A stretch of DNA of 41,807 bases. Source: a virus (lineage: Duplodnaviria > Caudoviricetes). A program made the position numbers and the translations under genes. Shown in pieces: positions 1-41,807 of this stretch (the stretch's first letter is position 1; the number at the start of each line of letters is the position of its first letter). Under the pieces are notes generated by a model. That model was not told the origin of the DNA. It was given only the letters and a program-made list of their open reading frames with translations, and made no database searches. Location: positions 1 to 41,807 of IMG/VR virus record IMGVR_UViG_3300027608_000064, one strand, 5' to 3'.

Positions 1-341
1 TCTAAAGTATTACCGTTTAAATCAATATTACCATTAACCATTTCTAAACGATTTGTAATTGTGGTGTTGGATGCTAAAGTATAACCGGCCGTGTTATTTA
101 ATCTTAAACCGTGGAAGGATGTGATATTTGTACCATTTATATTTTGTGATACATTTCCAGTAAATCCCCATATTGTACCAGGACCTAAATTGTTCGTTCC
201 TGTATTATTGGATAAATTGGTATTATATAAATTTATAATTGGGTTATTTGTTGATACTATATTTGTACCACTAGAGACAACTAGGGAACCTTGTGAATAA
301 ATCCACAATGGAAAAAATAATATGAGTATAAATTTTATCAT
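1..341 (-). CDS. Secreted Bacteroidota-like beta-rich protein, N-terminal part (runs off the left edge; not in the ORF track)
   Basis: ATG at 341 gives MIKFILILFFPLWIYSQGSLVVSSGTNIV...ITNRLEMVNGNIDLNGNTL, open to position 1. It has a signal peptide ending in SQ, typical of Bacteroidota exported proteins. Confidence 0.75.
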   Translation of the reverse strand, partial: MIKFILILFFPLWIYSQGSLVVSSGTNIVSTNNPIINLYNTNLSNNTGTNNLGPGTIWGFTGNVSQNINGTNITSFHGLRLNNTAGYTLASNTTITNRLEMVNGNIDLNGNTL

Positions 342-358
342 TGATTAATTGTTATAAT

Positions 359-2077
359 TTAGAATACTCTAAGTACATTTAATTGTCCTTGGTGATAATA
401 CGTTCTATTTCCGCCTGATAGATTTCTTACAAAAATGACTATAACATCATTTGCTGTTAGCTGTGCATTACTTAAATTGACATTAAATTTTGTAGCACTA
501 TTTGCAGCTGCGGCAACTGCGATTGTTGTGGTTGAAGCTATTAATGTTCCGGAACTTGTTGCTGTACTTGTTTGAGTTGTACTTCCGGCCGCATATTTTA
601 CAACATACACACCAATAGTTAATGCAGTAGTGCTTGAGTTAGTTATCCAACCCTCATATGAAGCTAGTTGATCATTACCGTCGGATATTAAAATAGCTGA
701 ATTTACTAAAGTACCTAAATTTACTGCGGTTGTCCCAGGGTTAATTGCACCATACCAAACATTACTATAAACACCAGCTCCATATATGGCATTATTATTC
801 GCTCCAGTTGTACTTGCAGTCGTTGCTGAAATGTTGTTATAAAGAGAATATTTAGAGTACTTTGTTGTCCATACTGGTGCTGATGTACCTGCAGCAATTA
901 AAACTTGTCCCGTTGTACCTGCGGCAACTCTAACCCAATCAGTACCATTGTAATACATCATATCGCCAGACGCATTTGATGTTAAATTTATTTTTGACCC
1001 ATCAATTGTATTATTTGCAATATCTACGGTTGCTATAGTTCCATCTAGTATATGAGTTGAAGTCACTTTACCTGTACCTATCGTTGGATTGGGATAAGTT
1101 CCAGTTAAATCCCCACCTGCCGAACCCCCAGGGACTGTTCCTGTAATTGTTGTATTTGTAACGGACGTTACTCTACCTTGACCATCTGTTGTTAAAACCG
1201 GTGTTTGAGTAGCCGAACCATAAGTTCCGGCTGTTCCCGTATTTGGCATTGATATTGTTCCGGTAGATGTTATAGTACCACCATCAAGTCCACTCCCTGC
1301 CGTTACACTTGTTAAAGTTCCACCACTGTTATTGTCTGTTGATGATATTGTAAAGTTAGGGTACGTTCCAGTTATTGTTGTTGCACCACCACTTGTTAAC
1401 GCCACTGTTTGGTCTGGAGCACTATTAGTTAAAGTTAGTGCTGTGGATGTACTAGATAATGAGATACCCGTACCTGCTGAAATACCTTTAGTTGATAGTG
1501 AAGAACCTGTTCCGTCATTCACAAGAGTCTCAGTCCCACCTGCCGATGTGAGAGAAACACCCGTCGTTAGGTCTGTATTGCTTATTGTAAAATTGGGATA
1601 TGTACCAGTTACTCCAATTCCTGAACCTGCAGTCAAAGCAACTGTTTGATCAGGTGAAGTATTTGTTACTGTAAAATTAGGATATGTGCCTGTAACATTT
1701 ATACCTGTACTAGGAGTTAATACTACTGTTTGATCTGGAGATGTGTTAGTTATAACATTATTTGTTATATCTATACCTGTACTTTCAGTGTATAGTGATT
1801 CGGTACCTGTTGCTAATCTAACCCATGATGAAACATCATAGAAATAAAAACCAGGTGTTCCATTAGTTTGATAAACCAATAATCCATTTGATGGTGATGT
1901 GATTGAACCTCTTTCAGATTGTGTCATTCTTGGTATTAAAATACCTTTAGATGTTGATTTAATATCCAACATTGAGGAGTTATCTGGATTACTTCCATCC
2001 GCATTTATTGAAACTCCTTGTGAAAATAAATTAAAGGATAGAAAAGTTGTAAATAAAAATATAAAAAAATGTTTCAT
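359..2077 (-). CDS. Signal-peptide-bearing Thr/Gly-rich fibre/adhesin-like protein
   Basis: Signal peptide [20 protein letters not shown]; the common Bacteroidota module [16 protein letters not shown]...GLLVYQT...GFYFYD; three repeats of TNxxPDQTVxLT...TGTYPNFT; a [13 protein letters not shown] fibre motif. Confidence 0.7.
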
Positions 2078-2311
2078 AATATAGTGAAATTATTTTTTTT
2101 ATGCTCACTTGAAGAATCCTTTTTAAGGAATCCCCCATATACCACGGGCAGGTCGAGTCTTTATATAAATATACGTATAATTACGTATTTGTCTATTTAC
2201 TTCATGTTTAAATGAACATTTATTGGTTTTTAATTATAATTTGTTTGATTTACGGATATTCTCAATACCCCATAATGGTTGGAGGTTCTATATCGATCAA
2301 CAAGACATAAA

Positions 2312-2337
2312 AAAAGGGACAATAAATTGTCCCTTTT
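2312..2337 (-). terminator. Intrinsic terminator downstream of the major capsid gene
   Basis: Inverted repeat aaaagggacaat-aa-attgtccctttt with A/T tails. Confidence 0.8.
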
Positions 2338-2359
2338 GTAGTGTTATTTAAGATTTTGA

Positions 2360-4183
2360 TTATCTCAATTCTCTTAAATCAAATGTACGAACACCATCAA
2401 CTGTGATACGTCCGTAGAAACGGTTATTAACCATTTTCTTAGCGTATCTCGTCATTATTCCTTTAATCGGAGTAAAGTTGAACGGGTTATACATTGTAGG
2501 TGTTAATTGTAGAGGTACGTACGGTGCGTAAACGTAACCTGTGTCTAACAATGATGTTCCTTTGTGTCCCATTAACACTGTGTTCGGTGGGAAGTAAGGG
2601 TCACGGTAAACTTGGTAACGACCAGCTAATGTACCAACTCTTTCAATACCCATATTGTATTGATCTTGCTCAGGGGATGCGTTAGATACGTGGAAGTACT
2701 CTAAATCATCAAAGATTGCAGAAATCTCAGAAGAAACTACGATCCAGTTAGCACCACCTCTTAAAGTAGATTTGTGGATTTGTGCTGAAATTTGGTTAAT
2801 CGCAGTTAACAACGTTTGATTCCAATCTTTTTGTGTGTACTGAGTTAATGGATTTGCAGTTGTACCTCTTTTCCATCCGTTGTAATCCCAACGAAGATTC
2901 CAAGCCGCTCCTTTACGTAAGTCACGTAAAATCTCACGGTCAATCTCAGCAGCCACTTGTTCAGACAATAAAGCTGTTAATTCAGCTTCAGCATCGATGT
3001 TATGGAATGCAGAAACGTCTTGTGCTAATTCAGGAGACCATTGTGCTCTTAGTTTTCTTTCTGTAACAGATACAGTAACTGACTCAAGGTCAAAAGAAAC
3101 CTCACCAATTTGATCTTCAAATTCCATTTCTTTGTAAACTCTGTATGTTGCAGTAAATGCAGATCCAGCAGCACCATACGCAGCTCCACCAATTGTAGTT
3201 GTTAAACCTGAATAACCATCCATAGAAGCTGATCCTATTGAACAAGGAACTTGTAAATCAACTTCTAAATAGATAATACCATTTTGAGAACAAATGTTAT
3301 CATATGAACCACCATTACCTGTTGAAGGGAAAGAAGTTGATGATTGTGTTCCGTATTGTACGATACCTTTACCATATTTCTGAGTAACAACTCTAAATAA
3401 TAAGGATCCTGATCCTGCTCCTGAGAAAGGTGAACCAAAAGATGCACTTTGTTGAGAAAGGTTTGTGCTAATTCTTAAATCAGAAAGGAATGCTTCGTTA
3501 TCCATTTCTTGACCATCAGGACCTACCATTTTACCTGCACCTGCATTAGAGAAACCAGACAAACCAATAAGTACTTTTCTATACTCACCAGCAGAATAAC
3601 CTGAAGAAATTAAGTTACCCGCAGACCAAGCAACAGTACCAACCGAAGTTGAAGTGATAGCAGAAAACGTACCTTTAGAATAATCAAACAATCCTGGAGG
3701 ATCTAATTGAGCTTCATTACCTTCATAAAATCTATCATAAAGATTTTTATCGGTTGTTGAATAACCAGCTCCTTGAGCAGGACCACCATCAGCTCCAATA
3801 GGAGACAAATGTGTACCACCAGCAGTTGGGTCTTGACCTGTGTCATATCCTTGAATTTTAGGAATGAAGTAGAATAATTTACCGATAGGTAAGTTCATTG
3901 CTTGTACAGAAACTAAATCATTAGCTAATAATTTAGAGAATACACGTCTAACGATAGGAAATACTACAGTTTCAAATGAACCTGAACTATCAGTTGACGC
4001 AGCTTCGTTAATTAGGTGAGATGCTTGGTTTTCATATAATTGTGCCATGTTCTCTTTAACGTGACCTTTAAGTCCGTCTAGGAATCCTAATCGATCCCAT
4101 TTGTTAATTGTATCTTCTTTGATAACTTTAAGGTGTTTTAACCCTATGTTACCTACAAGACCTGATTCTAATAATGCTCCCAT
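2360..4183 (-). CDS. Major capsid protein (T4 gp23-like)
   Basis: Motifs VSVQAMNLPIGKLFY, RKLRAQWSPELAQDVSAFHNIDAEAELTALLSEQVAAEIDREIL and YAPYVPL...FTPIKGIMTRYA are characteristic of gp23. Confidence 0.96.
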   Translation of the reverse strand: MGALLESGLVGNIGLKHLKVIKEDTINKWDRLGFLDGLKGHVKENMAQLYENQASHLINEAASTDSSGSFETVVFPIVRRVFSKLLANDLVSVQAMNLPIGKLFYFIPKIQGYDTGQDPTAGGTHLSPIGADGGPAQGAGYSTTDKNLYDRFYEGNEAQLDPPGLFDYSKGTFSAITSTSVGTVAWSAGNLISSGYSAGEYRKVLIGLSGFSNAGAGKMVGPDGQEMDNEAFLSDLRISTNLSQQSASFGSPFSGAGSGSLLFRVVTQKYGKGIVQYGTQSSTSFPSTGNGGSYDNICSQNGIIYLEVDLQVPCSIGSASMDGYSGLTTTIGGAAYGAAGSAFTATYRVYKEMEFEDQIGEVSFDLESVTVSVTERKLRAQWSPELAQDVSAFHNIDAEAELTALLSEQVAAEIDREILRDLRKGAAWNLRWDYNGWKRGTTANPLTQYTQKDWNQTLLTAINQISAQIHKSTLRGGANWIVVSSEISAIFDDLEYFHVSNASPEQDQYNMGIERVGTLAGRYQVYRDPYFPPNTVLMGHKGTSLLDTGYVYAPYVPLQLTPTMYNPFNFTPIKGIMTRYAKKMVNNRFYGRITVDGVRTFDLRELR

Positions 4184-4256
4184 TTTTTAATTTTTAATCT
4201 GAGTTTATTTTTTATTTTATGTATATAAATATACAGTGTTTTAAAAAAGTTTATTT

Positions 4257-5933
4257 TTATTTAATTTTTGTCATCAAATCCTTCATTCTCATGAATTGCG
4301 GATTCTCGTACGTTTTACTTTCAATCAAATTAGATGATGATCCTGTTTGAGGTGTTTTGATCACTTTTCTCTGTATAGATTCTGTAACCATAGACTCAGT
4401 TCCTTTTCCGTCTAATTCTTTTTTGATTGTTTGATAAAGACTTTTAGATTCTTTTAATGATTCAACTGAATCAAATCTTCTAAGAATATTAATCTTTTCT
4501 TGTTTTGTTGTTGATTGTTCTGTGAATAAACGAGTAGAATAGGCCAAGTTTGAGTTAAATACCGCAACTTCATTTAATTTAGTTCTGAAAAAATCCAAAG
4601 CTTTTCTATACTCTTCATTTTTCTCTCTAAGTAAACTTAATTCTTTATTTGTTGACTCAACATTTAAGTGTCTTGGTGCCGTTCTTGGTTTTGGTAATCC
4701 TTTTCTTCCGAATTTTCTACCGTTACCTAACGTTCTTGATGCCTCAGTAGTTTCTGGTGAGTCAATCATTCCTTCGTTTTCTTCTTCCTTAGACCATCCT
4801 TCAAACTCTTCCTCTTCCATTTCTACTTCAGTAACTCCGTGTTTAATTGAAGGGTATTTGAATTTAGGACCATTTCCTGTCTTACCTTTACCACCTGATG
4901 TTTTATTACCATTAAAACCTTTTTGGTTAACTGATGTTTTAGCAAAACCATTACCTGGTTTACCAAACCCAATCCCAATCGCTTTAAATGATTCTAAAAC
5001 AGACTCCAACTCATCTTTATCTACTTCATAAATCGTTTCATCCATGCCATACGTTTCATCCATGTCATACATTTCATCCATGCCATACGTTTCTTCCATA
5101 CCATACGTTTCATCCATGCCATACGTTTCTTCCATACCCATATCTCTATGTCTTCTTGGCATTCTTGGTTCTTCCATATCCATATCCATATCTCTATGTC
5201 TTCTTGGCATTCTTGGTTCTTCCATATCCATATCCATATCTCTATGTCTTCTTGACATTCTTGGTTCTTCCATATCCATATCTCTATGTCTTCTTGACAT
5301 TCTTGGTTCTTCCATATCAACATCGTCAAGTTCCAACTCGAATACAGGTTGTTCTTCACCAAACTCTTCACCCATAAGACCACCATTTCTTAATGCGTCT
5401 ATATATTCATTTTCCATCATATCTTGTGGATTTTCAGACTCGTCACCCATTTGGATTAAATATTCAACATCGTTACTAGGGTCAGATAAATGGATACCTT
5501 TTTCGTCTTTTTTAACGATGATACCATCTTCATCACCCATAAGTTTGAATACCTTCATAACATCACCTATTGGTGATTGTGTCATATCTAATGGAGGTAA
5601 CTCGGCTGTTTGATTATCACCTGATAACATATCTACAGACGGCATTTTAACTTCAGGTTCTTCACCTTCAATTTCACCTTCGTCTTCAACATCCATTTCA
5701 GGTTCTTCTACGTCAACTTCTTCTTCATCTTCAGTATCCATATTTGGATCTTGTTCGTCTTGCTCACGTAGGTTTTTTGTTCTTGAGACCCCAAGGGATT
5801 CTCTTACTAATTCACTGATTTCTTCCTTCATTGTCGAAGCAAGTATTCCTTTTGCGTTTTCACTGATAGCGTTTTCGACCGCTTTAATTTGTAATAAAGC
5901 CTCTTCTACTACCGATTTTTCGTTCATACTCAT
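4257..5933 (-). CDS. Prohead core/scaffolding protein (gp22-like position), acidic, with tandem repeats
   Basis: Lies between the protease and the capsid gene. Very acidic, with a coiled-coil C-terminus ending in RMKDLMTKIK. Confidence 0.75.
   Translation of the reverse strand: MSMNEKSVVEEALLQIKAVENAISENAKGILASTMKEEISELVRESLGVSRTKNLREQDEQDPNMDTEDEEEVDVEEPEMDVEDEGEIEGEEPEVKMPSVDMLSGDNQTAELPPLDMTQSPIGDVMKVFKLMGDEDGIIVKKDEKGIHLSDPSNDVEYLIQMGDESENPQDMMENEYIDALRNGGLMGEEFGEEQPVFELELDDVDMEEPRMSRRHRDMDMEEPRMSRRHRDMDMDMEEPRMPRRHRDMDMDMEEPRMPRRHRDMGMEETYGMDETYGMEETYGMDEMYDMDETYGMDETIYEVDKDELESVLESFKAIGIGFGKPGNGFAKTSVNQKGFNGNKTSGGKGKTGNGPKFKYPSIKHGVTEVEMEEEEFEGWSKEEENEGMIDSPETTEASRTLGNGRKFGRKGLPKPRTAPRHLNVESTNKELSLLREKNEEYRKALDFFRTKLNEVAVFNSNLAYSTRLFTEQSTTKQEKINILRRFDSVESLKESKSLYQTIKKELDGKGTESMVTESIQRKVIKTPQTGSSSNLIESKTYENPQFMRMKDLMTKIK
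5032..5318 (-). repeat. Coding tandem repeats in the scaffold gene: about 4 x DMEEPRM(S/P)RRHRDM and about 6 x (Y)GM(D/E)ET
   Basis: Near-identical 39-45 bp and 18 bp units, all in frame. Confidence 0.9.
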
Positions 5934-6037
5934 TTTTTATACAATGTGTTATGCGTTTATTTTTATAGATAAATATGCCGACATAGTAAAAAAGTGATTT
6001 TATTTTACTAAACAAATGAAATAAATAAAATAAAAAC

Positions 6038-6068
6038 AAAAAAGGGACACCGATTGGTATCCCTTTTT
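6038..6068 (-). terminator. Intrinsic terminator
   Basis: aaaaaagggacac-cgattg-gtatcccttttt hairpin downstream of 6090..6302. Confidence 0.7.
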
Positions 6069-6089
6069 ATTAAGTCAGATCTAAAAAAA

Positions 6090-6302
6090 TTACTCTTCTA
6101 TAACCTCATCAATTTTACTTTCAACAATTGCAGTTATTCTCCAATCCATTGTGTAAGCTTCATACACTTTAGTTACTTTTGCCTCAACATCTGTTGGTGA
6201 ATAAGCCTTAACTAATTTCTCTTCTTTAATTTTTTTTACTTTCCCTGTGTTTTCATCCACTATATCAGTGGTTACTCTAGCTACAAAATACTTTTCATCC
6301 AT
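6090..6302 (-). CDS. Small protein, DUF4494-like
   Basis: Pattern YFVARV...ENTGKVKKIKEEKLVKAYSPTDVEAKV...I.AI.ES.I.EV resembles one Bacteroidota DUF4494 unit. Confidence 0.55.
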   Translation of the reverse strand: MDEKYFVARVTTDIVDENTGKVKKIKEEKLVKAYSPTDVEAKVTKVYEAYTMDWRITAIVESKIDEVIEE

Positions 6303-6313
6303 TTCTTATAATT

Positions 6314-7024
6314 TTATTTACCCAAATAATCGGATAATCTTTTCATTAAGTCAACAGATTTTGATAGTGGATTTGAAGTTGATTGTATATTTTCGTGTTC
6401 TATTAGTTTTTCTTCGTACTTAGGTCTGTCCTCTTTATTTAAATAAAGATATGCTCCTGGTGTTGATGGAGATGAAACCAAGTCAAAGCAAATTAATTCA
6501 AAATCATCCTGAACTTCATTTTGTTCACCTTTCTTAACTAACGAACCAACACCACGAGAAGAAACCCCCATAGTAACCCCTTGTCTCATCATATTAGCCG
6601 CAATATCACCCTTAGATGACACAATACCTCTTTCGTGAAAACCGGGGGTGGTTAATAATTTTATTTTACCCATCATTACATTATCTTCCCACCACACTTC
6701 AGTAATTAAATGCGCCACTCGATCTAAATCAATAAGTGATGATTCAGGGTGATTAAGTTCGGATATTGACATACCTTTATTAATCATTTCTTTATATCTT
6801 TCAGCTTCTCTTTTTAAAATTTTCTCAGGGTAGACTCTCCCATTCCTATTTGGAACCCCGTATTTTTGAAGGGTGGCATAAAATATAAATGGTTTTGAAT
6901 AGTCTAGTTGACCATACGACTCTTTTAATACTTGACTGTTTCTATATTCATTTGGGTTTATAATTCCAGAATCGTACTCAACAAGAATCCCCTTACCCGT
7001 ATCACTTGGTCCTAATATCTTCAT
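6314..7024 (-). CDS. Prohead maturation protease (T4 gp21-like)
   Basis: Motifs NRNGRVYP, ELNHP, GVSSRGVGS and DLVSSPSTPGAY. Confidence 0.95.
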   Translation of the reverse strand: MKILGPSDTGKGILVEYDSGIINPNEYRNSQVLKESYGQLDYSKPFIFYATLQKYGVPNRNGRVYPEKILKREAERYKEMINKGMSISELNHPESSLIDLDRVAHLITEVWWEDNVMMGKIKLLTTPGFHERGIVSSKGDIAANMMRQGVTMGVSSRGVGSLVKKGEQNEVQDDFELICFDLVSSPSTPGAYLYLNKEDRPKYEEKLIEHENIQSTSNPLSKSVDLMKRLSDYLGK

Positions 7025-7044
7025 AATCTTTTTTATGATAAATA

Positions 7045-7494
7045 TTAGGCACTTACGGTTTCTTTAATTTTTGTTCGACTTAATGTGAAATACTTTGAAT
7101 TTTTTAAGTCGTCTTTATGAATTGACTGTAAGATATTTTTAATCTTACTTCTTAAAATAACGGATTTAAAATCTATATTTTCTTTATGAATAAATAAAGT
7201 TATTTCTAAATTTAAAAAACTTTTTTTGTTTTTCTGTATTCCGCTCGTTCTTAAATCAAGATCTACAATTTGCTTTTTCTCAAATGTTGTGTGGTCAACG
7301 ACCTCTAATAGGGTGTGTAATATTTGTCTTTTTATTTCGCCCGTAATTTTTGTCCAATTATCGTAATCATCTTTTGGTTCGACCCACGTTTGTAATACTA
7401 CGTAAATTGATTTTAATTTTTTTGAGTCGACCGTCCCGTACTGACATTTTGCATCATCAAAAATGTTTAGTTTTGACGTTTTTCCTTTTTTCAT
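7045..7494 (-). CDS. Hypothetical protein in the head module
   Basis: 149-aa ORF, co-oriented with and tightly packed against its neighbours. Confidence 0.7.
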   Translation of the reverse strand: MKKGKTSKLNIFDDAKCQYGTVDSKKLKSIYVVLQTWVEPKDDYDNWTKITGEIKRQILHTLLEVVDHTTFEKKQIVDLDLRTSGIQKNKKSFLNLEITLFIHKENIDFKSVILRSKIKNILQSIHKDDLKNSKYFTLSRTKIKETVSA

Positions 7495-7599
7495 TATTCA
7501 TACCTTATCCGTTTATTGTTTAGTAAAATATAATAAAACTTTTTATGGTTGTCAAAAATTAAAAAAACACCTACTATTTATATTAAAACGACAAAAAAT

Positions 7600-7779
7600 A
7601 TGATAATTATTCCTGTAAAAAATAAAAATATAGAGCAAGCATTAAAGGCCTACAAATTTAAAATATATAAAACAAAACAAATACAACAACTACAGGAAAG
7701 AAAGGAATATAAAAAACCCTCCGTAGAACGAAGGGCTCAAATTCAAAAGGCCATATATAATCAAAAGAATCATTCCTGA
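7600..7779 (+). CDS. rpsU: Phage-encoded 30S ribosomal protein bS21 (59 aa; true start ATG 7600)
   Basis: MIIIPVKNKNIEQALKAYKFK...RKEYKKPSVERRAQIQKAIYNQ shows the bS21 pattern (I..ALK.YK.K, Y.KPS..RR) and a Flavobacterium-like C-terminal RAQIQKAxYxQ. Preceded by TATTTAT at 7575. Confidence 0.9.
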   Translation: MIIIPVKNKNIEQALKAYKFKIYKTKQIQQLQERKEYKKPSVERRAQIQKAIYNQKNHS

Positions 7780-8030
7780 TCCCTTTCTTCTTCTTTTTTA
7801 TTGGGGGTCTTTTTTGAAAAAATTGCTTCAGTAGATGTAAGACCCAAAGACCCAAAAGATAAAAGAGCGATGACATCAACCAATGATTCGTTTGGTGTTA
7901 ATTTTCCTGCTGAAAATAAAGAAACAAATAATGAGATGACTAAAGAAATTACACAAATAATACCTGTAAATCTTTTGGATGATAATGTTGTTGTTCCAGA
8001 CCCTAATAAAGACTTAAAAAACTTTTTCAT
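7770..8030 (-). CDS. Small two-TM membrane protein, holin-like
   Basis: SSKRF followed by two hydrophobic segments and a charged C-terminal tail. Confidence 0.55.
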   Translation of the reverse strand: MKKFFKSLLGSGTTTLSSKRFTGIICVISLVISLFVSLFSAGKLTPNESLVDVIALLSFGSLGLTSTEAIFSKKTPNKKEEERDQE

Positions 8031-8758
8031 AGTCCAGTTTTTAACTTTCTTAGTTTGTATAAGTTATAATGATCTACTTTAGAATCCATTATTTTATTTA
8101 TGGTGTTTTGTATAGTATCATTTAAATCACCATCTTTAGATTCGGTTAAAGTTGATCTCAACCCTTTAACCACACTTTCTTTTAGTTCTGACATTTCTTT
8201 TTTAACCTTATCCGAAGTTAATACAAGGATCTCATCTAACTCTTTACGGTCATTTTCGTTTAAATTATTGATTTCTTTTTTTAAAGCGTCGTTTGCAATT
8301 TTTACCATTGTAGAAATAGGTAAAATAACCGATTCTTTAACTATCGGGTTTACTTCTTCAGACATTAACGTTTTTTTAATTCTATTTTTAGACTCTAAAA
8401 TTGATTCTAAATTTCTAATAGATCTGTTGTAAATTGAGTTATCAATATCTTTGTAATCATTTGATGATTCCTTAATATACGACGAGACCCATCTATCTAT
8501 TTTTTTTAATAATGTTTTTGAACTTTCTATTAATATTTCTGAATATTCTAAAGTTTCGTTTAGATAATCGTCAGCAATATCTTTCGATAGTCCTTTGCTT
8601 TTTGATAGATCATCGTATATATAATACAATTCTGATATGTCTTTATTTTCTAAAACCATAATTTTTAATTCGGATATAAATCCTTTAAATTCTGGTTTTT
8701 TATAAAGTTTGGCAGAGACCCTTTCTATTTTTGTTTTGATTGTTCCAAATGTATTCAT
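8027..8758 (-). CDS. Hypothetical helical protein (head module)
   Basis: 243-aa ORF directly downstream of the portal, with its own TATTTAT motif. Confidence 0.7.
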   Translation of the reverse strand: MNTFGTIKTKIERVSAKLYKKPEFKGFISELKIMVLENKDISELYYIYDDLSKSKGLSKDIADDYLNETLEYSEILIESSKTLLKKIDRWVSSYIKESSNDYKDIDNSIYNRSIRNLESILESKNRIKKTLMSEEVNPIVKESVILPISTMVKIANDALKKEINNLNENDRKELDEILVLTSDKVKKEMSELKESVVKGLRSTLTESKDGDLNDTIQNTINKIMDSKVDHYNLYKLRKLKTGL

Positions 8759-8779
8759 ACCTTGTTTTAACTATAAATA

Positions 8780-18378: not shown

Positions 18379-18423
18379 TATTTATAGTTAGGTTGTGGTA
18401 TTTCCCACATCCTGTATAATGTT

Positions 18424-19602
18424 ATGTTAATTAAAAAAAGAGGTAAGACAATATTTGAGGTTTTAACTATTAAAGATTTTGAATCCTTTATAGTTAATGA
18501 AAGTTTTTATAAATACTTTATAAAATTTGATGTTTCACATAAAAAAGAAATCCAAGAATTGATTGAAAAGACAGATTTTGTAAATTACAAACAAGTTAAA
18601 CCAACAATTAAATCCATTTTAAAATACCCCGATACTATATACAATAAAAAATTTTTAAAGTGTATGGGGTGGGAAAATCAAGACATTAAGAATTTTATTG
18701 TTAAAAAACAAAAACAAAACAGTAAAAAATTATCGGATTTAAAAAAAAATAATCCCGATCATTATAAAGATAAGACAACTACCAATGTTGAGTATTGGGT
18801 TAAAAAGGGTTATTCTATTGAGGAATCTAAAAACCAAATCAAACAAAGGCAGAGTACGTTTAGTTTAGAAAAATGTATAGAAAAGTACGGTAAGGATAAA
18901 GGGAGGGAAATGTTCGACGAAAGACAAAATAAATGGATTAGAAGTTTAAAAAACAAAACAAATTATTCTGAAATACAAAAAAGTAAAAGTGGTTTTAAAT
19001 ATAATGAAAAAAGTCAATCAGATATTCTAAGACATTCTGGATTTAAAGAAAAAATAAATAACATTGTCACACATTGCACCACAAATAAAAACATTAATGA
19101 TTTTATTGATTGCGTGTTATCTAAAGATGATATTAAAAGATATTCAGACTTGTCTCCATATATTAGTAGTAAGATAATACAGAATTTTTATCAATCAACA
19201 AGTAAAGAATTAAAAAATATTATTTATAGTAAAATTAACTTAAACCAAAATAGACAATATTACGGAATACCAACTTACCATAACGGTATAAGATATAAAA
19301 GTGTAGGTGAGTATCGGGTGGCTTTATTTTTAGAAAAAAATAACTTAAATTTTGTTTATGAAACTAACTACCCTAATAGTAATATGAAATGTGATTTTTA
19401 CTTACCTAAAGAAAATATTTACATTGAGTTTTTTGGGTTATTAAATGGTAAAAATTTAGATAAATTAGATCGGGTTTTGGGATTATATAAAGAAAAAATG
19501 AATTATAAAATTAAATTTTGTGTGGATAATGATATTAATTTAATATATGATTTAAATGAAAATAAACTAATTGGAAAAATAAAAAGTTATTATGAGGGTT
19601 AA
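18424..19602 (+). CDS. Free-standing putative homing endonuclease (C-terminal PD-(D/E)XK/Vsr-like domain)
   Basis: C-terminal KSVGEYRVALFL...YE...CDFYLPKENIYIEFFG and N-terminal basic repeats (EYWVKKGYS.EE, IEKYG...G). Sits between the intein halves and is more AT-rich than its flanks. Confidence 0.75.
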   Translation: MLIKKRGKTIFEVLTIKDFESFIVNESFYKYFIKFDVSHKKEIQELIEKTDFVNYKQVKPTIKSILKYPDTIYNKKFLKCMGWENQDIKNFIVKKQKQNSKKLSDLKKNNPDHYKDKTTTNVEYWVKKGYSIEESKNQIKQRQSTFSLEKCIEKYGKDKGREMFDERQNKWIRSLKNKTNYSEIQKSKSGFKYNEKSQSDILRHSGFKEKINNIVTHCTTNKNINDFIDCVLSKDDIKRYSDLSPYISSKIIQNFYQSTSKELKNIIYSKINLNQNRQYYGIPTYHNGIRYKSVGEYRVALFLEKNNLNFVYETNYPNSNMKCDFYLPKENIYIEFFGLLNGKNLDKLDRVLGLYKEKMNYKIKFCVDNDINLIYDLNENKLIGKIKSYYEG

Positions 19603-19990
19603 AATTGAGGAGTTTTTTAATTTGATCGAGAACGAGGGTGGAACATATAAAGTTAAAACACCATCCGGATATAAATTAATTGGTAATTTATATAAAAAAG
19701 AAAATAAAACCTGTTTTGAAATAAAACTTTCAAACGGGTTAGGGTTATCCGGATCTGAAGACCATTTAGTTGAGGTGGACGTTAACACAACCAATGAAAC
19801 TGTCGAATATATTAATGATTCGTTTTGGGTTAAATTAAAAAATATTAACGTGGGTGATTTTGTATATTGTGAAGATAATAACATTTATGAGGTTATTGAA
19901 ATGTCAGAAATTGGAGTTCACAATACCTACGATTTGGAGGTTTTAGATAACGAAAGAAAATACATATCTAATGGTGTGGTATCTCATAAT
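19592..19990 (+). mobile_element. Split intein C-part (IntC, 133 aa)
   Basis: VKIEEF, block B LSGSEDHLV, WVKLKNINVGD, block F TYDLEV, and block G YISNGVVSHN followed by +1 Cys. Confidence 0.92.
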
Positions 19991-21808
19991 TGTGGTAAAA
20001 CGGCCATTGTTGAAGGTTTAGCCAAAAAAATATTTGAGGGTGATTGTCCCCAAAACTTATCAGGAAAAAGAATTGTTTCTTTGGATATGACATCAATTGT
20101 TGCGGGAACAAAATATCGTGGTCAATTTGAAGAAAGGATGAAGGTTATCATTGAAGAATTATATGCGAATCCTGATATCATCATTTTTATTGATGAAATT
20201 CACACAATGATTGGTGCCGGTAATTCATCAGGATCAATGGACGCTTCCAATATATTCAAACCGGCACTTTCAAGAGGAGAACTTCAATGTATCGGAGCAA
20301 CAACATTGGAGGAATATAGAAAGAACATTGAAAAGGACGGAGCATTGGAAAGAAGATTCCAAAAGGTAATGGTTGACCCATCAACGAAAGAAGAGACGTT
20401 AATAATACTCCAAAACTCAAAAAACAGATACGAAGATCACCATAAAGTAACATATAGTGACGACATATTAAAATTATGTGTTGAACTTGCTGATAGATAC
20501 ATTACAGATAGAGAATTTCCTGATAAGGCGTTTGATATTATTGATGAGGTTGGGGCAAGATCTCAGGTTGAGATTAAATTACCTGAAATTATTGAAGATT
20601 TAAAAAGGCAAGCACAAGGCATTAAAGACGAGAAGGTAAAAGTTATTAATAGTCAAAGATATGAGGAAGCAGCAAACTTGAGAGACAAAGAAAGAAAAAT
20701 TTTAAATGATTTAGAAAGAGAAAAAACCGAATTTGAAAAAAATAGAAATCTATATAAAAGAGAAGTTACTGAGGACGTTGTGTATGACGTTGTAACCTTA
20801 ATGACTAAGATTCCGGTCAGTAAAGTATCAACCGATGAGACAGAACAATTAAGAACCCTAAAAGAAACACTATCAACAAAGGTTATCGGACAAGAAGATG
20901 CCGTTGCAAAGATATCAAGAGCAATCCAAAGAAATAAAGTGGGGTTAAATGATCCAAAAAAACCAATATTTAGTGGGTTACTAATCGGTAATTCGGGTGT
21001 TGGTAAAACGGAGTTGGCAAAACAACTTGCAAAACATATGTTTAATTCTGAAGATTCGTTAATCAGATTGGATATGAGTGAATTCTCTGATAAAATCGCA
21101 TCGTCAAAATTAACAGGAACATCTCCAGGTTATGTCGGATATGAGGATGGTTCACCGTTTTTAAATAAAATTAAAAATAAACCATATTCGGTTATTTTAT
21201 TAGATGAGATAGAGAAAGCTCACCCTGAAATTTTTAACGTATTTTTACAAATGTTAGATGAAGGGTTTTTAACGGATGGTCACGGAAGAAAGATTAATTT
21301 TAAAAACTGTATTATTTTGATGACATCGAACATAGGTACAAAAATTGTTCAGGATTTTGGTACGGGAGTAGGGTTTTCTACAAATTCGAAAGTTGAGAAA
21401 AAAGAGGAGGAAATTAAATCAGTTTTAGAGAAAGAATTATTTAAAAAGTTTGCTCCTGAATTTATAAATCGTTTTGATGAGATTATTTATTTTAAAGACC
21501 TTAACGAAAGTGATCTATTAAAAATCGTTGATTTGGAACTTGAAAAAGTACACAAAAGAATCGAGGGTATTGAGTTTGATTTGGAGGTTGGTGAGAGTTT
21601 GAAAAAACATATCATTTCTGTTGGTACCGACACAAGGTTTGGGGCAAGAATACTAAAAAGAACAATACAAAAATGGGTGGATGATTCGGTAACTGAAAAG
21701 ATATTATCGGATAATCCAGAGAAGGGATCTAAATTTATCTTGTCATATAATGAAACGGATAAAAAAACTGAGGTTAAAGTAAAAAAACCAACAAAAAGAA
21801 AAAAATGA
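19592..21808 (+). CDS. clpC: C-intein fused to the ClpC C-terminal fragment (rest of AAA-1, UVR middle domain, AAA-2)
   Basis: After HN come CGKTAIVEGLA, GTKYRGQFEER, IFIDEIH, ALERRFQ, PDKAFDIIDE, second Walker A GNSGVGKT, LLDEIEKAHP, and the ClpP-docking loop GVGF. Confidence 0.95.
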   Translation: MRVKIEEFFNLIENEGGTYKVKTPSGYKLIGNLYKKENKTCFEIKLSNGLGLSGSEDHLVEVDVNTTNETVEYINDSFWVKLKNINVGDFVYCEDNNIYEVIEMSEIGVHNTYDLEVLDNERKYISNGVVSHNCGKTAIVEGLAKKIFEGDCPQNLSGKRIVSLDMTSIVAGTKYRGQFEERMKVIIEELYANPDIIIFIDEIHTMIGAGNSSGSMDASNIFKPALSRGELQCIGATTLEEYRKNIEKDGALERRFQKVMVDPSTKEETLIILQNSKNRYEDHHKVTYSDDILKLCVELADRYITDREFPDKAFDIIDEVGARSQVEIKLPEIIEDLKRQAQGIKDEKVKVINSQRYEEAANLRDKERKILNDLEREKTEFEKNRNLYKREVTEDVVYDVVTLMTKIPVSKVSTDETEQLRTLKETLSTKVIGQEDAVAKISRAIQRNKVGLNDPKKPIFSGLLIGNSGVGKTELAKQLAKHMFNSEDSLIRLDMSEFSDKIASSKLTGTSPGYVGYEDGSPFLNKIKNKPYSVILLDEIEKAHPEIFNVFLQMLDEGFLTDGHGRKINFKNCIILMTSNIGTKIVQDFGTGVGFSTNSKVEKKEEEIKSVLEKELFKKFAPEFINRFDEIIYFKDLNESDLLKIVDLELEKVHKRIEGIEFDLEVGESLKKHIISVGTDTRFGARILKRTIQKWVDDSVTEKILSDNPEKGSKFILSYNETDKKTEVKVKKPTKRKK

Positions 21809-21809
21809 T

Positions 21810-21840
21810 TTTGTAATTGTCAAAAGTTTTTGTAAGTTTG
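21810..21840 (+). promoter_or_regulatory. Bacteroidota primary-sigma promoter
   Basis: TTTG at 21810, a 19-nt spacer, then TAAGTTTG at 21833. Confidence 0.7.
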
Positions 21841-21857
21841 TATTATAATTATTTAAT

Positions 21858-22469
21858 ATGACTCTTATGAAAACTTTTCTTTTATCTTTATTCTTGTTTT
21901 TATCTTTATTTTCTGTTTCTCAAACACAAGATCAAATCCAATCTTACTTTAATGAGGTTGCGTATGGTAGTGAAGCTATAGAAGGACTTAACTATAATAA
22001 AATAACAAAATGGAATAAAGATATTAAAATTTTTATTGATGGTAACTATACCACACAAGATTTAATTAATATAAAAAATTTAATTACAGAACTAAACGGT
22101 TTAATTGGAAACATTAAAATTACAATTGTAAAAAATAAATCAGAATCAAACTCAATTGTTTATTTTGGTGATTTTAATACTTTTAATTCAAAACATTTAT
22201 ATAACCAATCACCGTATATTGAATGTTATGGGTGTTGTTTCGTATATGGTTCTAGTCAACCAAACATAATCAGTGAAGTTAAAATTTTTATAAGAACAGG
22301 TATACCATCTTTAGATAAAAAACACGCACTAATTGAAGAAATAACACAATCGTTAGGTTTAGCAAACGACTCTTGGTCTTATGAAGATAGTATGTTCTAC
22401 GAAGGTTACTCTACAACACAACAACTATCTAAAATAGATAAAGAAGTAATTAAAATGTTATATAAATAA
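21858..22469 (+). CDS. Exported DUF2927-like (zincin-like) protein
   Basis: Signal peptide, I.KW..DI.I, and EEITQSLGLANDS..Y.DSMFY motif. Confidence 0.75.
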   Translation: MTLMKTFLLSLFLFLSLFSVSQTQDQIQSYFNEVAYGSEAIEGLNYNKITKWNKDIKIFIDGNYTTQDLINIKNLITELNGLIGNIKITIVKNKSESNSIVYFGDFNTFNSKHLYNQSPYIECYGCCFVYGSSQPNIISEVKIFIRTGIPSLDKKHALIEEITQSLGLANDSWSYEDSMFYEGYSTTQQLSKIDKEVIKMLYK

Positions 22470-22497
22470 AAAAAAGGAACCTAATTGGTTCCTTTTT
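22469..22497. terminator. Bidirectional terminator
   Basis: aaaaaaggaacc-taatt-ggttcctttt between convergent genes. Confidence 0.8.
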
Positions 22498-22512
22498 ATA
22501 TAATTTATTATT

Positions 22513-23487
22513 TTATTTTTTAGGTCCAACACCTCTACCAATCTCTTTTCCTTCTTTATCGTAATAAATATGTTGGGCGGTTTTATACCAAGTAGCATTT
22601 GCTAAACATTGTTTTTTACCAAGAGCAACCATCTGTGTTTTGTATGCCGTGTATGCTGATTTTTGTGGCTCATTGTATGGTGGTGATGTAAAATTATAAA
22701 CAAGAGCTCCCTTGTAAGGGTCATAACATTCAAATCTAGCTCCTCCCCAATAAAAATAACCACCATATGGTGCGGAACTTAATTGTTGTTCAACACCATC
22801 TCCAGTCACTGCCGGTCCTCCATCTGACGGTAGACCAATGGTTTTTAAATCACCTGCGGTTATTACATTTGGTGGATCACCTATCACCTTACTACTAGCA
22901 ACACTACCTGTTCCTTTAGTCGCTGGTAATGGTTTCTTTTCTTGCGGGATTACAGGAGATGTTGTTACTTTAATAAGTGGATTAGGTAAACCTTTTGATA
23001 AATCACTAATTGCTTTACATCCCGCAGCACCTATTTTTTTAAGTTCGATTTCCCAAGTACTTCTAGCCGTAGCTGCTTCCATTTGTCCCGTTGCCCCTAT
23101 ACTAGATGCGTACGCTTTTTGATATTCAAAAACTGAATTAACCCTTTCTAAAAATACGATATCAACACAAGAATAAACCGGATCTAAAACGTCAACATCC
23201 ACATCTGTTCCCATGATTTGATTTTTTCTTTTAATAGTACCTAAAGGGTTTGTTGGGTTAAATTTAATTTGTGTTGGTTTACCTGACTCGTCTTGGCCTT
23301 GTAAAGTTACGGTTGACATTAAATAGGTTTTCATTGTCTCACCATATGTTGCATCCATAGACGTTTTAATAACATTATAATCAGCATTTACAGCCTCATT
23401 TAAATAATGTCTACCTGACGCTCTATAATGCATCTCAAGAATCCTCTTTTTTTCAGATTCGTTTAAACTTGATAAAATATTTTTCAT
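22513..23487 (-). CDS. Hypothetical, putative internal virion protein
   Basis: Leader LNESEKKRILEMH...YLNE and a TATTTAT motif upstream. Confidence 0.65.
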   Translation of the reverse strand: MKNILSSLNESEKKRILEMHYRASGRHYLNEAVNADYNVIKTSMDATYGETMKTYLMSTVTLQGQDESGKPTQIKFNPTNPLGTIKRKNQIMGTDVDVDVLDPVYSCVDIVFLERVNSVFEYQKAYASSIGATGQMEAATARSTWEIELKKIGAAGCKAISDLSKGLPNPLIKVTTSPVIPQEKKPLPATKGTGSVASSKVIGDPPNVITAGDLKTIGLPSDGGPAVTGDGVEQQLSSAPYGGYFYWGGARFECYDPYKGALVYNFTSPPYNEPQKSAYTAYKTQMVALGKKQCLANATWYKTAQHIYYDKEGKEIGRGVGPKK

Positions 23488-23537
23488 AATTATTTGTATT
23501 TTAGATATAAATAGTCTATCTTTATAAAAAATATTAA

Positions 23538-24584
23538 ATGAACTTAGACAAATTCAAAGAATTACTATCAATCCCCTCCAAAACATATCAAGAAGAGGAT
23601 ATGGTAGAATATCTTTGCAATGAACTTGACACAATTCCAAGCGTCTCCTACTACCGAGATAATATGATGAATATATATGCAACCAAAGGCGAATTAAACG
23701 AAGGAGAATATTATCCGATGTTTATTGCCCACACGGACACCGTTCATCATAAGGTAGATAAAATGATGATTATACAAGAAGACCTCGTTAGACCAAACAC
23801 CTTTGGCAAAAAGTTTGACGAGGCAAAAGTCCCATGTTTAAAGGCTTATGCTGAAGATGGATTACCAACAGGAATTGGTGGTGATGACAAATGTGGTATT
23901 TTTATTTGTTTGGAGTTATTGAAAACTTTGGATAAAGTTAAGGTTGGTCTTTTTGTTTCAGAAGAAACGGGATGTCACGGATCAAGCCAATGTGATGAAA
24001 ACTTCTTACAAGATGTTGGTTACATTACACAATATGATGCACCAGGAAATCATTTAATCTCCGAGATTTGCTCGGGAGTTCGTTTATTTGAAAGAGACAG
24101 TGAATTTTTCACCAAAACTTTAAAAGTAATTGAAGAATCATTTGGTAATGAGATGTTAATTCAATCTCACCCTTATACCGATATATCTCAATTAAAAAAG
24201 AAAGTAGATGTATCTTGCATCAATATGTCTTGTGGGTATTATAATATGCATTCAAACCAAGAGTTCGTATCAATTGAAGATGTAAGATGCGCAATTGAGG
24301 TTGGAAAAAATATGGTTAAGGAACTTGGTAATAAGAAATACGAATATGTTTATAAACCAATCACATATACATCACAAACCGTAATGAACTCTTTGGTTGG
24401 TTTTGATATGGACGACGATTTAAAAGAAGAGGATATCCATCAATTGGAAACTGTTGATGTAATTGAAGAGAAAGACGGAATCACGATTTCGGATATATAT
24501 GATGGTGTTTCCGTTTTTATAAGTGACGACGATGTCCCTTATTTATATGAGATTTTAAAGGAACGTCTTATTTCTAAGAATTGA
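23538..24584 (+). CDS. M28/M20-clan zinc peptidase
   Basis: Metal ligands AHTDTV, GGDDKCG, SEETG, QYD and YYNMH. Upstream TTTG-N20-TATCTTTA promoter-like element. Confidence 0.85.
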   Translation: MNLDKFKELLSIPSKTYQEEDMVEYLCNELDTIPSVSYYRDNMMNIYATKGELNEGEYYPMFIAHTDTVHHKVDKMMIIQEDLVRPNTFGKKFDEAKVPCLKAYAEDGLPTGIGGDDKCGIFICLELLKTLDKVKVGLFVSEETGCHGSSQCDENFLQDVGYITQYDAPGNHLISEICSGVRLFERDSEFFTKTLKVIEESFGNEMLIQSHPYTDISQLKKKVDVSCINMSCGYYNMHSNQEFVSIEDVRCAIEVGKNMVKELGNKKYEYVYKPITYTSQTVMNSLVGFDMDDDLKEEDIHQLETVDVIEEKDGITISDIYDGVSVFISDDDVPYLYEILKERLISKN

Positions 24585-25724
24585 AAATTTCTTGGCTTGT
24601 TCTAAAAGGTCAAACATTTTTTCGTTATAGATTAAATTTAAAAAACTGTCAATATCTGTTTTACCACCCTTGGCATCCCACCCATTTTTTCTTTTCATTG
24701 TATAATAAATTAATGACGTGTCTGGTTCAATCCCGTTAATTCTTATTTCGTATTTTCCATCTTTTGTTTTAATCCAAACGTCAACGCCACCAATTTTCAT
24801 AACTTTATCAACAACGTCAAAATAATTTTTATCGTAATTATCCGGATTTTCTTCAATATCTTCCAACTTCTTTTCAAGTATTTTTGTTAAACCCGGTAAC
24901 CAAGACTCCTCAAACTTTTCACTATCCCAATAATTTGACTCCATTTCATAATATTCCGGTAAATATGCACTAACCGTTTTTTTAATTGTAGAAAATAACA
25001 GGTCTAAAAAACTACCATCGTCTGTACCATAATGGGCAAATAATAATAGAGCGTCTCCCCACCCCATATGGTATTTCCAAAAACAATATCTATCACTATA
25101 CCGATCAATACCAACCGGTTTTAAACAATCACACAATTTATCCTCAATTCCTTTTGGGACTGAGTCTCTAACTGCATCAACATTTGAATCGGTGTATAAC
25201 TCAACAATATCACTTTCAAGACCTATCGTCTCTAAAAAAGAAGAAATTATTTTTGACATTTTACCATTTAAGTCGTTTGTTGTGATTTTAGAGAGTTTAG
25301 AATACATATCTGGTGATGAATATTTTGCCAAACTTATAAGTAATTCCAAATGTACAGGTCTAAACGATTGGACAATATATCCCTCCGACCAATCTTCGGA
25401 GTTCCTATTTGAAAAGTCATCGTACCAATCCCATCGTTTTTCATACATCATTTCATAATAGGATGCATCATAATACCCCTCTGAATTATCTTCTTTTGAG
25501 TAATCGTCAGGAAAAAAGAATGTCAAAAAATCTCGTAACCCATCAAAGGTAAACATTATACCATCGTCTTTAATTTCAATATGATCTGAAAAGTCTTCCC
25601 CTTCTGAATTATAAAACTCAATAGCATTTGCGCTTATCTTGCGTTTTATCATTCTTGATATTTGTTGATAATCTGTTAACTCTTGTTCTTCCTCGTCCTC
25701 AAAAATAAATTTTTTCTTTAACAT
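24555..25724 (-). CDS. Acidic hypothetical protein (probable start ATG 25724)
   Basis: MLKKKFIFEDEEE start follows a TATTTAT motif at 25731-25737. The ORF-track extension to 25790 runs through the tmRNA promoter. Confidence 0.7.
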   Translation of the reverse strand: MLKKKFIFEDEEEQELTDYQQISRMIKRKISANAIEFYNSEGEDFSDHIEIKDDGIMFTFDGLRDFLTFFFPDDYSKEDNSEGYYDASYYEMMYEKRWDWYDDFSNRNSEDWSEGYIVQSFRPVHLELLISLAKYSSPDMYSKLSKITTNDLNGKMSKIISSFLETIGLESDIVELYTDSNVDAVRDSVPKGIEDKLCDCLKPVGIDRYSDRYCFWKYHMGWGDALLLFAHYGTDDGSFLDLLFSTIKKTVSAYLPEYYEMESNYWDSEKFEESWLPGLTKILEKKLEDIEENPDNYDKNYFDVVDKVMKIGGVDVWIKTKDGKYEIRINGIEPDTSLIYYTMKRKNGWDAKGGKTDIDSFLNLIYNEKMFDLLEQAKKFSILRNKTFL

Positions 25725-25762
25725 ATTTATATAAATATATTGGATAATCAAAACATTTGTAT

Positions 25763-25770
25763 TATCTTTG
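25763..25770 (+). promoter_or_regulatory. Bacteroidota -7 element upstream of tmRNA
   Basis: TATCTTTG, 34 nt before the mature tmRNA 5' end. Confidence 0.6.
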
Positions 25771-25804
25771 TATGAGTTCTTTGAAATCATCGTTTAAGAT
25801 ATAT

Positions 25805-26212
25805 GGGCCAATATTGGAATTGACGGGCATTGGTTGAATAAAGGAAGCATGTCGGGACTGAATTAATCTCGTTAAAAACTGATTCACACTACAAATGGCA
25901 ATGTGCTAAACAACCTTGAGACTTTGGGTCTAATCTCAACTCAAGAAGTAACTGTAGCTTAATAAGTTACGGATACGCGAGCCGGTTCACATACGCTCAG
26001 GAACAGAAGTGACTAAGGTGGAATACGACTGAACCCAAAATCGAGTCGTCTATTGGTTGTTGGTTTACGATAGTGAAGAACAAACTAACCTTGTTTTTGG
26101 TCAAGTAAAAAATCAAATATTTTGGGACATTAGAAAATGTCAACCTAAGCATGTAGTCGTCTTTTAAACAAGATGAGCCGGACGAGGAAGTCGGAGTCCT
26201 CTTGGTCCACCA
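25805..26212 (+). ncRNA. ssrA: tmRNA (408 nt) with tag reading frame 25897-25962
   Basis: 5' GGGCCAA pairs with 3' TTGGTCC-ACCA and includes the G3.U Ala determinant. Also GGaaTTGAC in the D-loop region, GCATGT / TAAGCATGTAG helix 2 elements, and T-stem GAGGA/TCCTC. Tag is GNVLNNLETLGLISTQEVTVA followed by TAA TAA. Confidence 0.92.
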
Positions 26213-26217
26213 ACTAT

Positions 26218-26247
26218 CCCACTATTTAATTATGGTGGGTTTTTTTA
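26218..26247 (+). terminator. tmRNA terminator
   Basis: cccactat-ttaatt-atggtggg followed by a T run. Confidence 0.8.
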
Positions 26248-26306
26248 TGCACAAAAAAACCTCAATCTTATTAAGAGTGAGGCTAACTTTCTAGAGAAAC
26301 AGAAAA

Positions 26307-26468
26307 TTAATTTTTTGTTGTGTCAGCAACTTCTTCCGTAGCGTTTGTTGTAGATTCTACAGTTGTTGCGTTAGGTGTAGCATTTTCAGTTGCCGTTTTT
26401 TCACCACAAGAAGTCATCAGAGAAATTGTGGTCAAAACCATAAGACACACTAATACTAACTTTTTCAT
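26307..26468 (-). CDS. Small lipoprotein, 53 aa (not in the ORF track)
   Basis: MKKLVLVCLMVLTTISLMTS-C-GEKTATENATPNATTVESTTNATEEVADTTKN: SPII signal peptide and a low-complexity T/E/A tail. A terminator-like hairpin lies at about 26253-26282. Confidence 0.75.
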   Translation of the reverse strand: MKKLVLVCLMVLTTISLMTSCGEKTATENATPNATTVESTTNATEEVADTTKN

Positions 26469-26560
26469 TTTATAAAAATTAAACGTTTATTTATATAATA
26501 TATATCATAAAAAAACTATTATTTCAATGGCAGATTAAAAAAAATACGTATCTTTGTGGT

Positions 26561-27052
26561 ATGCAAACATTCCTTCCATATTCAGATTTTAGAAAATCAT
26601 TAGAATCCTTAGACAATAAACGTTTAGGTAAACAACGTGTTGAAGCTTACCAAATTATATCGGCAATCACGGGCAGACCAAAAAAGAACGGACAACCTTA
26701 TAAAGGTTGGACATCACATCCGTGTTCTGTTATGTGGCGTGATTATGTAAATGCACTTAAACAGTATTACAACGACTCTATTGACGTGTGGAAGTCTCGT
26801 GGTTTTAAAAACACAATGGAGTATGATGTAATTGAAGGTGAGTTTGTTTTACCTCATTGGTTGGGTGACGAAGATTTTCATTCATCTCATAGATCAAATT
26901 TATTAAGAAAAGATTTTGATTATTATTCTAAACACGGGTGGGTTGACAATCCTGATGACCCTTACATTTGGATGGACGGTGAAAAGTTGTGGTATAAACA
27001 AATGGTCGGTACTAAAGAACGGATATATTTTAAAGACCAAAACGTGATTTAG
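26561..27052 (+). CDS. Pyrimidine-dimer DNA glycosylase family (DenV/MSMEG_6728-like)
   Basis: MQTFLPY.DF......LD.KRLGKQRVEA.QI, W..HP...MW and H.SHRSNLLRKD motifs. TATCTTTG at 26549. Confidence 0.85.
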   Translation: MQTFLPYSDFRKSLESLDNKRLGKQRVEAYQIISAITGRPKKNGQPYKGWTSHPCSVMWRDYVNALKQYYNDSIDVWKSRGFKNTMEYDVIEGEFVLPHWLGDEDFHSSHRSNLLRKDFDYYSKHGWVDNPDDPYIWMDGEKLWYKQMVGTKERIYFKDQNVI

Positions 27053-27733
27053 TTGCGTTGAAGTTTTGTAGGACTTCGGAGGCTGAAAGTGTGCGGCTAT
27101 ATAAAACCATATTTGCTATGGATAAATTTCCAAAGTTTTGAGAACCGTTAAAGGATGATAAGTAATTAGTATTTGTGGATGGAGTAAACGTTAAACTAGC
27201 GTATGTGTTTGTAAATCTACTAGTACCATCTAAGTATCCTTGGGTGGTTGCACCAACAGTATAATATAAGAAATGCCAATTAGTATCATTAACTACAATT
27301 TGTGAGTTTGTTCTAATAGTTCGATTAGCCCCCCCCCAACACCAGCATACAATTCAAAGGTATTTGATACATAACCGTATACCACTGAAAATTGATTATC
27401 CGCCCCGCCATTTGTTAATTTAGAAAAAAGATACCGGTTTTGAGAGCTTGTATTAGATAATTTTACCCAAAATCCAATAGTAAATCCACTATTATATGTG
27501 GAAAAATTTATATTTGTCCCTAAATTTGCATAATCATTTACCCCATCAAAAACAATACTCCCACCATTTTCACTATTAAAAGTAGGACCATTCGTTAAAG
27601 TTCCATTATTCCCACTTCTACTAACATTATTCCAAATGGTTGATCCAGAAACATAGGATTTAGTGTTTGATGCGTCCAAATATAATACAAGACCATTAGT
27701 TACAATATTAACACCACCACCTACAGTACTCAT
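27030..27733 (-). pseudogene. LamG/concanavalin-A-like protein frameshifted at a G9 tract (27329-27337)
   Basis: The 5' part matches its paralogs (GLVLYLDA.NT.SY). The -1 frame after the tract continues ANRTIRTNSQ...WHF...YSRTLSASEVLQNFNATKSRFGL-stop(27030), matching the paralog C-termini. Confidence 0.85.
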
Positions 27734-27996
27734 ACTAATTCATCATTTGAAGTCCATTCAGGACCACCCAGTATTGTTATTATTTCATCATACGTGTAAG
27801 GACCTTCCTTTGTTGTTAGATTCTCAACACTTGATGGTATTGTATTTCCATCCCATTTTACAAATGTCTTTGTTCCGTCAACAGATCTTCTAACAGTATC
27901 AATTGAGGTTTCTAAGACTTGTGTAAAGTCTATTGTGTTTAATTCTGATACGTTAAATATCATAAATTCTCTGTTTGGGTATTCTTGTGTTTCCAT
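27730..27996 (-). CDS. Small acidic protein accompanying the LamG genes
   Basis: 88 aa: IDFTQVLETSIDTVRRSVDGTKTFVKW...GPYTYDEI. TATTTAT motif upstream. Confidence 0.7.
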   Translation of the reverse strand: METQEYPNREFMIFNVSELNTIDFTQVLETSIDTVRRSVDGTKTFVKWDGNTIPSSVENLTTKEGPYTYDEIITILGGPEWTSNDELV

Positions 27997-28011
27997 AATT
28001 ATAAATATTTG

Positions 28012-28743
28012 TTATAAACCAAACCGACCTTTAGTTGCGTTGTAGTTTTGTAAAACTTCTGTCGCGGATAGAGCGCGGTTATATATTTTTGATAAATAAA
28101 TATTACCAGAAAAGAAAGAATCGGCAATCCCTGTTCTATGTACAAACCTAACGCCGATTGTTAATTGTTGTGTACTATTTTGTATTGTTCCTGATGCGGA
28201 TAATCCAGAACCACTTTCAATACCGTTTACAAAAATTCTCATAATCGCTCCGTTATATGTGCACACAATATGGTATATTTGATTTAAATTAATTAGTATG
28301 TTTGTTGGACTATATGTTGGTGTTGATGATCCTATTCTCATTCTGAATGAAGGTATATTTGCTGTTGTGTTATTAGCTAAATTTAATTCATAAACACCAC
28401 TATTTAGGTCTGTCGATAATCCTTTACTAAATAAATTATCTCCGTGTGTTGCGTTTGCCAAAGAGGTAGACTTAAACCATGTTTCTAAAGTGATTTGTGA
28501 AGTAATATTTAATGATGGTGTTAATCCGGTTGGTGTTATAAAATAATCATCAATTCCATCAAATACAATACTCCCACCATTTTCACTATTAAATGTGGGA
28601 CCATTTGTTAACGTTCCATTATTTTCATCACGAGATAAATCATCCCAAGTGGTTGATCCGCTAACATAGGATTTAGTGTTTGCTGCATCTAAATACAACA
28701 CTAAACTGTCTTTTATTATGTAAGGTGCAATATTTCCTGCCAT
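28012..28743 (-). CDS. LamG/ConA-like domain virion protein
   Basis: LVLYLDAANTKSY, ITLETWFK, YHIVCTYNG...IFVNG and IYNRALSATEVLQNYNA. Confidence 0.85.
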   Translation of the reverse strand: MAGNIAPYIIKDSLVLYLDAANTKSYVSGSTTWDDLSRDENNGTLTNGPTFNSENGGSIVFDGIDDYFITPTGLTPSLNITSQITLETWFKSTSLANATHGDNLFSKGLSTDLNSGVYELNLANNTTANIPSFRMRIGSSTPTYSPTNILINLNQIYHIVCTYNGAIMRIFVNGIESGSGLSASGTIQNSTQQLTIGVRFVHRTGIADSFFSGNIYLSKIYNRALSATEVLQNYNATKGRFGL

Positions 28744-29474
28744 TATAATCCGAATCTATTTTTTAGTGCATTATAGTTTCTATTAACTTCCGCGGTGGTT
28801 AACGCCCTATTATAAATTCTTATATTAGAGTTATCCGCATTAGTATAAAAAGCATCAACCGCACTATTATTTATCCTTAAATTTCTTCCAACATTATTTA
28901 TAACTGACGAAGAAGAAAACCCACTTGGCGATACATCTTGCTTTAATTCTCCATTAAGATATGTTTTTAAAGAACCTCCGTTTCTAACGCCAACCAACTG
29001 ATACCAAACATTTATTGATAATTGATCAACACTAATACCTGTTGAATATATTGTGGTACCAACAACAACAGAGAAACCGTAACTATCGACGTTTGTGTTT
29101 CCGATACTTAAAACCCATTCGTTTGTGCTAGGTGAGGTTCCCGTGTTCCATTTATTGACACCCCAAATGTTATCATTACCAGCACCAACCGATGTCGATA
29201 GCTTTCTAAACCAATATTCAACTGTAAAATTATTTGATCCAAAATCTAATATTGTATTATCAAGTACTTCTATATAATCGTCAGAACCATCGCATCTAAG
29301 GTATCCATTATTTGTGTTTGAAAATGTGGGACCATTCACTAAATTACCGTTTAGATTATTACCCGTTAAATCATACCAAATTGTTGATCCGGACACATAC
29401 GAACGCGTATTAGCAGCATCTAAGTAAAGCACTAAACTATCGGTTACAATATTTGGACTAAAATTGAAACTCAT
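28743..29474 (-). CDS. LamG/ConA-like domain virion protein
   Basis: FTVEYWF, WYQLVGVR...YLNG and RIYNRALT..EV..NYNA. Confidence 0.85.
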   Translation of the reverse strand: MSFNFSPNIVTDSLVLYLDAANTRSYVSGSTIWYDLTGNNLNGNLVNGPTFSNTNNGYLRCDGSDDYIEVLDNTILDFGSNNFTVEYWFRKLSTSVGAGNDNIWGVNKWNTGTSPSTNEWVLSIGNTNVDSYGFSVVVGTTIYSTGISVDQLSINVWYQLVGVRNGGSLKTYLNGELKQDVSPSGFSSSSVINNVGRNLRINNSAVDAFYTNADNSNIRIYNRALTTAEVNRNYNALKNRFGL

Positions 29475-30560
29475 TTATATACTCCTTACAATTGTCTTTA
29501 ATGTCCATCCGGTAGTTGTTGCCGAACTACTAAGAACCGCGTCGTTTCCTGATACCGCAACTGTAAATGTTACTCCCGTTGTTGTGCCAATATCGTTTGT
29601 TGATGTTTCAGTAAAGTTTGCACTTGTTCCACTCCATATTGTCATAATATTTCCTGCCCTTGCTCCCGTTGTTCCCGTACTAACTAATGTATAATCAATA
29701 AATGCTCCTGTGTACGCACTTGTTGGAATTGAATAAACGGTATTTGTTCCTGCAGTTAAAGAAACCTTTGTTGTTGTGTTTAATGATGGTGCCTGATACG
29801 AACCCATCAACGTTGTGTTATCAGAAAATACCTCTAAAATTGGTAATCCCGATATATCATTCACACTAAATAATGAACCAACCAAACTGTCATTTACACT
29901 AAATAACTCACCACTTGATCCTTGAACTGTAAATAATGGAGAAGTAGTTGAATTTCCTGATCCGATAACTGTTAATATGTTTTGTCCTGACCCTGAAATG
30001 TAACCCGTCGTTCCGGTAAATGCCCTTACATTTGTATTTCCCGTCACAGTTAAATTACCATTTATAGTTAATCCCGTTACTGTATTAAATATAGTACTAA
30101 AGGTTCCTCCGGTGTTATTTGTAAATGTAAAAGTATTATTTGAATTTGTTACACCGGTTACTCTAACATCTGTTGGTAAATTTTGGTAGGTCGTTGCACT
30201 TATTGTGGTGGCAGTTATTCCTTGAGTAAATATTGTATTTCCTGTGACAGTTCCACCACTTAATGGTAAATAATCACCAACCACACTACTACCCCCACTA
30301 AAAGTGACTCCAGTTATATTAAACGTCCCTCCCGTGTTATTTGTTATTGTTATTGTTCCAGCAGAGTATGTTCCGCCAGTTACAAAAACATCAGTATTTC
30401 CCGTAAGACCACTAATTAAATAGGTTTGTAAATCTGATATATATGTATGAACCGTATCTCCTGTTGCGGCACTAAAATAGGTAACCAAAGGAACCAACGT
30501 ATTTCCTGAAATCTTAGGTACACCAATATATGGTAATTCTGATATTTTTTTATTCGCCAT
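29475..30560 (-). CDS. Tail fibre-like structural protein
   Basis: N-terminal ANKKISELP, Thr/Gly-rich, with YLPLSGGTVTG fibre motif. Confidence 0.7.
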   Translation of the reverse strand: MANKKISELPYIGVPKISGNTLVPLVTYFSAATGDTVHTYISDLQTYLISGLTGNTDVFVTGGTYSAGTITITNNTGGTFNITGVTFSGGSSVVGDYLPLSGGTVTGNTIFTQGITATTISATTYQNLPTDVRVTGVTNSNNTFTFTNNTGGTFSTIFNTVTGLTINGNLTVTGNTNVRAFTGTTGYISGSGQNILTVIGSGNSTTSPLFTVQGSSGELFSVNDSLVGSLFSVNDISGLPILEVFSDNTTLMGSYQAPSLNTTTKVSLTAGTNTVYSIPTSAYTGAFIDYTLVSTGTTGARAGNIMTIWSGTSANFTETSTNDIGTTTGVTFTVAVSGNDAVLSSSATTTGWTLKTIVRSI

Positions 30561-30594
30561 CTACTTTTATTTAATAAATATAACATAGTAAGAT

Positions 30595-30726
30595 TTATAA
30601 CACATTATCAACGACGACATCATAACCCAATTGATTAAAACCAAGTTTAGTATAATCTAATACCGTTTGAACTGTTCGTTCTTCACCTACTTGTAATTGA
30701 GTATAAAAATTCCCATAGTTTTTCAC
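30595..30726 (-). pseudogene. 43-codon ORF or gene remnant directly in frame after the stop of 30727..31848
   Basis: VKNYGNFYTQLQVGEERTVQTVLDYTKLGFNQLGYDVVVDNVL-stop fills the gap exactly. Confidence 0.4.
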
Positions 30727-31848
30727 TTAAATAACATACGAAGCCAATAATGCCCCCATATCAGTTACACTAATAACTGCGGTGCCTACTGTATTATCGG
30801 TTGGAACTCCAACACCAACTGAAGAAGGTGGTGGTACTTTTAATGTTCCTGTTAATGTACCAGTGGCGTAAACTATACCATCCCTAACATTAGCCACAAT
30901 AGGTATGTCAGTTGTTATCGGGTCAACAAGTATTTGATTTGTATTGTTTGCCTTTCTTACTGTTACAGTGGGTGCGGTGTTTTTAAATTTAATAAAACCA
31001 GCAACTGGCATACCACCACTCGTGCTAAGTGACATTGTTGAAATAGTAACATTTGATGCTGTATCGGTTACATAAAGTCCTACACTATTTGATGATGTTG
31101 AGCCAAATATGTTGCCGTTAAAAGTTGCTGTTGAGTTAACTATAATACAAGCATACGTGTTAGTTCCTCCACCAACACCAGTACAATCAGAATTTACGGT
31201 GTGAGTACCTCCATTTAACCTAACACCACTTGAATTAACTGCACTACCCGCAATTATACTTCCATTTAATATTGTATTACCAAGAGACTGAATACCATAA
31301 CAACCGGCTGTACCCGCACCTCCAGTCGCAATTCCTGTAAATGTTAAATTACCCGTACTTGTTATGTTAATAGCTGCTGCTCCACTTGGATTACCTATAC
31401 CGGCATTTGCGTTTCCAACAAAGATAACAGTACCTGCTGAATTTAATGCTGCGGGCGCACCACCACCAGCAGTTGGTGCTAATGAGTTTCCTGTTACGTT
31501 AAGTATAGAACCCGCATTAGTAAAACTTACAGCAAATTGAGAAAATTGAGCACCTCCTGTTATATTACCAATAAGTGTTACGGTATTACCCACCGTTGAT
31601 GTTAAAACGTTAGTGGTTCCTGCAATAATATTACAAATTAAAGTTCTACTTGTGGATACGACAAAAGAACCACCAGCGTTGGCAGGTAGTAATTGTGCTG
31701 TAGATAACTGCAGAACATCTATATCCACATCTATTGTGACGGTAAAACCATTAGCCCTAACATCATCAGTAGGGACTGGAACAGTGCCACCATTCCAATT
31801 GGCAGCATTACTCCAAACTCCATTCGCTAAAGGGTATTTTAAAGCCAT
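30727..31848 (-). CDS. Gly/Asn/Thr-rich beta-helix-like fibre/adhesin, paralog 1
   Basis: N-terminus MALKYPLANG.WSNAANWNGGTVP and the C-terminus are shared with 31892..33070. Confidence 0.7.
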   Translation of the reverse strand: MALKYPLANGVWSNAANWNGGTVPVPTDDVRANGFTVTIDVDIDVLQLSTAQLLPANAGGSFVVSTSRTLICNIIAGTTNVLTSTVGNTVTLIGNITGGAQFSQFAVSFTNAGSILNVTGNSLAPTAGGGAPAALNSAGTVIFVGNANAGIGNPSGAAAINITSTGNLTFTGIATGGAGTAGCYGIQSLGNTILNGSIIAGSAVNSSGVRLNGGTHTVNSDCTGVGGGTNTYACIIVNSTATFNGNIFGSTSSNSVGLYVTDTASNVTISTMSLSTSGGMPVAGFIKFKNTAPTVTVRKANNTNQILVDPITTDIPIVANVRDGIVYATGTLTGTLKVPPPSSVGVGVPTDNTVGTAVISVTDMGALLASYVI

Positions 31849-31891
31849 TTTATTTTATTTTTAATTTTATTTATTTTAAAATCTATCATTG

Positions 31892-33070
31892 TTAAACTAT
31901 ATATGATGCTAATAATGTCCCCATATCACCAATTGTAATAACCCCAGAACCTACTGTGTTATCTGTCGGTACTCCAAGTGCAACCGTAAGTGGTGAAGGA
32001 ACTTTAAACGTACCAGTTAAAGAACCTGTTGCGTAAACTATACCATCTCTAACATTCCCTACTATTGGAATATCAGTTGTTGATGGGTCAACAAGTGTTT
32101 GGTTCGTATTATTCGCTTTTCTTACTGTTACAGTGGGGGCTGTATTTTTAAATTTAACAAACCCATAAATCGGGGTAGTTCCAATTACACTAAATGTCAT
32201 CGTTGAAACAGTAACAACTGATGCTGTATCGGTTACAAATAATCCCTGTGATGCTGATGATGCTGAACCACTAATGTTACCATTAAATGTGGCTGTTGTG
32301 TTTGTTAGTTGAGCTCCAAGTGCACCATTACCACCAGTAACAGTACCATTTACTGTTAGCGTTCCTGCTATTGTTATAATACCGTGACAACTTGCCGAAC
32401 CACCACCAGTAACATTAGAATTAATGGTGTGAATACCAGCAGTTATTCTTAAACCTGAACTACTACCAACACTACCGCCGACTATTGTTCCATTATATGT
32501 GCCGTTACCAGCAGTTAAAATACCGTAAGATGGATTAATAGCACTACCCCCTTGAATAGTTCCTGTAAAGTTTAGTATACCACCAACATTTATATTAATT
32601 GCGGCGGAATTAAAACCTGTTGCAGAACCTGTTGCATTTCCAATAAAGTTAAGGGTGCCGGATGTATTAATTCCAAACTGAACATTTACAGAACTACCAG
32701 CAACAACGTTACCCGTTACATTTAAGATAGAACCTACATTAGTAAAATTTATACCATGTATTACATTCCCACTACCCGCATTAATGTTACCAATAACGGT
32801 TACAATTATAGCACTTGCTGATGTTAAACAACTTGTATTTCCCGCATTAATGTTAGCTGTTATGTTACGGCTACTATTCACAGCAAAAGTGCCCCCAGCA
32901 ACAGCGGGTGCCAATGCAACGGTAGCTATTTGTGATACATCTATATCTACATCTATTGTGACTGTAAAACCATTTGCTCTTACATCATCACCAAGAGCTG
33001 GTACTGTACCACCATTCCAATTGGCGGCATTACTCCAGTTACCATTTGCTAAAGGATATTTTAAAGCCAT
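31892..33070 (-). CDS. Gly/Asn/Thr-rich beta-helix-like fibre/adhesin, paralog 2
   Basis: Tandem paralog with one extra central repeat unit. Confidence 0.7.
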   Translation of the reverse strand: MALKYPLANGNWSNAANWNGGTVPALGDDVRANGFTVTIDVDIDVSQIATVALAPAVAGGTFAVNSSRNITANINAGNTSCLTSASAIIVTVIGNINAGSGNVIHGINFTNVGSILNVTGNVVAGSSVNVQFGINTSGTLNFIGNATGSATGFNSAAININVGGILNFTGTIQGGSAINPSYGILTAGNGTYNGTIVGGSVGSSSGLRITAGIHTINSNVTGGGSASCHGIITIAGTLTVNGTVTGGNGALGAQLTNTTATFNGNISGSASSASQGLFVTDTASVVTVSTMTFSVIGTTPIYGFVKFKNTAPTVTVRKANNTNQTLVDPSTTDIPIVGNVRDGIVYATGSLTGTFKVPSPLTVALGVPTDNTVGSGVITIGDMGTLLASYIV

Positions 33071-33243
33071 TTGTCAATGAATATTTTTTGTTCAATTAAT
33101 GCCACTTCAAGGGTGATTTGTGTTTTTGTTTCAGATTGTTCGTCAATTCGGTTTCCCTCACCATCTAATTTCCAACAAGAACATACTAAAGCGTAATTAT
33201 CACCGTTAGTACAATTTATTACGAAGCTAAATTTTGTTTCCAT
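33061..33243 (-). CDS. Small hypothetical protein
   Basis: 60 aa with an A-rich leader; overlaps the next start codon. Confidence 0.55.
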   Translation of the reverse strand: METKFSFVINCTNGDNYALVCSCWKLDGEGNRIDEQSETKTQITLEVALIEQKIFIDKWL

Positions 33244-33265
33244 TTTATTTTATTTTATTTTTTAT

Positions 33266-34591
33266 TTATGAATATATTAAAATATATCTATCATCCCAAG
33301 AACCAATAGCCGTTAATGTTATTGGTGAACCTGATGTTGTATAGTCAACTCGTTTTATAATCCAATTTGGGGTTGAGTTTAATGTATAGAGTGGTGCCGT
33401 ACCCCCATAAAAATATGGATAAACATAATCCGAATTTCTCTCATATGTAAATCCTGTTATTTGAATTTGGTTATTATCATTTCTATTTAAGGTTAATGTA
33501 TCCCCAGTAAAATTATATGTTCCACCTGTTACATATATGTCAGTTGTTGATATAACTGTATTTTCCCATAATGAAGTTGTAGAATTATATTGTATTACAT
33601 TACCATTAACTGGACTTGTAATTAACACATCGTGTAATTCTCCTAACTCATAACTATGGTCGACTTTAACAAAAATAGAACCTTGTGTAATGTGAGCCGA
33701 AACAACATAACCTATTACAATTAAATAATCAGGAGCTATAGGTTTAACATTTGTAATATTACCTGCCGTTGTTGGGCTTAAATATACAACATCACCATCT
33801 GCCCACGTTTCAGACTGTAAAGAACCAGTAGTATTAATTCCACGAACCAATCCGCTTGTTGTTATAAACCCCTCTTGATTGTTATTTATTGTTTCTGTTA
33901 CTAATCCAATAGTTTCCATACTTAAGGCTCCATTTGTTGCCTGTGCTAAATCTACTTTTAATCTTTGCCCTTGTGCCCCCGTTACCCTTACCGCTTGATA
34001 ATTAGCTTCTAATAAATTAACATTTGTAGCCGTTTTATTAACTACTCTTATAACTTGTTCCTGACCGACTTGTAAAGTTACATTGCCACCTTTTAAACCT
34101 AAATTTAATGTTCCATCTTGATTGTTCCATATTAATCTACCAATATCTCCTGCTTGTGCTGCTGATGTGTTGAAGTCAATATAATCTACATCATCAATAG
34201 ATGTTACATCCAAATTACCGTTGATGGTTAAACCAGTCATTGTGTTGATGGTTGCGTTGAATGTATTACCACTATTATCTAAAATGGTAAATGTATTATT
34301 GTTATACGTAAAACCTGTTACGAATTGGTTGTCATCGGTTTCCCCCGTATAAAACCCTAAAACATTAAATGTTCCTCCAGTGTTATTAGTGAATGTTGCA
34401 GTACCAGTATTATTATCGTATGTACCACCTGTTACTCTAACATCTGTCGGTAAATTATTATATGTTGTTGCAGATATTGTTGTTGCTGTTAACCCACCAA
34501 CAATTGTATTACCGGTTACCGTTAAATTTGCGATTGTGCCTCCAGTAAAAGGTGTAACTTGTGGCTTCGCTTTAAAATATAAATTATTCAT
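33266..34591 (-). CDS. Tail fibre-like mosaic protein
   Basis: TATTISATTY.NLPTDVRVTGGTY module, a central GQEQVIRV...GFITTSGLVR...GDVVYLS domain, and ELGELHDV.I..P.NG repeat. Confidence 0.7.
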   Translation of the reverse strand: MNNLYFKAKPQVTPFTGGTIANLTVTGNTIVGGLTATTISATTYNNLPTDVRVTGGTYDNNTGTATFTNNTGGTFNVLGFYTGETDDNQFVTGFTYNNNTFTILDNSGNTFNATINTMTGLTINGNLDVTSIDDVDYIDFNTSAAQAGDIGRLIWNNQDGTLNLGLKGGNVTLQVGQEQVIRVVNKTATNVNLLEANYQAVRVTGAQGQRLKVDLAQATNGALSMETIGLVTETINNNQEGFITTSGLVRGINTTGSLQSETWADGDVVYLSPTTAGNITNVKPIAPDYLIVIGYVVSAHITQGSIFVKVDHSYELGELHDVLITSPVNGNVIQYNSTTSLWENTVISTTDIYVTGGTYNFTGDTLTLNRNDNNQIQITGFTYERNSDYVYPYFYGGTAPLYTLNSTPNWIIKRVDYTTSGSPITLTAIGSWDDRYILIYS

Positions 34592-35385
34592 TATTCCTCT
34601 ATGTTTAATAATACAACCGAATTAATATCCGATATTATTGTGATTTTATCACCACTTGATATTGGTTGGTTTAAATTATAACTAATATCGTTAACTAAAA
34701 TAGTAATACTTGGCGTGTTTTTGATATTGTCAATTGAAGTGATTCTAAAATTTGTTACGGGATAAATATCAATACTGTTTGAGTCCATAAAATCAATTGT
34801 CCAGCTAGTGTTACCACTAACACTACTAATCCCTTTGTTCATCCAAAGAGATTCGTCTGTGTCCCAAACTAATGCGTCGCCGTTACTTGGATTGGTTATT
34901 TTTATGTTGTGTAATTCTTCAAGTTCAAAACCAAGATTAATATCAACATTTAAAATACCATTAACACCTGATTTAATTACAGTTCCAAGATAAACCTCCG
35001 GAAGTGGTGCAATTGGTTTAATGTTTGTGAATGTACCACCGCTACACAAATAAATCACATTACCATCTGAAAAATCACTTAAATCAACATTTCTAAATAT
35101 CCCCTTTGTTACAACATAACCATCGGTATTACCACTCATATTATGAGCAACAAACCCTAACGTTCCTTCAGATGTTAGATAGGAAGAGTGATCGGCGATT
35201 TCCAAAGTTGGAAATGTTTGGGACCCATTTAAATAAACAACAGTGCCGGGTGGGATTAAATTTTCCGTATCGTTTTTAACTCTAATTACCATTTGTTGTC
35301 CAAACTCAATGAAAAAACCCGGAACATCTGTCCTTATTTTCATTGTTTTAGTGTCCTCCGTCCAATGTATTGTTCTTGTTGACAT
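34591..35385 (-). CDS. Tail fibre-related mosaic protein
   Basis: Shares its central domain with 33266..34591 and its C-terminal WT.DFMDS domain with 35389..36279. Confidence 0.7.
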   Translation of the reverse strand: MSTRTIHWTEDTKTMKIRTDVPGFFIEFGQQMVIRVKNDTENLIPPGTVVYLNGSQTFPTLEIADHSSYLTSEGTLGFVAHNMSGNTDGYVVTKGIFRNVDLSDFSDGNVIYLCSGGTFTNIKPIAPLPEVYLGTVIKSGVNGILNVDINLGFELEELHNIKITNPSNGDALVWDTDESLWMNKGISSVSGNTSWTIDFMDSNSIDIYPVTNFRITSIDNIKNTPSITILVNDISYNLNQPISSGDKITIISDINSVVLLNIEE

Positions 35386-35388
35386 ATA

Positions 35389-36279
35389 TTATAAATAGTT
35401 TGTTATATTAAATTGAATGACCGAGTTAATATCGGTTGTTACATTAATTTTATTACCACTAGTAATTAATGTTGCTGGTGTGTACGGTGAATTATTAACT
35501 AATATTGTCGTTGTTGGACTATTAACCAAATTAATAATACTATCAATTGAAATATCATTAGGTGCGTAAATCTCAAGAGCTAATGAATCCATAAAATCCA
35601 ACGTCCATTGTGTGTAGATAATAAATGCAGTTGTTGCTGTTAATCCACTCTCAATAACAATGTCACCTTGAAAAGTCCTTGTACCTCCACTACCTGGTGC
35701 AACAATATCCTTTAATCTAATTTTATTTGTTAAAGCGTCTAACTCAATTGTTAATTCATCAGCCTCAGCAAGACCATCAATTGCGTTATTAAGATCTTCA
35801 GTTAAACCTGTTACAGGAAAATTACCAACCGTATTATAATCAAATATTATTGTTCCGCCAGTATAGTAAGTACCACCTGTCACTCTAACATCTGTTGGTA
35901 AATTAGAATATGTTGTGGCTGATATTGTATTAGTAGTAATCCCACTTGTGAATGTTGTGGATCCGGTTACGGTACCTCCAGATAATGGTAAATAATTACC
36001 ACTCACAGAACCACCAGTATTAAAAACCGACCAATCGGTAAAATCAAAATTCCATGGCGAAGAATTAAGTTTGTAATACGCAGTACCACCACTAACACCC
36101 ACAACCATTCCTGCGCGTCTTCTAAGTTCAGGAATAATATCTAAATCAGAAAGTGTGTTAACGTTTCTAAAACCATCGATACCATATAATGGGTCGATCA
36201 CCGGATAAGTATCCAATGGATCGGTAGGGGATATAAACCCTACAACCTCGACTCCCCCTGATAAACTAAATATACCCAT
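35389..36279 (-). CDS. Tail fibre-related protein
   Basis: IPELRRRAGMVV.V motif, YLPLSGGTVTG, and a C-terminal WTLDFMDS domain. Confidence 0.7.
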   Translation of the reverse strand: MGIFSLSGGVEVVGFISPTDPLDTYPVIDPLYGIDGFRNVNTLSDLDIIPELRRRAGMVVGVSGGTAYYKLNSSPWNFDFTDWSVFNTGGSVSGNYLPLSGGTVTGSTTFTSGITTNTISATTYSNLPTDVRVTGGTYYTGGTIIFDYNTVGNFPVTGLTEDLNNAIDGLAEADELTIELDALTNKIRLKDIVAPGSGGTRTFQGDIVIESGLTATTAFIIYTQWTLDFMDSLALEIYAPNDISIDSIINLVNSPTTTILVNNSPYTPATLITSGNKINVTTDINSVIQFNITNYL

Positions 36280-37061
36280 TAATCACACATCCAACTTGTT
36301 AATGTTCCATTGAACCTAAAGAATGTCCTATAAACGTTATACGTCACAGGAACATTATTAATATTATTTATTATTACTTGACCAATATTGTTTGTTGGTA
36401 TTTGAATACCAGTACATCCACCTGTGCTATCTATAAATTCTGTTGGTTGTGTAAATGTTACAGGTATAATTGTATATCCATACCCTAATCCCACACCAAA
36501 TGGTACATAACCGTTAACCGCAATATTTGTGGTTACAAACGTTAAGTTACTTACCACATCACCACTCGTAATTGATGTGTTGTTGAATTTACCATAATAG
36601 AACCCTTGACCACTTGGTGTTGGGGTGGATGTAGGAGTAGGGGTAGGAGTAGGTGTTGGTATTGGTGTTTGTGTTAGAGTCGGTATTGGTCCTATATTTT
36701 TATTTGGTCCACAACAAAAATCCACATTACTGATCGACTCTAAAACGTTTATAAATATTTTATTTCTCAAAGGCATATCGATTAAACCTTGATCTGAATA
36801 TATTTTAAATCCACCTTCATACCTACCAACAGTATTAGTATTTTTTTTTGTAAATTGGTAATAAATGGAATTATCAGTTGTTGAAAAAGTTGCAATTGAA
36901 TTTGAAATTTTATAAAATCCTGTCTCCACATTTTTCATGTAGAAATAAATGGTATTACCACTAAGGTTCGTTCCAACATAATTATAGTCAGTCCTTCCGT
37001 CCTTAATTAAATTAACCTCAATAAATGGTAATGTCGCACCTTTTCTAATATTAAATTCCAT
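36279..37061 (-). CDS. BppU-like baseplate/fibre attachment protein with a Pro-Thr linker
   Basis: F.I.KG.TLP.I...L...YQF...T...G.YEG.F.I N-terminal domain and a (PT)n linker at about 36614-36690. Confidence 0.6.
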   Translation of the reverse strand: MEFNIRKGATLPFIEVNLIKDGRTDYNYVGTNLSGNTIYFYMKNVETGFYKISNSIATFSTTDNSIYYQFTKKNTNTVGRYEGGFKIYSDQGLIDMPLRNKIFINVLESISNVDFCCGPNKNIGPIPTLTQTPIPTPTPTPTPTSTPTPSGQGFYYGKFNNTSITSGDVVSNLTFVTTNIAVNGYVPFGVGLGYGYTIIPVTFTQPTEFIDSTGGCTGIQIPTNNIGQVIINNINNVPVTYNVYRTFFRFNGTLTSWMCD

Positions 37062-37080
37062 ATTATATAAATACCCTAAT

Positions 37081-37116
37081 AAAAGAAAAGGTATTCCTCT
37101 CGGAACACCTTTCTTA
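37081..37116 (-). terminator. Intrinsic terminator downstream of 37182..39839
   Basis: Minus strand AAAGGTGTTCC-GAGA-GGAATACCTTT then TCTTTT; GNRA loop. Confidence 0.75.
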
Positions 37117-37121
37117 GATTT

Positions 37122-37139
37122 TGGAACACCTCCCTTTCT
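37122..37139 (-). other. Element complementary to the Bacteroidota 16S rRNA 3' tail (extended SD, no downstream start)
   Basis: The plus strand reads TGGAACACCTCCCTTTCT. The Bacteroidota 16S 3' end, as recalled, is TGGAACACCTCCTTTCT, a difference of one extra C. Confidence 0.6.
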
Positions 37140-37181
37140 TTAAGGTTTATGAAACTAAGATTCTACTCGAAGTTTCGACCG

Positions 37182-39839
37182 TTATACTTGTAATCCGCCA
37201 ACGGCATTGCGAAAGTCATCCATCTTTTTATTGATGTTATCAAATACGACATTAACCTGTGGTTCAATTTTTTCTTTTATTTTTTCCATTAACAAATTCA
37301 TTATTTCGTCTTTTGGCATTTCAGTTTTAAATGCGTTCTCAATGATAGCGATATCCATCTCATTAACCAAAACTTTTAGATCAATAGGAGATGATAATTT
37401 TTCACTAAGACCCTTTTTAAAGTCTTCTACGGGGTTTTGTCCTGATTCACCAAATAAGTTCTTCATTACCTCTAAGAATGATTCCTTAACTAAAGTTTTA
37501 TCGTACCCTAATCTAATTAAATAGTTTCTTTCTGATCTTATTTCATTAAATGCTAATTTTCTTTCTGATTTACGATTTAAATCGTAGTTATCAATAATAA
37601 AATTAAATTTATTATTCAATATTTTAGATTCTTGGACCATTCTTTTTTTATTATCAGAATGTTCCATTATTACTTTATTAATTGTGTTTGAAAGTCCCAT
37701 ATCTTTACTATAAATATCTCGTTTATTTTTATTTTCCAATCTTAACCCATAATCGTAAGCTTCTCCAGGAGGAGCTAATACAAGTTTAACGTCTTTATTA
37801 TTTGTGATTTTATCACCAAAATCCTTAACACACGCTTGTAGGAAGTTTTTTGTTGGTTGTAAATTATTTCCACTTTTTTTAAGTGTTTCGGGATCAATCT
37901 CTTTTTTATATATTTTTCTTATAATATTAGCATAATCTTTAAACTCCTTTAGACATAACTCTTTGGTTGTTACTTTTGGGTATCTTTTATTTCCTGATTG
38001 TATTGTTTGTAAATAACCTAAATAATCTAATATTTCTGTGTCACTCATTGATAATAAATCGGACGTTTCTGCCCCTGATCCCGGAAGTGAGGATCGACCG
38101 TATTCGTTAGTTTCGGACTTATCAAAATTAATCACGTCACGGTTAAGTGATTTTTGTAATGATTTTGTTGGTTTTAAATTAACCGTAACGGTTGTTACGT
38201 CTTTATTTATTTGATACCCCTCTTTTTTAAAAACAAACCCCTCATTCTCGTTACCATATATAAAAGACAAATCGTATTTTCCGAAAGTAACACCTTTAAT
38301 GTCAAAACTACCCGAATCATCTGATTTTGCCTGAAAGACTTTTGTTTTATCAGTTAAATTCGTTAACCGAATAGAAACGTTAGGTAATGGTGATTTTTCA
38401 AAGTTTTTAGACTTACCTGTTTTTGTACTTTCTAATGACAATGTAAATACAGTGGTCCCCTTAAATGTCGATCCCTTTATTGCTCCGATCGTATTATCCA
38501 CATCTGGTTTAACTTCAGGGGATACGTAATTATCGTGATATTTGAATATGTCGGGTATTGATTTACCATCTCTTAATGTAACCGTTATAACAACACCCTC
38601 TTTTCTTGATGAGGAAAAGAACCCATCGAGTTTCATACCATCATTAAATGTAAATTGACCGTAACCACCAATAGAGGAATCCATAAAGTCACCCTCATAA
38701 CTATTACCGTCACCAAATTTTATTGTACCGAATCGGTCGTTATTGTTACTATCATTTTTTGGTTTACTTTGTATTGTTCCGTCTATCCTACCATCAATAA
38801 AGTTACCCCTATATGACCAAGTCTTATCGTAAAAATCATATTCTGTTGAGTTTTTTAAAGTCCCAAATTTAAATCTATTACCCAGTTTTTCATCCCCAAT
38901 AAAAAAATCGTATTCGGAGTCTTCCGTGTAGTAAAAACCATCAAAATCCCCTCTTTCACCTGTTTCTATACCTTGTAGGATTTTAAACTTATCAAAACAA
39001 CCTCTTTCTATTGTAACTTGTTTTCCGTCAATTTCACCCTTAAATTTCGCCCAACCTAATTCAGGTATTTTAGTTAGGTAACCACGATCAACAGACCCTT
39101 CTTCACCATTAAAAAAGTATTGTTTCAATGAACCACTACCATTACAACCTGGCCAATTTTTTCTTAATTCTTCCGATATCTCAACAACGTTCTCATCGGG
39201 TGTTGCGATAACCTCCGGTTCGTTTTTAATCTCTTCTTGATCACCATTAACAGAAGGGTTATTATGGTAATCTACCAAATCTTCAGTACTAATACTTACA
39301 CCATCATTTTCTTCGGCAGTACCATCAAACACTATTTTAGATTCAAATTCGTCCTGTTTAAATTCACCTGTGTATATTGTCCCATCAGGAAATTTAAATG
39401 TTCCTCGACCATTTGTTCCGTTTGTTCCATAAAATCCTTTGTATGTATATCCACCCATACTATTAGGCCAAAATACAGTAAAATTACCGTCTGATGGTGA
39501 TGGTATTGGTAAAAAATCACCAGTCGTCACATCTGTTATCCACTGACCGTCATAAACAATCCCTGATCTGTGTTTATATAGTCCGTTACCCTCAAATTTA
39601 TCGTCTTTAAAATTTCCGCTAAATATATCTCCACTCTTATATGTTAAAACACCACCACCCTCTCTTTTACTATTTTCAAAAAAACCATCATAAACGTCAC
39701 CATTAGTATACGTTAATACTCCCTTACCGTTAATACAATTACCTTCACAACTGTTTGTCTTTGTTGTTTCATTTAATAGTTTATATTTTTTTAGGATATA
39801 TTGTTTTTCGTCTTCGCTTATTTGTAAATACTTTTTCAT
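37182..39839 (-). CDS. MORN-repeat protein with a prealbumin/carboxypeptidase-regulatory-like domain; putative internal virion protein
   Basis: Repeats G.G.LTY..GD.Y.G.F; PLPNVSIRL...SDDSGSF.I.GVTFGKY.L; leader ISEDEKQYILKKYKLLNE. Confidence 0.75.
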   Translation of the reverse strand: MKKYLQISEDEKQYILKKYKLLNETTKTNSCEGNCINGKGVLTYTNGDVYDGFFENSKREGGGVLTYKSGDIFSGNFKDDKFEGNGLYKHRSGIVYDGQWITDVTTGDFLPIPSPSDGNFTVFWPNSMGGYTYKGFYGTNGTNGRGTFKFPDGTIYTGEFKQDEFESKIVFDGTAEENDGVSISTEDLVDYHNNPSVNGDQEEIKNEPEVIATPDENVVEISEELRKNWPGCNGSGSLKQYFFNGEEGSVDRGYLTKIPELGWAKFKGEIDGKQVTIERGCFDKFKILQGIETGERGDFDGFYYTEDSEYDFFIGDEKLGNRFKFGTLKNSTEYDFYDKTWSYRGNFIDGRIDGTIQSKPKNDSNNNDRFGTIKFGDGNSYEGDFMDSSIGGYGQFTFNDGMKLDGFFSSSRKEGVVITVTLRDGKSIPDIFKYHDNYVSPEVKPDVDNTIGAIKGSTFKGTTVFTLSLESTKTGKSKNFEKSPLPNVSIRLTNLTDKTKVFQAKSDDSGSFDIKGVTFGKYDLSFIYGNENEGFVFKKEGYQINKDVTTVTVNLKPTKSLQKSLNRDVINFDKSETNEYGRSSLPGSGAETSDLLSMSDTEILDYLGYLQTIQSGNKRYPKVTTKELCLKEFKDYANIIRKIYKKEIDPETLKKSGNNLQPTKNFLQACVKDFGDKITNNKDVKLVLAPPGEAYDYGLRLENKNKRDIYSKDMGLSNTINKVIMEHSDNKKRMVQESKILNNKFNFIIDNYDLNRKSERKLAFNEIRSERNYLIRLGYDKTLVKESFLEVMKNLFGESGQNPVEDFKKGLSEKLSSPIDLKVLVNEMDIAIIENAFKTEMPKDEIMNLLMEKIKEKIEPQVNVVFDNINKKMDDFRNAVGGLQV

Positions 39840-39865
39840 TTACAATAAATATTAGGTAAAAATGT

Positions 39866-40732
39866 TTAGTTTGGGGATGACCGATAAATACCTATCTTAC
39901 CCTCAAATTTTTGATCACATTTGTTTATGATGTGTTTTACGATTTTTTCTTGATCCTCTGTTATGTCTGAATCATTCTTGGCTAAATATATTGATCGACA
40001 AAAACCTCTTTTAAGTCCTACCTTTGGTGAGTTTTCTTTTAGTGACTCAAAAAATTCGTGTGTTGCGTTTAACTTATAAATTTTAATTTTATCATTAAAA
40101 ACGGAATTTATATCACTCTCAGTATAGTACTCACTAAAAAACTGGTAAGGTTGTTCTGTTGTCCAACCTTTTGCCATTTTTTCTTTAACCTTTTGTTTTA
40201 TTTTAATAGGTAACTCTTCTAACCCAGAAACCTCATTAGTCTTTAGTGTCTGTATTGCGGTTTCTTCTTTTTTTTTTAACCCTTGTGCAGGGTTTTCACT
40301 TTTTTCTTCTTCCTTATTTGGTCTTTCTTTTTTGTGAAGATCCATATTTGCTAATTGTCTTTTATTGAACGATCCTTTAACTAAAAACCAGTTTCCATCT
40401 GCAGGTCTTGCAACCGACCAAATTTCCATTTCACCTCTCGACTCATTTAAATTTTGTAGTACCTTAGCAAATCCAATTAATTCTGAAGACTCAATTAAAT
40501 GTGCCAAATCTTTTGTAAACATAATTTTTACTATATTTTCGTGGGTATCGATAACTGCTCTTACAAAAGCATCATCCTCATCGTATTTTTTTCTATAATG
40601 GTCTATTCTATCCATTACATCTTCCATATTGATTTTAACGTCTTTATATTCTGCGTTATCCTCATCATAGGATTGAAACTTGAAAGTATCCTTCCAATGT
40701 TTGTAGTTATCTTCGTCAAATCTTTTACTCAT
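39866..40732 (-). CDS. Hypothetical protein
   Basis: 288-aa ORF in the operon. Confidence 0.7.
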   Translation of the reverse strand: MSKRFDEDNYKHWKDTFKFQSYDEDNAEYKDVKINMEDVMDRIDHYRKKYDEDDAFVRAVIDTHENIVKIMFTKDLAHLIESSELIGFAKVLQNLNESRGEMEIWSVARPADGNWFLVKGSFNKRQLANMDLHKKERPNKEEEKSENPAQGLKKKEETAIQTLKTNEVSGLEELPIKIKQKVKEKMAKGWTTEQPYQFFSEYYTESDINSVFNDKIKIYKLNATHEFFESLKENSPKVGLKRGFCRSIYLAKNDSDITEDQEKIVKHIINKCDQKFEGKIGIYRSSPN

Positions 40733-40745
40733 ATTCTATTATTTT

Positions 40746-41807
40746 TTATAGGTCGTTATATTCATTATAAAATTGGTTTAAACTAATAAAAGATAAGTCT
40801 GTTGTTGGTTTTATTTCACCATACGATGGTTTAACCACCGCAACTCCTTGTTTTTCTATATTATTGTCGTTTGTTTTATCTAACACTTTAAATGGATCCC
40901 CTGATGTTTTAGATGCTGTAGTAATAACATATTTCTTACCAGACTTTCCTTGTAGTGCCGCATTTCCAACGGTTTCTATATTAATGGATTTTTCAATATT
41001 ATCGGCATCAATATAATCTTCTTTATTAATCCCTTTAAAATCAGTAAGTCCTTTTGGTATGGATTTTACCTTTATATTACGCAATGCCGTTAAATTCGGT
41101 GTCGGTTCAAATGATAGTCTACCTAATAAAAATTTTTGTTGTTCTACTGTAAGAGTACTATATCCATTATTTTCTAAAAGATTTTTTACGTACGTGTAAT
41201 ATGTTCTGTCTTCCATCGCCTTTTTAGTGTCAACATCAGAATCTGACCAAACCTTGTTAGCTTTAGTATTAGCCTTTTCGACGGCTCCATCATATATCTC
41301 ATCTGTTTTTTCTTTGAATAGTTCTTCACCTGATTTGAGTTCTCCACTACTTTCCTTACGGCTATAATTAATCACACCAACTAAAACGTCAGCAACTGGA
41401 GGAATAAATGCGTCCAAAAGACCATAACCATAACTTTTTACCATCTTATACCATTCAGGGTGACCTTCAAATATGGTATCACCTAATCCCCAACCATAGA
41501 ATGCCCTTGTAAAATTCTCAATCATAGGTCCATCAATAGGGTCAAGATCACCTCCTTGAAAAAAGTTCGCAATAACTTCAAATGCCGACAAAACAAGACC
41601 GACGATTGTGGGTACATAAACATACTTAATTACATATTTTTGTAAAAGATTAGCAACGGCAACATTTTTTCTTCCCGTTAGATTGGTGAATTTGTTAAAT
41701 TCTAAATTATTTTTAGTATACCCATTACGTATAAAATATTCTTCCATCTGTCTCGGACTTCTAAATACGTTAGTAAAAAACCAAGTTTTGGCTCTATCCC
41801 ATAAATC
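40746..41807 (-). CDS. Hypothetical protein, C-terminal part (frame open to the right edge)
   Basis: No stop in the 20 codons upstream of ATG 41747. Contains a hydrophobic segment VYVPTIVGLVLSAFEVIANFF. Confidence 0.7.
   Translation of the reverse strand, partial: DLWDRAKTWFFTNVFRSPRQMEEYFIRNGYTKNNLEFNKFTNLTGRKNVAVANLLQKYVIKYVYVPTIVGLVLSAFEVIANFFQGGDLDPIDGPMIENFTRAFYGWGLGDTIFEGHPEWYKMVKSYGYGLLDAFIPPVADVLVGVINYSRKESSGELKSGEELFKEKTDEIYDGAVEKANTKANKVWSDSDVDTKKAMEDRTYYTYVKNLLENNGYSTLTVEQQKFLLGRLSFEPTPNLTALRNIKVKSIPKGLTDFKGINKEDYIDADNIEKSINIETVGNAALQGKSGKKYVITTASKTSGDPFKVLDKTNDNNIEKQGVAVVKPSYGEIKPTTDLSFISLNQFYNEYNDL

Follow-up and report, generated by a model that had tools for sequence, protein, structure and literature searches.

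The window, by which we mean the whole 41,807-nt stretch of DNA analysed, is a fragment of a T4-like jumbo phage genome carrying capsid, protease, portal and terminase genes, with a bS21 gene on the opposite strand. Such a gene arrangement is shared by the bS21-encoding jumbo phages predicted to infect freshwater Bacteroidetes (Chen et al. 2022, PMC9723584), with which the window has in common the block of terminase, portal, protease and major capsid protein genes and the orientation of bS21; the accessible part of that report describes no RNA element comparable to the one found here. Among the matches listed for the window protease, the best were only 34-42% identical. None of the cultured phages searched carried the element or the domain of its upstream ORF, and an Atlas search for that domain gave no match. 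Elsewhere in the window, a phage tmRNA gene at 25805-26212 (+) was detected by Rfam (70 bits, E 1.8e-25) and missed by ARAGORN. A ClpB/C-like ATPase at 18025-21808 (+) is apparently split, and the intervening 392-aa ORF, without a Pfam match, may be the remnant of a homing endonuclease or intein. A 257-aa protein at 14892-15665 (-), with a weak nucleotidyltransferase-like match (PF22600, E 4e-4), adjoins a KTSC-domain gene.

The element lies on the minus strand at the end of an 885-aa ORF (Table 1). The gap behind this ORF, given as 100 nt in the preliminary description of the locus, really measures 120 nt (37062-37181), and the element begins within the last codons of the ORF. A coding reading of the gap was rejected, as indels break the frame.

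Table 1. Positions in the window of the RNA element, its parts and its genomic companions
Feature	Positions	Strand	Basis and remarks
Phage bS21 gene	7600..7779	+	PF01165, E 7.7e-11; leader without SD; usual, not obligate, companion of the element
TATTTAT before the downstream 260-aa gene	37067..37073	-	Motif match; context, outside the element
Intrinsic terminator-like hairpin	37081..37115	-	Fold prediction; starts directly after RUCU; inner stem co-varies
Box B, AUCU(AA), consensus RUCU	37114..37119	-	Complement of conserved 16S UUAGAU; also reads AUC-UAA
Box A, extended Shine-Dalgarno-like complement of the 16S 3' tail	37122..37139	-	Duplex energy, conservation
AUAAAC box	37145..37150	-	Directly after hairpin P2; invariant in alignment A1 and in 19/19 protein-anchored loci
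Hairpin P2	37151..37176	-	GUAG in loop; two-sided changes at 5/7 pairs
H-type pseudoknot	37178..37213	-	This clade only; overlaps last codons of the ORF; stems 37209-37213/37194-37198 and 37200-37205/37178-37183
C-terminal 172 codons of the 885-aa ORF	37182..37700	-	Homology cluster; usual upstream partner
TATTTAT inside the 885-aa ORF	37710..37716	-	Inferred internal late promoter, 9 nt before an in-frame ATG

Anatomy of the RNA

From 5' to 3' the RNA is composed of an H-type pseudoknot, hairpin P2, the AUAAAC box, box A, a spacer of 3-5 nt, box B (RUCU) and the terminator. In 16 aligned sequences the pseudoknot shows two-sided changes at all 11 of its pairs, and it is considered clade-limited because a strict parse finds it in just 24 of 115 copies (shuffles, 7 of 1150). 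GTAG, as in the P2 loop of the window, occurs at most 32 nt upstream of AUAAAC in 74 of 116 sequences. Most of the loci not anchored by a protein were fetched with AUAAAC and provide no test of its conservation; a 5-mer match of UAAAC to Bacteroidota 16S rRNA was discarded as too short to carry meaning. The first paired base of the terminator is located 0-2 nt past RUCU in 105 of 115 copies. When the whole structure is scored over the 16 aligned sequences, 94% of the cells pair and 20 of the 31 pairs change on both sides, with none of 500 shuffles as good and slid controls dropping to about 50%, figures that carry a bias in favour of the model, which was derived from the same 16 sequences. In divergent copies the stems are wholly different, both boxes being retained.

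Complementarity of box A to the 16S rRNA tail

The preliminary description had read here an orphan Shine-Dalgarno (SD) sequence complementary to the host 16S tail, followed by a partial second copy. Both are present, the copy being the 5' arm of the terminator hairpin (37113-37086), and the proposed helix of about 17 bp with one bulge is recovered against a real Flavobacteriales-type 16S tail as 17 predicted pairs, one bulge and -27.1 kcal/mol. No other site on either strand of the window does as well, the next best reaching -23.6, and none of 40 dinucleotide shuffles attained its duplex energy (best shuffle -24.4). The estimate of about 1e-3 for a chance occurrence of the exact 12-nt core agrees with the 0.0011 expected from composition, the 12-mer being present once in the window. 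The gene starts inspected for the preliminary description had been described as devoid of an SD; of the 43, one (ORF 12881-13300) is preceded by a strong SD-like stretch that is kept in just one of 12 relatives and hence is not conserved.

The GGAAC ending that had been attributed to the 16S rRNA of Bacteroidota is seen in some genomes but does not hold for the phylum, since by hand count 71 of the 115 genomes listed end in GGAUCAC, 25 in GGAACAC and 19 in GGAAUAC (126 of 301 genomes were matched, and 11 of these were left out of the list). The GGAACAC set includes genomes from the order of Dokdonia and the GGAAUAC set genomes from that of Taibaiella, which we take to be Flavobacteriales and Chitinophagales, respectively. 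Box A varies in a manner compatible with pairing. Opposite the anti-SD U it has A in 48 and G in 68 of 116 sequences, and opposite the C it has G in 115-116 of 116, counts that are partly pattern-biased; five protein-anchored loci (L915-L919) read GUAUUC, an exact match to the alternative GGAAUAC tail. For each of the 115 copies the GGAAC and GGAAU tails are better predicted partners than either the GGAUC tail or the copy's own terminator arm; the energies of pairing with 16S rRNA range from -15.6 to -29.1 kcal/mol. An antisense reading, in which the element would mimic the 16S tail, was rejected, as the G.U-type variation fits the minus strand. As to the idea that the variation tracks the host tail, the changes do preserve pairing, but the genome-wide scan gave mostly chance matches: among species-representative genomes, SD plus AUCUAA was matched 113 times against a rough uniform-composition expectation of about 400. 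These matches are largely coding. Co-variation of box A with the tail of hosts that are themselves predicted is suggestive only.

The accessibility of box A depends on where the transcript ends. In an RNA ending at the terminator U-tract the centroid fold leaves the box unpaired; with downstream flank included it becomes partly paired (mean unpaired probability 0.38) and is able, in the predicted fold, to pair with the 3' arm of the terminator.

Conservation of the element

Absence from close relatives had been named as an observation that would speak against the element. On the contrary, both boxes were found in all 19 relatives reached through flanking proteins, nine via the downstream protein and ten via a distant upstream protein, several of these copies being identical. 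Pattern scans of viral and metagenome contigs yielded 116 distinct sequences past a filter that does not require box B, and 115 of them contain it; the remaining one (L758), without RUCU, was dropped as a probable chance match. The 115 copies form 39 clusters at 80% identity, and L592 is the same sequence as the window, not an independent copy. Many loci were fetched with AUCUAA in the pattern, and the fair test of box B is a scan without it. By hand count, RUCU occurred shortly after the SD in 46 of 50 terminator-flagged matches of that scan against 2 of 35 unflagged ones, the 46 being AUCUAA (17), AUCUAG (9), GUCUAA (18), AUCUAU (1) and GUCUUG (1). The SD core alone was abandoned as a pattern for viral contigs, since it gave mostly chance matches or ordinary ribosome-binding sites (RBS), with AUCUAA in one of 94 distinct sequences. 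A loose pattern was found in 14 of 401 Bacteroidota genomes (control, 3); of these matches, 11 fall within ORFs and none is directly followed by a strong hairpin. The element occurs once in each of five large records. Rfam 15 gave no match on it at E<=1, and 17 other loci gave only tRNAs at the gathering score.

Box B and its possible partners

That no AUG follows box A was confirmed in the window, yet the notion of an orphan SD was incomplete, for it missed the conserved AUCUAA located 2 nt past box A, at the place of a start codon. Over the 115 copies, box B reads AUCUAA in 87, GUCUAA in 18, AUCUAG in 8, and AUCUAU and GUCUUG in one each; it is never AUG, AUU or AUA, and AUG, GUG and UUG are absent from the spaced position. 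The distance from GGRGG to RUC is 8-10 nt, and that from GGAGG to AUG in five host rpsU leaders (49 were read) is 7, 10, 10, 10 and 11 nt. Judged by this spacing, box B sits at P-site distance from box A.

Three readings of box B were considered. Pairing with a loop of 16S rRNA is possible, its probability being set somewhat below even. UUAGAU lies within a conserved segment, taken here to be the helix-24 (790) loop beside the P site; of five 16S genes checked, three contain the hexamer once and two contain it twice. The common variants of box B, with G as first or last base, would retain this pairing through G.U. In unrelated units of the GGAUC type both flanks extend the match: AUCU has a U before it in 25 of 47 non-coding cases, as compared with 13 of 69 coding ones (p 2e-4), and UCC behind it in 4 of 34, as compared with none of 69 coding ones (p 0.01). 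Moreover, AUCU-GG, without a stop codon, is placed ahead of strong hairpins in L812, L818 and L833. On the other hand, the match is short (4-6 bp, about -4 kcal/mol) and was noticed after the fact, and the helix-24 loop is structured within the ribosome. In the phage family itself, RUCU is mostly preceded by A (89 of 115 copies, with U in 25), and A does not extend the match; the two purines past RUCU are also explained by pairing with the terminator U-tract, and a stop codon follows RUC in 113 of 115 copies. Slightly less probable is box B as a dud start codon or a start-stop, and a contact with a protein or a tertiary contact is unlikely.

Genomic context and transcription

The proteins encoded upstream of the element belong to one homology cluster in 57 of 64 cases. 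The heptamer TATTTAT, which we take to be the reverse complement of the T4-type late element, is found at most 60 nt upstream of 17 of the 43 window ORFs, against a background of about 3%, and is probably the late promoter of these phages, to judge from its placement. Where it lies 130-750 nt upstream of the element, 37 of 41 members have it shortly before an ATG whose frame runs to the element. It is located 58-72 nt before AUAAAC in nine of ten copies that lack the usual upstream family, against one of 72 copies that have it; over all copies, that spacing is found in 13 of 113, against 59 of 798 background windows. In L004, L009 and L608 a homologue of ORF 39866-40732 precedes the element, with no gene of the 885-aa type between. 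Hence the RNA seems to be retained in its own right, as the promoter-like motif is retained where the upstream gene has been lost or replaced. The gene that follows varies. Of the 88 copies with sufficient flank, 30 face a convergent gene; in the other 58 the next gene is on the same strand, and it has a TATTTAT of its own in 55.

This arrangement lends support to the earlier suggestion that the element is a putative transcript 3' end or small RNA. Late transcription from TATTTAT to the terminator would produce an RNA of about 620 nt in the window phage and of about 140 nt where the upstream gene has been lost. One contig from an RNA library spans 37129-37410 at a depth of 8.7, although a contig does not reveal the ends, strand or level of a transcript and the library may contain DNA. 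Contigs from RNA runs make up a low share (0.06-0.13), and none of them covers box B or the terminator, which is uninformative.

bS21 and the autoregulation of host rpsU

According to the available portions of two reports, the 16S tail of F. johnsoniae is held by bS21, bS18 and bS6 (PMC7797042, PMC9976891), and subunits without bS21 have a free anti-SD and preferentially translate host rpsU through its extended SD (PMC9976891). The authors of the latter speculate, in the part accessible, that this autoregulation is a counter-defence against bS21 phages. F. johnsoniae ribosomes do not recognise an SD in vitro (PMC7797042, seen in part), which implies that access to the tail needs a long helix or loss of bS21. 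Box A is predicted to pair more strongly than the -13 kcal/mol that defines rpsU-type leaders, as computed with a program and window unlike the paper's. The phage bS21 gene itself is about 30 kb away from the element, and no GGAGG was seen in the phage bS21 leaders inspected.

The element had been proposed to act as a module together with phage bS21, but an obligate association does not hold. Phage bS21 is encoded in 18 of the 22 element-bearing contigs that include its site (16 of 19 core contigs), and is gone both from the syntenic site and from the whole record in the other four (G004, G407, G420 and G421), three of which are 89-100% complete. In the bS21-less G004, an unrelated basic small ORF with a lipoprotein-like N-terminus (L428:1174-1446, -) occupies the position and strand of bS21.

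A candidate mechanism and its alternatives

The anatomy, the conservation, the co-varying helices, the pairing-compatible variation of box A and the 3-5 nt spacer are read directly from the sequences, and we infer that the RNA binds 30S subunits. We give about an even chance to a structured late phage RNA that would capture these subunits in a non-productive, dead-end complex. Box A would pair with the host 16S tail while RUCU would occupy the P-site channel without a usable start, and RUCU(RR) would pair with AGAU of the helix-24 loop as a second anchor. Such a long SD decoy would soak up subunits lacking bS21 and blunt the restoration of host bS21. In phages that carry a bS21 gene, the RNA might in addition retain these subunits for loading with the phage protein. 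The phage RNA would then be a concrete candidate for the phage's answer to host rpsU autoregulation. Against capture, a phage that makes a ribosome trap late could impede its own translation. A more elaborate version is rather unlikely as a whole: a two-site clamp on the 3' tail and the helix-24 loop would block initiator tRNA and subunit joining and would remove bS21-lacking subunits selectively in these hosts, the two-box design recurring in unrelated phages and some Patescibacteria, each matched to its type of 16S tail. If the helix-24 contact were true, it would be a novel mode of interaction between an RNA and the ribosome, and the element would be categorically new.

An unlikely alternative is a minimal start-stop ORF, in which the extended SD would direct initiation to the near-cognate AUC or GUC, with UAA or UAG immediately after; the resulting futile cycles would use up, or serve to sense, initiation factor 3, initiator tRNA or a release factor. 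RUC does lie at P-site distance with UAA or UAG next in 113 of 115 copies. In unrelated phages with the GGAUC tail, ATN is ATC in 48 of 69 distinct viral matches if the SD is intact and in 3 of 15 if it is broken, and extended SDs of S. aureus support AUU and AUA starts (PMC13009471, in the part available). However, AUG, AUU and AUA occur in none of the 115 copies while GUC, two mismatches from AUG, occurs in 19; UGA is never used, L669 and L740 have no stop, and the hairpin starts 0-2 nt past RUCU, over the A site. The three unrelated phages with AUCU-GG before strong hairpins also argue against it, while none of eight AUCUGA families has such a hairpin. Distinctly unlikely is a cis-acting 3' element, in which a 30S subunit parked as in STAB-SD would stabilise the transcript, catch post-termination subunits or hand them to nearby late starts. 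Such a role would suit an element that has a homologous ORF on its 5' side in 57 of 64 cases and occurs once per record, and would also suit those GGAUC-type units in which the SD is followed by a second RBS or shares bases with the stop codon of the gene before it. But the element is kept with a promoter-like motif once the upstream gene is lost, and STAB-SD protects RNA downstream of itself, where the phage element has only a terminator.

The frequent company of phage bS21 (18 of 22 informative contigs) and the resemblance of box A to a host rpsU leader (L959) would favour an obligate partnership, in which the RNA recruits bS21-less subunits for the exchange of host for phage bS21; the four genomes without bS21 and the existence of analogues with the GGAUC tail make this very unlikely. 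A ribosome-sensing attenuator, whose terminator would be melted by a bound subunit to permit read-through, is highly improbable. A ribosome at AUC would indeed cover the 5' arm of the terminator, and in the window an alternative long hairpin joins box A to the 3' arm, but the inner stem of the terminator co-varies with its own 5' arm and not with box A, and the next gene is either convergent (30 of 88) or, in 55 of 58 same-strand cases, provided with its own TATTTAT. Finally, a chance match or a local duplication of the terminator arm, the latter raised in the preliminary description as a possible refutation, can practically be dismissed. In the window most of box A recurs in the 5' arm, but GGTGTTC is repeated by only 27 of 115 terminators, the boxes stay where divergent stems differ, and no shuffle (0/40) reaches the duplex energy; duplication was rejected because all 115 copies pair better with 16S tails than with their own arm and few terminators repeat the box.

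Related systems and analogues

The capture RNA proposed here departs in a defining feature from each of three known systems. Like the extended SD of Flavobacteriales rpsU, it would pair over a long stretch with the 16S 3' tail at similar P-site spacing; as far as the available text of PMC9976891 and PMC7797042 goes, the rpsU SD drives a bS21/bS18 coding sequence, whereas no AUG or ORF follows in the 115 phage copies, which have instead a fixed RUCU, a terminator directly behind and an upstream structure. CreT toxins (PMC8501985, PMC10097628, bioRxiv 10.64898/2026.06.02.729485; parts of each) combine an SD, a minimal start signal and a hairpin in a small RNA that interferes with translation, and the phage element shares the layout of SD and downstream hairpin; for the Acinetobacter CreT, contact with two rRNA sites has been proposed (PMC10097628, accessible part). 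In the same partial sources, CreTs depend on an efficient start codon and on a mini-ORF whose codons are rare or slow, while in the phage element a stop codon comes right after AUC or GUC in 113 of 115 copies and there are no sense codons. CreTs lie in cas loci under CreA control; the ORFs flanking the phage element are phage proteins without cas matches. As for STAB-SD, the phage element likewise has an SD without an initiation codon (AUG, GUG or UUG in 0/115), but STAB-SD lies in a 5' UTR and protects the mRNA downstream, and the phage element is a 3' end with the terminator next, a second box and a defined fold. STAB-SD, reportedly described in Bacillus thuringiensis cry3A by Agaisse and Lereclus in 1996, is said to be an SD without a start codon and is thought to park 30S subunits. 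A CreT that combines a strong RBS with an AUC start may also have been published, though our literature search did not find one; if real, it would be the nearest mechanistic precedent. A phage RNA pairing directly with host 16S rRNA was not found described in Rfam or in the literature covered, most subscription journals lying outside that coverage.

Units of SD plus AUCU occur also in unrelated phages with the ordinary GGAUC tail. An SD of the GGAUC type, RUCU and an immediate terminator-like hairpin are combined in L791, L812, L818, L832, L833, L849, L850 and L877, all from unrelated phages, and SD, RUCU and hairpin also in L368 and L370 (Saccharibacteria MAGs) and L387, these coming from Patescibacteria and Bdellovibrionales genomes; Rfam gave no match on those of the analogues that were scanned. 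A class without the hairpin (L179, L189, L292, L331 and L349) has the SD followed by AUCUAAUCC, a 9-base complement of the conserved 16S segment, and often a second SD-like stretch comes next. In four viral loci from low-GC phages (L199, L226, L234 and L248), an SD followed by AUCUAA overlaps the stop codon of the preceding gene, which is phrog_461 in the two loci scanned. Two Bacteroidota chromosomes (L1035:1380-1540, -, and L1036:1480-1640, +) share an intergenic unit of extended SD, AUG, RUCUACAGAU and terminator. Its conservation looks to be at the RNA level, as the first halves of the two 15-codon ORFs are in different frames, and the unit is a possible host cousin of the phage element.
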